From the IMG/VR virus record IMGVR_UViG_3300032312_001422, positions 64,001-128,000 of that record: a stretch of DNA of 64,000 bases. One strand, 5' to 3'. The stretch is from a virus (taxonomy: Duplodnaviria; Caudoviricetes). The translations under genes were made by a program, and so were the position numbers. How positions within the stretch are numbered: position 1 is the stretch's first letter; every line of letters begins with the position of its first letter. The notes below the pieces were generated by a model. That model was given only the letters and a program-made list of their open reading frames with translations. It had not been told where the DNA came from and searched no databases. This document shows, piece by piece, positions 1 through 64,000 of this stretch.

Positions 1-1
1 A

Positions 2-664
2 CTAGATCGTATCAATCACAACATCACAGTGATCAACTTGCACCGACAAATTATCAATCGCAACCTGTTGGACATCAACGATCAGGATACGCTCAACTAC
101 CTACACAATATTTTTGAAATACATCACGGGTTATTAGATCAACAAGATGACGTCAATTGGTTAGAGCTTCCCGAAAGTGTTCAACTTGCCTTAGCGGACC
201 TAAACCTGTGTGTGCATCGTTGCGAAAGTGTTGCCCGTGGTGCTAGTCCTAGGCATGTGGTCACTTGGTACGGTTTGCCCAAAACTGACGTTCTTGACCC
301 AGCGGATTATGATTTGGTACAATACACCTGGAGTGCCGGTACTGTGTTTTTGAACTACGCAGAGATTGGAAAGACCCTAGAAGACCTAGCATTTGACAAT
401 GACCAATATATCAAACCTGGAGCTTTTCAACCATTTAGACATTACTCGGCAGATTTTGTGGTAAGATTTTATGAGCAAACTCCCAAGCAAGCACAAGAAA
501 AACGTGCTATAATAGATGCATACTACAGAAGTCAGCGAGCATTTTTTGGAGAGTGGCAATCATGCTATCGGCCGGGTGCTATAGCAGTGGCAGACATTGT
601 AGACCCAGTACCATTTAAGGAATTAGAAACAAGGCAGTACATTAAATCAGTATCATTTACATAG
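2..664 (+). CDS. hypothetical protein, 5'-partial
   Basis: Frame is open from the window edge with no stop upstream of the GTG at 29; no family recognised. Confidence 0.7.
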   Translation, partial: LDRINHNITVINLHRQIINRNLLDINDQDTLNYLHNIFEIHHGLLDQQDDVNWLELPESVQLALADLNLCVHRCESVARGASPRHVVTWYGLPKTDVLDPADYDLVQYTWSAGTVFLNYAEIGKTLEDLAFDNDQYIKPGAFQPFRHYSADFVVRFYEQTPKQAQEKRAIIDAYYRSQRAFFGEWQSCYRPGAIAVADIVDPVPFKELETRQYIKSVSFT

Positions 665-672
665 GAAATATT

Positions 673-1293
673 ATGCCAAATTTTGTGCCAACAGTATTAG
701 AAAAAACAAGCAATGGTGAACGTGCTTACGACATTTACAGTCGTTTGCTCAAGGATCGCATTGTGATGCTGGACACAGATGTCAACGAGCATAGTGCAAG
801 TTTAATAGTAGCACAAATGTTATTTTTAGAAAGCGAAGATCCCAATGCAGACATATTATTCTACATTAATAGCCCCGGCGGTAGCGTTACAGCAGGTTTG
901 GCTATCTACGATACAATGCAGTTTATCAAACCCGACGTTAGCACTATTGTACTGGGCCAGGCTTGCTCCATGGGCAGTTTTCTTGCCCAATCAGGAGCCC
1001 GAGGCAAACGAATAGTCCTACCAGAATCACGCACAATGATTCATCGTGTTAGTTCGGGCACTCCCGGCACACGTGGTAGTGTACACGTACAAGAACTACA
1101 GTTTGAAGATGCCAAACGTAGCTTTGAAGAAAGCCAGCGGTTAAATGAGCGTCTAACTGAACTGTATGTCCGACACAATACCGCAGGAAAAACCTACGAC
1201 GAACTGTTTGGCGACATGAAGTTTGACACATTCTTGAGTGCCCAGCAAGCAGTTGAGTACGGCCTGGCAGACCAAGTGATTGAAAAACGATAA
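673..1293 (+). CDS. clpP: ATP-dependent Clp protease proteolytic subunit
   Basis: DIYSRLLKDRI, YINSPGGSVTAGLAIYDTMQ; catalytic Ser (ACSMG), His (MIHR) and Asp (FDTFLSA). Confidence 0.97.
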   Translation: MPNFVPTVLEKTSNGERAYDIYSRLLKDRIVMLDTDVNEHSASLIVAQMLFLESEDPNADILFYINSPGGSVTAGLAIYDTMQFIKPDVSTIVLGQACSMGSFLAQSGARGKRIVLPESRTMIHRVSSGTPGTRGSVHVQELQFEDAKRSFEESQRLNERLTELYVRHNTAGKTYDELFGDMKFDTFLSAQQAVEYGLADQVIEKR

Positions 1294-1368
1294 ACAAATA
1301 GTATAATCATTGTTGCCCTGCAATAAATAATTATATCAGTATAAACACTGAGAACATTGGAGAGCAAT

Positions 1369-1482
1369 ATGAAAGTATTAAAATTTATCTGGTCTGTACT
1401 TATGGACATAGCTCAAGCTAGCCATTCAGCACATTTAGCACGTAACGGACAAATTGAGCGAGCCAAATCCGCTTACAAGTAA
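1369..1482 (+). CDS. small protein (37 aa), not in ORF track
   Basis: GGAGAG RBS then MKVLKFIWSVLMDIAQASHSAHLARNGQIERAKSAYK*; TAAATA box at 1324-1329. Confidence 0.55.
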   Translation: MKVLKFIWSVLMDIAQASHSAHLARNGQIERAKSAYK

Positions 1483-1483
1483 C

Positions 1484-2041
1484 ATGTTTGTCACAGAGTT
1501 TCTCTCATCTAAACATCACTATCAGTATGGTGATTGGTTAAAAAGCCAAGACGAGGAAACACGTCAGCTGTATTTTGGTGTAACCACTGGCCCAGGACTG
1601 ATTGAAAGTCTAATAGACCGCATAGAAGTGCAATCAAATCAACACGAAATTCTAGTAGCACAAAATTGCACAGAGTGGTTGGGCACATTACACATTGCCA
1701 AAATGAGTGACTCGGAAGTGGAATTTGGCATAATTGTTCATCGAGATTATCGTGGTGAAGGCATTGCCAACACGATGTTACAAGAAGCTATTGTGTGGGC
1801 TCGCAATCGTGGCTACACAGACTTGTTTATGCATTGTTTGGGTCATAACAAACCCATACAACACCTGTGTCAAAAACACGGACTCCTGCCACGTAACATA
1901 ATGGGTGACAGCGAAGTAAAAGTAAAATTAAATCCTCCAAGTTGGGCCACCATTGCTTCTGAAGTTGGCATTAATCAACGCAATATCTATCACACATTCT
2001 TACAAAAAAGCCAATTGTTGTATCAAGAGATCTACGGCTAA
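1484..2041 (+). CDS. GNAT-family acetyltransferase
   Basis: EFGIIVHRDYRGEGIANTML acetyl-CoA motif and NKPIQHL; ATG at 1484 preferred over TTG at 1454. Confidence 0.8.
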   Translation: MFVTEFLSSKHHYQYGDWLKSQDEETRQLYFGVTTGPGLIESLIDRIEVQSNQHEILVAQNCTEWLGTLHIAKMSDSEVEFGIIVHRDYRGEGIANTMLQEAIVWARNRGYTDLFMHCLGHNKPIQHLCQKHGLLPRNIMGDSEVKVKLNPPSWATIASEVGINQRNIYHTFLQKSQLLYQEIYG

Positions 2042-2065
2042 ATACTCCACAACAGGAGATTTTCA

Positions 2066-2500
2066 ATGAAACACATTCTAGCCTTATTATTGCTGGTGCC
2101 TGCACTAGCCCTTGCACAAAAAGCACCCACAGGTGTGACCTATGACGCACAAATTGTTCGCGTCAGTGACGGTGATACTATTGTAATCGCCGCACCATTC
2201 CTACCTGCTCCACTCAAGCCCGAACTTGCTGTTAGAATCTACGGAGTTGACACTCCAGAAAAAGGATTCCGTGGTCAATGCGACAGCGAAAAGGCTCGTG
2301 GTGAAGCTGCCTCAGAGTTTACTAAGAAAGCTGTGAAATCAACCAAAAAGCATCAAGTTATCCTGTATAGCTGGGACAAGTTTGGCGGCCGTGTGTTAGG
2401 CGACATGATCCTGGATGGTGTTAGCTTACGTGCCGAATTGATTCGTAACGGCTTTGCCCGTGAATACTACGGCGACGCTAAACAGAGCTGGTGTAACTGA
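2066..2500 (+). CDS. thermonuclease (SNase-like) with signal peptide
   Basis: Signal peptide ending ALA; DGDT, VRIYGVDTPE and DKFGGR active-site motifs. Confidence 0.9.
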   Translation: MKHILALLLLVPALALAQKAPTGVTYDAQIVRVSDGDTIVIAAPFLPAPLKPELAVRIYGVDTPEKGFRGQCDSEKARGEAASEFTKKAVKSTKKHQVILYSWDKFGGRVLGDMILDGVSLRAELIRNGFAREYYGDAKQSWCN

Positions 2501-2528
2501 TACCTGACCTGTTACTGTCAAGATAAAT

Positions 2529-2558
2529 AATAGGGTAACTACAAATTACCCTATTTTT
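2529..2558 (+). terminator. terminator-like hairpin overlapping a late promoter
   Basis: AATAGGGTAA-ctacaaa-TTACCCTATT followed by TTT; TAAATA at 2524-2529. Confidence 0.5.
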
Positions 2559-2568
2559 ATGACTGATT

Positions 2569-5427
2569 ATGCGATATAAAGAACTGCTTTCTGAACAACA
2601 ACTAGACGAACTACGCATGAGCCCAGGCAGTCTTCGTGCTTTTGCCGCCAGTCCCGAAGCCGAAGGTATACGTGCTGGTTTTGAAGCAGAACTGGTATTT
2701 ACTGGGCTGGGTGGCGAAGGCGAGTACGATGAAGATCCAGAACCCGATTACGATGCCGACGAGCGTGCCTACAGCATACAACAGGTCATAGACTTTTTTA
2801 GCAACGACGAATATGGTTATGCTGCCTATGGTCGTGATCTAGACAACCTACAAGATGGTCTAGATGAAAAATACATGGAATGGTCAGACGACCAAATGTA
2901 TCAGGCTTTCCGCAATGAAGCCGATGATTTAGTTCGTAAAATATGGTTGGATGAACGTCCAATGATAGAACGTGTGCATGACTACCTGGTTGAGGGCATG
3001 GACATGGACGATAGAGAAGCTGATCGTATACAAGCAGTTGGCGACGAGGCTCCCAAATTTGAAACCAGCTCTGAAGCGGCTGCGTACATGAAACAAAATC
3101 CCGACTATGCTCTTTACGTTGAAGCAGTAGAAGGTGCAGAAGAAATACTTGAAGAAGATGTTGAACAAAGTGTCAAGGATCAAGACGGGTACTACGATCA
3201 AGCACTGGATGAGTTCCGCGATGATTTTTATGTGGACGATGACAGCGGTTTCTTCAGTGATGTTGGTTTGCGTTGGATGAGTGACATAGCCAGCGAATTT
3301 CAGCTGATGTGGCCAGTAATGACTTATACCGGTCAGAGCAGTGAAGGCGGCTTCAATCAGGAAAATGCCGAACAATTGGCTGATAGTTTGGAAAGTGCGT
3401 TGGGAGTCAAGACCAAGGTGTCGAATAACTATCACTCTGCCACACGTGATGATGAGACTTGGATTTTTGAACCAGACATGAGTTTGGATGCAGACGATTC
3501 AGATAACATGCCTGTGGAGATTGTTAGTCCTCCTATGCCACTAGAAGAATGCCTACGCCAAATGGAAAACTTCTTTACCTGGGCTGAATCAAACGGTGCT
3601 TACAGTAATAGCTCAACTGGTTTCCATATGGGTGTTAGTTTACCTGTCACAGGTGGACAAGTTGACTATGTTAAACTGGCCCTGTTCTTGGGTGACGAAT
3701 ATGTGTTGCGTGAGTTTGGTCGTAGTGGTAATCGCTTCTGCGAAGCTGCTATTAAGAAAATACGTGGCCGTGTCAAGGGCAATAAAGAAGCTGTTGGCGG
3801 TGCAATGGAGTTGATGAAACACAACCTGCTTGAACTAGCCCAAAAGGCTCTAGAAATCAACAATCACGGATTTGGCAAATACACCAGTATCAATCCACAA
3901 GGTGGCAACGACAGCACTAGACCACACCTAGAACGTGGTGCCAAATATATTGAGTTCCGCTCAGCTGGTGGATCAAACTACTTTGAAGACATTGACAAAC
4001 TAAAGAATACATTGATGCGTTATGCCAAGGCCATGACTGTGGCGGCCAGTCCGGCAGCAGAACGCAAAGAGTACTACAAGAAGTTGTACAAGTTAATCAG
4101 CCCACCTGAAGGTGATCCTGCGTTGGATTTGTTCAGTCGTTTTGCTGCCGGCGAAATTTCAAGTACGGATCTTAAAAAGAGTTGGGCAGAAAAACAGTTG
4201 GAAAAAGAGCCCAAAGGCGACTGGAAGTTCTGGAACGCATACAATGGTGTTGCTGTACCTGGTCACGAGTATCACGGATACACTAAATCAGAAGCAATAG
4301 AAAAAGCCAAACAAAAACTACAACCGGGTAGTAGTATGGAAGACTTCTTGAAAGCCTATAAAATATTACCAATGCAGTCAAAGACTGGTGACTGGGAAGT
4401 ATACAATGTTAACACCGGAGAAACATTGGAAATCTTGAATGGGTTTGAAACCAAAGGTGCAGCCGCTGATAGTGTATACGACAAATATGCTGATCAAGGT
4501 ATTGGGTTTAACTTACGTCCAGCAGATCCAGAAGCACCAGAGAAGCCATTGAGTCCACGTGAGAAGTTGGCAAAGAATATTAAATCTGCGCCAGCAGAGC
4601 CAATTAAAAACTGGAAAATTTACGATACCAAGACTGGCGAAGTACACTACGAACAAGAAGGTCGTAAGAGTAGCTTGGTACAGACTATGCGTAAGTTTGA
4701 ACGTGATAACAAGTTACCACAAGGGCGCCTGGCTATTGAGGAGATTCCTGCAGAAGAACCTGCTGTACCAGACAATATGGATCCAGCAGTGGCCAACGTA
4801 AAACGCAAATGGGAATTTTATTATTCTGGAACTGGCCGAGTGCTTGACACAGTAGATGACATCAATATGATGCAGGCCAATGCTGTTCTTGCTGACGTGC
4901 AACGTCGTTACGATGATTTGCCGGCTGATCAAATACGTATGCGTAGCGTACCCACTGAGGCCAGTGCAGAACGTGCCAGGGCTAGAAATAACAATGTGCA
5001 AGACACAGATATGGATGTGGCACAAAACTTTGGTGGACCACCAGCTGGATTCCAAACACAACGTCCTGCAACGGGTGACTACTATGAAGTACGTGGTGGC
5101 AATAATCGTGTCTACGGATACATCACCGGAGACGATGGGCGTGGCAACAACAGCAATGATATAGCCCGCAATTCAAAGCGTTATGTTGATGAATTGACTG
5201 GCACCGACGGAGCCTATATAGAATACCGTGCTGGCGATCCTGTGCAAGAAGTAGATGGCACAGGCGAACCTATCTGGCAAATTTACGAACGAGAGTCAGG
5301 GCATGTGGTACAAGAATTTAGTGCAGAAGATCAACCAACCGCTCGAGAAGAAGCACAAGAGTGGTTGCGTGACATTGGCGCAGAAAATCCTAATCTGTTC
5401 GGTGTACGACCCAAGATGAGTGCATAA
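2569..5427 (+). CDS. large putative amidoligase (COOH-NH2 ligase) with C-terminal repeats
   Basis: GFEAE, EIVSPP, STGFHM, KYTSIN and IEFR motifs; about six W-x-(I/V/F)-Y repeats in the C-terminal part. Confidence 0.7.
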   Translation: MRYKELLSEQQLDELRMSPGSLRAFAASPEAEGIRAGFEAELVFTGLGGEGEYDEDPEPDYDADERAYSIQQVIDFFSNDEYGYAAYGRDLDNLQDGLDEKYMEWSDDQMYQAFRNEADDLVRKIWLDERPMIERVHDYLVEGMDMDDREADRIQAVGDEAPKFETSSEAAAYMKQNPDYALYVEAVEGAEEILEEDVEQSVKDQDGYYDQALDEFRDDFYVDDDSGFFSDVGLRWMSDIASEFQLMWPVMTYTGQSSEGGFNQENAEQLADSLESALGVKTKVSNNYHSATRDDETWIFEPDMSLDADDSDNMPVEIVSPPMPLEECLRQMENFFTWAESNGAYSNSSTGFHMGVSLPVTGGQVDYVKLALFLGDEYVLREFGRSGNRFCEAAIKKIRGRVKGNKEAVGGAMELMKHNLLELAQKALEINNHGFGKYTSINPQGGNDSTRPHLERGAKYIEFRSAGGSNYFEDIDKLKNTLMRYAKAMTVAASPAAERKEYYKKLYKLISPPEGDPALDLFSRFAAGEISSTDLKKSWAEKQLEKEPKGDWKFWNAYNGVAVPGHEYHGYTKSEAIEKAKQKLQPGSSMEDFLKAYKILPMQSKTGDWEVYNVNTGETLEILNGFETKGAAADSVYDKYADQGIGFNLRPADPEAPEKPLSPREKLAKNIKSAPAEPIKNWKIYDTKTGEVHYEQEGRKSSLVQTMRKFERDNKLPQGRLAIEEIPAEEPAVPDNMDPAVANVKRKWEFYYSGTGRVLDTVDDINMMQANAVLADVQRRYDDLPADQIRMRSVPTEASAERARARNNNVQDTDMDVAQNFGGPPAGFQTQRPATGDYYEVRGGNNRVYGYITGDDGRGNNSNDIARNSKRYVDELTGTDGAYIEYRAGDPVQEVDGTGEPIWQIYERESGHVVQEFSAEDQPTAREEAQEWLRDIGAENPNLFGVRPKMSA

Positions 5428-6482
5428 TGTTTATTGCTGACCTATTTGAATCTAATGTAATGGAAACATTTAACCAGCCTTACCCAATCACATGGGAAGA
5501 AGGCGAATTTGGCTCATACGATGCCTTGGCAAAGTTAGATGACGGCACCAATTTAAGTATTATGTTTAACTTGGAGTCGGGAGGCCCAGGAGGCATGGAT
5601 GATGAATGGCAAATAGAATTTTGGCGCAATAACAGTTTAGAACTCACCGGTGAAGGCGATGCCCAACGAGTATTTGCTACGGTACTAACAGCTATTCAAG
5701 AGTTTATTAAAAAAGAAAATCCAGAGCGTGTGCGTTTCAGTGCTGCCAAAGACGACAATGACAACAATCAGAGCCGGGCTAAATTGTATAGTCGACTAGT
5801 TCGGCGTTATGCCGCATCATGGGGATATAGTGTTGATGTTTCTGAGTATGCAGGTTCTACTGTTTATGAACTAATCAACAATCTCAATGAGATTACTGCT
5901 GTACCCACTGTGGCCAAAAGCAAACGTCAACACTTGGATGTCATGCCCAACGATGGAAAGCCGATTCCTAAAGGTCAAGAAGCCGACTACCTAACAGACT
6001 TTGTTAGTAAAATGCCCGGCGGACATGAGTTATGGAGTTGGAAAGATCGCGGGACAACAACATACTATGTGTACAATCCTGAAACACGCATTAGTCAGTT
6101 GGCCACTACTGGTCGTTCCTACTCTGAAAATCAAGATAGCTTTGTGGTAATGGGCACATACTCTGGTCCCAAGAATACTTACCGTGCCGCAGACTTGTAC
6201 GCATTTTTAATTTTACGACTTGGTATTACCTTGGTCAGCGACAAAAAACAAAGTGAAGGTGGACAACGTGTTTGGCAAGAACTACAGCGTCGCTATGGTC
6301 GTAGCATAAACATACACGGCTTTGATACTAACACCGACAGGCCAGTGAATGTAAAACCAACCCCAGCCGATGAACCCGACACCTATGTGGATCGAGACAC
6401 AGTTCATAAAGCTGGACCACAGGGCAAAAAAGAGTTGGCCACCATCAGTAGAGATCTACGTTTCGTAGCCAGTGCCCGATGA
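5427..6482 (+). CDS. hypothetical two-domain phage protein, possible head protein
   Basis: MFIADLFE leader; TGEGDAQRVFATV...SRAKLYSRL domain, then an SDKKQSEGGQRVW domain (degenerate GNAT-like by eye). Confidence 0.6.
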   Translation: MFIADLFESNVMETFNQPYPITWEEGEFGSYDALAKLDDGTNLSIMFNLESGGPGGMDDEWQIEFWRNNSLELTGEGDAQRVFATVLTAIQEFIKKENPERVRFSAAKDDNDNNQSRAKLYSRLVRRYAASWGYSVDVSEYAGSTVYELINNLNEITAVPTVAKSKRQHLDVMPNDGKPIPKGQEADYLTDFVSKMPGGHELWSWKDRGTTTYYVYNPETRISQLATTGRSYSENQDSFVVMGTYSGPKNTYRAADLYAFLILRLGITLVSDKKQSEGGQRVWQELQRRYGRSINIHGFDTNTDRPVNVKPTPADEPDTYVDRDTVHKAGPQGKKELATISRDLRFVASAR

Positions 6483-6880
6483 GAGCCCAAGAATTTGTCA
6501 CTGAGTCTCAAGCTGTATCTAGCGAACAGGTGTGGCAATATGTCAAAGATATACACCCAGAGGATCAACAGGGTGGTGGCTTTTTAGAAAAACTAATCAA
6601 ACAATATCCACGGTACCAATTGCGTACTGTACCATTAAACAGTTTACGCATACCTGATCAAGAATATGACGATGAAGAACAAGATACCAAAACTGATGAT
6701 CCCTACAATCGTGCTATGTTTGTAGATCCCCGCCATGCCGGTGAACACAGTCAACACAATGTGGATCGTAATCCCATTGTGATAGATGCCAATGGCTATA
6801 TATTAGATGGTAATCACAGAGCCTGGGCTGCAGCAGAATTGCTGGGACGTAGTAATATAAAAGCCTGGGTACCTGTATAA
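6479..6880 (+). CDS. ParB/Srx-like domain protein
   Basis: PIVID...ILDGNHRAWAA motif. Confidence 0.7.
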   Translation: MRAQEFVTESQAVSSEQVWQYVKDIHPEDQQGGGFLEKLIKQYPRYQLRTVPLNSLRIPDQEYDDEEQDTKTDDPYNRAMFVDPRHAGEHSQHNVDRNPIVIDANGYILDGNHRAWAAAELLGRSNIKAWVPV

Positions 6881-6885
6881 AACAC

Positions 6886-6909
6886 AAAACCCGCACTAGG
6901 CGGGTTTTT
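6886..6909. terminator. bidirectional intrinsic terminator
   Basis: AAAACCCGC-actag-GCGGGTTTTT between convergent genes. Confidence 0.85.
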
Positions 6910-6944
6910 CTTTGATATATTATTGTTTTTATTTACATTGAATT

Positions 6945-7550
6945 TTAAATCATTGCGTATGCGATAGTTCTTGTAATTTCGTTTTCGTTGAGATACGCAA
7001 CAAAATTACTATCTCTCCAGTGATTTTCGGTGAAATCGGCAGCATTGGTATAGGTATGAACAGCAATCAGTTGTGTTCCAGTGTTAGTAAAACTTACTAA
7101 TTTGTCTGACGCCTCTATAGAACTTGTAAAAATATCAAAGAAACTATCGGCGATGTTGGAATCAAATGTATAAGTTGTGGTACAGCTAAATGCAGAAGAA
7201 ATTCCAGTTAATGTGTATTGACCAGTTGGGTGAGTTAATCCGTTAGCTTCGGCGTAGGCAAAGTATTCTTTGTCAAGTGCAACACCAATGCAAGTGTCGG
7301 TGGTTGACCAAGTAGACATTGAATCAAAAGTTACTTTATTTGTTTGAGTCAACAAATCTGTAGAAAGAGTACGTTCAATAATAATTGACCCCGATACATT
7401 AGTACTTCGTTGATAGGATTCAGTATTGGTCGTAAAAGTATATGGACCTGTTGCCGCTTTGAAAGACACCAGTTCTGCATTATCAGTTTCATTGAAAAAT
7501 GGAATACTGGTATTGGGTCTACTAACAATTTTTGTTTCTACGATTGCCAT
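6945..7550 (-). CDS. hypothetical Thr/Ser-rich protein
   Basis: Only long ORF in the interval; ATG at 7550 lies just downstream of a minus-strand TAAATA box near 7573-7578. Confidence 0.7.
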   Translation of the reverse strand: MAIVETKIVSRPNTSIPFFNETDNAELVSFKAATGPYTFTTNTESYQRSTNVSGSIIIERTLSTDLLTQTNKVTFDSMSTWSTTDTCIGVALDKEYFAYAEANGLTHPTGQYTLTGISSAFSCTTTYTFDSNIADSFFDIFTSSIEASDKLVSFTNTGTQLIAVHTYTNAADFTENHWRDSNFVAYLNENEITRTIAYAMI

Positions 7551-7626
7551 GGGTAAATTCCTTGTGATATTGTATTTATGCGTCAAACGCTAACAGTCGA
7601 TCTGTTGTGAAAAAACAACACTTTTT

Positions 7627-7682
7627 GGTTGTCCAAAAAATCCATTTAATCTATAATAGTATTTATAGTGATAAACAAGGAG
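7627..7682 (+). promoter_or_regulatory. sigma70 early promoter + RBS cassette, copy 1
   Basis: TTGTCC-17bp-TATAAT then TAGTGATAAACAAGGAG; 51/56 identical to 7900-7955. Confidence 0.85.
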
Positions 7683-7688
7683 TAGAAA

Positions 7689-7895
7689 ATGGGTTTAGAA
7701 AGCCGTGTTTTAGATACAGTTCAAAAAGTGTTAAAAAAGGACAATGCCGCTGGTTTTACCAATGGTTGCTTGTTTGTGGCCTGTGATGAAGCAGAAGCCC
7801 GCAAGGTTTTTCACCGTTTGAGCCGAGATTTTGGTGTGGGCAAGGTGTTAATAAATGGCCCAATTCAAGGCGAATATGCCTTTGATATAATCTAA
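7689..7895 (+). CDS. small early hypothetical protein
   Basis: AAGGAG RBS directly after the promoter cassette. Confidence 0.8.
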   Translation: MGLESRVLDTVQKVLKKDNAAGFTNGCLFVACDEAEARKVFHRLSRDFGVGKVLINGPIQGEYAFDII

Positions 7896-7899
7896 AAAC

Positions 7900-7955
7900 G
7901 GTTGACCCAAAAAGACATTTAATCTATAATAGTAGTTATAGTGATAAACAAGGAG
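7900..7955 (+). promoter_or_regulatory. sigma70 early promoter + RBS cassette, copy 2
   Basis: TTGACC-17bp-TATAAT then TAGTGATAAACAAGGAG. Confidence 0.85.
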
Positions 7956-7960
7956 CAAAA

Positions 7961-8176
7961 ATGAAGCTAGAAATTGGAACTCAAATTACCTGGGTCAGTG
8001 CCGCAGGCAAGTTAAGCGGTACAATTAAAAACATTGTTTTGGCCAAAAATGCTGCTGATAAAGTTGTTCCTTGGATTGATGTAGTATATGGCCAAGATTG
8101 TGGTGCTAGGTTGTGTGCCACTGATAGCAATCTTAAACAACTGAAAGTTCAATATTTAAAATTGGAGACTGTATGA
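7961..8176 (+). CDS. small early hypothetical protein (SH3-like beta pattern)
   Basis: RBS in the cassette; ATGA overlap with the next gene. Confidence 0.75.
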   Translation: MKLEIGTQITWVSAAGKLSGTIKNIVLAKNAADKVVPWIDVVYGQDCGARLCATDSNLKQLKVQYLKLETV

Positions 8177-8448
8177 TTGACATCGTAGATATTCGTACCG
8201 CTATTGTTTCAGGTCGTTTTACCAACGCCGAACTAGATACTATACAAACGGCTATGACATTTGCTCGCAGTCAGCTTGCCAAAACGAAGATTCGTTCGTT
8301 TAACCGAGGTGCCATGGTCAAGTTTACCAGCAACCGAAATGGTCAATTTTATGTCGGTACCGTGGAAAAAGTAGGCATCAAGAATATCACAGTTCGTACC
8401 GCTGTGGGTCTATATCGTGTGCCGGCCAACATGTTGGAGTCAGTATGA
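8173..8448 (+). CDS. small early hypothetical protein
   Basis: Translationally coupled by ATGA overlaps. Confidence 0.75.
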   Translation: MIDIVDIRTAIVSGRFTNAELDTIQTAMTFARSQLAKTKIRSFNRGAMVKFTSNRNGQFYVGTVEKVGIKNITVRTAVGLYRVPANMLESV

Positions 8449-8537
8449 TAATTATTGACATTGGCCTGGTCCTGATGGCTGTGGGTGGTTTTGGTCTAAT
8501 TGCAACTTTTTTGATATGGTGGAACTTGCGTGGATAA
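8445..8537 (+). CDS. 30-aa single-TM peptide, not in ORF track
   Basis: MIIIDIGLVLMAVGGFGLIATFLIWWNLRG*; ATGA overlap. Confidence 0.55.
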   Translation: MIIIDIGLVLMAVGGFGLIATFLIWWNLRG

Positions 8538-8685
8538 TTTTTTAATTGAAGTAGATTACGATCCTGTTAGCGGATCTTATATGGCCTGCTATGCTAATGG
8601 GCAGAACATTTTGTTGGGTGGCAACACTTACCAAGATGCGGTGCTAGAAGCAGATTTAATCAATCCCGAGGAGTATGCATCATGA
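8530..8685 (+). CDS. 51-aa acidic protein, not in ORF track
   Basis: GTG start; DNFLIEVDYDPVSGSY...EEYAS*; coupled to the next gene. Confidence 0.55.
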   Translation: MDNFLIEVDYDPVSGSYMACYANGQNILLGGNTYQDAVLEADLINPEEYAS

Positions 8686-8810
8686 AATCATTTATTTTAG
8701 GTACCATTTTTGGTTTGATTTTGGCTACTGTGGGTTTCAGTGGTATTGCTAACATTTTAGACAAAGGTGTGCAGACCGTTAAGACTCAAAGCCAGGAGTT
8801 GGCCAAATGA
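8682..8810 (+). CDS. 42-aa membrane peptide, not in ORF track
   Basis: GAGGAG RBS; MKSFILGTIFGLILATVGFSGIANILDKG...; ATGA overlaps on both sides. Confidence 0.7.
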   Translation: MKSFILGTIFGLILATVGFSGIANILDKGVQTVKTQSQELAK

Positions 8811-8947
8811 AAACCGTTGCTATTGTTGTCCTGGTTGGCATGCTGACCGCTTGCGGTACTGTGGCCGGTATTGGTAGCGACATCCAAAAGTCCGCAGAAT
8901 GGACCCGAGACAAGATGTCTGGTACCAAATTGGATTCTACCAAGTAA
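8807..8947 (+). CDS. entericidin EcnA/EcnB-like lipoprotein (46 aa), not in ORF track
   Basis: AGGAG RBS; MKTVAIVVLVGMLTA-C lipobox followed by GTVAGIGSDIQKSAEW. Confidence 0.75.
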   Translation: MKTVAIVVLVGMLTACGTVAGIGSDIQKSAEWTRDKMSGTKLDSTK

Positions 8948-8975
8948 TTTTGGTAAAAGGAATTTCATATTATGG

Positions 8976-9004
8976 TTGACTTGTAATTCGAATTAACCTA
9001 TAAT
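8976..9004 (+). promoter_or_regulatory. sigma70 promoter
   Basis: TTGACT-17bp-TATAAT. Confidence 0.8.
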
Positions 9005-9072
9005 ATGAAATATGTTGGAGTGTGTCCAGCATAAATTGTAGTATTTTTTTAACTTAAAGATGGAGTTTTAAA

Positions 9073-9393
9073 ATGGATAAATTGTTCAAAGTTGGTGGTG
9101 TTTCTAAAACTAAAGGTCAGTATAAGGTGCGTTTTGCCGGTGACATGACTCGTATCAAGATCTTGGCCAAGACTGATAGTGATATCAATCTTATGGAATT
9201 GCCTAAGGCAATGTCCAAGCCAGAGTTGGTCACTTTCTTAAAGACCACAGAATTGTATGCCAATGGCGACTATCGTGCCGCAATTGATGCTGCTGATGCC
9301 AAGTACAATGGTACAGTAAGTGCCAAAGCTGGTAAAGTCAAGCCAAGTCTTGAAGCTATCAAGGCTCGTGCAACAGCCAAAGAAGCAGTATAA
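9073..9393 (+). CDS. basic hypothetical protein
   Basis: GGAG RBS; Lys/Ala-rich, possibly nucleic-acid binding. Confidence 0.8.
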   Translation: MDKLFKVGGVSKTKGQYKVRFAGDMTRIKILAKTDSDINLMELPKAMSKPELVTFLKTTELYANGDYRAAIDAADAKYNGTVSAKAGKVKPSLEAIKARATAKEAV

Positions 9394-9398
9394 TAATC

Positions 9399-9595
9399 AA
9401 CGGGCACTCGCTGTGAAGCGTATAAGTCCCGTTATTATTGATAAGTGTTTGAGATGGAAACATGGGTATCGTCAGCAGACGTGTTGACTATACGGGCCTA
9501 ACTGGCGTGGAACAGGTCCTGACATAACTAACCAGACGCTATTGCCGGAAAGCATCCGACGCATAAATTGGTACTCAAGCACTTATTAATAATAA
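9399..9595 (+). ncRNA. putative structured ncRNA of unknown class
   Basis: 22-bp closing stem 9432-9453/9574-9595 with two G-U pairs enclosing several hairpins; upstream hairpin at 9399-9433; no plausible ORF. Confidence 0.6.
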
Positions 9596-9603
9596 ATATC
9601 ATT

Positions 9604-9774
9604 ATGGAACAATCTAAAAAACCCGTAGACCAATTTTACTATTCCGAGGACGAATGGGCAAGGTTAGGTTGTGGCCCTTTGCCACCCGAACGTGATCGTA
9701 ACTCACAATTACAAAATGCGGTGGCACGAGGCAATTCCCGTATTGACGGTAAGAATGTAAAAGGTTATAACTGA
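9604..9774 (+). CDS. small hypothetical protein
   Basis: ATG at 9604 after TAAATA (9593-9598); MEQSKKPVDQFYYSEDEWARLGCGPLP. Confidence 0.65.
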   Translation: MEQSKKPVDQFYYSEDEWARLGCGPLPPERDRNSQLQNAVARGNSRIDGKNVKGYN

Positions 9775-9775
9775 C

Positions 9776-9853
9776 ATGGGACTATTGGCATTTGCCGTTA
9801 TTTCGGCTCTTATAATTTATCTGTTAATTTCCATCAAAGACTGGACGGAATAA
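9776..9853 (+). CDS. 25-aa membrane peptide, not in ORF track
   Basis: MGLLAFAVISALIIYLLISIKDWTE*. Confidence 0.45.
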   Translation: MGLLAFAVISALIIYLLISIKDWTE

Positions 9854-9879
9854 CTTTCCTGGCCCAACCCAGGGCATAA

Positions 9880-9885
9880 TAAATA
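9880..9885 (+). promoter_or_regulatory. T4-like late promoter box (TAAATA)
   Basis: TAAATA recurs a short distance upstream of many genes: 1324, 2039, 2524, 9593, 11349, 28209, 32063, 32318, 33233, 40510, 42598, 50141, 54370, 56044, 59037, 60584, 62272. It resembles the T4 TATAAATA late promoter. Confidence 0.7.
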
Positions 9886-9907
9886 GTGTTACAACCCAAG
9901 GAAGTCT

Positions 9908-11362
9908 ATGTTATTCGAAATCCACGCTGAGCGTAACGCCTCAGACAAAAAAATCTTTTATTATGACAACGAAACCAACACTTTAAAAAGTGAAGATGGT
10001 ACAGTATTTGAGTACCCGCAAATACAGGAACAAAATCAGACACCATTTGTTCCTTTCGATCGCAACCGACCCTTGAAGAAAAGCCGTGCAATACAGTTAT
10101 TGAAGATCCAAATGGGACTCAGTTGTAACTATAGTTGCGATTACTGTAGTCAAAAGTTTGTGGAACGTGCTCCGGAAACTTCAAAGAAAGACATTGATCT
10201 TTTTTTAGAAAAATTCAAAGTGTTAGAGTTTGATGAACAAAAGGGACTCAAAGTAGAGTTTTGGGGCGGAGAGCCATTTGTATATTGGAAAACATTCAAA
10301 CCCTTGGCTGAAGCTATTCTGGAAAAATTTTCCCATTGGAAACGCAAGCCACAGTTCAGTGTGATCACCAATGGCAGCATACTCAATGAGGAAATCATTG
10401 ACTGGCTTATGAAGCTGAACTTTGTTGTGAGCATCAGTCACGACGGTCCGGGACAACATGTGCGTGGACCCGATCCTTTTGCAGATCCTGAAAAGAAAAA
10501 ACAGATCCTGGGATTTTATCGTCAAATGAGTCGACTCAAAAAGGGCTTTAGTTTTAATCCCATGCTGAATGCTCAAAACATCAGTCGTAAACGGATCTAT
10601 GATTGGTTTGTGGATTTCACTGGAGATCCCAATGTAGTCCTAGGCGAGGGCGGAATCGTAGACAGCTATGATGCGGATGGCATGCAAAACAGCCTGCAAA
10701 CCAAACAGCAACATTTTGAATTTAGACGTACAGCCTTTGCTGATATCTTTAGCACACAAGGGCAAATTGGATTCAAGATGCAGTTGGACAAAATTGATGG
10801 CTTTACACAAAGCGTGTTGAGTCATGCTGATTCCAAGTATCTGGGACAAAAATGTGGCATGGACAATGAAAACACCTTGGCCATTGACCTACGTGGTAAT
10901 GTGATGACTTGTCAAAACGTCAGCAGTCTTGAAACTGGCAAAAACGGTGAAAGCCACTTGGGTGGTAATTTAGATGACTATGACAACGTGGCCATCAAGA
11001 CAAGTACACATTGGTCGAATCGTGCCGAATGCCCCAAGTGCCCTGTGTTGCATCTCTGTAAAGGTGCCTGCATGTTCCTGGACAAAGAGTTTTGGGATGT
11101 CAGTTGCGCCAACTCCTATTCAGACAATGTGGCCCTGTTTGCCTTGGCCATAGAAAAAATAACGGGTTATATTCCCACCTTGATCAAACAAGATGAATTG
11201 CCTTTGGAACGTCAAGACATATTTGGTACCATATACCAGCACACAGAAACTGAAAAGAAACGCATTATACCTATCAAAATTGTCAGTGAAGTAGTTGGAG
11301 AAATTGAAGGTGTTGAAGTGTATGGGCAAAGTCGTGTAGAATCAGTCATAAATACTCAATAA
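9908..11362 (+). CDS. radical SAM enzyme with SPASM domain
   Basis: CNYSCDYC (CxxxCxxC), FWGGEP, SISHDG; SPASM C-x13-G-x4-C and CPKCPVLHLCKGAC-x11-C. Confidence 0.95.
   Translation: MLFEIHAERNASDKKIFYYDNETNTLKSEDGTVFEYPQIQEQNQTPFVPFDRNRPLKKSRAIQLLKIQMGLSCNYSCDYCSQKFVERAPETSKKDIDLFLEKFKVLEFDEQKGLKVEFWGGEPFVYWKTFKPLAEAILEKFSHWKRKPQFSVITNGSILNEEIIDWLMKLNFVVSISHDGPGQHVRGPDPFADPEKKKQILGFYRQMSRLKKGFSFNPMLNAQNISRKRIYDWFVDFTGDPNVVLGEGGIVDSYDADGMQNSLQTKQQHFEFRRTAFADIFSTQGQIGFKMQLDKIDGFTQSVLSHADSKYLGQKCGMDNENTLAIDLRGNVMTCQNVSSLETGKNGESHLGGNLDDYDNVAIKTSTHWSNRAECPKCPVLHLCKGACMFLDKEFWDVSCANSYSDNVALFALAIEKITGYIPTLIKQDELPLERQDIFGTIYQHTETEKKRIIPIKIVSEVVGEIEGVEVYGQSRVESVINTQ
11349..11354 (+). promoter_or_regulatory. 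late promoter box for the Cys-rich gene
   Basis: TAAATA inside the 3' end of the rSAM gene, about 20 nt before ATG 11375. Confidence 0.6.
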
Positions 11363-11374
11363 AGTGAATTTACT

Positions 11375-12283
11375 ATGACACTACCAGCATCAGGACAAAT
11401 TGCAATCAGCGACGTCAGCGCCAAAATTGGGCAGGCCGCCACTTTCTCCACAAGTTTAAATTTCCTCAATGGATTAATTCGTAGTGATCAACGCCCGGCC
11501 ACACCTAGCATGACTGCTTTTTACAACAAAAACTATTTTCAAAATACTGCCGACGGTGCCAACTGTGCCAACGGCAACTGCACAGCAAATTGCAACTGCG
11601 GCAATATTCAATGTACTAATTGTGTCATAACTGGCACGATTAATTGTGGCAATTGTGACAGTCAGGCCTGGTTGCAGAATAACTGTAACTGTGCCTGTAC
11701 ATATAACTGTACCAGTGCAAACACAAGTTATGCGTGTAACTGTGCCTGTAACTGTAGTAAAATTATCTGCGCCAAGTTATACGACTTTGGCCTAATGGAT
11801 CAAAATATTTGGGCAGCTGACCAAGCATACGGTCAGTGGTTGCGTAAGAAAGACCGTAGAGTATATCGCGGTTATGTTCGCTGGGCACGTATTGTTACTG
11901 CTTGGATGGACGGCAAAGGTCCCAACTACATGCCCTGGATCTTGGATGCTGACCGTCGTAGTGAGGCACAAAAGGCCGCTATCACAGACATGGCTATCAA
12001 GATCGGCACACCATGGTCAGAGCATATGGCCTACTTGATGGGTGCGTTGCCCGAAGACAACGTCCAAGGACGTATTCTAATGGAAATAGGTAAACCTATT
12101 TGCCGATTTGTCGATAGCTTACCACGTGTTGGTAAAAAGTCACGTCGCCATCGCTTACCAACATTATACACAATGTGGGCTTTGTTTTACTTGAGTTACT
12201 ACACTTCTTTGGTAGGTGCTCGAACTCATTTGTTTTTTAAAAGTTTTAGTTTTGACAAACTAAGACAAAGGACAATAAAATGA
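11375..12283 (+). CDS. Asn-Cys-rich protein, candidate rSAM substrate and probably virion-associated
   Basis: 17 Cys in residues 64-132, 12 of them as NC dipeptides; MTLPASGQIAISDV N-terminus; C-terminal domain starting KIICAKL. Confidence 0.8.
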   Translation: MTLPASGQIAISDVSAKIGQAATFSTSLNFLNGLIRSDQRPATPSMTAFYNKNYFQNTADGANCANGNCTANCNCGNIQCTNCVITGTINCGNCDSQAWLQNNCNCACTYNCTSANTSYACNCACNCSKIICAKLYDFGLMDQNIWAADQAYGQWLRKKDRRVYRGYVRWARIVTAWMDGKGPNYMPWILDADRRSEAQKAAITDMAIKIGTPWSEHMAYLMGALPEDNVQGRILMEIGKPICRFVDSLPRVGKKSRRHRLPTLYTMWALFYLSYYTSLVGARTHLFFKSFSFDKLRQRTIK

Positions 12284-12918
12284 CCACGGTCATTGATGAA
12301 AGTATTTTTTCCAGTAGTGTGAAACAATCATTATGGGAATGTCCGGTGTGGCACCAAAAAACTCCGTTTACAGAAACGTTTAATAAAGAGTTGTTGAAAG
12401 AAATGTACGAGATTGCTAGTACGTTTGACGAATCCTCAGGGAAAGAATCCCTATTAGATTATGATCGTCCCTGTATGCAAGAATTAATTGACTTTAAGAC
12501 TGAGGTAATCACCAATGTTGTCAATCAATACATGCCAGACACGCAAGAAGCCCGGTTTGTTGTATCGGGTGCTTGGCTTAATGTAAACACAGCCGGAGAA
12601 CGAATCGAACTTCATGCACACCCCGATTCGTCTATAGCTTGTAGTTATTACATACAAGGACCAGATGTTGGCGGTGAGTTTTACTATGTTGATACCGGCA
12701 GAGTTGGCGAGCACCGAACAGAAATTAAAACAATAACCCCTAAAAATGGCGACATGATATTTTTGCCATCGTATGTGCTACACGGAGTCAAGATGAATCT
12801 GGGGAGATGTAGAGTAAACCTGACTACAGATTTTAAACATGACCTTACCAAAGACAGCAAGGATCAGTTAGTGTTGAAAAGTTTTATAAACAGTATGCTA
12901 AGGATTAAGGATTTATGA
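12280..12918 (+). CDS. putative 2OG-Fe(II) oxygenase (TIGR02466-like)
   Basis: WLNVN...LHAHP...CSYY...FLPSYVLHGV...RVNLT. Confidence 0.8.
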   Translation: MTTVIDESIFSSSVKQSLWECPVWHQKTPFTETFNKELLKEMYEIASTFDESSGKESLLDYDRPCMQELIDFKTEVITNVVNQYMPDTQEARFVVSGAWLNVNTAGERIELHAHPDSSIACSYYIQGPDVGGEFYYVDTGRVGEHRTEIKTITPKNGDMIFLPSYVLHGVKMNLGRCRVNLTTDFKHDLTKDSKDQLVLKSFINSMLRIKDL

Positions 12919-13313
12919 GCGATATTATTGTAGGCAAGCAACCAGTAGATTTTGATGCTGAAGATTACAACCGATATGTCAAGTATTTTTTAGACACTGA
13001 AGTTGGCGGTATTGTGTTCAATCTCACCAAGGATGAACAAGACAGCTTCTTTGAGATGTGTTATCGATATCCTGTCATATTAGACAAAGTGTTTTTGCTA
13101 CCCGGTGATCCTTTAATGAATTATATCATGTATGGTAACGAATTTTATGATGCACTCAAAAATCCACATGATGGTATTGACTTTAGTCCAAGCTACATTG
13201 TGGCTCAATATCGAGAGTGGGCTAAGGCACGCAATATACCCGAGCCTGTAGATCAAGTGGCAGTTGAAGGCTTAGATGTCACACCCATGCTGGAATTCCA
13301 AAAACAGCTATGA
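12915..13313 (+). CDS. hypothetical protein
   Basis: ATGA-coupled ORF inside the cluster; no motif recognised. Confidence 0.7.
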   Translation: MSDIIVGKQPVDFDAEDYNRYVKYFLDTEVGGIVFNLTKDEQDSFFEMCYRYPVILDKVFLLPGDPLMNYIMYGNEFYDALKNPHDGIDFSPSYIVAQYREWAKARNIPEPVDQVAVEGLDVTPMLEFQKQL

Positions 13314-13876
13314 ATCGGTACTATACTAAGTTAGATAGTATTAGTCCAAGCCTGTACAACAATTTTGAAAACCTAGGCGAACAACACGTTTGCGGCGGTG
13401 GATGGACTAGATACTACCGCACCAACTTGAGCAGAAATATACTATTGCCAGACCACTTGAAGCAGAGTTTTAATCTAAGCTACATGACATTTATTGGCGA
13501 CAATGCTCATCCACATGTGGATTTAGAGATAGGTTGTAGAATAAACATATATCTGTCTGACAATAAATGCCCAACCAAGTTCTTTAGTGTAAAGTCTGAG
13601 GAATTTACCAAACCCAAACCAGTCACGTGTGTAGGGTGTACAGTAGAAAAGTTCTGTGCTGGAGAGTGCCAGTGCAGTTACAAACTTGATAATCTAATGT
13701 TAGAGGATGAATTCGTAGCCCGCAAACACGACATATACCTGTTAAATATTCGCAAGATACACAGCGTAGAAGGACTCAGTAAAACCAATTACAGAGAAGC
13801 CCTGTCGTTTACCACCGATCTTTCTTATGAAACAGTATACGAATCTTTACAGCAATATGGCGCATTCTCTGTTTAA
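13310..13876 (+). CDS. 2OG-Fe(II)/cupin-like oxygenase with inserted Cys motif
   Basis: HVD, IHSV and R-x-A-x-S triad pattern; insert CVGCTVEKFCAGECQC. Confidence 0.65.
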   Translation: MNRYYTKLDSISPSLYNNFENLGEQHVCGGGWTRYYRTNLSRNILLPDHLKQSFNLSYMTFIGDNAHPHVDLEIGCRINIYLSDNKCPTKFFSVKSEEFTKPKPVTCVGCTVEKFCAGECQCSYKLDNLMLEDEFVARKHDIYLLNIRKIHSVEGLSKTNYREALSFTTDLSYETVYESLQQYGAFSV

Positions 13877-14384
13877 AAAACTTGCTGTAGCAGCCAATAT
13901 TGATTTTAAAATTCTAGATAAGAAAATAGAATTTGAGTTAGACTCTGCAGGTCGCCGAATACAATACTCCAACGTATCTTCACGCTACGTAGACAATTTC
14001 ATAGCTGGTCTTGGCCATCACGGAAAGCATTTTTATACAAGTTTTGTCAGCGTAGAAACAAATGTGCCGCCACACACAGACATTGTTGATCGAGTCAACA
14101 TCAACTTCTACATAGAAACAGGTGACTACCAAACTACGTTTTACAGAAGCAATGACAACTCAGCACGATTTACCTATGCAGATCACGGCGATGGTCATGC
14201 GTATCGTATAGAAGAACTAGAGCCTGTGGATAGTTTTGTTGCCCAACCCGGCGATGTGTACATTTTAAATGGTAAAAATATTCACGGAGTTGCCTGTACA
14301 GAGCCTACACCAAGAAAATTTTTGCAAGTCTCTACCAACCAGTTAGAATATGATCAAGTTTTAGAAATTTTGAATCTATGTTAA
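13857..14384 (+). CDS. 2OG-Fe(II)/cupin-like oxygenase
   Basis: PPHTD, NINFYI, IHGV, RKFLQVS; ATG 13857 preferred. Confidence 0.65.
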   Translation: MAHSLFKKLAVAANIDFKILDKKIEFELDSAGRRIQYSNVSSRYVDNFIAGLGHHGKHFYTSFVSVETNVPPHTDIVDRVNINFYIETGDYQTTFYRSNDNSARFTYADHGDGHAYRIEELEPVDSFVAQPGDVYILNGKNIHGVACTEPTPRKFLQVSTNQLEYDQVLEILNLC

Positions 14385-15082
14385 TGTTGATCTATACCAT
14401 TGCAACAATTCACCTGGGCTGTGCAGTGGCTTCGTTGTACATGCATCGGTATGTGATACACAGACAGTATCGTATGACTCCAAGAACAGAAATGGTCATG
14501 AAAGTCATGTATTGGATGTTGTTTGATGTGGTCACTAGAGAGTTTGTGGTACAACATAGAAAGCATCATGAATTCTCAGACACATACAATGATCCTCACA
14601 GTCCGAGATTTGGTTTTTGGTCATTGCTGAGATCTTGTCTGGTTCCAAGCTTCTTTAGATCCTACAAAATAACTGTGTCCGATTCGGAGTATCAGCGATA
14701 CGGTGCCGAGACTGCCACCAACACCGTTATTGATCGACACCCAAGATTGGGAGTTGTATTGTTATTGGTAATAAACATTGTGTTGTTTGGTTGGTTGGGT
14801 ATCATTGCGTGGATCGTCCATTTGTTTGCTGTGAATTTTTTAATAATAACAACAATAACAGTATTTGGGCATAGCATTGGCGGCAGGAACTTTGATCTTG
14901 GCGACTTTACTCGTAATGTTGTTCCTGTTGGCATATTGTGTGTGGGCGAAGAGCTACACAACAATCATCATAAAGATAGCAGGCTGTATAACATGGCTAT
15001 AAATAAAAATGAATTCGATCTAGGATTCTTTTATCTACAACTTTTAAATCGATTTGACTTGGTTCAATTCAAACAAAAATGA
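14378..15082 (+). CDS. membrane fatty-acid (acyl-CoA/lipid) desaturase
   Basis: His boxes HRYVIH, HRKHH and HNNHH plus TM segments. Confidence 0.9.
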   Translation: MLMLIYTIATIHLGCAVASLYMHRYVIHRQYRMTPRTEMVMKVMYWMLFDVVTREFVVQHRKHHEFSDTYNDPHSPRFGFWSLLRSCLVPSFFRSYKITVSDSEYQRYGAETATNTVIDRHPRLGVVLLLVINIVLFGWLGIIAWIVHLFAVNFLIITTITVFGHSIGGRNFDLGDFTRNVVPVGILCVGEELHNNHHKDSRLYNMAINKNEFDLGFFYLQLLNRFDLVQFKQK

Positions 15083-15678
15083 AAATAACTAAAACAGACA
15101 TGTGGGTGACCCCAGTGTGGGAAATTCAAACCGACTTTGACCAACAGTTCAACAACGAACTGCTGGACGAGCTTGGGCAGTACTGTGATCCCGAATCGGA
15201 TGTGGGCAACTCTAATATCTGGAACTGTGACACGCCACGAGTACAAGAACTAAAAAAATACACTATCAAAGTAGTCAAATCACAAACATACGATTACATA
15301 GCACCAACTGTCAAAGACTTTGAATTCTGGCACGCCCGTGGTTGGTTAAATTATCACAAGACAGGTGAAGGTATTCCCATACACGGACATGGTAGCCCTA
15401 AGATTGCAATGACCTACTATGTCAAGGCTCCCGACAACTGTGGGGATTTGTTACTGATAGATCCTCGCAACGGTTGCGACTGGGATTCAGGCAACGATGG
15501 TGTCAATGGTACCAAGTTTAACAGAATTAAACCAGTCGAAAGCAAACTGGTATTTTTCCCAGGGTTTGTATTACACATGGTCGAACCCAATCAGTCTGAC
15601 CAAGTTAGGGTATCTGTAACCAGCAACATGGGCACATTTGATAAAAGTACTGCTCAAGCATTTAAAAATACACTATAA
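15079..15678 (+). CDS. putative 2OG-Fe(II) oxygenase (TIGR02466-like)
   Basis: WLNYH...IHGHG...YYVKAP...FFPGFVLHMVEPN...RVSVTSN; paralog of 12280. Confidence 0.8.
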   Translation: MKITKTDMWVTPVWEIQTDFDQQFNNELLDELGQYCDPESDVGNSNIWNCDTPRVQELKKYTIKVVKSQTYDYIAPTVKDFEFWHARGWLNYHKTGEGIPIHGHGSPKIAMTYYVKAPDNCGDLLLIDPRNGCDWDSGNDGVNGTKFNRIKPVESKLVFFPGFVLHMVEPNQSDQVRVSVTSNMGTFDKSTAQAFKNTL

Positions 15679-15687
15679 GGATGTACA

Positions 15688-16479
15688 ATGTCATTCTATG
15701 AAAAATTAGACTTTATCAAATATGATCATGACCGCCTGGTGACCGATGTGCAACAACATGTGTTCAGTCTGGGACAAGCTGTTATACAGGGCGAGGAATA
15801 TGAAACCGATGCCTACAAGGGTTTTGGTGGATGGAGTCTGCAGAGTCAAACCGGAGACTGGCAAGACGGCTGGGAATTTTTTCAAAACGAAGAAGGCACC
15901 ACTATTGAAGAAGTATTCTTTCCCAAGGATGCTAACAATTACACTACCTTAAAATACTTTAATATTGCACATTCTTTAGAGTACAAAAAGCCCACACAGG
16001 GCTATTGCGGTGAGATTGCCGAGGTGATTGATCAAATAGAGGCATTCGGCTTGACACCTAGACGAGCCAGAGTAACCTGTTTAAAAGCTGGTAGCAAAAG
16101 CCTAGTACACAGAGATTGTGGTGAAAACCAATACATGGCACGTATACACATACCCCTGATCACCAATCCTGAGTGTACTTTTACTGCCGAAGGAGAAACC
16201 TTATACATGGAACCCGGTACGGCCTACATGGTCTGGGTAAATGTGTGGCATCAGATTCGCAATGATTCGGAACAAGATCGATATCACATAATTATGGATG
16301 CTTACGATACCAGACATGTCACAGATAAGTTCAAGTACATGGGTGATATTAGCCAGTTGGAAACCTTTGCCAACGAATTGCGGCAACAGGTTGATCAAGC
16401 TGTTGTTACTGCAGATTTGGAACAAAAGTTTGAAACTGAATTGGCAAAATGGCGAACTAAATCCAAGGTTGACACATAA
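15688..16479 (+). CDS. aspartyl/asparaginyl beta-hydroxylase-family oxygenase
   Basis: RARVTCLKAG, VHRD, RIHIPLITN, WHQIRN, RYHIIMD. Confidence 0.85.
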   Translation: MSFYEKLDFIKYDHDRLVTDVQQHVFSLGQAVIQGEEYETDAYKGFGGWSLQSQTGDWQDGWEFFQNEEGTTIEEVFFPKDANNYTTLKYFNIAHSLEYKKPTQGYCGEIAEVIDQIEAFGLTPRRARVTCLKAGSKSLVHRDCGENQYMARIHIPLITNPECTFTAEGETLYMEPGTAYMVWVNVWHQIRNDSEQDRYHIIMDAYDTRHVTDKFKYMGDISQLETFANELRQQVDQAVVTADLEQKFETELAKWRTKSKVDT

Positions 16480-16497
16480 GTTTAATAAGTATATAAT
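16469..16497 (+). promoter_or_regulatory. consensus sigma70 promoter for tmRNA
   Basis: TTGACA-17bp-TATAAT. Confidence 0.9.
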
Positions 16498-16511
16498 ATT
16501 AATATTGTTGT

Positions 16512-16804
16512 AATTCCTTCAAATTGAAGGCGCTGTGGACGGGAGTTCGATTCTCCCCGGGTCCACCAAAAGGAGATTAGCATGGATCATGAAGCTGTAT
16601 TGCTTGGTGCATTTGTTCTAATAGGATTAGTCCTAGTCTTTTTTTGATGGGCCCGACCGGTTTCGACATGGTGAGCTAGAAGAGAAGGAAACAGGACACA
16701 GATAGTCCTAAAAAGTAAATAACGTAAACGCAAACGACGAACAGTTCGCATTGGCAGCCTAACAGCCGCCTAGGGTAGGAAATACCTCGTAACAGAAATC
16801 ACCA
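16512..16804 (+). ncRNA. ssrA: two-piece (circularly permuted) tmRNA
   Basis: T-arm and acceptor 3' strand ...GGGAGTTCGATTCTCCC-CGGGTCCACCA end at 16568, before the 5' strand GGGCCCGA (16649) with a G3-U pair; tag frame 16730-16762 encodes ANDEQFALAA*. The 5' boundary is approximate. Confidence 0.93.
16582..16647 (+). CDS. 21-aa hydrophobic peptide within the tmRNA intervening segment
   Basis: AAGGAG RBS directly after CCA; MDHEAVLLGAFVLIGLVLVFF*. Confidence 0.55.
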   Translation: MDHEAVLLGAFVLIGLVLVFF

Positions 16805-16823
16805 GAGCCCCTTCGGGGGCTCT
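16804..16823 (+). terminator. GC hairpin ending tmRNA
   Basis: AGAGCCCC-TTCG-GGGGCTCT; no strong U-run follows. Confidence 0.65.
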
Positions 16824-16844
16824 AATATTTCCATACAAACACAC

Positions 16845-18110
16845 ATGAAAAAAACGTCACTGACAACCATTGCCGCCAGTACAATTGGCACAGTATTTGA
16901 ATGGTATGATTTTGTTATCTTTGGCTTGGCCAGTGTTCTTGTTTTTAATAAATTGTTTTTTCCAAACATTGATCCAGCTCTGGCCCTGGTAGTGTCAATG
17001 CTGGCCTATGCGGTGGGCATTGTAGCACGACCATTGGGTGGTATCATCTATGGCATGATAGGCGACAGGTTTGGTCGAAAACGCATGTTGACCACTACCA
17101 TGTTGCTTATGGGCATCAGTACTTTTATAATTGGTGTGTTGCCTACATATGATGCTATTGGAATATGGGCACCTGTTATTTTGATCTTGCTAAGAATTAT
17201 ACAAGGTATTGGCATTGGCGGCGAGTGGGGAGGAGCCAGTGTTATAGTACAAGAACATGCACCCGACAACCGTCGTGGTTTTTATTGTAGTTTTGTACAA
17301 ACAGGACTGCCTATGGGAATGTTAATGGCATCGGGTATATTTGCTGTGCTGAATTTGATGTTGAGCGAACAAGAGTTTCTTGCCTGGGGGTGGAGAATCC
17401 CGTTTCTGTTGAGTGCAGTCTTGGTGATTATTGGCACAGTTCTTAGACATCAAATTTTAGAAACTCCGGTGTTTTTAAAACTAACACCTCCCACAAATCC
17501 CATTAACGAGCTATTTACAAAATATCCAACAACCTTGTTCAAAGGTATCGGACTTAAAATAACAGAAAGTGTTTGGTTTTTCATAGTCACAGGTTTCATT
17601 GTCGGCTATGCTGTAAACAATTTTAATATACCAAAAAAAGATCTGTTACAAATTGTAATGATGGCCAATGCTGTCAGTATTGTGTGGACCGTGATAGTGG
17701 GTTACGTGTCAGATCTAATAGGACGACGTCCAATATTTTTCTTTGGATCTGTTTTTACAATGATCATGCCGTTTCCATTATTTTATTTGGTTGGCACCGG
17801 CGAGTTTGCAATGATTGCCACAGCAATGATAATAGGACAATGTATTGGTAGTACCACAATGTTTGCTGTTTTATCATCATACCTGCCAGAGATATTTCCT
17901 CCTAGTGTACGAAGCATAGGCAGTAGTTTGAGTTTCCAACTTGGAGCCGCTGTAACCGGTGGCATAGTTCCTGTGTTGGCCGCCTGGGCAGTTGGATACT
18001 GGGGTAGCAACTATGCTGTTTGTATCATCATGATGCTGTTTGGTGCAATTACTTTTGTATCTGCTTACAGGTCTAAAGAAACATTTCGCTTGGCGACAAA
18101 TAAATTATGA
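16845..18110 (+). CDS. MFS metabolite:H+ symporter (MHS family, ShiA/YhjE-like)
   Basis: FEWYDF, GDRFGRKR, QGIGIGGEWGGA; about 12 TM segments. Confidence 0.92.
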   Translation: MKKTSLTTIAASTIGTVFEWYDFVIFGLASVLVFNKLFFPNIDPALALVVSMLAYAVGIVARPLGGIIYGMIGDRFGRKRMLTTTMLLMGISTFIIGVLPTYDAIGIWAPVILILLRIIQGIGIGGEWGGASVIVQEHAPDNRRGFYCSFVQTGLPMGMLMASGIFAVLNLMLSEQEFLAWGWRIPFLLSAVLVIIGTVLRHQILETPVFLKLTPPTNPINELFTKYPTTLFKGIGLKITESVWFFIVTGFIVGYAVNNFNIPKKDLLQIVMMANAVSIVWTVIVGYVSDLIGRRPIFFFGSVFTMIMPFPLFYLVGTGEFAMIATAMIIGQCIGSTTMFAVLSSYLPEIFPPSVRSIGSSLSFQLGAAVTGGIVPVLAAWAVGYWGSNYAVCIIMMLFGAITFVSAYRSKETFRLATNKL

Positions 18111-18937
18111 TCAATACTTTTGTTGACAAACCCGACTTTATAATCAATGATCCTAGAATCAATCGTCCAATGCATTGGCAGTACACAGTCTCAGCCGAGC
18201 TCATGTCAACCCGGCACAAGTTGTTTTTTCATAAAACTGACCTTGCAGGCAAACGTATACTAGATCTGGGATCCTGTTGCGGTGCCACTGGTGCTTGGGC
18301 ACTGGATCGCGGAGCCAGTCATTACACCGGAGTTGAATTACAGACCAAGTTTGTAGAAACTAGCCGCTCTGCACTAGGCAAACATTATTCGCCAACTCAA
18401 TGGAACATAGTGGCCAGTGGAGTTGAAGAATATCTAACTAATTGTACAGAAAAATTTGACATAGTGATCATGGTGGGAGTACTACATTGTTTGTTTGATT
18501 ATCAGCATGTGTTGAATCGTATTACAAAAATCAGCAACGAAGTCATAATTGAGTGTTTTCATCCCTACAATGCGTTTAAAGATCTTTTCCCAACCTTAGA
18601 CAATGATGCATTATATACTCTGTGCAAAACCACAAGCCTAGCACAAATAGCAACCAAAACCGGTACTGCTGGAGAAAACGGTGGCAGTTATAACTTCGAC
18701 GGTGTACGACTATCAATGTTGGGACTTGCTAATGTTTTTGGTTATCTAGGTTGGCACACGGATTTGTTGTTCAATGATGTGTGTATAGAAAAGCTACCAG
18801 ATGTTTACAGTCTCGATACACCAAGCTATTGCCCTCGTTATGTAACAAGAAGTGTAGTAGATAAAAGAACGGTATTTGAATTTGCCGACGGCTACTTGGA
18901 TCCTGCAAAAACCAACTATGAATACAAAAACTGGTAG
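18107..18937 (+). CDS. class I SAM-dependent transferase (CmoB/DUF1698-like)
   Basis: DLAGKRILDLGSCCG, TGVE, FDIVIMVGVLH. Confidence 0.75.
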   Translation: MINTFVDKPDFIINDPRINRPMHWQYTVSAELMSTRHKLFFHKTDLAGKRILDLGSCCGATGAWALDRGASHYTGVELQTKFVETSRSALGKHYSPTQWNIVASGVEEYLTNCTEKFDIVIMVGVLHCLFDYQHVLNRITKISNEVIIECFHPYNAFKDLFPTLDNDALYTLCKTTSLAQIATKTGTAGENGGSYNFDGVRLSMLGLANVFGYLGWHTDLLFNDVCIEKLPDVYSLDTPSYCPRYVTRSVVDKRTVFEFADGYLDPAKTNYEYKNW

Positions 18938-19553
18938 CTGGACATTTGATCAACATGTTGCTGAAACATTTGTGGATCACGCCAGACAACATATTCCCAA
19001 CTACGACGCAGTCATTGATAAATGCATTGATATATGTCGGCAACTAACACCATCGGCCAGAATAGTTGATGTGGGTTGTGCCACCGGCGAAACAATACGC
19101 AGGCTACACTCTCAAGGATTTGACAATTTGACAGGTGTTGAGTCCAGTCATGCCATGTTACAACATTGTGATCGTGCCTTGGCTGAATACATACACAGCG
19201 ATAGATTCCCAAACAAAATATTTGACATAGTATTGTGCAACTGGACCTTGCATTTTATCAAAGATAAAATTGAGTATTTGTATAATATACATCAAAATTT
19301 AAGCCCGGGAGGTTTTCTTGTGCTTAGTGATAAAACCAGTTTAAATCCTCGTGCAATTAGATTGTATCACCAGTGGAAACACCAACAAGGAGTTTCGTGG
19401 GAAGATATTCGTGCCAAAGAACAGGCCGTAGAAGGAATCATGCACATAAACGATAATAAATGGTACTTGGAATCCCTGGAACAAATTGGCTTTAAAAACA
19501 TACAAATCATTGATGCCAGTTGGTGCTTTACAACATTCTTATGTGAAAAGTAA
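18918..19553 (+). CDS. CmoA-like SAM-dependent enzyme
   Basis: WTFDQHVAETF, IPNY, DVGCATG, NWTLHF, PGGFLVLSDK; ATG 18918. Confidence 0.8.
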   Translation: MNTKTGSWTFDQHVAETFVDHARQHIPNYDAVIDKCIDICRQLTPSARIVDVGCATGETIRRLHSQGFDNLTGVESSHAMLQHCDRALAEYIHSDRFPNKIFDIVLCNWTLHFIKDKIEYLYNIHQNLSPGGFLVLSDKTSLNPRAIRLYHQWKHQQGVSWEDIRAKEQAVEGIMHINDNKWYLESLEQIGFKNIQIIDASWCFTTFLCEK

Positions 19554-19578
19554 ATCTGTCGCATAAAAACAACACCTT

Positions 19579-19604
19579 AAAACCCCCGTAACAGGGGGTT
19601 TTTT
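19579..19604 (+). terminator. intrinsic terminator
   Basis: AAAACCCCC-gtaaca-GGGGGTTTTTT. Confidence 0.88.
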
Positions 19605-19621
19605 GTACCCAAAAATTCTGG

Positions 19622-19650
19622 TTGTGCCATAAATCCATTTAATGTATAAT
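19622..19650 (+). promoter_or_regulatory. sigma70 early promoter of the cassette family
   Basis: TTGTGC-cataaatccatttaatg-TATAAT, then TAGTGAT and AAGGAG. Confidence 0.8.
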
Positions 19651-19680
19651 GTTTGTATAGTGATTAATAAGGAGCCAAAA

Positions 19681-20022
19681 TTGAACTACACTAAAGATCA
19701 AATTGTTGCCATTGTTGCAGAAGCCAAAACAGAAGCTCGCATTGCCGCTGATCGATTCTTCCAAGAAAAGCTGGGCGGTCGGGATCAGTTCAGTTGTGGT
19801 TTTGCCTGGGTTGACATTTGTGGTATCAAAGGCAATACCCGATTGGGTCGTGCTTTCAAAGAAGCCGGTGTTCGTAAAAGCTACACAGGATCATTCCAGA
19901 TTTGGAATCCGGCTGACATGGGTGTGCAAAATATCGACACTCTTGAAGCCGGTGCCGAAGCGGCTGCAAAGGTTTTTGAGCGATATGGTTTCACAGCCTA
20001 TGCTGGTAGTCGTTTAGACTAA
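19681..20022 (+). CDS. early hypothetical protein
   Basis: AAGGAG RBS then TTG at 19681; CGFAWV motif. Confidence 0.8.
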   Translation: MNYTKDQIVAIVAEAKTEARIAADRFFQEKLGGRDQFSCGFAWVDICGIKGNTRLGRAFKEAGVRKSYTGSFQIWNPADMGVQNIDTLEAGAEAAAKVFERYGFTAYAGSRLD

Positions 20023-20375
20023 TGAAGTTTTTTCGAGAAACCACGCCAGATTGGGCAAGTCCTACGCCCAATCACGTTTATTTGCTAACCACAGATAAAA
20101 GCAAGATGTACGGTTACATCAAACAAGGTACCGAAGATGTAACAGTATTCAAAAAACCTTATCGATTTGATGCACGTCGTAGAACTTTTCAAGAAGTTCG
20201 AGAGTTGGGCGAAATTGATTTGGACGAAGTAAAATCAGAAAAGTGGGAATTTATAGGCAGTAAAGGCGATACTTATGTTGTCCAGAAAATAGATAATATG
20301 TTAAAATGTAGTTGTCCTGGATTTACATTCCGCGGTGAATGTAAACATGTTAAATCTGTAGAGGAGCAAGTGTAA
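20022..20375 (+). CDS. protein with C-terminal SWIM zinc finger
   Basis: CSCPGFTFRGECKH. Confidence 0.8.
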   Translation: MKFFRETTPDWASPTPNHVYLLTTDKSKMYGYIKQGTEDVTVFKKPYRFDARRRTFQEVRELGEIDLDEVKSEKWEFIGSKGDTYVVQKIDNMLKCSCPGFTFRGECKHVKSVEEQV

Positions 20376-20812
20376 TGGCCACACGTTCAGCAATTGGTAT
20401 CAAACACGGTGACAGAATCAAAGCAATCTATTGCCACTATGACGGTTACGTCGAATACCTGGGTCGTGCCCTGCACACCTACTATCAAGATTCGGTCAAG
20501 GTCAATGGGTTGATTGCTCAGGGCGATATGAGTTGTATAGGCGCCGACATTGGCGAAAAACATCCATTCAATGACCGTAGCGAATACATTGATGAGTGGA
20601 TTGCTCGACAATGTACTTTTTACAGTCGTGATCGCGGTGAAGACAATGTAGATTTTAGATCTTTTGCCACAGAAGCAGACTTTATAGATTACTATGATGG
20701 ATCTGGTGTACAGTTTTACTACCTGTATGATCACGGTGTTTGGTATGTGAGCAAAAATGGTCGAAACAATTTTCAACCCTTGCACGAAGTTTTAAGCCTG
20801 GAGACAGCATAA
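20375..20812 (+). CDS. hypothetical phage protein
   Basis: MATRSAIG...YCHYDGY; TAATG coupling. Confidence 0.8.
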   Translation: MATRSAIGIKHGDRIKAIYCHYDGYVEYLGRALHTYYQDSVKVNGLIAQGDMSCIGADIGEKHPFNDRSEYIDEWIARQCTFYSRDRGEDNVDFRSFATEADFIDYYDGSGVQFYYLYDHGVWYVSKNGRNNFQPLHEVLSLETA

Positions 20813-20979
20813 TGTCCAAGACCACAGATTTCCGCAGATGGTTGCACGAGTTGTGGTTGCGTAATTGTGATGAACGCACAGAGTATGGCGAAATGCGTTA
20901 TACACAAGAACAGTATTTTCAGCAGTACAAGTATTGGTTGAAAAGAGAATTCAAATATCAAAGGAGCCAAAATGCCTAA
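20812..20979 (+). CDS. small hypothetical protein
   Basis: ATG 20812 coupled to the upstream stop; GGAG RBS. Confidence 0.7.
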   Translation: MSKTTDFRRWLHELWLRNCDERTEYGEMRYTQEQYFQQYKYWLKREFKYQRSQNA

Positions 20980-21583
20980 TTGGTGCGGCAATACTCTAAC
21001 ATTAACTCACGCAGATCCGGAAATGATTGTTCGTGCCAAAGCGGCCTTTGTGGAGGGTCGGTTGCTGGAAGAATTTATCCCTGTACCTGCAGGACTTAAA
21101 GATACTACTAGTCCCAACCGTGATGGTACGGCCGAGGAACTTCGAGCACAATATGGATACACCGATTGGTACGACTTTTGTGTAAACGAATGGGGCACCA
21201 AGTGGGACATTGGTGACGGGCAAGGCGTTCAGGCCTGGGACGACAACGAACTGATTGTGTACTTTGACTCAGCATGGAGCCCACCTGTTGCGGCCTACGA
21301 AAAGTTCATGGATCTTGGCTTTACAGTTTACGCAACCTACTACGAACCTGGCTGTGCCTTTGCTGGTATTTTTGAAGATGGTGCGGACGACTATTATGAT
21401 CTGTCTAACATGGATTCGGGTGATGTGCAACAGCAGTTGCCGCCAGATTTAGATAGTGCCTTTGGTATCAGTGAATGTATGGCCGAATACGAAGCTGAAA
21501 ACGAAGACGAAGTTACCACCTGGTACAAAGAAGGTGTAGAAGAAACCGGTCTTACACCACACGAGGTAAAGAAACATGCTTAA
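20972..21583 (+). CDS. DUF1281/Api92-like ferredoxin-fold protein
   Basis: MPNWCGN, WYDFCVNEWGTKWD, FDSAWSPP. Confidence 0.8.
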   Translation: MPNWCGNTLTLTHADPEMIVRAKAAFVEGRLLEEFIPVPAGLKDTTSPNRDGTAEELRAQYGYTDWYDFCVNEWGTKWDIGDGQGVQAWDDNELIVYFDSAWSPPVAAYEKFMDLGFTVYATYYEPGCAFAGIFEDGADDYYDLSNMDSGDVQQQLPPDLDSAFGISECMAEYEAENEDEVTTWYKEGVEETGLTPHEVKKHA

Positions 21584-22886
21584 ACCCTGGCAAGTTGTAC
21601 AAGAACTTGAAAGCGACAACAGTCGCTTGTTCAAAGAAAGCGTGGTTGAGCGTGAAGCTGCGGCCGGCAACGATGAGTTTTTTAAAGGTGCTCAGTGGGC
21701 TTTGGACGCCATGATCACCTTTGGCATACGCAAGGTAGAAGAAAAGTCTGGGGATGGCCGAGGCTTAAAACCAGAAACATTTTGGGCCACAGCCGGACAG
21801 TTGTCACGCAGAGAGCTTACCGGCAATGCGGCCATCACCGCAGTCAATTATATGCGTTTGAATGCAACCGAAGCTGAATGGAATCATTGGTATAGAAGAA
21901 TTTTGATCAAGGATTTACGTTGTGGTGTCTCAGAAAAAACCGTTAACTCTGTAGTGGGAAAGAAATATGGAAAGTATATTGTACCTGTTTTTAGTTGCCA
22001 ACTTGCTCACGATGGTGCTAATCATGAAAGCAAAGTGTCAGGATCCAAGCTGGTGGAAGTTAAGTTGGATGGAGTGCGTGTTATTACTATTGTCTATCCA
22101 ACTGGGAATGTTGATCAGTATAGTCGTAATGGCAAAGAGCTGGTAAACTTTGAGCATATCAAGCGTCAGTTCGCTAAACATGCCCGACTGTTACGTGAGC
22201 CGATGGTGTTTGATGGCGAAGTAATGTCGAGCTCATTCCAAGACCTGATGCGTCAAGTGCATCGTAAAAGTGATGTAGAAGCGTCGGATGCGGTGTTACA
22301 CTTATTTGATATTTTAACATTAAAAGATTTCCAGACTGGCATCAGCTCAGTGCCACAAGTGGATCGTAGCAATTCGTTACGTGCTTGGTATGCTCCTATT
22401 GCGGACCATATGCCTAACGTGGCTATTTTGGGATATGAACTTGTGGATTTAGATACCGAACCGGGTCGTATTTTGTTCCAATCCATCAATCAACGAGCCA
22501 TTGCTGGTGGTTACGAAGGTATCATGATCAAAGAACCCACGGCAGGATATGAGTGTAAACGCAGTACCTCTTGGCTCAAACAAAAACCTTATATCGAAGT
22601 CAGTTTGACTGTGATTGGAGTTGAAGAAGGAACTGGTCGCAATGCGGGCAAGTTAGGTGCTATAATAGTAGAAGGAGAAGATGATGGTAAACTTATTAGG
22701 ACCAATGTCGGGTCAGGACTTACAGACAGTGACCGTGATCAGTTGTGGACTCATCGTGATCAGCTCAATGGCCGTGTTGTTGAAGTTCGTGCTGACGCTG
22801 TTACGCAAAATCAAGATGGATCGTACAGTTTAAGATTTCCCAGATTCAAGGGATTCAGAGGGTTTGAGCCCGGAGAGAAACTATAA
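21576..22886 (+). CDS. ATP-dependent DNA ligase
   Basis: KLDGVR adenylation motif, FDGE, EGIMIK, WLKQK, SLRFPRF. Confidence 0.95.
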   Translation: MLKPWQVVQELESDNSRLFKESVVEREAAAGNDEFFKGAQWALDAMITFGIRKVEEKSGDGRGLKPETFWATAGQLSRRELTGNAAITAVNYMRLNATEAEWNHWYRRILIKDLRCGVSEKTVNSVVGKKYGKYIVPVFSCQLAHDGANHESKVSGSKLVEVKLDGVRVITIVYPTGNVDQYSRNGKELVNFEHIKRQFAKHARLLREPMVFDGEVMSSSFQDLMRQVHRKSDVEASDAVLHLFDILTLKDFQTGISSVPQVDRSNSLRAWYAPIADHMPNVAILGYELVDLDTEPGRILFQSINQRAIAGGYEGIMIKEPTAGYECKRSTSWLKQKPYIEVSLTVIGVEEGTGRNAGKLGAIIVEGEDDGKLIRTNVGSGLTDSDRDQLWTHRDQLNGRVVEVRADAVTQNQDGSYSLRFPRFKGFRGFEPGEKL

Positions 22887-22888
22887 AA

Positions 22889-23809
22889 TTGAAAATAGCA
22901 TTAGGCAGTGATATACATTTAGAATTTGGCCCCATTACCTTGGATAATACTGAAGGTGCCGATGTGTTAGTTCTTGCTGGCGATATCTGCGTGGCCAAAC
23001 ATTTTGTTGATGGTGGCCCTACCTATGTGCAACACCTAGCCAAGGAATACAGGCAGTTTTTTGATCATGTGTGTCGAGAGTTCCCTCAAGTGGTGTATAT
23101 CATGGGCAATCACGAACACTACTCAGGCGACGTTGCTCATACTTATAATATTCTTCGGGAACATCTAGACTACGGTAACCTACACATTCTTGAAAAAGAA
23201 ACATGGACGCATCAAGGACATACCTTTGTTGGTGGTACCTTATGGACTGACATGAACCGAGAAGACGGAACTGCAATGAGCTATGCTCAGTCAGCAATGA
23301 ACGACTTCTGCGAAGTACTCAACAGCAATAGAATGGTTGTTAGACAAGTTCCCGTCTACGAACGAAATCCCTTATGGACTGGTGACGGCAAGAACGGTGG
23401 TCAGTACAGCAAAGACGCAACAGGCGCCATGATCAATATTGGCTATAAGAGCAAGGAAGAGCCAGCACGTTGGACTCCGGAAGATAGTGTAGCAGATCAT
23501 CAGAAAATGTTGGATTATATCAACATTGTTACCAGAGAACCTGGTAGCTATATTGTGGTAGGACATCATTGTCCCAGTGAGTTGAGTGTGGCTGAAATGT
23601 ACAAAGGTAACTTGTTAAATGCCGCATTCCGTAGCGGATTGGATGATTTTATTGAAGCTCGTCCACAGATCAAGTTATGGTTACATGGCCATACGCATTA
23701 TAACTTTAACTATTGGATTGGTGAAACTAGGGTAGTATGTAACCCTAGAGGCTATATTGGGCATGAGGCTAGTGCTGATTGGTTTAAATTACAGTATTTG
23801 GAGGTCTGA
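22889..23809 (+). CDS. calcineurin-like metallophosphoesterase
   Basis: SDIH, AGDI, GNHE, HGHTH. Confidence 0.9.
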   Translation: MKIALGSDIHLEFGPITLDNTEGADVLVLAGDICVAKHFVDGGPTYVQHLAKEYRQFFDHVCREFPQVVYIMGNHEHYSGDVAHTYNILREHLDYGNLHILEKETWTHQGHTFVGGTLWTDMNREDGTAMSYAQSAMNDFCEVLNSNRMVVRQVPVYERNPLWTGDGKNGGQYSKDATGAMINIGYKSKEEPARWTPEDSVADHQKMLDYINIVTREPGSYIVVGHHCPSELSVAEMYKGNLLNAAFRSGLDDFIEARPQIKLWLHGHTHYNFNYWIGETRVVCNPRGYIGHEASADWFKLQYLEV

Positions 23810-23991
23810 TGCAAGTCAAAGAATATACAGTATTGGTTGATTGTGTTGAGCGTGGCGTAACTTTTGGTATGGCTCGTGCATACAAGCACAGTGACACTCC
23901 TACGCCCGACAGTATTAAGCAACAGATAGCGGATGCAGTTCTACTAGAAATATCCGAATACTTTAATTTTAAGGAAGAACACGATGAGTGA
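23809..23991 (+). CDS. small hypothetical protein
   Basis: GGAGG RBS; coupled. Confidence 0.7.
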   Translation: MQVKEYTVLVDCVERGVTFGMARAYKHSDTPTPDSIKQQIADAVLLEISEYFNFKEEHDE

Positions 23992-24364
23992 GTATTCGCC
24001 GGACCGTTGGGTCGTTGTAAAAATTGTCACCGCCAAAGAACACTTGTACAAAGTGTTTGCTTGTTGGCACGGTGGTTATACTGGATCAGACAGTTGGCAG
24101 ATGAACTCAGGTATAACTCAAGCCACACTTGTTGACAACCGCTGGGAGTTTAAAGGCTACTCAGGATCTGTGTACAGTTGCCATAAGGAATCCTATGGCA
24201 CCAATGGATATGGTGGCACGGTGCTACAAGGTTTCATTGACCGGATGCCCGGCCAAGGAGCCCGAATGGAAATCATGCCTAGCGCCACAGACTGGGCCAC
24301 GCTAGACTATGATCCCTTACAGCAATGGATCAACTCTGGTATAGAGAAGGAAAATGTTAAATGA
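23984..24364 (+). CDS. hypothetical phage protein
   Basis: YSPDRWVVVKI...WHGGYTGSDSWQMNSGI. Confidence 0.8.
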   Translation: MSEYSPDRWVVVKIVTAKEHLYKVFACWHGGYTGSDSWQMNSGITQATLVDNRWEFKGYSGSVYSCHKESYGTNGYGGTVLQGFIDRMPGQGARMEIMPSATDWATLDYDPLQQWINSGIEKENVK

Positions 24365-24534
24365 CAAGACTCAGTTGGATCACAACCATAGTAGAAGATC
24401 CTGATCATCCAGGTGAAATGTTACTGGACATTGGCGAAGCTTGTAAAGAACTTGGCTGGGCAGAAGGTGACACTATTGAGTGGATTGACAACAAGGATGG
24501 AACTTGGACACTGAGAAGAAAAGAGAAAAAATGA
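24361..24534 (+). CDS. AbrB/MazE-like small DNA-binding protein (57 aa), not in ORF track
   Basis: MTRLSWITTIVEDPDHPGEMLLDIGEACKELGWAEGDTIEWIDNKDGTWTLRRK; ATGA overlaps. Confidence 0.7.
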   Translation: MTRLSWITTIVEDPDHPGEMLLDIGEACKELGWAEGDTIEWIDNKDGTWTLRRKEKK

Positions 24535-24845
24535 CATATCATATTGTGTACGAAAATGCTGTAGTAGAAGATTTAGATATCAGAGACCGTGAACGTGAGA
24601 TCACTCACTTGCTGTACGAGCACGATTGCGAAGTAACATTTGTCAAGAAGGACGGCACAGTCCGCACCATGCCTTGTACTTTGCGTAAAGAAGCCATGCC
24701 CAAGCGTGACGCTGAAAAGTTGCACGAAACTCGACTATACAAACCTGAAACCATTACCGCATGGTGCCTGGACAAGGCAGAATGGCGTGCCTTCAAAACT
24801 GCCAACGTACGAGAGATCAGAATACTTGATGCCGAGAAGCAATGA
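24531..24845 (+). CDS. WYL_2/DUF2693-like SH3-barrel protein
   Basis: VTFVKKDGTVRTMPCTL...WCLDKAEWRAFK; ATG 24531. Confidence 0.75.
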   Translation: MTYHIVYENAVVEDLDIRDREREITHLLYEHDCEVTFVKKDGTVRTMPCTLRKEAMPKRDAEKLHETRLYKPETITAWCLDKAEWRAFKTANVREIRILDAEKQ

Positions 24846-25236
24846 ATTTGACATGAGTCGTGACATGCAGGACTGTCAGTGGTTCAAAGACAAAGTCCGT
24901 GCCAGTAACTCCTATGCTCAAAATTTATATGCTGCCATGTGTAATACGCAATGGCAACGAGCCGAAATATGGCCTGTACTTCGAGATGAATACTGGTCGT
25001 GCAGTTGGCGTAGTGCTGGCGGTATAGTAGCCAATCTCAGAGCCTGTGGAGAAGATTACATGGACTACTATTGTTCGGGCATGGGCGGATTTAGTGCCCT
25101 CGATGATGAAACTGAAGAAGAAGCCCAGACACACTTTAAGGCCAGAGGATTTGTACCCGAAGAAGAAATAACCGATGAAATACGCAACGACCTTGCCCAG
25201 CTAGGATGGCATCCAGTAATTGTACCCAGGACCTAA
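24829..25236 (+). CDS. hypothetical protein, paralog of 26076
   Basis: YAQNLYAAMCN...WSCSWR...DYYCSG; ATG 24829. Confidence 0.75.
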   Translation: MPRSNEFDMSRDMQDCQWFKDKVRASNSYAQNLYAAMCNTQWQRAEIWPVLRDEYWSCSWRSAGGIVANLRACGEDYMDYYCSGMGGFSALDDETEEEAQTHFKARGFVPEEEITDEIRNDLAQLGWHPVIVPRT

Positions 25237-25239
25237 TAA

Positions 25240-25476
25240 ATGAAAACACAAGACATAGAAAAACTGTTGATTGGCAGTATCAAAGAAGTATTGCAAGACC
25301 CAAAATACTTTTATCAGTCAACTGTGGGTCCAGATTATTGCCATTTGACAGCGGTGGGCAATGATGTTATACTTGAAACAATTAATATCTTAGGATCCAG
25401 AATGTTGTTGGCAATGATGCTGGAAGATGTAGAACGCAGTAAACAGTTGGTATTAGACAATCTCAAAGGAAATTAA
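25240..25476 (+). CDS. hypothetical protein
   Basis: ORF in operon context. Confidence 0.7.
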   Translation: MKTQDIEKLLIGSIKEVLQDPKYFYQSTVGPDYCHLTAVGNDVILETINILGSRMLLAMMLEDVERSKQLVLDNLKGN

Positions 25477-25477
25477 A

Positions 25478-25642
25478 ATGGCATATGATCCACGTGCAGT
25501 AAAAGTATCAAAATCAGTAAAACGAGTGGCCGCAACAATAACCGACAAGGCACAACGCCGTGATTTTATACGTGGTTATGTTCAGGCCGAAGCCGCAAAT
25601 GCTCGAGCAGGTGCAAGTCGTCGCCGGGATAAAAACGAATAA
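25478..25642 (+). CDS. 54-aa basic protein, not in ORF track
   Basis: AAGGA RBS; MAYDPRAVKVSKSVKRVAA...RRRDKNE*. Confidence 0.7.
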   Translation: MAYDPRAVKVSKSVKRVAATITDKAQRRDFIRGYVQAEAANARAGASRRRDKNE

Positions 25643-25739
25643 AACGGTTTGGTAAAATTAGTTGTTGCATTGTGCCAAAAAATAGTGCATAATATATTCA
25701 TGCTGTTGATTAACAGCGTTTAACTTAAAGGAAATTAAC

Positions 25740-26006
25740 ATGTTTGATCTTTCAACAAAACAAGGTAAGTTGTTTAACGCACTAGTATTAAAGGGTGAAA
25801 CTTTGACAGCGAGCCAAATCGCCAAGCGTTTCTCCATCAAGAACCCAACCGCTACAATCAGCGACATTCGTCATGCTGGTTTTGCTATCTATGGCAACAA
25901 GCGTGTGGCAGGCAACGGTGTTCAAGTAACTGAATATCGTCATGGTAAAGCAAGCCGTCGTTTGGTTGCTGCTGGTTACAAAGCATTGGCAGCTGGTTTA
26001 GTTTAA
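25740..26006 (+). CDS. small winged-HTH DNA-binding protein
   Basis: LTASQIAKRFSIKNPTATISDIR; own promoter (TTGCAT-17bp-CATAAT, 25665-25693) and terminator. Confidence 0.7.
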   Translation: MFDLSTKQGKLFNALVLKGETLTASQIAKRFSIKNPTATISDIRHAGFAIYGNKRVAGNGVQVTEYRHGKASRRLVAAGYKALAAGLV

Positions 26007-26026
26007 TAAACCGTAACAAAACTGTC

Positions 26027-26056
26027 AAAAAAGCACCGTTCGCGGTGCTTTTTTTA
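26027..26056 (+). terminator. intrinsic terminator
   Basis: AAAAAAGCACCG-TTCG-CGGTGCTTTTTT. Confidence 0.9.
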
Positions 26057-26075
26057 TGAGCCCATTAAATACTTT

Positions 26076-26450
26076 ATGGGTCGCAAAGTTTTTAATCTTG
26101 AGCGTGATATCCGTAGTACAGATTGGATCATATCCAAAGTACGACAGCAAGAAATCTATGCCCAAAATTTATATGCCGCACTTTGCAACAATGAATATGT
26201 GCCACAGGATGTTTGGGGCATACTTAAAAATATACATTGGGACTGCACCTGGCGTTATGCGGCCAGTTTGGTAGCTGAAATACGTGAAGATGACAGTTAC
26301 ATAGATTGGTACTGCTCAGGTACCGGATTTGCCGGTACAGACTTTACTGGCTTTGTTGAAGAAAGCTATGTGACAGAAGAAGTAGAATACGACTTTAATC
26401 AAATTGGATGGTTACTGACAACTCGCCGATATTTTGATCTCCCAAACTAA
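26076..26450 (+). CDS. hypothetical protein, paralog of 24829
   Basis: YAQNLYAALCN...WDCTWR...DWYCSG. Confidence 0.8.
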   Translation: MGRKVFNLERDIRSTDWIISKVRQQEIYAQNLYAALCNNEYVPQDVWGILKNIHWDCTWRYAASLVAEIREDDSYIDWYCSGTGFAGTDFTGFVEESYVTEEVEYDFNQIGWLLTTRRYFDLPN

Positions 26451-26474
26451 ATAGCCGGCATTGAACTAATCTAG

Positions 26475-26503
26475 TTGACTTTGTGACACAAAGGCCTTAT
26501 ACT
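26475..26503 (+). promoter_or_regulatory. sigma70 promoter
   Basis: TTGACT-17bp-TATACT. Confidence 0.7.
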
Positions 26504-26521
26504 ACAGTATAGGGATTTTTT

Positions 26522-26947
26522 ATGGCAAGAACAAAAAAACAAAATTCGGTACAAATATCAGCTGGGGGATATACTTTAAGTCCCACCTATTCAACCGCGT
26601 TTCCGGGTAGCAGTTACTCTAATATAACTATCACAGGTGGCGGAACTGCCTATAGCACAGGCACAAGCGCCAGTACCTGGGCCACCAATATCACATTGGA
26701 TCCGTATTATACCAAAAAACCCAAAGTTGAAATAACCGACACAGACTTGGTCATTGATGGCCTAAGTCTCAAGGATTTCATGCGTTCCGTGCAGAAAGAG
26801 CTATTGATCCCAGGTCGGCTCAACCGAAACGCCGAACTTGAAACGGAGTTTGCAGAACTCAAGGCAGCAGCCAAACATTATCACAAACTCGAAGAAAAGT
26901 TTTTGGAACAAAAAGCCATGTGGGAAACACTCAAAAAAACTGACTAG
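26522..26947 (+). CDS. hypothetical protein
   Basis: Ser/Thr/Gly-rich N-terminus and coiled-coil C-terminus. Confidence 0.75.
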   Translation: MARTKKQNSVQISAGGYTLSPTYSTAFPGSSYSNITITGGGTAYSTGTSASTWATNITLDPYYTKKPKVEITDTDLVIDGLSLKDFMRSVQKELLIPGRLNRNAELETEFAELKAAAKHYHKLEEKFLEQKAMWETLKKTD

Positions 26948-26973
26948 TAAATTGTTTTAATGTATAATAAGGT

Positions 26974-27147
26974 ATGACTACTGTAACCTTAGATTGTAAA
27001 AACAAAAACGTACATGAAATTATCAGTTGGTGCGACAACCAATTTCCCAAAGCATGGGATTGGCGTAGCCAATTTCCTAGTTATCGTTATGATTTTATTC
27101 TTCCCAACGAACAAGCAGCCATGCACTTTAAACTAAGGTGGCAATGA
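26974..27147 (+). CDS. small F-x-L-K/R-W family protein, member 1 (not in ORF track)
   Basis: MTTVTLDCKNKNVHEIISWC...AAMHFKLRWQ*; promoter CTGACT-17bp-TATAAT at 26940-26968. Confidence 0.75.
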   Translation: MTTVTLDCKNKNVHEIISWCDNQFPKAWDWRSQFPSYRYDFILPNEQAAMHFKLRWQ

Positions 27148-27404
27148 CAATAACCATTAGAGTGCCTTGGTCGGATCCCTACAACAAAGACTTTATGTGG
27201 AACGAGTTGTTGGCATGGACTTGCGAAACCTACGGACTTCCCGGAGATGCAACTTGGCGTTATCATCCCAATGCTGACTGGATGGACTTTCACTTTTATA
27301 CTGACAACGATGCCATGATGTTTCAACTTAAAACCAATGGCCAACGCTGGGATCAACAAGAACAAGCAGTGGATCTAATGGGGGTGTACATCAATGGTAG
27401 TTAA
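27144..27404 (+). CDS. small F-x-L-K family protein, member 2
   Basis: ELLAWTC...FHFYTDNDAMMFQLK; ATG 27144. Confidence 0.75.
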   Translation: MTITIRVPWSDPYNKDFMWNELLAWTCETYGLPGDATWRYHPNADWMDFHFYTDNDAMMFQLKTNGQRWDQQEQAVDLMGVYINGS

Positions 27405-27660
27405 TGTGGTATTTCATACATTCAGAATGGGCGATGTTGAAGATCCTTATTTGTATGCGGCACATCCTATATACGAGTGGCAACAGACTGAACACGGTCG
27501 GTGGGTCATGGATCATACTGTGGGAGAACCTACATTTTGGTGTAATCCCGATCCTGCAAGTTTTGGATATCGTGTGGCCATACAAGGCAAATTAGAAGAA
27601 AAAGATTACACCTTCTTCAAATTAAAATGGGGCAACTGTGCTGAAAATTACCGCCGCTGA
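27394..27660 (+). CDS. small F-x-L-K-W family protein, member 3
   Basis: EEKDYTFFKLKWG. Confidence 0.75.
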   Translation: MVVNVVFHTFRMGDVEDPYLYAAHPIYEWQQTEHGRWVMDHTVGEPTFWCNPDPASFGYRVAIQGKLEEKDYTFFKLKWGNCAENYRR

Positions 27661-27868
27661 ATATGATGAGTTCCTTAAACATTTGGCATGGACCAGACTT
27701 AAATCGCCGGACTACAGGTTTGGCCAAGCGTTCTTAAACTATTTTCCTGACATACGTGACATCATGGAACATAGTGGTGACCATGGTAGCCAAGGTGCAG
27801 CACATTTATTCTACGAAGAATGGGAACCTACAGCACGAGCACGATGCGAATCATGGGTAGAGAAATGA
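27638..27868 (+). CDS. small hypothetical protein
   Basis: YRFGQAFLNYF motif. Confidence 0.7.
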   Translation: MLKITAAEYDEFLKHLAWTRLKSPDYRFGQAFLNYFPDIRDIMEHSGDHGSQGAAHLFYEEWEPTARARCESWVEK

Positions 27869-27896
27869 TCAACTATTATAAAGACATTACATCTCC

Positions 27897-28208
27897 GTGA
27901 CAAAACATGTGACCAAAATCACCGAGCAATTGAACTTAATAGAAGTCAGGAACAATGGCGAAACACTAACGTTCCTTAACGGAACTATACAAATGGATAG
28001 TAAAAACAGATTTATACCTGCCCGTGGACCCTTAGATGGTAATTACTTGTTGATTATCGAAGACTATGCTTGGTGGCATGTTAATCATTATGATGTCACA
28101 GAATGGATGCAAGAAAACTTGCCACGTGGAGAAGATCATTGTGCCGGCATGGTTATACATTTCGATAATGAAGAACAACGTACTTGGTTTACGCTTAAAT
28201 GGTCATGA
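27897..28208 (+). CDS. small F-x-L-K-W family protein, member 4
   Basis: HFDNEEQRTWFTLKWS. Confidence 0.7.
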   Translation: MTKHVTKITEQLNLIEVRNNGETLTFLNGTIQMDSKNRFIPARGPLDGNYLLIIEDYAWWHVNHYDVTEWMQENLPRGEDHCAGMVIHFDNEEQRTWFTLKWS

Positions 28209-28238
28209 TAAATACTTGTTCAACTAAAGAGATCTCAG

Positions 28239-29816
28239 ATGAAAGTTAAAAAAATCATAGTCGTAGGCGGCGGAACCGCGGGCTGGCTCAGTGCTGGTTT
28301 TTTGTCGAATCAACTGCCCGGCATAGAAATCACTGTGATACACAGTAAAGAAGTTCCTATCATTGGTGTAGGCGAAACCACAGTACCACAGTTCCGTAAT
28401 CATTTGGAAAAAATGGGCTTACAAGAAGATGTATGGATGCGTGAGTCGGGTAGTACGTTCAAGTACGGAGTTACTTTTGATGGATGGCGTACAGGCACCG
28501 ATACTCGCTGGCACGGCTTTGGTGATTTTATCACAGAAAAAGGTATTAGTCACAGCGTAGACGAATTTGGCAAGCGTGTTAGTTGTGCCAAAGACGACTC
28601 TGTACTAGTAGCTGACTACTGGATTGAGATGCTCAAGCGTGGCATTGTCACAGAAGCGGATTACTATCAATACGCATCAGACACATATCATCTAGTACAA
28701 AATCGTCGTGCTCACAGAGACCTAGCAGGACACCAGTATTCAAGTCGTGTGCCCGGCTATGCTTACAACATCAACGCATTCAAAGTTGGCCAAACTATTC
28801 GAGACAAGGTGGCCTTTCCCAACGGTGTTCGTGCCCTAGAGCGTCATATCGTACGAGTTGATCGTAACGAACGTGAAGAAGTCACAGGCATTGTGGACGA
28901 TAGCGGGGAAACACATACCGCAGACTTGTACATTGACTGTACCGGTTTTAAACGATTGCTAATTGGGCCCGTGGCCAAATGGGTCAGTTACGAAGATCGA
29001 CTACCTTGTAAAAATGCCATTGGCGGTCGTGTAAACTATCAAGGCAAACAAGAAGAATTCTGCGTACCTAACCTGCATGCCACAGCATTCAAGCACGGTT
29101 GGTCTTGGCGTGTTCCCTTGCGTGACGACATGGGTTCGGGTTATGTTTATGATACACGTTATACTACCACCGAACAGGCAATTGAAGAGCTAGGTGCTTA
29201 CTGGCGTAATCTAGGGATGGAGTGGGATCATAAAGTTACCTTAAAATTTGATAATGGTATTTTAGATCGTTCAGCACACCGCAACGTTATTGCTTGTGGC
29301 TTAAGTTCAAACTTCCTGGAACCCCTAGAAGCAACCAGTATCAGTTTCACTACACTTATCAATGAGCTAGTAGTAGCAGTATTGAAGAAACATGACAATC
29401 AATGGGATGACAAAAATGCCGAAGTTATTAGCAGACTTATGCACCGAGAAGTTAAGATCACTGGAGACTTCCTATGGGCACACTATGCCTTGACAGAACG
29501 TAGCGACACAGAGTTCTGGCGTGAGCAAGCTACCAAACGTGAGGAAGCTGTGGACATGGTACACGGATGGTTTGGTCGACATTTTAGCGATATCTATCGT
29601 AGAGAAAAAGACTTTGACCACACACGTTATAACAAGTACGATTGGGCACAGACTATTACTACCATGCGAGCATTTGCGGATTGTCCTACTAGACCTATTA
29701 ACGAAGCATTATTGCCACGTGCAAAACTATGGTATCAACATCGCGATGAAATGGCACGTGGTGTTTTAGACTTGGTGCCAACACACTGGGAATTGATCAA
29801 ATATATCAATAGATAA
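28239..29816 (+). CDS. flavin-dependent (tryptophan) halogenase-family protein
   Basis: VVGGGTAGW, GVGETT, TFKYG (catalytic Lys position), DCTGF, GWSWRVPL, FLEPLEATSI. Confidence 0.92.
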   Translation: MKVKKIIVVGGGTAGWLSAGFLSNQLPGIEITVIHSKEVPIIGVGETTVPQFRNHLEKMGLQEDVWMRESGSTFKYGVTFDGWRTGTDTRWHGFGDFITEKGISHSVDEFGKRVSCAKDDSVLVADYWIEMLKRGIVTEADYYQYASDTYHLVQNRRAHRDLAGHQYSSRVPGYAYNINAFKVGQTIRDKVAFPNGVRALERHIVRVDRNEREEVTGIVDDSGETHTADLYIDCTGFKRLLIGPVAKWVSYEDRLPCKNAIGGRVNYQGKQEEFCVPNLHATAFKHGWSWRVPLRDDMGSGYVYDTRYTTTEQAIEELGAYWRNLGMEWDHKVTLKFDNGILDRSAHRNVIACGLSSNFLEPLEATSISFTTLINELVVAVLKKHDNQWDDKNAEVISRLMHREVKITGDFLWAHYALTERSDTEFWREQATKREEAVDMVHGWFGRHFSDIYRREKDFDHTRYNKYDWAQTITTMRAFADCPTRPINEALLPRAKLWYQHRDEMARGVLDLVPTHWELIKYINR

Positions 29817-30064
29817 TGCACGTAAACAATTACACCCTTCCTAGGCCGCCAGAACAAGCGTTGAATCAGTGTCATGCAGTTTACATCAATGATCCAGCAT
29901 TTCGTATGTGGGCTATGAAGAAGTACTGTAGAGAAAATAATTTAAGTTTGATGTGGTCGGAGTTGGTCGATACTTCGGATGTCAGTGCTATGTTTGACGA
30001 AGTTGCTGCTTTTTATTTTACAGAAGCACGAGATGCCACCCTGTTTAGTTTAAAGTTTAAATGA
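29816..30064 (+). CDS. small F-x-L-K family protein, member 5
   Basis: FYFTEARDATLFSLKFK. Confidence 0.75.
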   Translation: MHVNNYTLPRPPEQALNQCHAVYINDPAFRMWAMKKYCRENNLSLMWSELVDTSDVSAMFDEVAAFYFTEARDATLFSLKFK

Positions 30065-30288
30065 TAAAAGACACAAGTTGGCCGCCACCAGACTGGACTG
30101 AAGTTGTTATACCCTGGGATGAAATGTTGGTGCCAAGAACATTTAGAAAACCATTGAACATACTGAACTGGGTTGAACAACAGCCCGGCGGAAGATATCA
30201 TTTGCACGGGTGGCAAAGTACCCAAGGATTTGCATTTAGATTTGAACGTCCCGAAGATGCCACTGCTTTTAGTCTAAAATGGCAATAA
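30061..30288 (+). CDS. small F-x-L-K-W family protein, member 6
   Basis: FRFERPEDATAFSLKWQ. Confidence 0.75.
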   Translation: MIKDTSWPPPDWTEVVIPWDEMLVPRTFRKPLNILNWVEQQPGGRYHLHGWQSTQGFAFRFERPEDATAFSLKWQ

Positions 30289-30295
30289 ATATCAA

Positions 30296-30324
30296 TTGAC
30301 CAATAAATCCTTTTAATGTATAAT
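30296..30324 (+). promoter_or_regulatory. sigma70 early promoter of the cassette family
   Basis: TTGACC-aataaatccttttaatg-TATAAT then TAGTGATAAA. Confidence 0.85.
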
Positions 30325-30373
30325 GTAAGTGTAGTGATAAATTTAATCGATAACTCCGGAAAAGGAACTTAAA

Positions 30374-30613
30374 ATGAACTTAAAAATCAAAGCAGTTTTA
30401 CAAATTGTTGCAATGACAGCCATGTCAATAAGCATAGGCCTAGCACTTGCCTTTTACAATCGTTTGGTAGGCGATCAGTACACCCTGTACACCCTTGCTG
30501 GCCTATGTATGGTTGCACTATTTTATTCCATGTATAAACTCTTATTGGATCGTTTGGAATACGAAGAGCAAGTCAAAAATCTCAGCGAAGATTTAAAAAA
30601 ATTCAATAAATGA
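30374..30613 (+). CDS. two-TM membrane protein
   Basis: Two hydrophobic segments; AAGGA RBS. Confidence 0.75.
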   Translation: MNLKIKAVLQIVAMTAMSISIGLALAFYNRLVGDQYTLYTLAGLCMVALFYSMYKLLLDRLEYEEQVKNLSEDLKKFNK

Positions 30614-31287
30614 AAATTTATAAAAGCAATTATCGTAACCACTGGGTTAGCCCATACACAGTCTTAGAGCATGTGTTCTTTTGGACTGCTTGGTCAAAGT
30701 GTGGTCGCAATCGTGGTATTGTTGAAGATGCGGACTATGTGGAACATCCGGCCTGGGTAGAACGTGCTACAGAATATATCAGTCCTATCTGCCGTGCTGT
30801 ACAATTGGTGCTGGACTTTGTTCATCCACCTATCAACTACATACGGATTGATCGTTACGACACCTGGAGTATGGATCATACACTCAGTGACATTATTCTA
30901 CCTATGTTACAACAACTGCAAGAGACCAAACATGGTGCACCTTTTGTGGATGACGAGGATGTGCCTGAGCACTTGCATAGCACAGCAGCCGAACCCAAAG
31001 AAAACGAGTGGGATACTGATTCGAATCACTTCCTACGCTGGGACTGGGTCCTGGCAGAAATGATCTGGGCCTTTGAGCAAAAGGTGGCGGACGATGCCGA
31101 AAGTCAGTTCTTTGATCATTCGGCCTATGACATTGGTAATCGTGCTGGTAGACATGCCTGGATAGATGACATCAACAACTCAGTCAGCAAAACCAAGTAT
31201 GACCAAGAAGGACACAAAAAGTGGCAGGATCGCAAGGCCAATGGATTCCGCTTGTTTGGTAAATATTTTGAAGCACTTTGGGATTAA
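30610..31287 (+). CDS. conserved T4-like hypothetical protein
   Basis: DTWSMDHTLSDIILPML...KHGAPFVDDEDVP...WDWVLAEMIWAF. Confidence 0.8.
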   Translation: MKIYKSNYRNHWVSPYTVLEHVFFWTAWSKCGRNRGIVEDADYVEHPAWVERATEYISPICRAVQLVLDFVHPPINYIRIDRYDTWSMDHTLSDIILPMLQQLQETKHGAPFVDDEDVPEHLHSTAAEPKENEWDTDSNHFLRWDWVLAEMIWAFEQKVADDAESQFFDHSAYDIGNRAGRHAWIDDINNSVSKTKYDQEGHKKWQDRKANGFRLFGKYFEALWD

Positions 31288-31291
31288 AAAC

Positions 31292-31651
31292 ATGTTTGAA
31301 AGTTTGACCATCAGTTTATTTTGGGCCATGGCAACATGGATTATAGCAAACATTATTTTAGGTGTTATGGATGCGTTCCGAGAAGTTGACACTGAACTAA
31401 CAGACAAGATACGCAAAAAATTAGATGAAATTGTGCATCGTGTTGAAGTTGAGCAACAGGGCGATACTTATTACTGGTATGATCAGGACAATCGCACGTT
31501 TCTAGCACAAGGTCGTACTATCGAAGAGCTTGTTGCAGTTATCAAAAAGCGGTTTCCGGACCACATCTTCTATTTTGAAAAATCCAACCATCTCATCTGT
31601 GCAAAACACAACTGGGAACCACAACCTGCCAGGTTGTCCGATAAATCCTAA
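31292..31651 (+). CDS. membrane-anchored hypothetical protein
   Basis: ATG 31292; N-terminal TM; FLAQG motif. Confidence 0.7.
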   Translation: MFESLTISLFWAMATWIIANIILGVMDAFREVDTELTDKIRKKLDEIVHRVEVEQQGDTYYWYDQDNRTFLAQGRTIEELVAVIKKRFPDHIFYFEKSNHLICAKHNWEPQPARLSDKS

Positions 31652-31669
31652 TATAGTATAATACTTTAT

Positions 31670-32065
31670 ATGACAATGCACTTAGAGGGCCCTTGGCTCA
31701 GTACCACTGGTCGTAAACGTGGCCCTAAAAAATGGGCATCAGCTGAGGCCAAACGCAAGTATGAACTACAGCAAGAATCCTGGAACAATCTTCTCAAACG
31801 TCACGGTGCCACAAAAGATACCCCCAAAGTCAAAGCCAAAAATACCACTGGCAATTTAACCGACACATACAAGCTGACCATACCTGCGGGTCGTGAACTA
31901 CCCAAGATCAATAGTGTAGATACCGGCTGGATTGCCTGTACCAAGGGTACAGATAAAGTGTATACTGGTACCAAAGTCAAAGGTATTGGCACCATGCACA
32001 AAAGCAACGCCGTGCCTATCTTTAGCAATGAAGAAGCTGTGGACATCTCCAGGATGCGTAGGTAA
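31670..32065 (+). CDS. conserved T4-like hypothetical protein
   Basis: YTGTKVKGIGTMHKSNAVPIF...DISRMRR. Confidence 0.8.
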   Translation: MTMHLEGPWLSTTGRKRGPKKWASAEAKRKYELQQESWNNLLKRHGATKDTPKVKAKNTTGNLTDTYKLTIPAGRELPKINSVDTGWIACTKGTDKVYTGTKVKGIGTMHKSNAVPIFSNEEAVDISRMRR

Positions 32066-32099
32066 ATAATACTAGCATATAAAGGAGAATCAACACAAC

Positions 32100-32324
32100 G
32101 TGAGTAAAGAAGATATCATCAAGATGTCCGGGGTAGTGGACGAAGTATTGCCCAATGCCATGTTTAGAATTGTATTAGATAACGAACAGCAAACCCGAAT
32201 CACTGCCACAATCGGCGGCAGACTTAGACAAAACAACATCAGAGTATTATTAGGCGATCGTGTAGACGTAGAAATGAGCCCATACGATTTAACTCGAGGA
32301 CGTGTGGTATATCGTGCTAAATAG
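32100..32324 (+). CDS. infA: translation initiation factor IF-1
   Basis: [14 protein letters not shown]...[33 protein letters not shown]; GTG start with AAGGAG. Confidence 0.96.
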
Positions 32325-32328
32325 TAGC

Positions 32329-32871
32329 ATGGACTTGAGACAAACCCTAGACTTATTAGAAGCAAAAAGCAAAATTGAACTAGAGCAAATAAAATTGCCC
32401 TATGCTCGTACTGCTTTGGCTCCCGTAAAAAGTTCTGCCACCATAGACAATCACTACGGCAAGTTGTACAAAGGGTATGTTGACCGTTATAATCGAGGCG
32501 AAGGTGATAAGAGTTTTAATGAAGCCGGCGCTTACTTGCACAGCATCTATTTTAGTCAGTTCACAAGTCCCGGTACTCGCAAACCCAGTGGTGTGATACT
32601 GAGTATTATTGAACGCAATCACAAAAACTTTACAGATTTCAAGAAAAAATTCAAAGAAGAAGCCATGAAACTGCAAGGCTCAAATTGGATTTATCTTTCT
32701 AAATCAGGAACCATTAAAACTATACATAATCATCAAAAACGCACAGACATAGCCCTGCTAGTGGATTGGTGGGAACATGCGTGGACCTTGGATTATGGTA
32801 CCAACAAAGAAAAATACCTAGACAACATATGGCGTATCATGGACTGGAACGCCATTAATCGAAGACTATGA
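32329..32871 (+). CDS. Fe/Mn superoxide dismutase
   Basis: LPY...NHYGK, LHSIYF, QGSNW, DWWEHA (four metal ligands present); ATG 32329. Confidence 0.85.
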
Positions 32872-33194
32872 TTACAATAACTGAATCAGCAGTAGCAAAA
32901 TTACAAGACATCCTAGCTGAGGAAAATAACCCCGGTTTAAAACTGCGTGTTTTTGTACAAGGCGGCGGTTGCTCGGGCATGAGCTACGGGTTTACCCTAG
33001 ACGATGCTCAAGCCGAAGATGATTGGGAGTTGGATGTCAATGGTGTACATGTTTTAGTAGATTCAATGAGTGGTGGCTATTTGCAAGGTGCAGAAATAGA
33101 CTACCGAGAAGATCAATACGGCAGTAGTTTTGCCATCAAAAACCCCACAGCAGTTACCACCTGCGGGTGCGGAAGCAGTTTTAGCCCAACTTAA
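32868..33194 (+). CDS. A-type Fe-S cluster carrier (IscA/ErpA/HesB)
   Basis: GGGCSGMSY and TTCGCGSSF. Confidence 0.95.
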
Positions 33195-33260
33195 CACACA
33201 AACCCCAAAACCCCAGCTCAAGCCAAATCCGATAAATAATGCTATATAAGGATTTAATAT

Positions 33261-36200
33261 ATGGCATTGACCTGGCAACCCACTTCTATTAAAGATATCA
33301 ACGAAGGTACCACCGCTAACGACGGTACCGGCGATAGTATTCGCAACGCATTTTTCAAAGTTGACGAAAACTTCAGCAATATAACCAGTTTTTTCAATGG
33401 AGGTGGCGACTATGCTACCGGTCCAGCATTCAGTACACTTGCAATTACCACTGCTAATATTGCTCAAGGCAATGTAGGTAACATAGTAATAACCAACATC
33501 AATGGTCCATACACCAACGCCGCAGTCAATGGCACCAATGTCTATGGAAATATCAATGTGGCTGGTAATATTGTGCCAACTGCATATGGTACATACAATC
33601 TTGGTAGTCCGGACAGACCGTTTGCAAATCTTTACGTTGTGGCAACTATATCAACCACACAGATTACCACATCCAGTGATGCAGGTCTGTTAATTGTTCA
33701 CGCCAATACCACACCCAGTGATGAAAAAGACGTTGGTATCATTGGCAACGTAAGTAACCACTTCAGCAGTAACATGTATGCTTTCTTTGGTTATCAAGCA
33801 CTGACCAATAATTTTGTTTACAAACTCACCCCCAACAATGCTGCTACTGTGGGTAACTCAGTTGTTTATGATGGTGCATATGGTAATGTACAATTTGGTG
33901 CATTGTATCTAAGTAACACCACTCCGGCAACCAGCAACATTACCGGTGCCTTAATTGTGGCAGGTGGAATTGGCACCAATCAGGACATACATTCAGCTGG
34001 TAATATCTATCAGCGTGGCTATCGTGTTTTGAATACTTCCGATGTCAGTGGCATAGGCTACCCTATTTTTAACGGAACTGGTAGTTTGTTTGCTGGTAAT
34101 ACTATATTTGCAACTACTACTCCTTCTGTGTCAACCAATACCGGCGCTGTAGTAGTATTGGGCGGTGTTGGTGTGGCAGGCAATATCACAGCCGGCGGAT
34201 ATGTTGGTAATTTTCACGGCAATGTGGTAAATGCTGTACAACCATACATAACCACAGTTGGTAGTTTAGGTAACTTGACTGTGCTAGGCACAACAAGTAC
34301 CAGCAGTTTACAAGCCACTTCGGGTTCAATCACTGGATTATTGGCAACCACTGGTATCTTCCAGACTCAAACTACCACATTACTATTGACAGCGGCCACA
34401 ATCAATGCTGGCACAATTGGTAACACTGGTGCCAACATTGTGGGCACAATCGGTACTGCTGCACAACCCAACATTACTACAGTTGGTAACCTTACTAACT
34501 TATCCATTGCCGGTAATTTAAATGTCACCGGATCAACCAGCCTGGTTGGTAATGTCACATTCCCTAATATCACAGTTACAACTACAGCCGTGGTTGGAAA
34601 ATTAAACTCCGCAGGAAACATACATGTCACCGGCGGTAATTTGACAGTCAGTACTGATGCAACCGCAGTGGCTTTTGTTACTTCAGCAGGATTAACCAAC
34701 AGTTTATTAACAGTTAGCAAGTCAGCCAATTCGTTTGTTCAAAGTGCGTTGACTAACCGCAGTTCGGGTACCAGTGCCAGTACTGATTTTATTGCTTATG
34801 CCAACAATGGTACTAATACTCAAGGTTACATTGACCTGGGTATTGCCAGTTCAGGATTCAATGACCCTGCATTTGGTATAACTCGTGCTGGAGATGGCTA
34901 CATTTTTGTAAGTGCTCCGGCAGGTACAGGCGGTAATTTGGTTCTTGCCACATCCGACGGCTCGTATGGTGACATTGTGTTTGCCGCCAATGGATTTGTG
35001 TCGGGCACAGAACAAGGTCGATTTGTGACCAATGATGGCTTGTACTTGACTGGTAACTTGGTTGCTACCACAGGCGTCATTTATCAAGGTGAGGGCGCCA
35101 AAACTCTTGAAATTGACGATTATTTTTCCCCAGGCTATGCGGGCCTGACTAATGCATCTGCTATATTTGTGGGCAACACCAATTCGTTTGTACAGTTGGC
35201 CATGCGTAATCATAGTCCAGGATCTGCTGCCAGTACCGACTTGATTGCTTACAGTAGCAATGGCGACAATGATTCTGGTTGGATAGACATGGGTATCACC
35301 AGCGAAACTTTTGCTGATGCCACATTTGGTGTAACTGGTCCTGCTGATGGATACATTTTTATGAGTGCCCCTGTTGGTACAACAGGGAATGGTAGCATGT
35401 ACCTCAGTACCAGTGGCAATGGTACCAAAAACGACATTGTATTCAGCACAAATGGATTTAGTGCCGGTAATGAGCGTATGCGTATCATTGGTCAAGATCG
35501 ACCGGGAGATCCTGCCGGTGTAGAAATTTACATTGCAACCACGAGTACCAGTACCACAACCGGTGCCCTGCGTGTACAAGGTGGTGTTGGTGTACAAGGT
35601 AACTTGAACGTTGCTGGTAACGTAAACATCATTGGTAATTTAACCTTTGGTGGCGAAGGAACAAGCGTAAGTACATCAACATTAACTGTTGAAAATCCAA
35701 TGATATTCTTGGCCAACGCCAACAATGCCAATACTTTTGATATTGGTACAGTTGGCAGATACAGAAGAGCAGCCAACGTGTTTACAGGACTTGTTCGTCA
35801 GGCCACCACAGGCGGATGGAGATTGTTTGACGGTGTAACCAGTATACCAACAACCACAGTAGATTTTGCACAAGCAAGCAATGGTAATTTGATGGTTGGT
35901 AGTGCTATGGTTGCTAACTCAACTGCAAGTACCAGTACAACCACAGGAGCCCTACAGGTTGTTGGTGGTGTGGGTGTGCAAGGCAACATATATGTTGGCG
36001 GTAACTTTATGCCTGGTGCCAACCTTACCAGCAACATTGGTAGTACCACCACATGGTTTAACACATTCTTTGGTGTAAGTACGCAGGCCAAGTATGCTGA
36101 CTTGGCAGAACGTTACGCCAGCGACGCCCCGTACGAACCTGGCACAGTTGTGATCTTTGGCGGCGATGCTGAAATTACAACAACCAATACATTTGCTGAC

Positions 36201-36467
36201 GTCAGTGTTGCAGGTGCTATTTCTACAGATCCTGCTTATTTGATGAATGCCATGGAAGAAGGTTTACCAGTGGCTCTGCGTGGACGTATTCCTCTCAAAG
36301 TTATTGGCCCTGTAGCCAAAGGAGATCTGTTAGTCACAGCTGGACAAAACCCTGGGTATGCTACCAGCGTGGGTCGAAGCACAGACTATCCATTGGCAGT
36401 ATTTGCCAAGAGTTTAGAAAATAATCAAGAGCCAGGTGTAAAAATAATTACAGCGGTAATTCTCTAA
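33261..36467 (+). CDS. tail fibre/baseplate-type structural protein with C-terminal intramolecular-chaperone-like domain
   Basis: NEGTTANDGTGDSIRNAF N-terminus; G/T/N-rich repeats; ADLAERY...PGTVV...PVALRGR C-terminus. Confidence 0.8.
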   Translation: MALTWQPTSIKDINEGTTANDGTGDSIRNAFFKVDENFSNITSFFNGGGDYATGPAFSTLAITTANIAQGNVGNIVITNINGPYTNAAVNGTNVYGNINVAGNIVPTAYGTYNLGSPDRPFANLYVVATISTTQITTSSDAGLLIVHANTTPSDEKDVGIIGNVSNHFSSNMYAFFGYQALTNNFVYKLTPNNAATVGNSVVYDGAYGNVQFGALYLSNTTPATSNITGALIVAGGIGTNQDIHSAGNIYQRGYRVLNTSDVSGIGYPIFNGTGSLFAGNTIFATTTPSVSTNTGAVVVLGGVGVAGNITAGGYVGNFHGNVVNAVQPYITTVGSLGNLTVLGTTSTSSLQATSGSITGLLATTGIFQTQTTTLLLTAATINAGTIGNTGANIVGTIGTAAQPNITTVGNLTNLSIAGNLNVTGSTSLVGNVTFPNITVTTTAVVGKLNSAGNIHVTGGNLTVSTDATAVAFVTSAGLTNSLLTVSKSANSFVQSALTNRSSGTSASTDFIAYANNGTNTQGYIDLGIASSGFNDPAFGITRAGDGYIFVSAPAGTGGNLVLATSDGSYGDIVFAANGFVSGTEQGRFVTNDGLYLTGNLVATTGVIYQGEGAKTLEIDDYFSPGYAGLTNASAIFVGNTNSFVQLAMRNHSPGSAASTDLIAYSSNGDNDSGWIDMGITSETFADATFGVTGPADGYIFMSAPVGTTGNGSMYLSTSGNGTKNDIVFSTNGFSAGNERMRIIGQDRPGDPAGVEIYIATTSTSTTTGALRVQGGVGVQGNLNVAGNVNIIGNLTFGGEGTSVSTSTLTVENPMIFLANANNANTFDIGTVGRYRRAANVFTGLVRQATTGGWRLFDGVTSIPTTTVDFAQASNGNLMVGSAMVANSTASTSTTTGALQVVGGVGVQGNIYVGGNFMPGANLTSNIGSTTTWFNTFFGVSTQAKYADLAERYASDAPYEPGTVVIFGGDAEITTTNTFADVSVAGAISTDPAYLMNAMEEGLPVALRGRIPLKVIGPVAKGDLLVTAGQNPGYATSVGRSTDYPLAVFAKSLENNQEPGVKIITAVIL

Positions 36468-36468
36468 C

Positions 36469-39400
36469 ATGGCAACTAGTTTAACTTGGGTGACACCACC
36501 AGGATCCATTGCTAATTTTTCAATTGGCAGTCCTTCCACTACCAAGTTAGTGGTAGCTGATACCAGCAATACTGGAGCCACATTAACTTATTATAAAATC
36601 AGCGGAGATCTGCCGCCTGGTTTAAGTTTAACTCCCGACGGAATTATTTCCGGAACTCCGCAGTATGCTACTTCATCAAATAATTATTTTATCTCTTTAG
36701 ACTACAATTTTATAGTCAGGGTGATCAGCAGTGATGGTCAAGTCTTAGATGGCAAATTTACCATAATTATTACTAATACTGTCAATCAAGACTTTCAATG
36801 GACAACACCCGAGGGTATTCTTGGAACAGTACCGAATGGCAATTTTTATTCGCTGACCGTGCAAGCCCAGAGTTCTGCCGGTTTAGGTATTACCTACAGT
36901 TTAGTTTCGGGAGAGTTGCCGCCCGGTATGCAACTTATATCGCAACGTGTGACCAAAACCATAACAGCCACACAATTTTCTACCAGTACCACAATGAAAG
37001 TATCAAACACTCAAACAATAAGTGTCAATGACTACGTGTTTGGCACAAAAATTGCTGCTGGTACTCGTGTAGCTGACATCAATACTGCAACCAATACGAT
37101 TACTTTGACCGTTGCCACTACCGGTGCTGTTGCAACAGGAGATATTGTAGATATTTACAGCCCAGGACTGCTACAGGGTGTACCAACCATACTTGATCCT
37201 ATCAAAGTCAATGAGTCACGAAGCTATAGATTTACTGTTCGTGCTACCAATAGTTTAAATCGTATCACCGACCGTGCTTTTAGTTTAAATGTGACCAACA
37301 TTTATGGTCCAATTATTGAACCAGAAACCACATTCCTTGGCAGTTATTTTGATGGCAATTTCTTTGATCAACAGTTGGAGGTAATACAATTAAATCCAGC
37401 TGTGGAAATTGAATGGGCTGTAACCAGTGGTCAACTACCCCCGGGACTGACCCTCAACAGCGTTGGGGCAATTACCGGCTATTTAGAGCCTGTGGAGTTA
37501 ATTGGACAATACGGTCCAAGTGGTTACGATGGTGAATCGATTGAAAATGGTGTTACTGTGGGACAACAAGAATACGATACTGGCCCATATCAGTTTAACC
37601 AACTCAGTCAAAATATAGCATACACTTTTACTGTACAAGCATTTGATGGCGCAAACTATGATTTACAAACCTATGTGATCAATGTGGTCAGTCGTCCCAA
37701 TTATACCGCCGACAGTGACCTTAGCATTGATGATACGTATCTAACAGTCGACTCGGGAAATGTGTATATTCCTGTGATACGTAATACTTCCACTATATTA
37801 CCTGTGGCTAGACAAGATGCATATTATGCTGCTAAAATTGACGGATACGATTTTGATGTCGGCACCGAAAATTTAATATATCGTATTGTCAATACCGCAG
37901 GTACCTATGATGGTAGTCCGTTTGATCCACTGAATCGAAATGATTTTAACAACGGGTTACCGGGTAGTTTTGACTTTGTTAGCACCACCGTATCAAATTT
38001 ACCCGGTGTCAATCTAGACAGCGATTCAGGATGGATCTTTGGAAAAATTAATAGTCAGACGTCGGCCTACGAAGAATTTGATTTTGGTATTGAAGTATGT
38101 AAAACTGTAGGTTACGGTACTGTTAGCAATATTAGATTATCAATTAATTCTAGTATCACCGTGAATACTACACAATTTGTTACACAGAGATTTGCCAACA
38201 GCGTTCCTGCTGCCAATTTATCTGTGTTGGCCAATGTCTCATCCTCAACAATTTATGTAACACCTGTCTCAGGAAATGTAACGTTGTTGGACAATAGTCT
38301 TTGGGTTGGTAACTCATCTTCGCTGAGTGCAAAGGTAACCGATTCTAGTTTTTATCAAGTTGAATACTGTAGCAGGCCCACATATTTTACTTTACCAGTG
38401 GTTGGAGATCCCAACAGTATTATCACCTGGACAAGTCCGCTAGACCTAGGTACCATTGACAATGGTACTGTTAGCGAATTACGTATTGAAGCTGTGAGTG
38501 CAATTGGCTCTGAAATTTCATATAGTTTAGTTGATGAAAGAGGCGTATCCTGTAGATTGCCACAGGGGTTGATATTGTTGTCCACTGGAGAAATTGCTGG
38601 AAGAGCCACGTTTGAATCTTTTAGCATTGATGATCACACAACCACATTTGATAATGAATTATTAGTTGTTGACAGAACTGCTACATTTAAGGTTAAAGCT
38701 GAAACAGTTGATGGAAGTGCATCCAGTACCAGAACATTTACATTAAAATTAAATGTTATAGACACCGAACCATACGAAAATCTTTATTTAAAAGCCATGC
38801 CATCGGTCAGCAAAAGACAAATGTATAACGCATTAACTTCAGATTCTGATATATTTAACAACGCTTCAATTTATAGACCCAATGATACAAATTTTGGTGT
38901 ACAAAAAGATTTAACAATGTTGTTCTTACCGGGGCTAACTCCTAGTGAATTGACAGAATATCAAACTGCCATGACACAAAATCATTTTACTAAAACATAT
39001 ACGTTTGGCAATATAAAAGTAGCCTACGTACTAGACGTTGCGTACGGAATCAAATATGAGGTTGTTTATGTAGAGGTGGTAGATCCAGGCGAAAATGAAC
39101 TTGGCTCTGGGCCAGCACAATCTACAGATTTAAGTGGTATCATTGACAATCCCTACATTGACCAAAACGGAACCGCATACGATATTATCTATCCCAACAG
39201 TTCAGAAAATATGACACGTAGAATGGAAGAGATCATTGGATATCAAGATCAGAGTAGTTTGCCACCCTGGATGATCAGTAATCAACCTGATGCCACAACT
39301 GCCACAGGCTTTACTATTCCATTGGGCTATACCAAAGCTGTTGTGATTGCCTATGCTCAACCTGGCCAGGGAGAAAAAATTGCTTATAAGATTCGTAAAT

Positions 39401-40179
39401 CAAATTTTGATTTTAATCAGATCGAGTTTACAGTAGATCGTTATCAACTCGATAATTATTATAGTTCCAATTACAATATCAGCACAGAAACATATATTAG
39501 AGATAGAGAAACCACATTTGATAGTGATCAAAACATCAACGTTGGTACTATTGTGGCTTCAGTAACTTACGCAGTTAGTATACCCTACAATCAAATCAAT
39601 GGTCGACCCATTGAATATATTCTTGCCAATGGCGGCATTGATGGCGTTGATAATTTTGCCGACGGCGAAACTATAATCTTTACCAAACAAGAACAATTTG
39701 AAGATCCGGGACCATACGACGGATGGGTAGATTATTCAGCTTCGTACATTGGTGACAATACCGAAACTGCGGTAGTAGAGGGGTACGACTCAGGATCATA
39801 TGATACCTATACTATTGTACCTGGATTTTTAGAAAAGAGTCAAGGCACATCAGCTGTTAACCGTCGCGGTGGAATATGGCGTATCAATATCATTGGTGGT
39901 ATAGTTAATTTGACATTTGTACAAGAAATCACTGTGTACGAACGTGTGCGAATACTGTTTGGTAAAACATTATCAAGTGCTATATTAACCTATAGCTTGG
40001 ATTTAGCTCCAGGACAAACAGTACCATTTTACAAGGTGTTTATAAGTAATCCGGCGCTGAGAATTAGAACAACATTTAACAATGATACAACCAAATTCTT
40101 TACTCTTAGAGATCAATATTACGAGCCCGGAAGTGAAGATAAATATGTTAAATTCCCACAATATGGAGTGTTTACTTAA
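36469..40179 (+). CDS. large baseplate/wedge-like structural protein with putative Ig (He_PIG-like) repeats
   Basis: Repeated G-x-LPPGL-x-L-x-x-x-G-x-I-x-G motifs. Confidence 0.7.
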   Translation: MATSLTWVTPPGSIANFSIGSPSTTKLVVADTSNTGATLTYYKISGDLPPGLSLTPDGIISGTPQYATSSNNYFISLDYNFIVRVISSDGQVLDGKFTIIITNTVNQDFQWTTPEGILGTVPNGNFYSLTVQAQSSAGLGITYSLVSGELPPGMQLISQRVTKTITATQFSTSTTMKVSNTQTISVNDYVFGTKIAAGTRVADINTATNTITLTVATTGAVATGDIVDIYSPGLLQGVPTILDPIKVNESRSYRFTVRATNSLNRITDRAFSLNVTNIYGPIIEPETTFLGSYFDGNFFDQQLEVIQLNPAVEIEWAVTSGQLPPGLTLNSVGAITGYLEPVELIGQYGPSGYDGESIENGVTVGQQEYDTGPYQFNQLSQNIAYTFTVQAFDGANYDLQTYVINVVSRPNYTADSDLSIDDTYLTVDSGNVYIPVIRNTSTILPVARQDAYYAAKIDGYDFDVGTENLIYRIVNTAGTYDGSPFDPLNRNDFNNGLPGSFDFVSTTVSNLPGVNLDSDSGWIFGKINSQTSAYEEFDFGIEVCKTVGYGTVSNIRLSINSSITVNTTQFVTQRFANSVPAANLSVLANVSSSTIYVTPVSGNVTLLDNSLWVGNSSSLSAKVTDSSFYQVEYCSRPTYFTLPVVGDPNSIITWTSPLDLGTIDNGTVSELRIEAVSAIGSEISYSLVDERGVSCRLPQGLILLSTGEIAGRATFESFSIDDHTTTFDNELLVVDRTATFKVKAETVDGSASSTRTFTLKLNVIDTEPYENLYLKAMPSVSKRQMYNALTSDSDIFNNASIYRPNDTNFGVQKDLTMLFLPGLTPSELTEYQTAMTQNHFTKTYTFGNIKVAYVLDVAYGIKYEVVYVEVVDPGENELGSGPAQSTDLSGIIDNPYIDQNGTAYDIIYPNSSENMTRRMEEIIGYQDQSSLPPWMISNQPDATTATGFTIPLGYTKAVVIAYAQPGQGEKIAYKIRKSNFDFNQIEFTVDRYQLDNYYSSNYNISTETYIRDRETTFDSDQNINVGTIVASVTYAVSIPYNQINGRPIEYILANGGIDGVDNFADGETIIFTKQEQFEDPGPYDGWVDYSASYIGDNTETAVVEGYDSGSYDTYTIVPGFLEKSQGTSAVNRRGGIWRINIIGGIVNLTFVQEITVYERVRILFGKTLSSAILTYSLDLAPGQTVPFYKVFISNPALRIRTTFNNDTTKFFTLRDQYYEPGSEDKYVKFPQYGVFT

Positions 40180-40500
40180 ATGGCATCAACTATAAACTCA
40201 AACAACATTGACATTACTTACCCAATAGCCGGGCAAGACAATGACACACAGGGTTTTAGAGATAATTTTAGAAATATTAGAAATAATCTAAACACCGCAA
40301 GACAAGAAATTACTGAATTACAAGATGATGTGGCATTAACACCAAAAGTTACTTACATTACCGGTAACGTGGGCAACGTCAGCTATCCCGCCAGTGCCAG
40401 CAGTTCCGGCACAGTGGGACAAATAGCCTGGACCAGTCAGCATTTGTATGTGTGTATTGCGACCAATTCCTGGGTCCGAGCAAATGTAAGCACCTGGTAA
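40180..40500 (+). CDS. small structural protein, short paralog of 40538
   Basis: YPIAGQDNDTQGFRDNF N-terminus and GQIAW...LYVC..TNSW C-terminus. Confidence 0.75.
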   Translation: MASTINSNNIDITYPIAGQDNDTQGFRDNFRNIRNNLNTARQEITELQDDVALTPKVTYITGNVGNVSYPASASSSGTVGQIAWTSQHLYVCIATNSWVRANVSTW

Positions 40501-40537
40501 ACGGCTTCATAAATATACAATAATTAGGATAAGATAA

Positions 40538-41755
40538 ATGGCATCAAGAATCGTTCCAACCAACATCGACGGTACATTTCCCGTAGCCGGACAGGACAAC
40601 TCCAGTCAGGGATTTCGTGACAACTTTACCAATACCAAAAATAACTTTACATTTGCTCGCAATGAAATCAGCGATCTGCAGAGCAAAGCTCTTTTAACTG
40701 CGGCATTGGATGGGTCAACTCTCAACAATGACATGGCCGGTACACAACTTATTCGTCCACAGCTCAAGGCATGGACACAGGCTCTAGTAGACCTGGGCAG
40801 TATCAGTGGTACTGCCACAGTAAATTTCACTGTGGGCAATTTTCAAAAGATTACTGCTGCTGGTGCAGTGACCCTGGCTTTAAGTGGCTGGCCTTCTGTA
40901 GGCACAGCTGGCGGTTACGGTGCTGTGCGTGTGTGGATTGTGATTTCTGACTATACCACACAAACATTAACATTACCTGCTTCAGTCAATATTGGTGTCA
41001 ATGATATCAGTGGATACTCTAGTAGCGCCAGTGCTATCACATTTGATGCCAACGGCAACTACATTTTTGATTTTAGCAGTATCGACGGCGGATCAACATA
41101 CTTTATTGCTGATCCAATGCGTAACCGTAGCACACTTCGCGGCAATACATCAGTCACCGGAAATTTAACCATTATTGATGCCACTGTCAGTTCTCGTAGT
41201 AGTGTGGTAATCACTGGAGATAGTACAGGCAATATTCTATTACCTCAAAACAATGGCGTCATGTTACACATCACTGGCCAGACTGCTACACCAGCACGTC
41301 TTTACCTAGACGGACAAGGCTCGGGCAACTATGCAGCCTTTGTGGGTCGTCGTTATAATGGTAATGTAAGTGTTCCTACTGCAATTAATAGTGGAGATAT
41401 TGTAGCACGTTTTGGTTCTACACCTTATCACGGCAATGCGGCAGTCAACAGTGGTTGGCCCACTATCACTACCACCCGTATTGACATGCTGGCCGATGAA
41501 AATCAAACAGTGGCCAATATTGGTAGTCGTTTAGAATTCTACACCACCAATACACAAACAACCACAGCAGTCAAAAAACTTACCATTAATACCGCAGGTA
41601 TTGTGGCCAATGCTAACTTGTTTGTAGCCAACACCTTTGTACCGACTAGTTCTACTTCGGGTGGTGCTGCTGGACAAATCAGTTTTGATTCGGGCAATGT
41701 GTATATTTGCCTAGGACCAAACAACTGGAAGAAAGCCACGTTGAGCACATTCTAA
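40538..41755 (+). CDS. tail-fibre-like structural protein
   Basis: FPVAGQDNSSQGFRDNF; GQISFD...VYIC..PNNW; late promoter at 40510. Confidence 0.75.
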   Translation: MASRIVPTNIDGTFPVAGQDNSSQGFRDNFTNTKNNFTFARNEISDLQSKALLTAALDGSTLNNDMAGTQLIRPQLKAWTQALVDLGSISGTATVNFTVGNFQKITAAGAVTLALSGWPSVGTAGGYGAVRVWIVISDYTTQTLTLPASVNIGVNDISGYSSSASAITFDANGNYIFDFSSIDGGSTYFIADPMRNRSTLRGNTSVTGNLTIIDATVSSRSSVVITGDSTGNILLPQNNGVMLHITGQTATPARLYLDGQGSGNYAAFVGRRYNGNVSVPTAINSGDIVARFGSTPYHGNAAVNSGWPTITTTRIDMLADENQTVANIGSRLEFYTTNTQTTTAVKKLTINTAGIVANANLFVANTFVPTSSTSGGAAGQISFDSGNVYICLGPNNWKKATLSTF

Positions 41756-41777
41756 TCCAAAAAGAACCAAAAACCCA

Positions 41778-41806
41778 TTGACTCCTTGTGATAATTGCTA
41801 TATAAT
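41778..41806 (+). promoter_or_regulatory. sigma70 promoter
   Basis: TTGACT-17bp-TATAAT. Confidence 0.8.
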
Positions 41807-41826
41807 TATACAAGGAGTCGTTTATT

Positions 41827-42063
41827 ATGCATCCATTATTGCCAGATTTATCTAAATTGACCTTAGATGAGCTCAACAACAAATACGGAGATTTGCTCAA
41901 ACGTATTACCTATGCTTATCAAATTGGACAACCAGCCATGGTTCAGCAATTACAGATGCTGATGCAAGACTACCAGGCAGAAATACAAGTTCGTAATGCC
42001 AAGGCGCTGCAGGACATGGAAAAACAATCCAAACAATTTAAAAACATCATAGACATTCAATGA
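41827..42063 (+). CDS. small coiled-coil protein
   Basis: AAGGAG RBS. Confidence 0.8.
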   Translation: MHPLLPDLSKLTLDELNNKYGDLLKRITYAYQIGQPAMVQQLQMLMQDYQAEIQVRNAKALQDMEKQSKQFKNIIDIQ

Positions 42064-42584
42064 AGTTTGATGCCTACGGACAATTGGTTATCACAGGCGA
42101 TGAGCTGGTGGATGAACTGTATCGCAATCCCGATCTCCGGATTGAAAATTTTAGTATCACAGATCCTGAGTCGTACAATCATTCAGTACAGAAGTTGCAT
42201 TTAAATTTTCCTTTGTTAAAAAAGTATTTGCCACTGGATTACAGAGAGGAAGTTCCGCAAGAACTTTTTGATCATGTTCAGCAATCCGCATGGCACATGC
42301 CTGCAGAGTATTTGGAACTTGACATAGCCCAACACATTTTAGATTTGTGTAGCACCCAAGAAGAACTGCAACGAGTGGGTCAAGAACTATTGCTGTATCA
42401 AGAACGTGACTTGTTTAACCTGTTGCGTTACTTGAAATACTTTGTTGATACCATGCGTAAGAATGAGGTAGTGTGGGGATTAGGACGTGGATCAAGTGTG
42501 GCCAGTTACATTTTGTATCTATTAGGTGTACACAAAATCAACAGTTTGTATTATGATCTTCCGATCGAAGAATTTTTAAAATAA
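42060..42584 (+). CDS. dnaE: DNA polymerase III alpha (DnaE) fragment
   Basis: RVGQEL...YFVDTMRKNEVVWGLGRGSSVASYILYLLGVHKINSL..DLPIEEFL; ends before the catalytic PDxD motif. Confidence 0.8.
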   Translation: MKFDAYGQLVITGDELVDELYRNPDLRIENFSITDPESYNHSVQKLHLNFPLLKKYLPLDYREEVPQELFDHVQQSAWHMPAEYLELDIAQHILDLCSTQEELQRVGQELLLYQERDLFNLLRYLKYFVDTMRKNEVVWGLGRGSSVASYILYLLGVHKINSLYYDLPIEEFLK

Positions 42585-42623
42585 ACTACGCCGTTTATAA
42601 ATAGTGAATATAGGAGAAGCACA

Positions 42624-43079
42624 ATGACAAAAGTATACAAAACAGCTCGCGGTAAAACCATTGACATGGACAAGGTCAAACTGGCCAACGAAACAGTCAA
42701 TGCTGTGGGCAATATGAAAGTTAATGCCCGTGGAGACCGACTTGGTGGCGGTGGCAAAGTTGTTGCTGGACGCAATCAAGTGATGGATCAGGTTTATGCT
42801 GTAAATCCTGCGCCTGCTAGACGCACCGGCGGATACAGCCCCAACGATCCGGCGGTGTATGCTCAACAACAATCTTTGGTTGAAAGTAATCGTGCCAAAG
42901 AGTTGCATGATCTGGCAACCAATCTAGTACAACCAACTTCAATTGAACCTGTGGAATCCACAGAACCTGCGGTTCCCGCAGCACGTGGTAGCTTGGCCAG
43001 TAGTGTGGCAAAACCTGCTGTGGTCAAGCAAGAGCCTATGCCAAATCCAAAAACATCAAACGGACCTACAAGAATCTAA
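42624..43079 (+). CDS. hypothetical protein
   Basis: TATAAATA at 42596-42603 and AGGAG RBS. Confidence 0.75.
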   Translation: MTKVYKTARGKTIDMDKVKLANETVNAVGNMKVNARGDRLGGGGKVVAGRNQVMDQVYAVNPAPARRTGGYSPNDPAVYAQQQSLVESNRAKELHDLATNLVQPTSIEPVESTEPAVPAARGSLASSVAKPAVVKQEPMPNPKTSNGPTRI

Positions 43080-43081
43080 TT

Positions 43082-43453
43082 ATGTTTAAACCCATCAAAG
43101 TAACTTCAATCAAAGCATTAAATGATCATGTGTTAGTGGCTGACATGAATTTCAAAGAACGACAGTTGTCCAGCGGAATTTATCTGTTGAACGATGATTC
43201 TCGCACAGCCGGTATTCGACCACGCTGGGCCAGAGTCTATGCCACCGGACCTGAGCAACAGGATATTCAAATTGGGCAATGGATTCTGGTAAGCCACGGT
43301 CGATGGACTCGAGGTGTTACCATTGAAGATGCCGCAGGCGAAGTTACTATTCGTCGTATTGATCCTAACGACATTTTGCTAGTATCAGATTCCGAACCCA
43401 GTGATGACAGTCTAAGTAGTGCTGTATTAAAAGACCATGTGGATCGCTGGTAA
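43082..43453 (+). CDS. groES: GroES/Cpn10-like co-chaperonin
   Basis: IKALNDHVLV...SSGIYL...VYATGP...DILLV. Confidence 0.8.
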   Translation: MFKPIKVTSIKALNDHVLVADMNFKERQLSSGIYLLNDDSRTAGIRPRWARVYATGPEQQDIQIGQWILVSHGRWTRGVTIEDAAGEVTIRRIDPNDILLVSDSEPSDDSLSSAVLKDHVDRW

Positions 43454-43465
43454 TACCTAGCTGAC

Positions 43466-43690
43466 ATGGGATTTCGCAAACCAGATATTAACTCGGCATA
43501 CTCTGCCATACGTACCAGTTTGAGTGAAATACGTTCGCCGTACAACGATGGATGGACAAGTAGTTCTTGCAAACACGAACTGTATATGTTAAAATGTTGG
43601 CTAGAAGAAGAATACAGTCAGTTACCAAAATTTGTCGGGGAAGAGCAATGGGAACAGGAAAGAGTAGTAGACATACTCAAAAACAGGTAA
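43466..43690 (+). CDS. small hypothetical protein
   Basis: ORF in operon context. Confidence 0.65.
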   Translation: MGFRKPDINSAYSAIRTSLSEIRSPYNDGWTSSSCKHELYMLKCWLEEEYSQLPKFVGEEQWEQERVVDILKNR

Positions 43691-43857
43691 GTAGCAAACC
43701 ACCACGTTGTAGTTTATGCAAACAACAATACACTCCTGCATGTGATTTTATGCAAGGGCGTTGTCCTCACCATCCAAGTATGGTCAATCAAATTCTATCT
43801 AGCCCATACAAAACACGGTTTTATAATTTAATTAAATTTTTTAAAGGCAATAAATGA
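43648..43857 (+). CDS. small Cys/His (Zn-finger-like) protein
   Basis: CSLC...CDFMQGRCPHH; start uncertain. Confidence 0.55.
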   Translation: MGTGKSSRHTQKQVSSKPPRCSLCKQQYTPACDFMQGRCPHHPSMVNQILSSPYKTRFYNLIKFFKGNK

Positions 43858-44771
43858 AAGAACTCTGGACAGAAAAATATAGACCCAAAACAGTTGGTGA
43901 TTATGTGTTCACTGACGCTAATCAACGTCAACAGGTTGATGCATGGATCAAGGAAGGTGCTATTCCGCATATCTTACTAAGCGGTAGTCCAGGCACAGGT
44001 AAAACCACACTAGCCAAGGTATTGATCAATGAACTCGGAATTGAAGACTACGACACTCTCCACATCAACGCTTCAAGAGATAATGGAGTCGACTTTATTA
44101 AAACCCGAGTGGAAGGTTTTGTTAGTACAATGCCATTTGGTGCGTTCAAAGTGGTCCTTCTTGACGAAGCCGACTATCTGACACACAACGCACAGGCTAT
44201 CATGCGTGGACTTATGGAAACATATCAAGAGTCAGCACGTTTTATCCTCACTTGCAACTTGCCACACAAGATTATTCCAGCATTGCACAGTCGTTGCCAA
44301 GGATTCCACATTGACAAAAGTGATATCACGGAGTTTACTGCTCGTACTGCCACAGTATTGGTTACCGAAGGTGTGGAGTTTGACCTAGATACTTTAGATA
44401 GTTATGTCAAAGCCACATATCCAGACTTACGCAAGTGCCTGAACTTGCTACAAGCTAACTCAACCACTGGCACATTATCAACTCCAGGCGAAAACGATCG
44501 CGGTATCAAAGATTGGAAACTGGATGCCGTTACCTTGTTCAAGGCAGGCAAGATCACAGAAGCACGTAAGAGTATTTGTAGTCAGGCCGCCGGTGAAGAC
44601 ATGGATGAAATTTTCCGTTGGATGTACGACAACCTGGAATTGTGGTCAAAAGATCCAGCCAAACAAGATGAGGCGATATTGGCCATACGCAAAGGCCTGG
44701 TCAATCATACCATGTGTTCAGATCCAGAGATTAATTTAAGTGCCACCCTTATTGAACTTACACAACTATGA
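43854..44771 (+). CDS. sliding-clamp loader AAA+ subunit (T4 gp44/RFC-like)
   Basis: WTEKYRP, GSPGTGKT, LDEAD, SRC. Confidence 0.95.
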   Translation: MKELWTEKYRPKTVGDYVFTDANQRQQVDAWIKEGAIPHILLSGSPGTGKTTLAKVLINELGIEDYDTLHINASRDNGVDFIKTRVEGFVSTMPFGAFKVVLLDEADYLTHNAQAIMRGLMETYQESARFILTCNLPHKIIPALHSRCQGFHIDKSDITEFTARTATVLVTEGVEFDLDTLDSYVKATYPDLRKCLNLLQANSTTGTLSTPGENDRGIKDWKLDAVTLFKAGKITEARKSICSQAAGEDMDEIFRWMYDNLELWSKDPAKQDEAILAIRKGLVNHTMCSDPEINLSATLIELTQL

Positions 44772-45133
44772 AAATTAAAGACCTACACCTAGTGGCATTT
44801 TATGTACAGAAACCTCGTCCAGGAGTGCAAACACAGATTGCTGGATGGAACAAGAATCCTGACAATTATCAATACGACGAACGCATTGAATTTACCAAAG
44901 GCCTGACCAGCAAAGATAGTCAGTACGCAGGCATAGTACTAAATCTCAGTAAAAAAACTGTAGTGCAAAACAGATACAACGCTGAACAGCGAGACTTTGA
45001 TGGTTTGTTCAAGTATTTCTTAGAAGCCTATCCCAAGTATGTGATCAATGTAATGGCACAGTTGGATATGCCTTACTTGGAACAATTTATCCCCAAAGAA
45101 GAAACCAAAGATGAAGAAGTACCGGCTCAGTGA
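44768..45133 (+). CDS. hypothetical protein
   Basis: ATGA-coupled ORF. Confidence 0.75.
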   Translation: MKIKDLHLVAFYVQKPRPGVQTQIAGWNKNPDNYQYDERIEFTKGLTSKDSQYAGIVLNLSKKTVVQNRYNAEQRDFDGLFKYFLEAYPKYVINVMAQLDMPYLEQFIPKEETKDEEVPAQ

Positions 45134-45434
45134 CAGCGGTGACCGTGGCTGGTTTGTAGGAGATTTCCCCAAGGCCGTAATACGCACAAAAGAATTTGAA
45201 GTATGTTGGCAAGGCAATCCGGCCGGTGCAGTAGATACTCCGCACTATCACAAAGTGATCACAGAGTTACAATTGATCACAAAAGGTCGCATGATAATCA
45301 ACGGAGAAGAATTTGGACCCGGGGATATCTATGTCAGTGAACCAGGCGAACATTACCACGCACACTATCTTGAAGATACTGAAGTTGTAGCGATAAAATT
45401 ACCTTCTTTACCCGCAGATAAATATTACATATGA
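45111..45434 (+). CDS. cupin-domain protein
   Basis: PHYHKVITE...GDIYVSEPGEH. Confidence 0.8.
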   Translation: MKKYRLSDSGDRGWFVGDFPKAVIRTKEFEVCWQGNPAGAVDTPHYHKVITELQLITKGRMIINGEEFGPGDIYVSEPGEHYHAHYLEDTEVVAIKLPSLPADKYYI

Positions 45435-45673
45435 GCTTACTTGATATGTACAAGGTCAAAAAGAAACGGGCTGTGGATCCCAATGCTCCGCCACGTCCCA
45501 ATTTGCTTAACCACGAAAAACGTCTCAAAGAAGCCACTGTTACAGTAGAACAATTACAGCAACAGAATCATGAGCTACGAGGTCGATTAGACCGTTTAGA
45601 ATCAAAATTGACCAATCAAACTGCTTACCTTAACAGTTTACATCAATACGTGGCTAGATTTAAAAAAGGTTAA
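45431..45673 (+). CDS. small coiled-coil protein
   Basis: Heptad-rich sequence. Confidence 0.7.
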   Translation: MSLLDMYKVKKKRAVDPNAPPRPNLLNHEKRLKEATVTVEQLQQQNHELRGRLDRLESKLTNQTAYLNSLHQYVARFKKG

Positions 45674-46566
45674 TATCCGCCTAGGGTTGGATTTGTGGTG
45701 TATTGTAGTGCCCAATCCAATTGCATAGCAAACTTTTCGTTAGACCCAGCTTGAAAATGATCAACAAATTCTCTGGGATCAGGGAATGTATCTGTTATCA
45801 TCCACTGATTGTTATATCCCATTTCGTTATGTAAATTGTTAACTAAGTCTTTGAGATTAGCAACAGTCCACGAGTTGAGTTCTTTTTCATTTCTAATTAG
45901 ATAAGTTCGTTTATCAAGATGTAAAAAATCAGTTACGTGGTATTTGCCTGGGTGAGAGCGCCAAGGCAATATGATAGCAGGTATTTTTAATGCGTGAGCC
46001 AAATGACATACACCGCCTTCGTATCCTATAACAAAATCACATAGTTCATTTAATATAAAAACTTTATGTTCGGCTGAAATATCTCTACTGTCAATGATTA
46101 TAGGATCATATCCAGCTGACTGTACTAAATCTAAGATAGTATTGTAAGTTTCTTTGGTATGAAACTTTATAAATGGATACGGATCATCTCTACCTTGTAT
46201 GTTGTTAAAGAATTTGTCGTCCTTGATATAGTTACCATCATTGATTAATATTGCCGCAGATCGTTTACCCCGACGACCAACAGGCAAAGTTTGCCCAAAC
46301 GCTGTTATATACTCAAATTGATCATATCTGCTGAATATTTTAAAACTTTCTAAATGTTTTGGGTGCGGAGGATTTGGCCACATGGTAGAACCTGCAACAG
46401 GCTCAAGTTGAATTTGGTTGCCTATGTTAAAAATACGCTTCCAGGTCGTGTACCACGAATCTATACTTGTGGTTATATGAATTGGTTGGTTTAGGCTGTT
46501 AAACAAACACATGGCTATAAGCGTGTCACCCATGGCATGCCCACCGTGCAAATATAATCGAATCAT
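45670..46566 (-). CDS. glycosyltransferase family 9-like (GT-B)
   Basis: GHAMGDTL and CDFVIGYEGGVCHLAHALKIPAIIL; ATG 46566 after a minus-strand TAAATA. Confidence 0.65.
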   Translation of the reverse strand: MIRLYLHGGHAMGDTLIAMCLFNSLNQPIHITTSIDSWYTTWKRIFNIGNQIQLEPVAGSTMWPNPPHPKHLESFKIFSRYDQFEYITAFGQTLPVGRRGKRSAAILINDGNYIKDDKFFNNIQGRDDPYPFIKFHTKETYNTILDLVQSAGYDPIIIDSRDISAEHKVFILNELCDFVIGYEGGVCHLAHALKIPAIILPWRSHPGKYHVTDFLHLDKRTYLIRNEKELNSWTVANLKDLVNNLHNEMGYNNQWMITDTFPDPREFVDHFQAGSNEKFAMQLDWALQYTTNPTLGGY

Positions 46567-46592
46567 GCTGTTATTTACATGACTGTAGGTAG

Positions 46593-46621
46593 TTGACAAA
46601 TAAATCCATTTATGCTATAAT
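46593..46621 (+). promoter_or_regulatory. sigma70 early promoter of the cassette family
   Basis: TTGACA-aataaatccatttatgc-TATAAT. Confidence 0.88.
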
Positions 46622-46653
46622 TACAGTATGAAAATGGATAATAAGCGACCCAA

Positions 46654-47319
46654 ATGAAGCAAAAATTCCCCACTTTAGAAACATTGGCCACTGCCATAGC
46701 CGCATTTACACACAATCAAGATCGTGTTGAACGTGATGCAATCACTACAGACGACGGTCGTACTATTGCCCCCAATCGTCAACTGATACGTGAGTATCTT
46801 GAAGGCAACCGTGCCAACTTACCGACAGTATCAGATCATGATCGAAAGCATGCTGAAGGCATTGTGCAATATCTACAACAGACCGGCATCATGCAGACCT
46901 TGTCCAGTCGTGACGATAAGTTTTTAGGACAAATAAACAATCTGCTGTCACAGCCATCCGTAACTGCCAAAGACTTTGGTTTGATGGCCTGGGCACCAAA
47001 ATTGGCCAGCGACTATCAAAAGAAAGATAACATTCGTGAAGTTAGTGCTCGTTTTGAATATGCCAGCCGTTACATCGGACAAGTAGGCGATAAAATTATC
47101 ACAGAGTTTACCCTGATTGACAGTAGATATATTAAGACCATGGACTGTTATGCTGTGTACGGACATGATGCACAAGGCAATTTAATATTTTATTGGGCTA
47201 GAGAACAAAAGAAAATAGTGCAGGCAGGACAAATACAAGGGCGTGTTAAAACGCACAAACGAGATGGATATCGTAGCAATGCCTGTGTTACAACATTAAA
47301 TTATGTAAAGGTCGTATGA
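46654..47319 (+). CDS. early hypothetical protein with OB-fold-like C-terminus
   Basis: YIGQVGDK...GRVKTH...TTLNYVK. Confidence 0.7.
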   Translation: MKQKFPTLETLATAIAAFTHNQDRVERDAITTDDGRTIAPNRQLIREYLEGNRANLPTVSDHDRKHAEGIVQYLQQTGIMQTLSSRDDKFLGQINNLLSQPSVTAKDFGLMAWAPKLASDYQKKDNIREVSARFEYASRYIGQVGDKIITEFTLIDSRYIKTMDCYAVYGHDAQGNLIFYWAREQKKIVQAGQIQGRVKTHKRDGYRSNACVTTLNYVKVV

Positions 47320-47909
47320 AAGAAAGTGTAATATTAGTTGATGCTGACGGTGTACTCCTTAACTGGGAATATGCGTTTGAAATTTGGATGGAACAACACG
47401 GCTTTGAAAAAATTGCCGGTGGTGACTTAGATTACGATATTGGCAAGCGTTATGGTATCAGTCGAGAGCAAACTGTGCGTCTAATCAAAATGTTTAACGA
47501 AAGTGCTGCTATCGGATTTTTGCCGCCCTTACGAGACGCCATGTACTATGTAGAAAAACTACACAAAGAACATGGATATGTGTTTCATTGTATTACCAGT
47601 GTCAGTACTGAGCCCAATGCTGTCAAACTTAGAGAAATGAACCTGCGTAAATTATTTGGTAAAACAGCTTTTCAGAAGATTGTGTGTCTGGATACTGGGG
47701 CCGATAAAGATAACGCACTATATCCGTACAGAGATACAGGATGCTGGTGGATTGAAGACAAAATTCAAAATGCCGAACTAGGTGCCAATCTCGGTCTTAA
47801 TAGTTTACTAATGGAACATGGTCATAATATGCATCACTATCATGACCATGTGCGTACAGTTAAAAACTGGGAAGAAGTTTACCGTATTGTAACTCAAACC
47901 TCCCTGTAA
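47316..47909 (+). CDS. HAD-family 5'(3')-deoxyribonucleotidase
   Basis: LVDADGVL, ITS, WIEDK. Confidence 0.85.
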   Translation: MKESVILVDADGVLLNWEYAFEIWMEQHGFEKIAGGDLDYDIGKRYGISREQTVRLIKMFNESAAIGFLPPLRDAMYYVEKLHKEHGYVFHCITSVSTEPNAVKLREMNLRKLFGKTAFQKIVCLDTGADKDNALYPYRDTGCWWIEDKIQNAELGANLGLNSLLMEHGHNMHHYHDHVRTVKNWEEVYRIVTQTSL

Positions 47910-48655
47910 ATTTTAAGTATTTCAAGAACAGCCGGGTGGCGTTGTATGTCTCGGTGATCAAACTCTATGCCAGAGACGTATTTACAACTGCGGTAGTCAT
48001 CTACTAACCGTTGGAAATTGAGAAGACCGTTATCGTCTTCCCGGCGATCCGCTTGTCGAGTGTCACCAGTTACAATCATTTTACTACCTTCGCCTAATCG
48101 TGTGAGTAACATTTTCATCTGACTTGGTGTCGCGTTTTGCATTTCGTCTGCAATAATCCACGAGTTTTTAAATGTTCTACCTCTCATGTATGCCAGTGGA
48201 GAAATCTCTATTTGGTTGTCATCTAGCATACGTGCAATTTCACTTTGGCGATAGTACTCGCCAATGATGTCAAATATGGGGCGGGTCCAAGGAGCCATTT
48301 TTTCATTTAGATCCCCGGGTAAAAATCCATGTTCTTCATCGTCGACCCCAACTGCGGGTCTAGTTACCACAATACGGTCTACTTCACCGGATCTGAATGC
48401 TTTTAGAGCAGCCAGTACGGCCAGCATGGTTTTACCCGTGCCAGCTGGTCCTGTAGCAAATACTATGAGCTTTTCAGGATCGGTTAATAAATCAATGTAT
48501 TTTTCTTGTATTAAACTTTTTGGGACTAACGTAATAGGACGATGTTGTTGTTTTTGGTACAAGTCCATTCTTACGGTGTTGTTGCCTTTGAAACTGCTGG
48601 TGTTGTGGTCATTTACTACTAGAGCCTCTGCTCTGCGTTGTTGCCTTTTGGACAA
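47894..48655 (-). CDS. phoH: PhoH-family ATPase
   Basis: GPAGTGKT, RPAV, GFLPG, YMRGRTF, ADEMQN, TGD. Confidence 0.95.
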   Translation of the reverse strand: MSKRQQRRAEALVVNDHNTSSFKGNNTVRMDLYQKQQHRPITLVPKSLIQEKYIDLLTDPEKLIVFATGPAGTGKTMLAVLAALKAFRSGEVDRIVVTRPAVGVDDEEHGFLPGDLNEKMAPWTRPIFDIIGEYYRQSEIARMLDDNQIEISPLAYMRGRTFKNSWIIADEMQNATPSQMKMLLTRLGEGSKMIVTGDTRQADRREDDNGLLNFQRLVDDYRSCKYVSGIEFDHRDIQRHPAVLEILKIYREV

Positions 48656-48826
48656 AGTTGCCTCCTTGAAGTGGTAGTGTCGTGCTGTCTACAAAGATAT
48701 TTAGGTGTGTACGCACAAAAGTTTAAACTGTATGTTTTTGAGCTGTAAAAATAGATAAGTATTAGACGACGCATTTTTCTGGTGCCGTTTTAACTTCCTT
48801 GCTGTTTTTTTACATAAGTAAACACA

Positions 48827-50089
48827 ATGCACAATCTCGTTGGTATTGATCAAAACCCCAAACTTGGCTTTTATCGAGTAGGCTCAGATACATTTTATTC
48901 TAAGCCGCAGGCTTACGCACGAGCTCACGAACTAGGAGTTAAAACAAGCTGGCATTTTAACACAGTAGAATTTGCCAAACAAGATTGGACACGCGAGCCT
49001 GAAACTAATTTGAGAGAAATTTATCGCTTGCGGGCCGAACAAATTAGACAAAAATATGATTATGTTAGATTAGATCTGTCTGGTGGCAGTGACTCGGCTA
49101 CGGTTTTATATGCTTTTGTGCTAAACAATATTCCGTTAGATGAAGTAGTATTTCGTTACCCCAAATCAGGCGAAAAGGGAGTGTGCAGTGATCCGCACGA
49201 CTATCGTCCTGAAAATACTCTAAGTGAATATGAATTTGCTGCTAAACCATTATTAAAATGGATAGCTACAAATTATCCAAAAATAAAAATAACTATGTTT
49301 GACTATAGTGAAAGTATGCTGGAGGAAACACTACAAGATGAGTCTTGGATATTTTCTACTAGAGATTGGTTTCAGCCCGGGCATTCAGCAAAGCACAATA
49401 TTTTTGCTGCAGAAGGACACAGAGCACAAGCCGACTCGGGTAAAAATATCTGCATATTACACGGAGTAGATAAACCCAAGGTAGTCACAATCAACAACAA
49501 CTGGTATACATATTTTGTAGATGTGTTTGCTAATCAGCCAAGTCCTATCATGGAGGATTATACCAATATCACTCATGAGTTATTTTTCTGGACTCCAGAT
49601 ATGCCCGAGTTATTAATCAAACAAAGCCATATGATCAAAGCCTGGTTTGACATGCCCGGGCATGATAGTTTTAGACACTTGGTAAAGTATCCGCAATGGA
49701 ATCCAAATCGTCGTACTGCATACGAAAGCATAGTAAAATCTATCATATATCCAGATTTTGACCCGCTGACTTGGCAAACCAGCAAAGCTACCAATAGTTT
49801 TTATAATGAAATGGACCATTGGTTTTATACCAATTACAAAGATACAACCATGCACCAAACTTGGTTGGCCGGACTTGAATACTTGACGGAACAAGTTGGA
49901 TTAGATCAAATGATGCATAAAAATGGAATGCCTGTGGGACTCAAATGGAATAAAAGTTTATTTTATCACTTGGGACCAAGTATTTCTCAAGCTCATAAAC
50001 CTGCATTTGTTAATCAAGGGCACATGACAAACTCATCAGAAGAAATTACTCTCTGGCAAGACAGAAAAATTCAACACATTGTAATATAA
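48827..50089 (+). CDS. PP-loop (adenine nucleotide alpha-hydrolase-like) protein
   Basis: LDLSGGSDS motif; HGVDKP. Confidence 0.65.
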   Translation: MHNLVGIDQNPKLGFYRVGSDTFYSKPQAYARAHELGVKTSWHFNTVEFAKQDWTREPETNLREIYRLRAEQIRQKYDYVRLDLSGGSDSATVLYAFVLNNIPLDEVVFRYPKSGEKGVCSDPHDYRPENTLSEYEFAAKPLLKWIATNYPKIKITMFDYSESMLEETLQDESWIFSTRDWFQPGHSAKHNIFAAEGHRAQADSGKNICILHGVDKPKVVTINNNWYTYFVDVFANQPSPIMEDYTNITHELFFWTPDMPELLIKQSHMIKAWFDMPGHDSFRHLVKYPQWNPNRRTAYESIVKSIIYPDFDPLTWQTSKATNSFYNEMDHWFYTNYKDTTMHQTWLAGLEYLTEQVGLDQMMHKNGMPVGLKWNKSLFYHLGPSISQAHKPAFVNQGHMTNSSEEITLWQDRKIQHIVI

Positions 50090-50154
50090 TATACCCAGAT
50101 AACGAGTATACTGTATTATGGTTCAACCTCATAGTTTCGATAAATAATTAAACT

Positions 50155-50679
50155 ATGCCAGCAAATATTAGAGAACTACTAGACAACACCAAAGAAATTT
50201 TTGTAACAGATTCTGCTGTTAGCACTCTGCTTGACTTTGAACGAGTGCTTGATGAGTTGGATCTGTATGCTTTTGCCAATTGGAAACAGGGTGAATTGGT
50301 AGAAGGTCCTACCTATCAAAAATACTTTGTGACCTGCACATTTATGTGGCCCTACAAAAAAATGCCTGACCCCAAAGGCGCTGCACGACTAGCCGAATAC
50401 GAATGTGACGTAAGTTACAAAAAAGATTTTTTTGAGCACCCAGACAAGGTCAAAACTCCCAACGATTTTAAACCTGGTACACGAGTGCCCAAAATGAAAC
50501 GCAGCCCTATATGGCTGGTTGAAATTGTCATGCCCAAAAAGCTCATGAGCGATATACAACAAGGCGCCCTGGAACTAGAATCGGGCACAATCGACATGGA
50601 AGACATTGATGCGGCATACGAAACTGGTGCCGACAACGATACCGTAGATCAACAGGATAAGATCAATGATCAACAATAA
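50155..50679 (+). CDS. conserved hypothetical late protein
   Basis: LLDFERVLDELDLYAFANW...WPYKKMPDPKG; TAAATA at 50141. Confidence 0.8.
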   Translation: MPANIRELLDNTKEIFVTDSAVSTLLDFERVLDELDLYAFANWKQGELVEGPTYQKYFVTCTFMWPYKKMPDPKGAARLAEYECDVSYKKDFFEHPDKVKTPNDFKPGTRVPKMKRSPIWLVEIVMPKKLMSDIQQGALELESGTIDMEDIDAAYETGADNDTVDQQDKINDQQ

Positions 50680-51220
50680 CTTATTTGAAGGTCTAGAAGC
50701 CAACGATCTGGCTCGACTAATTCACCCTGAACTGCACGTAGACGAATTCAAAAGCAAACTTGGCGACGATGCTGACATTGTTGTATTGAGTTTTAAAGTT
50801 GACTCAAAAGAGCCAGCCAATGATCTAGTAGCCTTTATTGAAAAAGGATACGATTGGGTAGTTGATGCTGATGTCAGCTCAGGCGAAATGGACGACGGCA
50901 GTTACATTGTGTTTGTTGAAATGGATCGCAATGAGCAACTGGCTGACAATGTCATGGCCCTGATGGACGACTTAATGAACTTGACTGACCAAGAGACAGA
51001 CGAATGGCGTGTACGCTATTACAAGAGTCATAAAGAAACACAACTGAGTTTAGAATCACTACAAAACTTGATTCCCAGCACACCTGAAAAATACGAATCA
51101 CTATACGGTCAAGAAATAATTGATCAATTGAAAACAGCCGCTGGTCTCAATGTTGATACCCGTGCGCCAAAGAATGATTTCACAGAAAGTCTGAGAAATT
51201 TAGCCGGCATCATTAGATAA
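50666..51220 (+). CDS. conserved hypothetical acidic protein
   Basis: DEFKSKLGDD...DADVSSGE. Confidence 0.8.
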   Translation: MINNNLFEGLEANDLARLIHPELHVDEFKSKLGDDADIVVLSFKVDSKEPANDLVAFIEKGYDWVVDADVSSGEMDDGSYIVFVEMDRNEQLADNVMALMDDLMNLTDQETDEWRVRYYKSHKETQLSLESLQNLIPSTPEKYESLYGQEIIDQLKTAAGLNVDTRAPKNDFTESLRNLAGIIR

Positions 51221-51234
51221 CAAGGAGAACAAAC

Positions 51235-51351
51235 ATGTTAGATACATTATTATGGATAGCAGTAGGAGCATTTGTAGGTTGGAATTTTCCACAGCCTTTC
51301 TGGGCCAAAGCAATTCAAGCCAAAATGTTAGGAATGTTCAGCAAAAAATAA
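51235..51351 (+). CDS. 38-aa membrane peptide preceding the endolysin, not in ORF track
   Basis: AAGGAG RBS; MLDTLLWIAVGAFVGWNFPQPFWAKAIQAKMLGMFSKK*. Confidence 0.75.
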   Translation: MLDTLLWIAVGAFVGWNFPQPFWAKAIQAKMLGMFSKK

Positions 51352-51364
51352 AAGGTTATAAACT

Positions 51365-51991
51365 ATGTCTTTCAAATTTGATTTTACTCAACAACATCTA
51401 TCACAACTATTACCAGGTAACCCACATGTGGAACACTGGTACGAAGCGTTATCTCAACTGTTACCTGACTATGAAATTGACACTCCACAGCGAGTGGCAG
51501 CATTTATTGCTCAGTGTGCTCACGAGTCAGGTGGTTTTAGAATGCTTAAAGAAAATTTAAATTATCGTGCTGTGACCCTACGCAAGATATTTCCCAAGTA
51601 TTTCCCCACAGACGAACTGGCTGCCCAGTATGCTGGCAAACCAGAACTGATTGCCAACAAGGTCTATGGTAGCCGTATGGGCAATGGCGACGAAGCTAGT
51701 GGAGATGGATTCCGTTACTGCGGCCGCGGTCTTATTCAATTGACTGGCAAGAACAACTACACAGCCTTTGCTGAAAGTATTGAAACACCAGTGGAAGAAA
51801 TTCCTGAATTTTTAGGCACCTTTGAAGGCGCTGTACAATCAGCATGCTGGTTCTGGGAGAGCAACAATCTCAACCAGTGGGCCGACAAGGGCGATATCCT
51901 TACACTAACCAAACGCATCAACGGTGGCACCATTGGCCTAGATGATCGTATCAAACACTACGAACATGCCCTGCATGTGTTAGAAGTATAG
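51365..51991 (+). CDS. GH19 chitinase-like endolysin
   Basis: AAFIAQCAHES, GRGLIQLTGKNNY, TKRINGG. Confidence 0.92.
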   Translation: MSFKFDFTQQHLSQLLPGNPHVEHWYEALSQLLPDYEIDTPQRVAAFIAQCAHESGGFRMLKENLNYRAVTLRKIFPKYFPTDELAAQYAGKPELIANKVYGSRMGNGDEASGDGFRYCGRGLIQLTGKNNYTAFAESIETPVEEIPEFLGTFEGAVQSACWFWESNNLNQWADKGDILTLTKRINGGTIGLDDRIKHYEHALHVLEV

Positions 51992-51992
51992 C

Positions 51993-52457
51993 ATGTGGCA
52001 ATTTGCTGCAATGTGGGCAATGTTGCCAGCAGGACTAACTCACTGGATCGTTAATCTAATGTTGTTGGCAGGTGCAGTTGGCCTAGCCGCCAGTTGGGTC
52101 GGCCGTTGGATTCCATTTTTTGATGCTTATGCTAGATTATTAAAACCAATTGGTATTGTGTTGTTGCTCGTCGGTGTTTATTTTAAAGGTGGAGAGGCCA
52201 CCAACAATGCATGGCGTGATCGAATTGCTGACCTAGAAGCAAAAATTGCTGTGTCTGAAGCCAAGAGCAAAGATGCCAACGCCAAGTTATCCACAGCAGT
52301 TAAAGAAAAAAATGCGGCCATACAAGAAAGCAAGGCTGTGGTGCAAACCAAGCTAAAGCAGAACGCAGTCAAGATTGATGCTGAATGTCAATTGGATCCC
52401 GCAGCAGTTGAAATCTTAAACGAGTCAGCACGTGATGTTCGAAAGGTCAATAAATGA
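51993..52457 (+). CDS. i-spanin (Rz-like)
   Basis: N-terminal TMs plus coiled coil; follows the endolysin. Confidence 0.7.
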   Translation: MWQFAAMWAMLPAGLTHWIVNLMLLAGAVGLAASWVGRWIPFFDAYARLLKPIGIVLLLVGVYFKGGEATNNAWRDRIADLEAKIAVSEAKSKDANAKLSTAVKEKNAAIQESKAVVQTKLKQNAVKIDAECQLDPAAVEILNESARDVRKVNK

Positions 52458-52720
52458 AACTGTTGTTGACCATTATTCCCGTTGTGTTATTGACAGGTTG
52501 TTTGAATACTCCTGTTGCTAGACACTTTCCCGAAGTTCCCAAAGAATTAACAACAGCTTGTCCTAGCTTAGAACAAGTTGATCCTGCTACAACAAAACTA
52601 AGCGAAGTTGTTCGTGTAGTTACAGACAACTACACACAATATCATGAATGCCGAGTCAAGATAGATGCTTGGATTGAGTGGTATCAAACTCAACGAGCAA
52701 TTTTTGATTCAGTGAAATAA
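52454..52720 (+). CDS. o-spanin (Rz1-like) lipoprotein
   Basis: Lipobox LLTG-C; Pro-rich; CP and NY..YHEC motifs. Confidence 0.75.
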   Translation: MKLLLTIIPVVLLTGCLNTPVARHFPEVPKELTTACPSLEQVDPATTKLSEVVRVVTDNYTQYHECRVKIDAWIEWYQTQRAIFDSVK

Positions 52721-52729
52721 GGAAACAAT

Positions 52730-53707
52730 ATGCCCATATTTGTATGGAACGGCCAAGAACTTACTGACAAATGGAATTGGGTTGAAGTCGACGGAAAACT
52801 TATAACGGCCCCTGTAAATGATTATAGAGGAACAATATTAGAGGAAGAAATTGTGAATCAAGAAACTATATTAAACTATTACGAAACACTGAGCATTACA
52901 GATCGTGCGGGATTGATCACAGCACTAAGAGCAGAAGAAATAGCTGTCCTGGCACGTGAACGAGCAGAACGTAAAGCACGTAGTCTAGCACTAGGTGTAC
53001 ACACTGGCAAGACCATAGAAGAATATAGCACTAGTGCTTGGCAGATCAAAGAAGACTATCCAGATTCAGAAGATGGCTTGTATTGGATACAGAATGATGC
53101 TATTAACAACAGCGATCCGTTTCAAGTCTATTGTGACATGACCACACTAGGTGGTGGTTGGACATTGATTGTACAAAATTCTATTAGTAACTGGACAGAA
53201 GAACAAGTGTTTAGTCGCAACGCTACCACTTGCCCTACTCAACTGGCCGCATACAACAATCGTTCAGTTGAACAAAACTACAGTATCTTAAGTTGGGCTG
53301 ACAAGATCAAACGAGCAGACTCAGGATTTGATTTTATGATCACTGCTCGTGAACACGCTTCACTAGGTGGTGCATGGACTGCCAACGAAGCATACTCATT
53401 TACTCAAACTAACGAAAGTGCTGACATGGGTGATGAGCAGTTGGGCACACCAGGCTGGCGCAAAAACATTACAGAACTAGCACGTTTTGGCTACAATGGC
53501 AACACGTGGGATTATCATTACGATGCCATGGAAGCACGTATGCCTTGGGTGGGTATTGGTATCAATCATGGTTGGTTGACCACAGATGGATTCCGTGGCG
53601 GTTGGTGGGGAACATTGATCACTCAAGGCGGTTGGGAACCAGCACCGTGGTTGGCCACAATACAAGATGGTGGTCATCCAGGTGTTATTTGGTATTGGGT
53701 AAGATAA
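52730..53707 (+). CDS. fibrinogen-related (intelectin-like) domain protein
   Basis: DGLYWI...FQVYCDMTTLGGGWTLI. Confidence 0.8.
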   Translation: MPIFVWNGQELTDKWNWVEVDGKLITAPVNDYRGTILEEEIVNQETILNYYETLSITDRAGLITALRAEEIAVLARERAERKARSLALGVHTGKTIEEYSTSAWQIKEDYPDSEDGLYWIQNDAINNSDPFQVYCDMTTLGGGWTLIVQNSISNWTEEQVFSRNATTCPTQLAAYNNRSVEQNYSILSWADKIKRADSGFDFMITAREHASLGGAWTANEAYSFTQTNESADMGDEQLGTPGWRKNITELARFGYNGNTWDYHYDAMEARMPWVGIGINHGWLTTDGFRGGWWGTLITQGGWEPAPWLATIQDGGHPGVIWYWVR

Positions 53708-53716
53708 GGGGAAATT

Positions 53717-54118
53717 ATGAAACGTATACTCATTGCTTTAAGTGTATTAGCATTAAACGGTTGTGCGTTGTACGACGCTTACATGATGACTGGATTTGAT
53801 CCCAATGAATATCGTATTATTGCTGAGATTCGTACAGACTCTTACAACTACAAGCAACAATGCAATAATCAACTGATGTCGGAAACCAACGCTGTTTTGA
53901 TTGCAGACAAAACTCAACTGTTTGAATTTTACGAAGAACAGATACCTCGCAATAAGAACGGCATCAATGCCAGTAAAGAACTAAACAAAATAGCACAAGG
54001 ACTTCGAGTTGCATATACAAAAGGCTCAGTAAGTCCTATGTTTTGTAAATTGAAATTTGAAAGCATTGAAAATAGTGCCAAAACAATACAACATGTGATA
54101 GGGAATAGACCAAGATGA
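53717..54118 (+). CDS. lipoprotein
   Basis: MKRILIALSVLALNG-C lipobox. Confidence 0.75.
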   Translation: MKRILIALSVLALNGCALYDAYMMTGFDPNEYRIIAEIRTDSYNYKQQCNNQLMSETNAVLIADKTQLFEFYEEQIPRNKNGINASKELNKIAQGLRVAYTKGSVSPMFCKLKFESIENSAKTIQHVIGNRPR

Positions 54119-54372
54119 CATTAGATAATATACAAACAAATTTGGCAGAAATTGTCAACTCAGGAGATCCAGTATTTGCTGAATTTGCCAACAACATCAA
54201 TAGCGTTGTTGAGCAGGCCAAAGCTGGTCAAATGACCAACGAAGAAGTGGCAGAAATCATGGCTGATGCACAACGTCAATTGGCTATATTACAAGACATG
54301 ACGGATCTTGCATTTAAGGAAAAACTAAATGTGCTGATTACTGGGCTGATAACAATAGCACGGACAGTATAA
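54115..54372 (+). CDS. small helical hypothetical protein
   Basis: ATGA-coupled to the lipoprotein. Confidence 0.7.
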   Translation: MTLDNIQTNLAEIVNSGDPVFAEFANNINSVVEQAKAGQMTNEEVAEIMADAQRQLAILQDMTDLAFKEKLNVLITGLITIARTV

Positions 54373-54412
54373 ATATTATAATAAGAACACAAATGTTCAA
54401 CAAGGAGCTAGT

Positions 54413-54871
54413 ATGTCAACAGAAGTCAAAAGCGAAAGTGCAAAGAAAAACGAAGATTGGATGAATTCAAAGTGGCGCCCAATGATGGGCTGGTCGTACA
54501 TGTTGACCTGTATAGCAGACTTTGTAGCATTTCCAATATTATGGAGCCTGGTACAAGTAATTGGCGGTGGCCGTGTTGAAACACAGTGGCAACCAATCAC
54601 TTTACAAGGCGCTGGATTGTATCACATTGCCATGGGTGCTGTGTTGGGTATTGCTGCGTACGGTCGCACACAAGAGAAATTGGGCGACAAGGCGGGTGCA
54701 ACAATGCCAGTACCAAGTACACCGGCACCAAGTTTTAGTAGCCCAAGTCCAGCACCAACACCAAGTTTTAGTAGCCCAAGTCCAACACCAAGTTTTGGTA
54801 GCAGCGGTAGTTTTAGTACCACAGCAAGTGGTAAAAAAATTGTACCGCAAGACGATCAACCTATGCTATAA
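54413..54871 (+). CDS. holin (3-TM, GTA-holin-like)
   Basis: WRPMMGWSY...GAVLGIAAYGRTQEK; TATAAATA at 54368; Pro/Ser tail. Confidence 0.75.
   Translation: MSTEVKSESAKKNEDWMNSKWRPMMGWSYMLTCIADFVAFPILWSLVQVIGGGRVETQWQPITLQGAGLYHIAMGAVLGIAAYGRTQEKLGDKAGATMPVPSTPAPSFSSPSPAPTPSFSSPSPTPSFGSSGSFSTTASGKKIVPQDDQPML
54726..54802 (+). repeat. coding tandem repeat in the holin tail
   Basis: CACCAAGTTTTAGTAGCCCAAGTCCA twice plus a partial third copy (PSFSSPSP). Confidence 0.8.
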
Positions 54872-54892
54872 TCATTCAATAAAGGAAATCAA

Positions 54893-55150
54893 ATGAAAAA
54901 ACTATTATGTATTCTAATTGCAACAGCCTTTGCTATGCCAGCAATGGCGGAAGCTCCAAAAACCAAAGAAGTTTGCACAGATGTGGTAGGCAAAGACAAC
55001 AAACCTGTCAAAAACAAAGATGGTTCTGTCAAGCAATCTTGCAAAACAATCAAAGTACACAAAAAAGCTGAAGGAACCAAAATTCCTGACGCACCAGCTG
55101 ATAAAAAACAGGCTAAAAAAGTAGAAAAAAAAGAAACAACTAACAAATAA
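54893..55150 (+). CDS. secreted Lys-rich small protein
   Basis: Signal peptide (AFAMPAMA); two Cys. Confidence 0.75.
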   Translation: MKKLLCILIATAFAMPAMAEAPKTKEVCTDVVGKDNKPVKNKDGSVKQSCKTIKVHKKAEGTKIPDAPADKKQAKKVEKKETTNK

Positions 55151-55177
55151 TTTTTTATTATTTCGAAGGCCGGTAAG

Positions 55178-55206
55178 TTGACTCTGCCGGCTTTTTCATT
55201 TATAAT
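55178..55206 (+). promoter_or_regulatory. sigma70 promoter overlapping a terminator-like hairpin
   Basis: TTGACT-17bp-TATAAT, with a GCCGG...GCCGGC hairpin and T-run spanning the -35 box. Confidence 0.75.
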
Positions 55207-55212
55207 ACTACA

Positions 55213-56046
55213 ATGACCTATTACGAACTACTAGGGGTTACCGAAAAAGCCACCGCAGAAGAAATCAAACGTGCTTACCGCAAGATGGCCAGTCAACACC
55301 ATCCCGACAAAGGTGGAGATAAAAACAAGTTCCAAGAAATAGAACAAGCATATCGTACACTGAGCGACAACAATCAACGTCAACAATATGATATGCAACG
55401 CAGTGGCAATGGTGCTAATCAGTGGCACTTTTCTTCTGCCGGTATGAACCATCCGGACATTGATGCCATATTCAAACAGTTTGGATTTGGTGATCCGTTT
55501 GGTGGATTTAGGCAACAGCAACGTCGCAACCGAGATCTGCGTATAGAAATTCCTGTGCCATTGGTTGCCACATTGGAACCACAAACCAAGACCATCAGTG
55601 TTGCCACATCCAATGGTGAAAGAAGCACAGTAGAAGTAAACATACCAAGAGGTGTAACCAACGGCACCACGATCAAATACACCGGGCTGGGAGATAACCT
55701 ATTTAATACCATTCCGCGTGGCGACCTTTATGTCCAATTTAACGTACACCCAGCAGAAAACTTTATTGTCAATAATGTTGACTTATACACCCCAGTTAGT
55801 GTAAACTGTTTGCTAGCAATAACAGGCGGACAGGTACGAGTAACCGGATTAGATGGTCGAGAATTTGAATTAACTGTACCAGCTGGTACACAACCAAACA
55901 CAAGATTTAGAATACACAATCAAGGCCTATACCAAATGAATACCGAACTAAGAGGTCACCTTTATGCCGAAGTTGTAATAACTGTGCCGCAAGATTTATC
56001 TGAACAACAGCTAGAAATTATACGCAATTTACTCAACCCTCAATAA
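55213..56046 (+). CDS. dnaJ: DnaJ/CbpA-like co-chaperone (no Zn finger)
   Basis: J-domain HPDKGG, G/F-rich linker, GDLYV C-terminal domain. Confidence 0.9.
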   Translation: MTYYELLGVTEKATAEEIKRAYRKMASQHHPDKGGDKNKFQEIEQAYRTLSDNNQRQQYDMQRSGNGANQWHFSSAGMNHPDIDAIFKQFGFGDPFGGFRQQQRRNRDLRIEIPVPLVATLEPQTKTISVATSNGERSTVEVNIPRGVTNGTTIKYTGLGDNLFNTIPRGDLYVQFNVHPAENFIVNNVDLYTPVSVNCLLAITGGQVRVTGLDGREFELTVPAGTQPNTRFRIHNQGLYQMNTELRGHLYAEVVITVPQDLSEQQLEIIRNLLNPQ

Positions 56047-56054
56047 ATATTTTT

Positions 56055-58346
56055 ATGATCCAACACAATCCAGAAATTGAAATCGTTATTGCCAACGCAA
56101 CCGATACAGCAAAAAGATACAATCACGAATATGTAACCCTAGAACACTTGGCACATGGTTTGGTCAGTTTTAAACCATTTAACGATCTACTGGTTGCCTA
56201 TGGTGCTGATGTTGATTCTTTATTGAATGATCTTGAAGAATATCTCGGCAAACAAACATACATTGGCAACGAGTCAGAAACTGTCAAAGATCCCAAAAAG
56301 ACACACAGCCTTGAGCGTGTGTTCAATCGTGCATTTACACAGGTCCTGTTTAGTGGGCGTAATCATGTGCAGATCATTGATATCTTTTTGAGCATTTCAT
56401 CAGAATCAAACAGCCATGCCAGTTACTTCTTTATCAAGTACGGAATGGATCGAGGACACATGGTGGACTTCTATAACGAAAACTATGTGGAGACCAAAGG
56501 ACGTCGTGTAAGCCCCAATGTTCGGTCGGATGAAATTCTCAAAGAATACTGTGAAAACTTGAACGTGGCTGCCAAAGAAGGCAAGATTGATCCTGTGGTG
56601 GGACGTGAGTTTGAACTGGAAGAAATTGCACAAGTACTTGCCAAGCGTAACAAATCAAATGTGTTAATGGTTGGCGATGCAGGTGTGGGTAAAACTGCCA
56701 TTGCTGAAGGACTAGCACGTAACATCAATGATGGTTTTGTGCCTGAGTACTTGCGTGACTATGTGGTCTACAACTTAGACATTGCCAGTTTGCTAGCAGG
56801 GTCCAAGTACCGCGGCGAGTTTGAAGAAAAGTTCAAAGACGTTATTGGCGCACTACAGGCCAAGGGCAAGTGTATCTTGTTCATTGACGAAGCACATCAA
56901 ATGCGTGGTGCTGGATCAGGCAGTAACAGCTCAGTGGACTTTGCCAACATGATCAAACCGGCCTTGAGCAAAGGTCAACTAAAAGTTATTGCCTCAACAA
57001 CCTGGGAAGAATACACACAGAGCTTTGAAAAAGATCGTGCTCTGATGCGTCGTTTCTGCAGAATGACCATTGAAGAACCCACTATCCCAGTGGCTAAAGA
57101 AATCTTGCGTGGCCTGCGTGAATACTTTGAAAAGTTCCACGGTGGTAGTATCAGTGACGAAGCCATTGATGCCGCAGTAGAACTAAGTGTACGCTATCAA
57201 CCAGATAAAAAGCTACCAGACAAAGCCATTGACCTGATTGATACTGCTGCTGCTAGATTAAAAATCAATGCGTTGAGCTGGACTGTGCGTAAAAATCACA
57301 TTGTGGACATTATCAGTAAGTTTACAAAAATTCCTGCAGAACAGATTGGTAGCGAAAGCACCAAGACTCTGGTAGACCTAGAACAAACAGTCAAATCCAA
57401 ACTGTACGGACAGGATCAAGTGGTTGAAACTGTGCTAGAAAAGATCTATGTTGCCCGTGCCGGACTCAAAGCAATGAACAAGCCCATTGGTAACTTCTTG
57501 TTTTTAGGACCAACAGGTACAGGCAAGACAGAACTTGCCAAACTGTTGGCCGAAGGCATGGGAATGAAACTGCTACGCTACGATATGAGTGAGTATCAAG
57601 AGAAACATGCACTGGCCAAGTTAATTGGTGCTCCTCCAGGCTATGTGGGCTACGATGATAGCAATCTAGGCGGCGGTATGTTGATCAGCGATATTGAAAA
57701 AAATCCCAACTGTATTATCTTGTTTGATGAAGTAGAAAAAGCTCACCCAGATGTGACCAATATTTTGCTACAGTTGATGGACGAAGGTACTATTACTTCA
57801 AGCAATGGTAAGAAAGCAGATGCCCGCAACGCTATTGTTATTCTTACCAGCAACTTGGGTGCCGCAGACAATGAAAAGAACAACATTGGCTTTGGACGTG
57901 AATTACAAAAGTCTACCGAAGATGACAAGGCAGTCAAAGATTTTTTTAAACCCGAATTCCGTAATCGTTTAGATGGTATTTGCAAGTTTAATAAATTAGA
58001 CACAGTGAGTATCAAGAAGATTGTGGCCAAGTTTATCAACGAAGTCAATGAGTTGTTGAGTGAGAAAAGTATCAAAATACGCCTTACAGAAACAGCAGTA
58101 GAGCACTTGGTTGAAGTTGGCTACGACAGCAAAATGGGTGCTAGACCCTTGGGACGTAAGATTAGTGACTTGATCAAAGTGCCCTTGAGTAAAAAGATCT
58201 TGTTTGAAAACATTCCGGCCAATACTGTGATTGAAGTAGATTGGACTGAAGAAAAATTTGAATTTACAGCAGTAGACACGTTTACAGCAAACGTACCAAC
58301 AGTGGACAAAGATGGATACATCATTCTGGATTCAGTGCAATCCTAA
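56055..58346 (+). CDS. clpA: ClpA ATP-binding subunit
   Basis: N-domain HEYVTLEHL; GDAGVGKT and GPTGTGKT Walker A motifs; GAPPGYVG; IGF loop (NIGFG). Confidence 0.93.
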   Translation: MIQHNPEIEIVIANATDTAKRYNHEYVTLEHLAHGLVSFKPFNDLLVAYGADVDSLLNDLEEYLGKQTYIGNESETVKDPKKTHSLERVFNRAFTQVLFSGRNHVQIIDIFLSISSESNSHASYFFIKYGMDRGHMVDFYNENYVETKGRRVSPNVRSDEILKEYCENLNVAAKEGKIDPVVGREFELEEIAQVLAKRNKSNVLMVGDAGVGKTAIAEGLARNINDGFVPEYLRDYVVYNLDIASLLAGSKYRGEFEEKFKDVIGALQAKGKCILFIDEAHQMRGAGSGSNSSVDFANMIKPALSKGQLKVIASTTWEEYTQSFEKDRALMRRFCRMTIEEPTIPVAKEILRGLREYFEKFHGGSISDEAIDAAVELSVRYQPDKKLPDKAIDLIDTAAARLKINALSWTVRKNHIVDIISKFTKIPAEQIGSESTKTLVDLEQTVKSKLYGQDQVVETVLEKIYVARAGLKAMNKPIGNFLFLGPTGTGKTELAKLLAEGMGMKLLRYDMSEYQEKHALAKLIGAPPGYVGYDDSNLGGGMLISDIEKNPNCIILFDEVEKAHPDVTNILLQLMDEGTITSSNGKKADARNAIVILTSNLGAADNEKNNIGFGRELQKSTEDDKAVKDFFKPEFRNRLDGICKFNKLDTVSIKKIVAKFINEVNELLSEKSIKIRLTETAVEHLVEVGYDSKMGARPLGRKISDLIKVPLSKKILFENIPANTVIEVDWTEEKFEFTAVDTFTANVPTVDKDGYIILDSVQS

Positions 58347-59043
58347 AATCACAGTAGATCATACTACCAAAAAGTTTTACGGCAAATTTCTATACAAGTT
58401 AGTTGTATACTGTCCTGCAGGACGCTTGATCGATGCCAAGGGACCAATGGATACAGCACTTGAACATCGTCGAACTGTGGTAAAGAATATCAATCACGGC
58501 GGTTGGTGGGGACGTAGAACCAACACAGACTTAGAAAATGCCGATGTTGAGTTTTTGACCATGCTGAAAGACGTCAGGCATGATCGAGGCATGGGAATAA
58601 AATTACGAGTAGAAGAACCCATGATTCAAGTTTATGCTGATTCTGAATCAGCATTGCAGACGTTTGTCAATACACATTTTTTAGGCAACCAAAAAAATTA
58701 TGTACGATCAATTTCTGGACCAATAGACTCTGCAGCCGAAGCTGTGTTGAATTCTGGTGCTATTATACGCAAAGAAGACAACGGATACCGGTACAAAATA
58801 ATCTTAAAAGATGGCAGATATACTGCTGAAATTAAACAAAATCTACTGGCTTATTTGGAAAATCAAGGACCGGAACAGGTGCAAATATCAAGTAGTGCCA
58901 GAGTTATGTTGTCTAAAAGCACCGGATATGTTTGGAACTTGTATTTTTATTCCAATGATGTCAATACCATCACTTTCCTTAATTTGATAAGCCCGGGCAT
59001 AGTTTCAAATTATCACGAGCTGGTGGTATTGTCTAATAAATAA
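58312..59043 (+). CDS. hypothetical protein
   Basis: Long ORF overlapping the clpA 3' end. Confidence 0.75.
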   Translation: MDTSFWIQCNPKITVDHTTKKFYGKFLYKLVVYCPAGRLIDAKGPMDTALEHRRTVVKNINHGGWWGRRTNTDLENADVEFLTMLKDVRHDRGMGIKLRVEEPMIQVYADSESALQTFVNTHFLGNQKNYVRSISGPIDSAAEAVLNSGAIIRKEDNGYRYKIILKDGRYTAEIKQNLLAYLENQGPEQVQISSSARVMLSKSTGYVWNLYFYSNDVNTITFLNLISPGIVSNYHELVVLSNK

Positions 59044-59067
59044 TAGCATATTATCAAGGAGCCCGTG

Positions 59068-59232
59068 ATGGCAAAAATGCAAACCGAGACTGTGGTGATT
59101 ACAGTGACCAAATTACTAAAAGATACAGATGCAGAGTCCACTGTTTTAACCGACGATGTGACTGCAAGTTTAGAAGCAGTAGTAACAGAATTGGCAGGTG
59201 CAGGCGCACTTGTTGAAATCCAAAAAGCCTAA
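59068..59232 (+). CDS. 54-aa acidic protein, not in ORF track
   Basis: AAGGAG RBS; TAAATA at 59037. Confidence 0.75.
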   Translation: MAKMQTETVVITVTKLLKDTDAESTVLTDDVTASLEAVVTELAGAGALVEIQKA

Positions 59233-59258
59233 TCAATTAACCTAAAGAGAGTATATCA

Positions 59259-60137
59259 ATGAGCGACAAGAAAATTAGTCAAGATGATGCTGTGGCCTTA
59301 ATCAAAGCTGCAGCAGCCAAACAAAAGCAACAACAAGCGGAGCCACAGCAACAGGCCGGCACACCGTTTGATTTTAAAAAGGTACACCTACATATTGGAA
59401 TCCCTTGTTACGGTGGTATGGTAAGTGAGCCAACTATGACTAGTTTCTTGCGGTTTACCTTGCTGGCTGGACAAGCCGGACTAAATTGGAGTCTAGACAC
59501 CATGGTCAATGAGAGCCTGGTAACTCGTGCTAGAAACAACTTGATGGCCAAGATGATGACCAATAACGAAGCCACACATTTTATGTTTATTGATGCCGAT
59601 ATTCGTTTCCAACCAGAATCAATCCTGAGTATGATTGCTTACGATAAAGAAGTTATTGGTGGTTTGTATCCTAAGAAGGCCCTACCTGTAAGTTATGTTA
59701 TCAATTTGAAAAATGAAACCAAAATTCAAGGCGACATCTTTACAGTAGACACAATGGGCACAGGTTTCTTGTTGTTCAAACGTGATGTATACAAAAAGTT
59801 AATTGCTGCACACCCCGAATGCAAGTATGTGGATGACGTGGGTCTAGGCAAGCAGTACGAGCCAATGATGTATTCAATTTTTGATTGCGAAATTGACGAG
59901 CGTGGACACTATCTCAGTGAAGACTGGTTGTTCTGCAGACGCTGGCAAAAAATTGGTGGCGAGATTTGGGCACACAGCAAGGTGTTGTTGAACCACGTGG
60001 GACACTATGAGTATGCCGGAGACCTAGACAAGATTGCTATTGGCAAGCGTGGTAGTATGGGTATCATTGAAGATACACTGGCTCAACAAGGTGCCAAACC
60101 AGAAATCAAACCCATGGAACCAGCTCCCGGCGCCTAA
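59259..60137 (+). CDS. GT-A fold glycosyltransferase
   Basis: SLVTRARN, MFIDADI (DxD), GTGFLL, YLSEDWLFC. Confidence 0.8.
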   Translation: MSDKKISQDDAVALIKAAAAKQKQQQAEPQQQAGTPFDFKKVHLHIGIPCYGGMVSEPTMTSFLRFTLLAGQAGLNWSLDTMVNESLVTRARNNLMAKMMTNNEATHFMFIDADIRFQPESILSMIAYDKEVIGGLYPKKALPVSYVINLKNETKIQGDIFTVDTMGTGFLLFKRDVYKKLIAAHPECKYVDDVGLGKQYEPMMYSIFDCEIDERGHYLSEDWLFCRRWQKIGGEIWAHSKVLLNHVGHYEYAGDLDKIAIGKRGSMGIIEDTLAQQGAKPEIKPMEPAPGA

Positions 60138-60140
60138 TCA

Positions 60141-60581
60141 ATGACGGAAACTCTACATTTTAAAATTGGTCTTGCTGGCACGTACTGGGCAAAACAACCC
60201 AAGTACAGTATTTTATTCAATGATAAAACATACAATGCAGGTACTATTACAGAGCCCAGTGGGGAAACATTTTATGTGGAGTTTGATGCCGAAGTAGAGG
60301 AAGGTCCTTGTACTTTAAAGATCAGATTAGAAAACAAGGACTGGACTGATACTGTACAAAACGAAGATAAAACAGAGATTGTCAAAGACATGCTGTTGAA
60401 CATTCGTACAGTTGAAATAGATGACATCAACTTGGGCAATTTGATCTATACAAAAACTCAATTTGTTGGGGACGATCCTGCTCGCCCTGTGCTGGACAAA
60501 TGTCAAGATCTAGGCTGGAACGGTGCTTGGATTTTAACATTTGAAAGCCCTTTCTACATTTGGTTGCTTGAAAACATCTAA
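60141..60581 (+). CDS. hypothetical beta-sandwich protein
   Basis: LGWNGAW C-terminal motif. Confidence 0.75.
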   Translation: MTETLHFKIGLAGTYWAKQPKYSILFNDKTYNAGTITEPSGETFYVEFDAEVEEGPCTLKIRLENKDWTDTVQNEDKTEIVKDMLLNIRTVEIDDINLGNLIYTKTQFVGDDPARPVLDKCQDLGWNGAWILTFESPFYIWLLENI

Positions 60582-60607
60582 GATAAATATAGTAAGAGGC
60601 CCTTACT

Positions 60608-62005
60608 ATGTTTATAAATGAATTAGCAGAACGTCGTGTTGTTGTTATTTTTTGTGGAAGATTCCAGCCCTTCCATCGTGGTCACGCAATAGTCTATAAT
60701 AACCTAGTCAGCACATACGGACGTAATAACGTTTATATTGGCACTAGTGGCAAAGTAGACCCCCCAAAAAGCCCTTTTACACTATCCGATCGAATTTATT
60801 TTATGAATTTGATGGGGATTCCTTCTGATCGCATATTACAGTTATCAAATAATTATAACCCTGCGGTAGCAGCAGAAGCATTGGGCATACAAGATCTCAG
60901 CAATACTGTTATGATCTTCCCTGTAAGTCAAAAAGATGTTGACGAAAAGCCTAGTTTATTTGCCCGTGGTACCAACAAAGACGGCTCACCAGCAAAACTA
61001 CAACCGCTACCCGACGATCAACGTCAAATTGAAAGTGCAGACAAACACGCATACATTCAAGTCGTTGACGTAGAGCCATTTGAAGTATTGGGACAATCCA
61101 TTACAGGTGCTACAAGCATTAGAGATTTGTACGGTAAAGCCGATAAAACACAACGCCAACAAATAATCAAAGATTTATACGGCAAATACACAAACGAAGC
61201 AGAAAAGATTATGAATGATAATCTTTTACCATCCGTTGCTGTGGCTCCTACACCATTACCCAACAAAACCAAACTACAAAAAGTCACAGTACCCAAAGAA
61301 GAACCTGTTGCAGAAGCAGTCAGTCATTTTGTTCCTACCCAGACAACCAACAAAAGTGAACACGGTTATTACAAACTGTTGGCACATCGTTACAAAAAGA
61401 ATCCTGGTTTGTTGAGTGCCAAAGAAAAACAAGAACTACATGATTTTGTAAACAGCTTAAAAACTGTTAAAGAAGCTGAACCAGCAAGTGAAAACTTCAA
61501 TCGTGCTGGCAATAATCCGTTACGTGACAAAAATGATTACCATCAAAAACTAGACTATTTACAGAAACAGTTAATGAATCCTGCATTGAGAGACATGCGT
61601 GATCAAATCAACGATAGAATTGCCCAGCTTCAAAAGGCTGCTCGCATGAGTGGTTTTATCAGTGAAGATGCTGGTGGAGTTGGTGTAGTTGCCAGTAAAA
61701 AGCAAGCTCGCGATCCACGATACAGTACAAGTTTGACCAAGGATGTACAACCAGGTGCAATTAAAAAAAGTCTACGTGCTTTTAATTTGGCCGAAGAAGA
61801 TATTGTGTGGGCCCGCAATAGATTGAGCGAAAGCGAATTTGAAAATATGATTCTAGCACACATCAAATATATCGGCCAAGACATTGATGCTATCAAAGAA
61901 CGTATTGCTACAGAAAAGTTGCCGGCGGACTATGTGGCCAAATTAAAACAAAAAATTGCTGATCTTGAGCAACAACGTGTTAAATTGATGTTTGATCCCA
62001 AATGA
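60608..62005 (+). CDS. cytidyltransferase-like (HxGH) domain plus long C-terminal extension
   Basis: GRFQPFHRGH, GATSIR. Confidence 0.8.
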   Translation: MFINELAERRVVVIFCGRFQPFHRGHAIVYNNLVSTYGRNNVYIGTSGKVDPPKSPFTLSDRIYFMNLMGIPSDRILQLSNNYNPAVAAEALGIQDLSNTVMIFPVSQKDVDEKPSLFARGTNKDGSPAKLQPLPDDQRQIESADKHAYIQVVDVEPFEVLGQSITGATSIRDLYGKADKTQRQQIIKDLYGKYTNEAEKIMNDNLLPSVAVAPTPLPNKTKLQKVTVPKEEPVAEAVSHFVPTQTTNKSEHGYYKLLAHRYKKNPGLLSAKEKQELHDFVNSLKTVKEAEPASENFNRAGNNPLRDKNDYHQKLDYLQKQLMNPALRDMRDQINDRIAQLQKAARMSGFISEDAGGVGVVASKKQARDPRYSTSLTKDVQPGAIKKSLRAFNLAEEDIVWARNRLSESEFENMILAHIKYIGQDIDAIKERIATEKLPADYVAKLKQKIADLEQQRVKLMFDPK

Positions 62006-62274
62006 AACAACACCTAATAACCGCCGATGTATATGCTCAGTGGGGTGAAGCTAGTCCAAGCTATAGAATATATGTCAACAATCATTTGTTAACAGAACGT
62101 GATTTTGGTTGGCCCGGACATGAAGTTTTTATAAGAGAAAACATTGTGGTTGATCTCAACCCTGGGGTTCATCGACTGCGTATAGAACAAATAGGCAACA
62201 ACGGCAAGATACAAGTCAAAAACATCACAGTGGACGGAGCACCTTCTACACTTACGTTTACTGTAACAGAATAA
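62002..62274 (+). CDS. small beta-rich hypothetical protein
   Basis: YRIYVNNHLLTER. Confidence 0.75.
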   Translation: MKQHLITADVYAQWGEASPSYRIYVNNHLLTERDFGWPGHEVFIRENIVVDLNPGVHRLRIEQIGNNGKIQVKNITVDGAPSTLTFTVTE

Positions 62275-62298
62275 ATACACTTAACACGGAAAAACACA

Positions 62299-62484
62299 AT
62301 GAAAAGCTCTGAATTTATTAAAACTTTAAAAGAAAATGCATCTGGTGGCGCTACAGGTTCGTCTAGCGTGGCCACTGTCTCTACAGGGCTAGGCGGGGCT
62401 ACTACAGATCTTATTAAGCGTCAAAAGTCCTACAGCAATCAAAAAACTCCAGGCGGCACAGTCAAGGTTAAAAAGGCCAAATAA
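62299..62484 (+). CDS. small putative head protein
   Basis: MKSSEFIKTLKE/NASGGAT leader pattern. Confidence 0.7.
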   Translation: MKSSEFIKTLKENASGGATGSSSVATVSTGLGGATTDLIKRQKSYSNQKTPGGTVKVKKAK

Positions 62485-63089
62485 TGGATAATAATTTTTA
62501 TAAAATTCTTGAATCATTCAAGCGTGTAAACGAAGGCCAAGTGAAACAAATGCTTTGGGATTTGTCCGATCGTATGAGTCGTGAGCAATTTATCAATTAC
62601 ACCACTAGTGAATTGGGCTACGATGCTGATGAAATGGCCGAATTCTGGGACGGTATACATGGTCCAATGGATGATGCCAACGAAGGTACAGAAACTGAAT
62701 GTGGCATACCAATGAGTTTAACAGATAAACTACGTGCTCGTTGGGAACAAACCAAACAAGAAAAAGGTCTACAAGAATACGGTATGACCACAGGCGGAAC
62801 ACAGAACCCTGGCGCACAGGCTACACCAGCTGATCTAGCCAAACAAACCGCTACTGTGCAACAAGGTGTTAACAAATTAAAAAGTGCTGGTGTAAATATT
62901 CCCAGTGGATCACAGGCTGTGCAAAGTCTAATGAAAGATCCTGTCAACGATCCTGTGTCACAGTTGGATAAAAATGTTGATGCTGGACTTGGGCAAGAAG
63001 TACAGAATATTGTGACCAAAGGTCAGCCAAATGATGTAAATCAGTTGGCGGCGTTAATTAAAAAAGTTAATCAGCAAAGTGGAACGTAA
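62484..63089 (+). CDS. putative head/core protein
   Basis: Several (L/V/A)-x-E sites; Gln-rich. Confidence 0.65.
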   Translation: MDNNFYKILESFKRVNEGQVKQMLWDLSDRMSREQFINYTTSELGYDADEMAEFWDGIHGPMDDANEGTETECGIPMSLTDKLRARWEQTKQEKGLQEYGMTTGGTQNPGAQATPADLAKQTATVQQGVNKLKSAGVNIPSGSQAVQSLMKDPVNDPVSQLDKNVDAGLGQEVQNIVTKGQPNDVNQLAALIKKVNQQSGT

Positions 63090-63091
63090 AA

Positions 63092-64000
63092 ATGTTTGTA
63101 TTTGATTTGTTTGAAAAGAAAAAACAAGATAGAGCCGCCGGCAGATTTGTAGGCGGTACTAGCCAAGATGCACGAGTTAAAAATGCTCTCGACAATGCCT
63201 ATCGTGCAGTACCTGCTGCCAAAAGCCCTGAAGAGGCTGCACTTGGATATATCGACATACAAAACAGCTTGAATCAAAAACAAGATCAAGTTCTTGATCA
63301 ACAAACCAAAACAAACCAACAACAAACTCAACAAATCAACGATCTGGTCAACGACATGCGTCGTAAAGAAAAAGACTTTAGAGATCTAAATGCTCAGATA
63401 GCCAGCATGCCCAACGTGACACCACAACAAGCAGCCAAGATGGCACAAGATATTGAAGCTGCACACAGCTCTAACAAAGGCGAACCGGTTGACGTTTCAA
63501 ACGTGGTTGCAAAACAAACAACAGCACAACCTGCTAAAAAAGTTGCTGCTCCTGGTCCAGGTGCCAGTGTATCTCAATTGGCCAACTATCAACAGGCCAA
63601 AGATCAAGGCGCAACTACAGCCAAGGCACCGGCACCAACTCCGCAAGCCGTTACTGCACCGCAAGCCGTTACTGCACCACAAGCCGCTCCTGAGCCTACC
63701 ACATCCAAAGCACTGGGTCAAATGACATCTCAATTGGCAACACCTGGGCGAGTAGTCAGTCCTGCACAACAACTAGCACAGTATCAAGAGCCAGCTGGTA
63801 CCGCCACCTGGGCCGCAAATCAACCCACAGTTGAACCAAAGCCTACAACAGGTGCTGGAAAAGTAAAAGATCTAGGCACAGCAAGACAACAAAAAGCTTC
63901 TAGTTTGCTTTCATTGGTTGGCGACCCTAAAGTTGTAAATCTTAGAGAAACAATTGAATCAACACCGTTCAACAATCAGGTGGCACAAGATAATTTACAA
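63092..64000 (+). CDS. 3'-partial Gln/Ala/Pro-rich protein, not in ORF track
   Basis: MFVFDLFEKK...; open to the window end. Confidence 0.8.
   Translation, partial: MFVFDLFEKKKQDRAAGRFVGGTSQDARVKNALDNAYRAVPAAKSPEEAALGYIDIQNSLNQKQDQVLDQQTKTNQQQTQQINDLVNDMRRKEKDFRDLNAQIASMPNVTPQQAAKMAQDIEAAHSSNKGEPVDVSNVVAKQTTAQPAKKVAAPGPGASVSQLANYQQAKDQGATTAKAPAPTPQAVTAPQAVTAPQAAPEPTTSKALGQMTSQLATPGRVVSPAQQLAQYQEPAGTATWAANQPTVEPKPTTGAGKVKDLGTARQQKASSLLSLVGDPKVVNLRETIESTPFNNQVAQDNLQ
63641..63686 (+). repeat. 18-bp coding tandem repeat
   Basis: CCGCAAGCCGTTACTGCA twice plus a partial copy (PQAVTA). Confidence 0.85.

Follow-up and report, generated by a model that had tools for sequence, protein, structure and literature searches.

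A phage radical SAM/SPASM enzyme paired with the Asn-Cys-rich core of fibre-type proteins

Introduction

What does a phage modify with a radical SAM (rSAM) enzyme whose gene lies just upstream of a gene for a protein dense in asparagine and cysteine? This arrangement heads a nine-gene run in an uncultured T4-like phage with a 289-kb genome, of which we analysed a stretch of 64,000 nt (the window). A preliminary description of the window had proposed that the phage modifies a virion-associated protein, or a peptide released from it, by thioether stapling and hydroxylation. Tail-fibre tips set phage host range and must withstand harsh surroundings. Here, we report that the enzyme is paired with a conserved Asn-Cys core and that, in related phages, this core belongs to tail-fibre-type proteins. 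With a probability of roughly one half, we propose that the rSAM introduces cross-links, probably thioethers, into the Cys core of a fibre or adhesin protein.

Results

All nine ORFs named in the preliminary description were found in an ORF check of the window, as was the 12-nt gap that it gave between the stop codon of the rSAM gene (9908-11362) and the start at 11375 of the gene for the 302-aa protein (11375-12283), here referred to as the NC protein (Table 1). The seven tailoring-type genes that follow are overlapping or closely packed, the junctions along the run after the NC gene being -4, -4, -4, -50, -7, -4 and +9 nt. Moreover, the rSAM and NC genes each have the late box claimed for them, i.e. 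ATAAATA 23 nt and 21 nt, respectively, 5' of the start codon. The total count of ATAAATA in the window is not enriched; its position is, with 8/19 plus-strand boxes located 10-35 nt before an ORF start vs 0.56 expected.

Table 1. Features of the rSAM/NC-protein locus, in window coordinates
Feature	Position	Strand	Evidence or remark
ATAAATA late-promoter-like box	9879..9885	+	23 nt before rSAM start codon
Radical SAM enzyme with full SPASM domain, 484 aa; proposed maturase	9908..11362	+	PF04055, TIGR04085, phrog_1802
ATAAATA late-promoter-like box	11348..11354	+	Within rSAM 3' end; 21 nt before NC-protein start
NC protein residues 1-58, folded N-terminal domain (MTLPASGQIAISD...), possible fibre-attachment domain	11375..11548	+	AF2 pLDDT 83-90
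NC protein residues 59-127, conserved Asn-Cys-rich core, proposed rSAM substrate	11549..11755	+	Conservation
NC protein residues 128-302, module B, helical C-terminal domain	11756..12283	+	AF2 pLDDT 75-86, all-helical
2OG-Fe(II) oxygenase, 212 aa	12280..12918	+	PF13759 41.7 bits, TIGR02466-like, phrog_81; 4-nt overlap with NC gene
Orphan o132, 132 aa	12915..13313	+	No family; conserved in tier-1 clusters
188-aa protein, HxD...H, 2OG-oxygenase-like	13310..13876	+	Motifs HPHVD, KIHSV; paralog of 13827; tier-1 conserved
185-aa protein, HxD...H, 2OG-oxygenase-like	13827..14384	+	Motifs PPHTD, NIHGV
Short membrane fatty-acid-desaturase-like di-iron enzyme, DesA-like, 234 aa	14378..15082	+	PF00487 45.3 bits
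2OG-Fe(II) oxygenase, 199 aa	15079..15678	+	PF13759 49.7 bits, TIGR02466-like, phrog_81 E 1.4e-29
Asp/Asn beta-hydroxylase-family protein, 263 aa	15688..16479	+	PF05118 52 bits (cut-off 22.6)

The product of the first gene belongs to the Radical SAM superfamily (39.8 bits to the Pfam Radical_SAM profile; cut-off 29.5) and matches its PHROG family with an E value of 1.5e-63. The SPASM domain was assigned from the seven-Cys motif CX9-15GX4C ... CX2CX5CX3C ... C together with a match to the NCBIfam SPASM family (34.1 bits; cut-off 27). Among 48 rSAM homologs, the CX3CX2C motif (C73/C77/C80), the seven SPASM cysteines (C316, C335, C375, C378, C384, C388 and C400) and G330 are invariant, and the Cys set of the enzyme is complete for three clusters.

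The nearest named relatives of the enzyme are thioether-forming maturases, i.e. PapB, QhpD, CcpM and the SCIFF maturase, and every listed match to a named maturase family is far under its cut-off. The nearest of these families, PapB (NF047865), gave 85 bits for the window enzyme and 91 and ~53 bits for those of loci L087 and L060 against a cut-off of 340, and we rejected membership in the PapB family of ranthipeptide maturases. QhpD (TIGR03906), the third-best NCBIfam match, gave 64 bits against a cut-off of 453, and TIGR04115, the CXXX-repeat maturase, is absent among the listed matches of five rSAMs of this family. The nearest solved chains are 8vpo, CteB (5wgg) and anSME (4k37). Because the models of anSME and DynA align over the full length and the maturase scores are below cut-off, a chemistry other than thioether formation is possible. 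The enzyme shows no evident recognition domain of the RRE type, and its N-terminal 60 aa would be insufficient for a PqqD-like RRE.

The NC protein consists of an N-terminal fold, an Asn-Cys core of ~65 aa and the helical module B. The N-terminal fold also opens viral proteins bearing GP38, Gly_rich_2, Laminin_G_3, BACON or Lcl_C domains (Atlas and BFVD rows). Among 48,161 solved chains, its sole match with Z >= 2 is S16 gp38 (6f45_D), and this match, to residues 2-46, is weak (Z 2.5, rmsd 2.2 A, 45 aligned residues); the gp38 family PF05268 is not matched by the NC protein in Pfam.

Residues 64-132 contain the 17 Cys counted in the preliminary description and 11 NC dipeptides, the number of 12 given there being reached only if N63-C64 is counted; 16/17 of these Cys lie in the core (residues 59-127). 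In 67 diverse homologs, the core has Cys and Asn residues, along with Q101 and Y110, that are invariant or near-invariant. Moreover, the 11 NC dipeptides compare with 3.7 expected, and 0/20,000 composition-matched shuffles gave a number as high. The Asn-Cys core is a conserved domain and not low complexity, and AF2 gave no confident monomer fold for it (pLDDT 31-52). The emphasis placed earlier on NxxC motifs, by analogy with NxxcB, was not borne out: there are 6 such motifs vs 3.6 expected (P ~0.1), i.e. no enrichment, and the conserved unit is NC/CxC. We also rejected the core as a CXXX-repeat target (TIGR04114): the Cys spacing is CxC or NC with no CXXX periodicity, and the NC protein matches neither TIGR04114 nor any other NCBIfam family at E up to 0.1, nor any Pfam family.

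Module B contains a hydrophobic helix at residues ~261-291, which could act as a membrane anchor. The module recurs as a C-terminal cap, with a sharp start at profile position 127, in proteins of 185-1859 aa that include DUF4815 and Gly_rich_2 proteins.

The synteny sample comprised 80 phage loci retrieved via the rSAM. In these loci, 52/52 ORFs with a CxCxCxC motif are located within 2.5 kb of the rSAM, as opposed to 0/1,026 ORFs farther off. Where the rSAM is at least 70% identical, 34/38 loci have a full-length NC protein just downstream or past one inserted desaturase gene, and the remaining 4/38 stop within 260 nt of the rSAM. At 56-67% identity, module A, i.e. the N-terminal domain plus the core (profile positions 1-127), is directly upstream in 15/15 loci; at 40-46%, a fibre-like ORF ending in CxCxCxC is found 0.7-1.6 kb upstream in at least 14/27. 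Starting from module A, an rSAM of the same family is adjacent in 7/9 sampled contexts, and the other two contigs end too soon. Around proteins with module B only, the nearest 6 kb contain no rSAM. What the rSAM follows is therefore module A, and with it the Cys core, and not module B. Moreover, the rSAM tree mirrors target architecture, with the module-A-linked enzymes in one clade (support 100/99). At ~6 well-flanked tier-3 loci, the rSAM is accompanied by four 2OG oxygenases and a giant fibre devoid of Cys, with no Cys-rich ORF near the rSAM. The preliminary description would have been refuted by rSAM homologs out of synteny with Cys-rich ORFs; the sampled loci do not refute it. In total, because the CxCxCxC ORFs are near the rSAM without exception and absent farther off, we conclude that the pairing of the rSAM and the NC protein is not chance.

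In most clusters, module A occurs without module B, and elsewhere it stands alone or directly precedes Hint or Peptidase_S74. S74 or Hint begins straight after the core in at least eight independent clusters, e.g. S74 with 29 bits in L040 and 38 bits in P0211 (cut-off 22) and Hom_end_hint with 40 bits in L054 and 35 bits in P0150 (cut-off 32.1). By Pfam, neither domain follows the core of the window protein, in which module B takes that place. The earlier statement that a leader peptidase is missing holds for the window cluster, which has no protease family, but not for many relatives, which bear a self-cleaving domain right after the core. True tail fibres, too, can terminate in a short NCNCNC tail, e.g. 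in the cultured Achromobacter phages JWF and 2-1, in which a fibre-NCNCDCNC-Hint gene is found two genes before the rSAM within the tail module; in JWF, these genes are gp028 and gp030, respectively. Likewise, proteins with a CxCxCxC tail match PHROG tail-fibre families (E 1e-13 to 5e-20). The Asn-Cys module in related phages is the distal end of tail-fibre-type proteins. The relatives fused to Peptidase_S74 or Hint or matching PHROG tail-fibre proteins, and the late-type boxes, support the initial suggestion that virion decoration is likelier than an exported antibiotic.

Among the downstream genes, the two TIGR02466-like oxygenases, the AspH-type enzyme, the desaturase and the orphan turned out as first named (Table 1). 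Homologs of o132 are present in 21 tier-1 loci as well as in L002, L003 and L005. The products of 13310 and 13827 match no family over threshold in Pfam, NCBIfam or PHROG, and the latter has a weak NCBIfam match to the L-isoleucine dioxygenase HilA (E 0.0014). The desaturase-like protein gave 160 bits to NF049918 (cut-off 400); its gene is placed between the rSAM and NC genes in some relatives, and in L109 two desaturase-like copies follow a stand-alone module A. Homologs of 15079 adjoin the rSAM in tier-2 loci. Gene 15688, the only PF05118 copy in the genome, has a counterpart in each tier-1 locus whose downstream DNA extends far enough. Conservation of the o132-like, o188-like and AspH-like genes is confined to tier 1, the clade nearest the window, and PF05118 is reported as a core gene of pelagimyophages with or without rSAM cassettes (PMC7029224). 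Therefore, the proposed hydroxylation of the NC protein by the cluster oxygenases is a guess.

Discussion

We propose that the rSAM/SPASM enzyme and the Asn-Cys core of the adjoining protein form an enzyme-substrate pair and that the NC protein, rather than being a secreted peptide, is expressed late as a virion component of the fibre or adhesin type; its parts would be a small domain for docking at the N-terminus, the Cys core and the helical C-terminal module B. Judged from the family resemblance of the enzyme, SAM-derived radicals would most likely couple Cys sulfur to carbon of nearby residues; the links would be ranthionine- or sactionine-type thioethers, within or between chains, by which an otherwise unfoldable Cys/Asn segment would become a covalently stapled tip. 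Module B may aid assembly and then be removed, because it occupies the position that Hint or S74 has in relatives. The oxygenases and the desaturase-like and AspH-like enzymes may add more modifications. Because the rSAM is paired with a module that forms the distal end of fibres in related phages, the phage probably introduces chemical cross-links into part of the apparatus with which it contacts its host.

A wider proposal, to which we would give slightly unfavourable odds, is that phages use a dedicated rSAM/SPASM enzyme to cross-link the Asn-Cys tip of a fibre or adhesin, that in many lineages Hint, S74 or module B self-cleaves and exposes the modified C-terminus, and that this is a widespread class of enzymatic virion modification; the class would comprise > 1,000 protein clusters at 50% identity. 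We found no paper describing an rSAM-matured Asn-Cys fibre module.

Alternatively, the Asn-Cys core could be a metal-binding or disulfide motif of a trimeric fibre tip, with the rSAM acting otherwise, e.g. by epimerisation, C-C bond formation or oxidation of Cys, or elsewhere, on a glycan or a different component of the fibre; we consider this unlikely. CxC and CxxC are typical metal ligands, an alternating CxCxCxC sets all Cys on one face of a beta-strand, and CxCxC would take the role that HxH iron sites have in T4 gp37; however, T4-type metal sites require no dedicated enzyme. The rSAM relatives that adjoin Cys-free fibres with 2OG oxygenases, and the full-length alignment of the anSME and DynA models, also fit this alternative, and the P22 tailspike, which uses C-terminal cysteines in assembly as a transient cysteine annulus, offers a parallel (PMC3357383). 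By contrast, the strict proximity of CxCxCxC ORFs to the rSAM and the co-diversification of enzyme and target are hard to explain without an enzyme that acts on the Cys segment.

It is improbable that the locus encodes a true RiPP pathway in which module A is leader plus core and the modified Cys-rich peptide leaves the cell, or is set free at lysis, to serve as a toxin, signal or metal chelator. Many relatives are 125-135 aa long, stand alone beside an rSAM and combine a conserved N-terminus with a C-terminus rich in Cys, Hint or S74 domains could free the product, and a paper on cyanophages presents the rSAM maturase of a phage as a gene for antibiotic synthesis but gives no evidence for it (PMC12801897). 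However, Pfam, NCBIfam and PHROG searches found no RRE, protease or exporter family in the cluster, and the N-terminal 58 residues are, by AF2, a folded domain common to adhesin-type viral proteins and not a floppy leader. Moreover, the same Cys tail is found at the end of true tail fibres, S74 typifies the assembly of fibres and spikes, and both genes have late-type boxes.

Finally, we give little credence to the idea that the 302-aa protein is anchored by its long C-terminal hydrophobic helix in the membrane of the infected cell, e.g. to exclude superinfection or to control lysis, and modified there with help from the desaturase-like enzyme, as one relative locus beside holin and lysozyme and the recurrence of desaturase-like membrane genes next to module A might suggest, since giant fibre-like proteins as long as 1,859 aa are capped by module B, among them the product of a cyanophage gene adjoining a fibre gene, and most clusters have module A without module B.

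If cross-linking of the fibre core is correct, the covalent tip staple installed by an enzyme would represent a principle new to virion assembly, and RiPP-type radical chemistry would reach from small peptides to viral structural proteins. It would also give a function to rSAM cassettes and some of the many 2OG oxygenases that aquatic T4-like phages carry in their host-recognition regions, establish the Asn-Cys core and module B as two domains so far uncatalogued, and provide enzymes for stapling Cys-rich scaffolds. Phages JWF and 2-1, being in culture, make this reading directly testable.

Among known systems, gp38 of S16/T2-type long tail fibres (6f45) resembles the NC protein in that the N-terminal domain of ~50 residues superposes on its attachment domain, and proteins sharing this domain carry varied distal binding domains, GP38 included; the likeness is limited to the weak Z score, and the distal part is Cys/Asn-rich here but a polyglycine sandwich in gp38. 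The streptococcal ranthipeptide system NxxcB/NxxC reportedly has a SPASM rSAM and an Asn near Cys as possible acceptor; it differs in its motif, given that the NC dipeptide or CxC is the conserved unit here. PapB, the freyrasin maturase, is the top named family for all three rSAM tiers, aligns over the full length in two of them and also has Cys-rich targets, but the scores are 52-91 bits, far from its cut-off, and it acts on short CX3D/E peptides that carry a leader. QhpD, likewise far under its cut-off, is a SPASM rSAM that forms intra-protein Cys-to-Asp/Glu thioethers in a folded subunit, QhpC, which is an enzyme subunit and not a virion protein. CrpC of Methanococcus voltae, a SPASM rSAM, puts ranthionine links on the 28.8-kDa Cys-rich protein CrpA (PMC13692751, 2026). 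This archaeal pair differs in that CrpC has an RRE, the CrpA motifs are C-x-x-(M/D/V) and bear no sequence relationship to the phage core, and neither a phage or fibre setting nor a Hint, S74 or module-B domain is involved. As in the phage, however, the SPASM rSAM adjoins a Cys-rich protein instead of a short peptide, the fold prediction of the substrate is unreliable, and the N-terminal part of CrpA engages CrpC (PMC13692751), which we count as a further likeness; we regard this precedent as favouring the proposal that the phage rSAM is a cross-linking enzyme.

The rSAM and NC protein genes lie beside a run of putative tailoring genes

The record from which the window was taken comprises 288,815 bp and is ~80% complete, and all nine ORFs listed in the preliminary description are present in the window. 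They encode the radical SAM/SPASM enzyme (rSAM), the Asn-Cys-rich protein (NC protein), for which no Pfam, NCBIfam or PHROG family was matched, and seven further proteins whose genes follow that of the NC protein with successive junctions of -4, -4, -4, -50, -7, -4 and +9 nt. In the rSAM, the CX3CX2C motif (C73/C77/C80) and the seven SPASM Cys residues are invariant among 48 homologs with 41-93% identity. When the locus was compared by megablast with the phage collection, there were zero matches.

The rSAM gene and the NC protein gene alike have an ATAAATA box 21-23 nt upstream of the start codon. While the total number of ATAAATA boxes across the window is not unusual, 8/19 on the plus strand lie 10-35 nt upstream of an ORF start vs. 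0.56 expected; this positional enrichment fits a T4-type late promoter. Just past the cluster lie a gene for an MFS metabolite/H+ symporter and two more ORFs.

Locations of features in the window and in fetched phage loci (L-numbers)
Feature	Location	Evidence or remark
rSAM with full SPASM domain, 484 aa	9908-11362	PF04055 39.8 bits, TIGR04085 34.1 bits, both above cut-offs
NC protein, 302 aa	11375-12283	starts 12 nt 3' of rSAM gene
Two 2OG oxygenases		PF13759/TIGR02466-type
o132	ORF 12915	orphan
o188 and o185	ORFs 13310 and 13827	paralogs with HxD...H motifs
Desaturase homolog		short, membrane, DesA-like
Asp/Asn-hydroxylase-family protein (AspH-like)	ORF 15688	PF05118
MFS metabolite/H+ symporter	16845-18110	TIGR00883 385 bits (cut-off 443), phrog_2034
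Two ORFs	18107-19553
Trp-halogenase-family flavoenzyme	28239-29816	phrog_2928, E 3.7e-92
Cys-rich minus-strand frame	35955-36263	rejected
Trp-halogenase-family flavoenzymes	L040:8722-9876; L107:5041-5738	tier 2
B12-binding class-B radical SAM	L087:181-1680	weak matches to RiPP C-methyltransferase and PhpK-like families
Two desaturase-like membrane proteins	L109:1657-3393	His boxes
Solute-binding-protein homologs (DctP, TctC)	L060:7637-8581; L002:7619-8536, 15797-16753	periplasmic
Three tandem paralogs, 113-119 aa	L057:4017-5096	each with C-terminus ...SLTNCNCACDCL

The NC protein contains a conserved Cys core and two separable modules

Residues 64-132 of the NC protein contain 17 Cys residues and 11 NC dipeptides, or 12 if N63-C64 is counted. 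The 11 dipeptides far exceed the 3.7 found in composition-matched shuffles. In the same comparison, NxxC motifs were not significantly enriched (6 vs. 3.6 expected, P ~0.1), and the analogy drawn earlier with NxxcB, which acts on NxxC motifs, is therefore unsupported by the motif statistics.

A word-indexed search with the NC protein identified 421 relatives of ~300 aa, all unnamed metagenomic proteins. The core Cys and Asn residues are nearly invariant among homologs, and some have extra NC-repeat insertions. Among 67 diverse sequences the consensus of the core is, roughly, GNC-NNGNC ... CNCGNIQC-xNC ... NC-xNCD-xxxWLQ-xNCNCACTYNC ... SYNC-NCxCxC. We conclude that the Cys core is a defined domain rather than a region of low complexity.

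A profile searched exhaustively against 1.84 billion cluster representatives gave 1,134 matches, from which two modules emerged. Module A (profile positions 1-127) comprises the N-terminal motif and the Cys core, and in many clusters occurs alone as a protein of 125-135 aa. In other proteins a second domain starts straight after it, at residues 128-131; this is Hint in seven clusters (P0150, P0219, P0228, P0246, P0253, P0256 and P0270) and the Peptidase_S74 chaperone domain in cluster P0211 and locus L040. Module B (positions 127-271) is helical and caps the C-terminus of proteins 185-1859 aa long, including DUF4815 giants, Gly_rich_2 proteins and the product of one cyanophage gene adjoining a fibre gene. 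In tblastn with the NC protein against the phage collection, only module B was matched, in one cyanophage.

In AlphaFold2 models, the N-terminal 58 residues had a confident fold (pLDDT 83-90) and module B, which includes a hydrophobic helix (~261-291), was helical (pLDDT 75-86). The Cys core modelled as a monomer had no confident fold (pLDDT 31-52), and none appeared when it was remodelled from a more diverse alignment. In Foldseek searches, the full-length model had no match below E 1 in the PDB, and module B matched only uncharacterised proteins among AFDB clusters. The N-terminal fold also opens viral proteins carrying GP38, Gly_rich_2, Laminin_G_3, BACON or Lcl_C. Moreover, among 48,161 solved chains its sole match with Z >= 2 was the gp38 attachment domain in the S16 gp37-gp38 tip (6f45_D, gp38 N-terminal; Z 2.5, rmsd 2.2 Å over 45 residues). 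The evidence is thus weak but concordant that this domain may dock the protein to a fibre.

The rSAM is paired with the Cys core

Using the rSAM as query, we fetched 80 IMG/VR loci and split them into three tiers of rSAM identity. In tier 1 (>=70%, 38 loci), the full NC protein is encoded downstream, directly or past one desaturase gene, in 34/38 loci, and in the remaining four the contig ends <260 nt from the rSAM gene. In tier 2 (56-67%, 15 loci), module A lies directly upstream of the rSAM in 15/15 loci, as a stand-alone, S74-fused or Hint-fused form or with a Gly-rich insert. Cys-rich ORFs are syntenic with the rSAM in both tiers, and the refuting condition named in the preliminary description (no such synteny) was not observed. 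In tier 3 (40-46%, 27 loci), at least 14 loci encode a protein that ends, to within two residues, in NCNCNCNC, CNCVCNC or CNCACDC; its gene lies 0.7-1.6 kb upstream of the rSAM gene, separated from it by one ORF of 250-310 aa, and the Cys-tailed proteins of L059 and L060 match several PHROG tail-fibre families (E 1e-13 to 5e-20). About six well-flanked tier-3 loci have no Cys-rich neighbour of the rSAM.

Cys clusters were first defined as five Cys within 20 aa, which was too strict for short fibre tails, and then as CxCxCxC. The latter motif is present in 52 of 2,121 six-frame ORFs from the 80 loci; each of these 52 is at most 2.5 kb from the rSAM, and the motif is absent from the 1,026 ORFs further away. 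A minus-strand ORF in the window with five Cys in 20 aa was rejected as a shadow frame within a 1068-aa gene.

Sampling from the side of module A, a same-family rSAM was adjacent in 7/9 contexts, and the remaining two lie on contigs that stop too soon to show one. P0185, an apparent counter-example to the pairing, lies on a 4-kb contig that stops after two desaturase-like genes and was counted neither for nor against it. Module-B-only proteins had no rSAM within 6 kb, and we therefore conclude that the rSAM follows the Cys core. A maximum-likelihood tree of the rSAM mirrors target architecture: module-A-linked enzymes all fall in one clade (support 100/99), within which those with A+B downstream form a nested clade (100/99), and the fibre-tail type forms a separate clade.

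The phage genome (289 kb) contains 12 Radical_SAM (PF04055) matches, seven of which exceed the Pfam cut-off, a high number for a phage; only that at 9908 adjoins module A. In the L057 locus, three tandem paralogs are followed by an ORF of 288 aa and by an rSAM that is divergent and has a long branch in the tree. In the tier-3 subtype of L063-L065, L069, L070 and L084, three to four 2OG oxygenases (PF13759, PF13640) precede the rSAM and either small ORFs, among them a SprT-like ORF, or a Cys-free Asn-rich giant fibre (955-1658 aa) follow it; no Cys-rich ORF was found near the rSAM in these loci.

Related loci in cultured phages

Three cultured Burkholderiales phages encode a tier-3-like rSAM. 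In Achromobacter phage JWF, gp028 is annotated as a T4 gp36-like fibre / Hint family protein and reads ...KPRQNCNCDCNCNCS then CFPAGTMVLMADG..., i.e. fibre, Cys tail and Hint; next come gp029, gp030 (the rSAM) and the lysis cassette. The arrangement in Achromobacter phage 2-1 is identical. In Ralstonia phage RSP15, the rSAM follows the gene for a side tail fibre that ends in ...NTNCQCGN.

Hint and S74 domains cleave themselves. By analogy, cleavage of the Hint and S74 fusions would leave the Cys segment as a free C-terminus; in the stand-alone and fibre-tail forms it is already C-terminal. In P0140 (693 aa) from the profile search, Gly_rich_2, Hint and module B follow one another, an order that parallels the cargo, Hint and adduct-recognition region of Hedgehog, with all three Pfam matches weak and below gathering scores. 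One idea suggested by this layout is that module B could recruit a nucleophile, or a lipid, that Hint would then ligate to the C-terminus.

Accessory, putative tailoring genes vary among tiers

The o132, o188 and AspH-like genes are conserved in tier 1 only. A link of o132 and o188 to module B instead of the rSAM was rejected, as no homologs lie beside module-B-only genes. PF13759 oxygenases beside the rSAM family recur in tiers 1, 2 and 3, 2OG oxygenases number four in one Cys-free subtype of tier 3, and desaturase-like genes adjoin module A in three different arrangements. In pelagimyophages, PF05118 was reported as a core gene and rSAM cassettes as variable (PMC7029224).

Genes for Trp-halogenase-family flavoenzymes recur in tier 2, where the rSAM precedes them by two to four genes, and one lies 17 kb downstream in the window; this enzyme may be a further tailoring enzyme of the same toolkit. 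In L087, the B12-binding radical SAM lies immediately 5' of a module-A-S74 gene, after which comes the SPASM rSAM, and is thus a second radical enzyme at that locus. In L109, the two desaturase-like proteins come directly after a stand-alone module A, itself after a Peptidase_S74 fibre gene, and the contig stops too soon for an rSAM to be seen. Several phages also encode solute-binding-protein homologs close to their rSAM loci.

Proposed chemistry and comparison with known systems

The nearest named families of the rSAM are the thioether-forming PapB, geopeptide maturase, QhpD, CcpM and SCIFF maturase, with scores that, among the matches listed, are all far below the cut-offs; anSME and DynA models also align to the rSAM family over the full length. 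Solved structures nearest to the rSAM include that of CteB. Moreover, the SPASM rSAM CrpC puts ranthionine links on CrpA, a Cys-rich protein of 28.8 kDa (2026, PMC13692751). Because of these thioether-forming families, CteB and the CrpC precedent, we favour, with a probability of about one in two, that the rSAM would use radical thioether links to staple a fibre or adhesin protein at its Cys core.

Literature searches that included the pelagimyophage host recognition cluster and phage JWF found no description of the rSAM/NC protein system; rSAM cassettes in that cluster were only noted (PMC7029224), and one JWF-citing paper mentions neither the rSAM nor the Hint protein. TIGR04115, the maturase family of CXXX-repeat systems, was not among the matches listed for the rSAMs, the NC protein matched no NCBIfam family, and its Cys residues are spaced differently from a CXXX repeat. 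We therefore regard the rSAM and the Cys core as an enzyme clade and a target domain distinct from those of CXXX-repeat systems, apparently with the same purpose. We group the rSAM and the NC protein with the known rSAM/SPASM systems that mature Cys-rich peptides or proteins; their closest functional precedent is CrpC/CrpA (PMC13692751).

Follow-up and report, generated by a model that had tools for sequence, protein, structure and literature searches.

The insert between strands beta-IV and beta-V is the most variable element of the 2OG oxygenase fold and often forms part of the substrate-binding lid. 2OG oxygenases in which Cys and His residues bind a structural zinc by the substrate site are known, KDM4A being one example. 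In KDM4A the zinc is held by Cys234, His240, Cys306 and Cys308, including a CxC pair, and the site adjoins residues of substrate recognition; ejection of the zinc inhibits the enzyme (PMC6010108). Here we analyse a phage gene for which a comparable reading appears rather likely, namely that of a duplicated oxygenase whose substrate loop has been rebuilt around a Cys4 site, probably for a structural zinc.

The gene lies in a window of 64,000 nucleotides, the whole stretch of DNA that was analysed, which spans bases 64001-128000 of a 288,815-bp IMG/VR virus record. The source is a giant freshwater phage. Nearly all long open reading frames (ORFs) of the window are carried by the plus strand, and the target ORF sits within a series of overlapping or closely abutting plus strand genes, its ATG overlapping the stop codon of the upstream ORF (ATGA). 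The genes considered here as one cassette are the following.

9908-11362, plus strand: radical SAM (rSAM)/SPASM enzyme at the head of the cassette, assigned by PF04055, TIGR04085 and PapB-like models
11375-12283, plus strand: Asn-Cys repeat (NC-repeat) protein, the presumed substrate of the cassette, from its co-occurrence with the rSAM enzyme
12280-12918, plus strand: 2OG-FeII_Oxy_5 (TIGR02466-like) oxygenase, cassette member, assigned by family models
12915-13313, plus strand: orf132, a cassette member of 132 aa without assigned function
13310-13876, plus strand: the target, a small DSBH protein of 188 aa and probable Fe(II)/2OG oxygenase
13827-14384, plus strand: Cys-less paralog of the same DSBH family, from BLASTP and its tandem position, with the start probably at the ATG at 13857
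14378-15082, plus strand: desaturase-like membrane protein
15079-15678, plus strand: second Oxy_5 oxygenase
15688-16479, plus strand: AspH-like hydroxylase

The rSAM enzyme lies 2.6 kb upstream of the target ORF and matches TIGR04085 at E 2.7e-8. Oxygenases of the phrog_81/2OG-FeII_Oxy_5 type are present twice in the cassette.

No Pfam, PHROG or NCBIfam model matched it, and its 26 close homologues (69-95% identity) are all unnamed and metagenome-derived. When 1.84 billion cluster representatives were searched exhaustively with HMMER, 81 matching proteins of 104-216 aa were found, and no precomputed Pfam domain or name beyond "hypothetical protein" was present in the subset returned by a word-index search. 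Neighbours of the target in the ESM Atlas were viral clusters throughout, without Pfam families. BFVD contains an entry named "uncharacterized protein" from an uncultured Caudovirales phage, 74% identical to the target, and the independent model of this entry superposes at TM 0.99; the matches there include cyanophage 2OG-Fe(II) oxygenase proteins. The cassette had no blastn match in the phage collection, and the sole tblastn match was gp06 of Roseobacter phage CRP-3, a hypothetical protein among replication genes. The target family apparently consists of unnamed, phage-restricted proteins of 170-190 aa; so far it has been found almost only in phage sequences, and the members gathered here come from phage or metagenomes.

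An AlphaFold2 (AF2) model built from an alignment of 84 family sequences has a pLDDT of 90.9 and a pTM of 0.88. A first model from a shallow alignment (pLDDT 74.8, with the Cys loop below 50) was set aside in its favour; Foldseek on that shallow model gave generic cupin matches only, at TM ~0.4. Structure prediction, which the earlier note had proposed as a check, yields a DSBH fold with the Cys-rich segment placed between beta-IV and beta-V. The eight core strands of the AF2 model are listed below, followed by the predicted ligands.

Residues 55-61: beta-I
Residues 66-69: beta-II, ending in HxD
Residues 76-81: beta-III
Residues 88-94: beta-IV
Residues 129-136: beta-V
Residues 142-145: beta-VI
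Residues 150-153: beta-VII, with H151
Residues 162-169: beta-VIII, with R162
13514-13522, plus strand: H69-V-D71 (HxD), predicted Fe(II) ligands at the end of beta-II, invariant in 84/84 family members
13760-13762, plus strand: H151, predicted distal Fe(II) ligand in beta-VII, invariant in 84/84
13793-13795, plus strand: R162 at the start of beta-VIII, the Arg predicted to bind the C5 carboxylate of 2OG, invariant in 84/84

The HxD...H...R pattern previously read in this ORF is therefore present (H69-V-D71, H151, R162), and apart from H69, D71, H151 and R162 no column of the 84-sequence family alignment is invariant. When the model was compared by VIA-align with 48,161 PDB representatives, 2OG-Fe(II) oxygenases made up about 40 of the best 50 matches. 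Among them were proline 3-hydroxylase 1e5r (Z 9.7-11.0), 6n1f (Z 9.9-10.3) and OGFOD1 (Z 9.3-9.6); AspH, collagen and HIF prolyl hydroxylases and AlkB homologues were further top matches.

At the sequence level, all links to named 2OG families fell below significance. PF05118 was touched by five of the 84 family members, at E of at least 0.004. Aligned by hhalign with the neighbouring Oxy_5 alignment, the target family gave E 7.7e-4 and a probability of 25% over 101 columns, a match that covers the HxD, distal His and Arg positions; the same comparison with the AspH-like neighbour was not significant, whether this was entered as a single sequence or as a 38-sequence alignment. A PDB sequence search with the profile of the close homologues returned nothing. 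With the 84-sequence profile, 1e5r appeared at a non-significant E of 1.1, where H151 and R162 fall on TVHS...ISRQSL (H151 on the His of TVHS, R162 on the Arg of ISRQSL), and a match to RsgI was discarded as spurious. Membership in the superfamily rests on the fold together with the four invariant residues. We regard it as very likely that the target belongs to the Fe(II)/2OG oxygenases, as a member of an unnamed family and with a presumed dependence on 2OG. The assignment as an oxygenase in the earlier note is upheld by the modelled fold and by invariant metal and 2OG residues arranged as in 2OG-Fe(II) oxygenases.

Two segments distinguish the target and its closest relatives from the rest of the family.

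13385-13405, plus strand: H26-x-C28-G-G-G-W32, a second clade-specific insert forming an elongated hairpin tip
13628-13675, plus strand: Cys loop at residues 107-122, C107-VG-C110-TVEKF-C116-AGE-C120-Q-C122, CVGCTVEKFCAGECQC

In the order of strands of the AF2 model, residues 95-128 form the loop between beta-IV and beta-V, which includes a short helix (112-116) and whose blocks reach pLDDT 82-87. Across 19 close homologues of the target, C107, C110, C120 and C122 never vary, and P0027 and P0123, two sister sequences of 44% identity, keep the same four Cys. The loops of this two-sequence sister clade read C-IG-C-NIEKF-T-AGE-C-A-C and C-SG-C-NIEKF-T-SGE-C-A-C. The genomic locus of P0027 was not found in viral and metagenome scans. 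Among the 35 distinct loop-bearing sequences, position 116 is Cys 28 times, Ser five times and Thr twice; it is Ser in P0014 and P0015 among the 19 close homologues and Thr in both sister-clade members. A check of Cys conservation across homologues, as had been suggested beforehand, came out positive for C107, C110, C120 and C122 but not for C116, which varies. As judged by sequence conservation, the conserved unit is CX2C-X9-CXC, and C116 is dispensable.

Cys accounts for 1.3% of residues in the plus strand ORFs of the 289-kb genome. At least five Cys within 16 residues were found in two places only among these ORFs, the target loop and the Asn-Cys repeat protein, and the pattern CX2CX5CX3C occurs in three of the six-frame ORFs of at least 60 aa, i.e. 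the rSAM enzyme, the target and one antisense ORF. Such a density of Cys is so rare in the genome that the Cys loop of the target is taken to be real and not due to chance.

Comparison with 69 Cys-less relatives indicates how the loop differs from the ancestral arrangement of the family. The segment T89-F135 counts 46 residues in the target clade versus a median of 34 in the relatives, 64 of which have no Cys in the beta-IV/beta-V loop; an NQTNG motif is usually conserved in them at this place. A true insertion accounts for positions 104-111, at which 61-68 of the 69 relatives are gapped, while the QTNGx of the relatives is replaced by G118-E-C120-Q-C122 in the target clade. The hairpin insert follows a similar pattern, columns 26 and 28 being gapped in 66 of the 69. 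No loop-bearing sequence lacks C28, not even those of the sister clade (44% identity), in which Tyr replaces H26. The loop-bearing clade has in total five invariant Cys (C28, C107, C110, C120 and C122), and one metal needs four. Searched alone against Pfam and against PDB sequences at E<=10, the loop peptide had no match, and no zinc-finger family was among the results. The proposal of an auxiliary metal site in the earlier note was a reasonable one, as a strongly conserved Cys cluster is inserted between the ligands and the relatives are without it.

The adjoining paralog is one of these Cys-less relatives. It shares 26% identity with the target (BLASTP E 1e-8), and the alignment has a 14-residue gap exactly over the Cys loop, in agreement with the earlier observation that the protein starting at 13857 lacks these Cys. 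The 11 close viral loci all have target and paralog in tandem. In each of them, as far as its contig reaches, the genes run rSAM, NC-repeat, Oxy5, orf132, target, paralog, desaturase, (Oxy5b), AspH, and within this set the target shows the strongest conservation (72-93% identity across the 11 loci). The NC-repeat and rSAM genes occur together in all ten close loci that are complete, and also in 25 distant ones.

A scan with the sub-alignment of Cys-less relatives returned 80 further viral loci, most of which hold a single copy of the Cys-less family member. Homologues of rSAM and NC-repeat lie beside it in 25 of the 80, and an AspH-like gene in 34. The usual order in the distant loci is rSAM, NC-repeat, (orf132), (Oxy5), DSBH, AspH. 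A second tandem duplication, in which both copies are Cys-less, was observed in loci L083-L086. In a maximum-likelihood tree of 64 family members, computed by a quick method that left deep branches unresolved, the loop-bearing proteins form one clade (SH-aLRT 100) with a stem of 1.69 changes per column, nested in a group of weak support, most of whose members are associated with the cassette. A single loop-bearing clade on such a long stem implies one origin of the loop, in an additional DSBH copy that diverged fast. The duplicated DSBH oxygenase would by then already have been a regular member of the rSAM cassette. Gene neighbourhoods place the whole DSBH family, with or without Cys, in the rSAM pathway. 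The suggested cooperation of the target with the rSAM enzyme is therefore borne out insofar as both belong to a conserved cassette, but it is not a property of the loop, since family members without the Cys share it.

The two closely spaced pairs C107-x2-C110 and C120-x-C122, invariant down to 44% identity, resemble a metal-binding knuckle. By analogy, this Cys4 knuckle probably chelates one structural Zn(II). We propose that H69, D71 and H151 would hold Fe(II) and that R162 would bind the 2OG C5 carboxylate, as the invariant residues of the family suggest. The beta-IV/beta-V loop, longer by 12 residues, would then fold into a four-cysteine knuckle, C107-x2-C110-x9-C120-x-C122, in which the structural Zn(II) would fix the shape of the substrate lid. 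A rigid lid of this kind may create a substrate site that differs from that of the adjoining paralog. The probable substrate would be another residue or another face of the same Cys/Asn-rich protein, which is presumed to be of fibre type. Zinc as the metal and the loop's role as a lid are the presumed parts of this scheme, and the substrate is suggested by gene neighbourhood only. By sequence alone, Zn(Cys)4, Fe(Cys)4 and a small Fe-S cluster are indistinguishable.

It is rather unlikely, yet worth weighing, that a redox-active iron centre is bound instead, with C107, C110, C120 and C122 as ligands and perhaps C28 or C116 in addition. Such a centre could be a [2Fe-2S] cluster, a [4Fe-4S] cluster or a rubredoxin-like Fe(Cys)4 site, perhaps acting in electron transfer or in O2/redox sensing and serving the desaturase two genes downstream or the rSAM enzyme. 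The number of Cys is in line with iron, as five are invariant where one zinc would need four and a sixth, C116, lies inside the loop in most sequences. C28, as the fifth invariant Cys, is the main reason why Fe-S and two-site readings stay in play. In addition, the cassette already relies on Fe-S chemistry through its rSAM/SPASM enzyme, and a desaturase-family protein follows the target/paralog pair in the target lineage; PF00487 enzymes need an external electron donor, which may be ferredoxin, cytochrome b5 or rubredoxin. However, 2OG oxygenases generally run without external electrons, four Cys within 16 residues of a surface loop are typical of a zinc knuckle, and the loop has neither a classical Fe-S or rubredoxin signature (no CX2CX2C, CP or CPxCG) nor a match to an Fe-S family. 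Desaturase homologues are also present in cassettes with only Cys-less DSBH proteins (L058, L075, L081 and L082), and the idea that the Cys loop is the required electron donor of the desaturase was rejected for this reason. The specific arrangement in which C28, C107, C110, C120 and C122 together hold an Fe-S cluster or a rubredoxin-like iron in the substrate lid is likewise unlikely. No title returned by our literature search described a 2OG oxygenase fold with an Fe-S cluster in it, and neither an Fe-S nor a rubredoxin-type centre is known to us from this fold. The earlier statement that no enzyme with such a fusion has been described would hold only if an Fe-S cluster is bound; for a zinc site it was too strong, given KDM4A.

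That the loop is free of metal, its Cys forming two disulfides or remaining as free thiols that stabilise it or act as a redox switch, is doubtful. The invariant Cys of the loop are even in number and come in close pairs, and disulfides do occur in some 2OG oxygenases, AspH and ALKBH5 among them. Against this, the protein would reside in a reducing host cytoplasm beside an oxygen-sensitive rSAM enzyme, no signal peptide or virion-type features were seen in its 188-aa sequence, and a CxxC and a CxC spaced 9 residues apart in one short loop form a chelating arrangement.

The target might further be a non-catalytic binding protein of the DSBH/cupin type, such as a chaperone or a docking factor, which uses the loop as a protein-protein interface. 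Its very small size (188 aa) and the absence of a significant match to named oxygenase families would suit such a role. On the other hand, the sole four residues that are invariant among 84 members are the HxD...H triad and the Arg of beta-VIII, which would not be expected of a non-catalytic protein, and we consider this explanation quite improbable.

Finally, the loop had been described as a SPASM-type motif, possibly acquired from the neighbouring rSAM enzyme, whose corresponding motif is located as follows.

11030-11071, plus strand: CX2CX5CX3C motif of the rSAM enzyme, CPKCPVLHLCKGAC

The Cys spacing CX2CX5CX3C is indeed identical in the two proteins, as CVGCTVEKFCAGECQC and CPKCPVLHLCKGAC confirm, and both genes belong to one cassette. 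BLASTP of the target against the rSAM enzyme aligned this 14-residue motif only, with 6/14 identical residues and E 0.21 even for this single pair. Four of the six are the Cys themselves, the others a Val and a Gly. Given the invariant CX2C-X9-CXC scaffold, a fifth Cys at any place within the spacer of nine residues will divide it as X5-C-X3 with a chance of about 1 in 9, so that the exact match in spacing is weak evidence. The motif behaves differently in the two families, being intact in 27/27 distinct rSAM homologues (64-93% identity) from the same set of loci and lacking its third Cys in 7/35 loop-bearing sequences, where C122, which lies outside the motif, is invariant. The target did not match SPASM models, TIGR04085 included, at E<=1. 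The SPASM domain, as defined by Haft and Basu in 2011, reportedly also includes an upstream CX9-15GX4C element and a downstream seventh Cys, and in the target both are absent. The Cys loop consists of 16 residues within a loop of a DSBH barrel, in a protein without an rSAM domain, rather than of a SPASM fold C-terminal to an rSAM core. The loss of C116, the invariance of C122 and the lack of a model match leave the SPASM label unsupported, and acquisition of the loop from the rSAM enzyme was rejected on the BLASTP result. The shared spacing looks coincidental, and a SPASM-type module homologous to, or copied from, the auxiliary-cluster motif of the rSAM enzyme is scarcely credible.

Should the zinc reading be true, the target would show cleanly, in a natural case, how a minimal 2OG oxygenase gains a new specificity after duplication, with the unmodified paralog next door as a ready comparison. 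Were an Fe-S cluster bound, it would be a redox or O2-sensing centre in a family that normally needs no electron donor, and one that evolved in a phage cassette mixing oxygen-sensitive rSAM chemistry with oxygen-dependent oxygenases. The unnamed DSBH family is a core part of a widespread cassette composed of an rSAM enzyme, an Asn-Cys protein and hydroxylases. This cassette probably modifies a virion protein of fibre type, and its genes provide a short list of candidate enzymes for that substrate.

Compared with known systems, the target resembles the phage and cyanophage oxygenases of phrog_81 and 2OG-FeII_Oxy_5, some of which are annotated as "DNA endonuclease V", in that these are also small DSBH proteins, present in several copies per genome. 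Its family is separate from theirs, as it has no PHROG match and only the remote hhalign link given above (E 7.7e-4). The SPASM domain (TIGR04085/PF13186) has in common with most, but not all, members of the target clade the CX2CX5CX3C spacing; it differs in that the third Cys of the clade is variable, in the other Cys elements and the model match, which are absent from the target, and in the fold context. With the small prolyl/aspartyl-type 2OG-Fe(II) oxygenases of bacteria and viruses the target shares the HxD...H...R arrangement, and 1e5r, Burkholderia 6n1f, OGFOD1, AspH and PBCV-1 vCPH are its best structural matches (Z 8-11 over 125-145 residues). Identity to these is 9-14%, and no curated model matches the target. 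Only 1e5r among them was matched by a sequence profile (E 1.1), with no Cys aligned to the target loop. The likeness to KDM4A (JMJD2A) is that of a DSBH Fe(II)/2OG oxygenase carrying an additional zinc site near the substrate region, the zinc being predicted in the target; no sequence similarity to KDM4A-type enzymes was found. KDM4A is a large eukaryotic multi-domain enzyme, in which a Cys3His site is shared by the JmjC domain and a C-terminal segment, whereas in the target all four putative ligands are Cys and lie within 16 residues, in one loop of a 188-aa phage protein.

The unnamed small DSBH family to which the target, the probable Fe(II)/2OG oxygenase, belongs has no model in Pfam, PHROG or NCBIfam, and is a regular member of the cassette in 25 of the 80 distant viral loci. 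The gene order there is rSAM, Asn-Cys protein, (orf132), (Oxy_5), DSBH and AspH-like; the viral contigs listed for cassette plus DSBH family are L017, L021, L037-L040, L051, L056-L058, L066-L077 and L081-L088. Two features lie directly upstream of the target and near its N-terminus:

12915-13313, 132-aa ORF (orf132), in ATGA overlap with the target
13385-13405, second clade-specific insert of the target, H26-x-C28-GGGW, at a hairpin tip

The ATGA overlap couples orf132 translationally to the target. No family match was found for orf132, which accompanies the cassette at every one of the 11 close loci and at 13 distant ones. In the family alignment C28 is kept in all sequences bearing the Cys loop, and 66 of 69 Cys-less relatives have a gap at this position. 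C28 may be a fifth ligand, or else may pack against the Cys loop.

The Cys-less paralog (13827-14384) carries a His/Asp-rich loop, YADHGDGHAY, where NQTNG would stand, and gives a weak hit to NF041274, a model for L-isoleucine dioxygenase (E 0.0014). A separate tandem duplication of the same family, with both copies lacking the cysteines, was observed in a different phage lineage that also has the cassette:

L083:5911-7099, Cys-less DSBH tandem pair
L084:4982-6173, Cys-less DSBH tandem pair
L085:1224-2415, Cys-less DSBH tandem pair
L086:5911-7102, Cys-less DSBH tandem pair

The window also includes:

14378-15082, desaturase-like gene (PF00487-type)

Cys-less DSBH members adjoin distant desaturase-like (PF00487-type) genes in L015, L016, L090 and L094. 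As this adjacency is seen even at loci without rSAM, it hints at a recurring DSBH-desaturase pair.

The sole relative found in a cultured phage is:

L014 2563-3120, gp06, hypothetical protein of Roseobacter phage CRP-3 (MK613345.1)

The genes around gp06 encode thymidylate synthase, primase, helicase and DNA polymerase; part of the DSBH family therefore works outside the rSAM cassette.

Follow-up and report, generated by a model that had tools for sequence, protein, structure and literature searches.

The locus raises the question of why the segment lying between the two pieces of a phage tmRNA, presumably discarded when the RNA matures, holds a small reading frame with an SD sequence of its own, whether this frame is a gene, and how it could be expressed from such a place. 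The window (the whole 64,000-nt stretch of DNA analysed) is part of a record of 288,815 bases, estimated to be 80% complete, from a giant T4-like phage of freshwater type (major capsid Gp23 match, E 4e-99). Its tmRNA is permuted and of the beta type: ARAGORN called it as tmRNA*, and it reached 160 bits with the Rfam beta_tmRNA model (RF01850, gathering score 84) and 115.8 bits with tmRNA_permuted (RF04321, gathering score 47). The pieces follow each other in the order acceptor, intervening segment (IVS) and coding piece, the acceptor stem has 7 bp with G3:U70, and a tag reading frame is present. There is one tmRNA per genome. No SmpB gene was found in the phage record at its 80% completeness, so host SmpB is probably used. 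A search of the INPHARED phages gave no cultured relative of this tmRNA, and the single metagenome that was scanned contained one locus, whose IVS was identical to that of L003.

In bacterial permuted tmRNAs the IVS is removed by tRNA-processing enzymes, which leaves a tmRNA of two pieces (PMC11915505), and phage-borne two-piece tmRNAs have also been documented, e.g. in Melnitz (PMC9004378). By analogy with the bacterial molecules, excision of the IVS is predicted for the tmRNA of the window. The features of the locus, together with larger genes found in the same position in related phages, are collected in Table 1.

Table 1. Features of the tmRNA locus in the window and protein genes filling the IVS at other loci
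Feature	Position	Strand	Basis or remark
Sigma-70 promoter TTGACA-17-TATAAT	16469..16497	+	12/12 match; early-type; drives tmRNA precursor
tmRNA acceptor piece: T arm, 3' acceptor strand, discriminator, encoded CCA (16566-68)	16506..16568	+	RF04321, RF01850, ARAGORN
Intervening segment (IVS), 80 nt, gene cassette	16569..16648	+	from CCA end to start of coding piece
IVS closing stem, 5' arm, including SD AAGGAG (16570-16575)	16569..16577	+	fold; pairing probability; arm covariation
21-codon ORF P0001, family A peptide	16582..16647	+	acidic N-terminus and 17-residue hydrophobic helix
Closing stem, 3' arm (last three codons, partner of SD)	16636..16644	+	fold; arm covariation
TGAT: stop and U at -1, opposite ACCA in precursor	16645..16648	+	kept in coding and non-coding IVSs
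tmRNA coding piece; 5' GGG closes acceptor stem (G3:U70)	16649..16799	+	ARAGORN, Rfam
tmRNA tag frame	16730-16762	+	inside coding piece
GC-rich 3' hairpin, terminator-like	16800..16827	+	scored on minus strand; weak U tail on plus
IscU filling tmRNA IVS	L325:1388-1771		
Thioredoxin filling tmRNA IVS	L124:213-464	-	
Weak GNAT-like protein filling tmRNA IVS	L208:538-903		
CxxCxxCC protein filling tmRNA IVS	L028:5488-5745		
PGDYG protein filling tmRNA IVS	L194:329-547		

The reading frame in the IVS and its relatives

The SD sequence AAGGAG (16570-75) is followed by a 6-nt spacer, an ATG at 16582, 21 codons, a TGA at 16645-47 and a single T before G16649. An earlier note on this DNA had described an 80-nt segment holding an SD and a 21-codon ORF whose stop lies 1 nt before the tmRNA 5' end, and all these features are present; AAGGAG was also placed correctly, except that it does not start right after CCA, from which one A separates it. 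The note overstated its case in holding that so exact a fit was unlikely by chance. In a sample of IVSs drawn regardless of their content a stop triplet stood at -4..-2 in 57 of 68 non-coding segments as well, because TGAT lies opposite ACCA in the precursor. The A/G-rich start of the IVS doubles as one arm of the closing stem, and since base pairing between the two IVS ends lengthens the acceptor stem, both the purine-rich start and the U-rich end are explained structurally. The exact fit was therefore rejected as proof of a gene, and the case for one rests on comparative data. When the interior of the ORF was shuffled the frame stayed open in 28% of cases, and was open and equally hydrophobic in 0.04%. 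Among 115 IVSs led by an SD sequence 110 were open inside, in comparison to 15.4 expected from shuffles.

From five scans of viral contigs we collected 189 distinct IVSs belonging to this lineage of tmRNAs, after 12 loci that lay outside the clade or were misparsed had been excluded; the boundary at L248 was set by hand. The direct orthologues of the window peptide are those of L190 (IVS 93% identical) and L248. In this trio the variable columns were distributed over the three codon positions as 7/1/10 and dN/dS was 0.35, values to be read with the small size of the trio in mind, the window and L190 differing by only 2 synonymous and 3 non-synonymous changes. A wider family A of 35 distinct peptides (21-27 aa) was grouped by common arms, layout and profile score; pairwise identity of the window peptide to its distant members is 10-48%, and membership beyond the trio is likely on these sequence features. 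The largest subfamily (n=13) had a dN/dS of 0.13, and a codon model with omega=1 was rejected (lnL -431.8 vs -465.5, 2dlnL 67). No significant selection was detected in the VKW subfamily (2dlnL 2.4), and dN/dS was near 1 in another family, B25. Over the whole of family A the entropy by codon position was 1.16/0.56/1.32. Family A also includes free-standing genes, situated 140-420 nt in front of tmRNA spacers (HMM E as low as 4e-12); the one at L115 resembles the subfamily of the window.

The check that the earlier note had proposed, i.e. conservation of the ORF and dN/dS in related spacers, showed the ORF to be kept and under purifying selection, rather than missing from the homologous segments. 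Taken as comparative evidence, these data indicate that the ORF is selected as a protein, and the frame in the window is very probably a real, translated gene. An exact look-up of the peptide in a protein collection gave no match, probably because it is below the length used by gene callers.

The opposite view would make the ORF an untranslated by-product of RNA structure, dictated by the A/G-rich arm, the U-rich arm and the fixed TGAT. The entire IVS indeed folds as a long hairpin, the TGA is structural as described above, U-rich sequence yields hydrophobic codons, and a comparable ORF, that of S23p in the 23S rRNA IVS of Coxiella, is apparently untranslated in vivo (PMC4990558). The z-score of the fold of the window's IVS is only -1.34, however, and the codon-position pattern, the likelihood-ratio test, the free-standing homologues and the bona fide enzymes in the same position all speak against it. 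A pure RNA-structure artefact is largely refuted by the codon selection and the excess of open frames, and we consider it extremely unlikely.

Exchange of cargo between tmRNA halves

In the sample drawn regardless of IVS content, 29 of 97 phage IVSs were filled by an SD, an ATG and an ORF, and 68 were non-coding. The length of the phage IVSs in this lineage ranged from 26 to 474 nt. Among 76 distinct bacterial IVSs (23-44 nt, mostly of Rhodocyclales by record title) none contained a self-contained gene. The IVS of the window is unlike the short non-coding hairpin of the Rhodocyclales-type bacteria, a trait that is typical of them and not defining. Thioredoxin (E 4e-21) and NifU_N/IscU (3e-55) fill their IVSs end to end, and a permuted tmRNA was confirmed around both.

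The occupant of the IVS differed even where the 137-nt tmRNA cores were identical, and could be thioredoxin, a CxxC peptide, a family A peptide or a non-coding hairpin. On the tmRNA tree, family A needed 31 state changes for 37 members and a single clade was rejected (p-AU 2e-50), whereas a clade of the window trio was compatible with the data (p 0.63); the tree is unrooted and its alignment short (147 columns, from an RNA that is probably mosaic), so we read no direction from it. Judged from these comparisons, the cargo is swapped between phages independently of the tmRNA. The earlier note was right about a peptide gene in the IVS and overlooked that the peptide is one occupant of a general, exchangeable slot.

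The thioredoxin gene illustrates how a gene may enter the slot. Its 91%-identical relatives, located between nrdA and nrdB, are preceded by a weak SD, and their C-terminus is KVK or KV. The copy in the IVS, by contrast, has the AAGGA of the slot and the C-terminus KVSL, the extra codons being the 3' arm of the stem. Such a pattern indicates that thioredoxin moved into the slot from the nrdA-nrdB region and took on the SD and the C-terminal codons found there. A similar C-terminal difference was observed for IscU, and nine long cargo IVSs of several unrelated families end in VSL. As read from the sequences, each constant arm of the slot contributes part of the gene, the 5' arm its SD and the 3' arm its final codons together with the stop. 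Capture, we infer, proceeds by recombination between short homologous stretches, either in these arms or in the tmRNA halves.

Several further observations concern the cargo. The 52-nt IVS of L259 is a deletion remnant of a 64-aa cargo gene of the L148 type in which both stem arms are retained, which suggests that the cargo is dispensable and the stem is not. Non-coding cargo of 97-98 nt recurs on different tmRNA cores (L001, L020, L025, L115, L161), and the 93-nt IVS of L053 carries recurring non-coding cargo with a stretch resembling a tRNA T arm. The coding cargo ended in three ways, 75 of 111 ORFs having their stop at -1 and 14 at -9 to -13, while 22 read through the IVS. Stop-less ORFs run into the tmRNA coding piece at L077, L089, L094, L189, L224, L228, L264 and L277 (101-nt IVS), and others were seen at L017, L253, L186, L222 and L201. 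The CxxC cargo family is selected within the IVS (dN/dS 0.27) and variable past it. After the RNase P cut, stop-less cargo would become a non-stop mRNA, and as such a substrate of the tmRNA itself. Tags of ~29-30 residues, some ending in LAV, were noted at L190:5092-5530, L248:3127-3565 and L003:6262-6711, the tag of the window being a standard one of 10 residues; the tag region appears to be exchanged as well.

Expression of the cargo and function of the peptide

In 113 of 114 coding IVSs the pairing partner of the SD core lies within the last 22 nt of the segment, and the pairing probability in the window is 0.99. The arms of an IVS pair better with each other than with swapped arms in 77 of 86 cases. 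The earlier note had proposed that expression of the peptide is coupled to the tmRNA, and structurally the ORF is indeed tied to the precursor, its SD being occluded by its own last codons. The excised IVS folds with -19.8 kcal/mol and leaves the SD paired; opening of 16569-16594 in this molecule costs 12.6 kcal/mol. In an equilibrium calculation on the nascent RNA of the window, opening of the SD cost no more than 0.8 kcal/mol up to 16640 and 5-8 kcal/mol afterwards. For the wider site, 16569-16594, the same kind of calculation gave 8.5 kcal/mol already at 16610, so the period for loading may be narrower. The corresponding cost for free-standing family A genes was only slightly lower than for those in IVSs (median 9.1 vs 11.6, p 0.04).

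These calculations are consistent with the following scheme. The precursor would be transcribed from the perfect sigma-70 early promoter, and the SD would be free only until the 3' arm is made, ~45 nt later (~1 s), so that initiation would have to occur on the nascent transcript. As long as a ribosome occupied the ORF or its stop, the closing stem and the 5' acceptor strand would be kept from folding. Given its footprint size, a ribosome positioned at the stop codon would also cover the 5' acceptor strand, so that the RNA should not be able to be translated and to fold into the RNase P substrate simultaneously. With the ribosome gone, the stem would close over the SD, and host RNase P and 3' trimming would excise the IVS and end expression. 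The peptide would be made early and in small amounts, set by how many tmRNA transcripts there are. Such a loading period, with a delay of ~1 s, is sufficient for the maturation gene of MS2 (PMC4615214). On this model, translation probably takes place mainly on the unprocessed nascent precursor.

A more elaborate version would make the spacer a self-limiting cassette, in which the arms donate SD and stop, expression is confined to a nascent burst, ribosome traffic on the cargo gates maturation of the tmRNA, and stop-less cargo is tagged by the tmRNA; we regard it as a tentative proposal, rather less likely than its simpler counterpart. If it were true, the supply of mature phage tmRNA would respond to the state of translation. 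The commonest upstream neighbour of the tmRNA is a cold-shock protein gene (45 loci, median offset -273, e.g. L006, L095, L102), and cold-shock RNA chaperones could melt the IVS stem. No cold-shock protein gene was found in the genome of the window at its 80% completeness.

Two other accounts of expression were weighed against nascent translation ended by processing. The peptide gene might be real and its coupling to the tmRNA without meaning, the IVS being merely a tolerant insertion site under a strong promoter and the stem serving tmRNA processing; ribosomes would melt or out-compete the stem, and the gene would be expressed like any in a tRNA operon. The same families do occur as ordinary genes just upstream of the tmRNA, the cargo is functionally unrelated, often non-coding and sometimes decayed (as at L259), and the arms of coding IVSs are weaker than those of non-coding ones (-7.5 vs -11.6 kcal/mol). 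Yet the SD itself is almost always the paired strand and the C-terminal codons of captured genes are rewritten to pair with it, so that occlusion is built in, whether or not it was selected as regulation. We find this account unlikely; its difference from the preferred one is a matter of degree, and most of the latter could hold alongside it. The earlier note had left it open whether processing releases or destroys a mini-mRNA. A stable messenger translated after excision would agree with the complete SD-to-stop unit between two cleavage sites and with the predominance of stops exactly 1 nt before the cut. However, the SD is still paired in the excised hairpin, just 1 nt follows the stop, the ORFs lacking a stop inside the IVS would become non-stop messages after the cut, and the 23S rRNA IVS of Coxiella is rapidly degraded once excised (PMC4990558). 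Active release was rejected on account of the closed SD and is highly unlikely, leaving destruction, or an end to expression, as the part of that proposal that holds.

As to function, the window peptide forms one hydrophobic helix (maximal hydropathy over 17 residues 3.03). All 35 family A members have an N-terminus with a net charge of -1 to -3, and in every one the last 14 positions are free of charged and polar residues, the uncharged C-terminal helix comprising 14-17 residues. The acidic N-terminus and the uncharged helix suggest, as a prediction from sequence, a single-pass inner-membrane peptide with its N-terminus out. Searches of Pfam, NCBIfam, PHROGs and PDB gave no match for the family, HMMs being insensitive at 21-27 aa. 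Small proteins of the KdpF/AcrZ/MgtS type act on membrane proteins by way of such a helix. The peptide may likewise be a dispensable early accessory whose helix binds to a host inner-membrane protein or modulates it, and on its sequence it is likely to be a modulator rather than a toxin.

The earlier note had compared the peptide to type I toxins or small membrane regulators; the single transmembrane segment was borne out, and the toxin part of the comparison is weak. A type I-like membrane toxin (acting by killing, depolarisation or superinfection exclusion) with its mRNA silenced by the stem would fit the length and hydrophobicity, which are like those of IbsC (19 aa), itself without a basic C-terminus (PMC8309996), and it would fit the strong early promoter. 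Basic C-termini are typical of type I toxins, IbsC, ShoB and DinQ being exceptions (PMC8309996), whereas family A peptides have an acidic N-terminus and the apolar C-terminal end described above. The likeness to IbsC, ShoB and TisB is one of size (~20 aa) and of a single hydrophobic helix; the window peptide shows no sequence match, no basic or polar face and no evident antitoxin. A self-occluded SD recalls type I toxin mRNAs, but harmless occupants of the slot (thioredoxin, IscU, non-coding hairpins) have the stem as well, and family members also occur as free-standing genes. No promoter-like site was found on the minus strand between 16650 and 17000 that could serve an antisense RNA. A toxin is thus quite unlikely, somewhat more so than a gene without meaningful coupling. 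The reading that we prefer as a whole, i.e. a gene slot holding a real single-pass peptide gene, translated on nascent RNA until processing ends it and acting on a host membrane protein, is moderately likely.

A search of gene neighbourhoods gave no membrane partner, and homologues of the MFS transporter encoded downstream were absent from the vicinity of other tmRNA loci. The sole enriched neighbour was a 56-59-aa soluble protein, an enrichment that may reflect shared ancestry. In the window this protein (56 aa, with the motif RLGCGPLP) is encoded at 9604-9774 and followed by a 25-aa transmembrane ORF at 9776-9853. Its homologues are mostly encoded ~350 nt ahead of the tmRNA spacer, although in L273 and L305 they occupy the IVS itself; they tend to occur together with family A (13/49 vs 8/142 loci, p 2e-4). 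A radical-SAM/oxygenase block at 9880-16479 separates the RLGCGPLP genes from the tmRNA in the window, which suggests that the block was inserted. Directly upstream of the tmRNA in L151 and L155 lies a 24-aa ORF which we take to resemble the PQQ precursor PqqA.

Known relatives of the slot and its significance

With the bacterial permuted beta tmRNAs the phage molecule shares the piece order, G3:U70, a tag ending in ALAA and an IVS stem that extends the acceptor helix; the bacterial IVSs are short, geneless hairpins, whereas ~30% of those in the phage lineage carry protein genes. A survey of tmRNAs published in 2025 reports IVSs that contain a tRNA gene or a repeat element and makes no mention of an ORF (PMC11915505).

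The closest parallel is provided by the 23S rRNA IVSs of Coxiella, Leptospira and Brucella with their S23p ORF, where an ORF also lies in a stem-bounded segment that is cut out without religation (PMC4990558). That system involves one protein family, excision by RNase III, a poor SD and an ORF that in Coxiella is decaying and, as noted above, apparently untranslated (PMC4990558), in contrast to the many unrelated genes, strong SD within the stem, purifying selection and presumed RNase P and 3'-trimming of the phage tmRNA IVSs. The RNA that hosts the segment here is a tmRNA, and no S23p Pfam match was obtained among the 10 cargo proteins scanned.

The MS2 (levivirus) maturation gene appears to be alike in that its SD is exposed just on the nascent transcript, before an inhibitory helix closes it (PMC4615214). 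In MS2 the blocking sequence lies upstream and is delayed by a metastable hairpin (PMC4615214); in the tmRNA IVS it consists of the last codons of the ORF, the delay would be transcription time, and the RNA would then be cleaved. In the PeSL-mediated shuffling of T4-type phages small genes are likewise gained, lost and exchanged between conserved flanks (PMC2839356, PMC4122927); the flanks there are repeated promoter-early stem-loop motifs, and here tmRNA halves with stem arms that carry SD and stop.

Literature searches yielded no description of genes in tmRNA IVSs, a passing mention elsewhere being possible; the small gene is real and so is the slot that holds it, which is apparently undescribed. 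In these phages the tmRNA spacer, regarded as processing waste, is a coding, swappable gene slot, and thioredoxin offers a case of gene capture caught underway, with a new SD and C-terminus provided by an RNA stem. Annotation tools mask the whole tmRNA gene and overlook peptides of this length, which leaves a large set of conserved phage mini-genes unseen, at least 35 sequences in family A alone. The locus also offers a small system, open to experiment, in which translation would compete with RNase P processing for a single RNA. As far as the sequences tell, the tmRNA precursor of these phages is probably a dual-function transcript whose spacer acts as a short-lived messenger.
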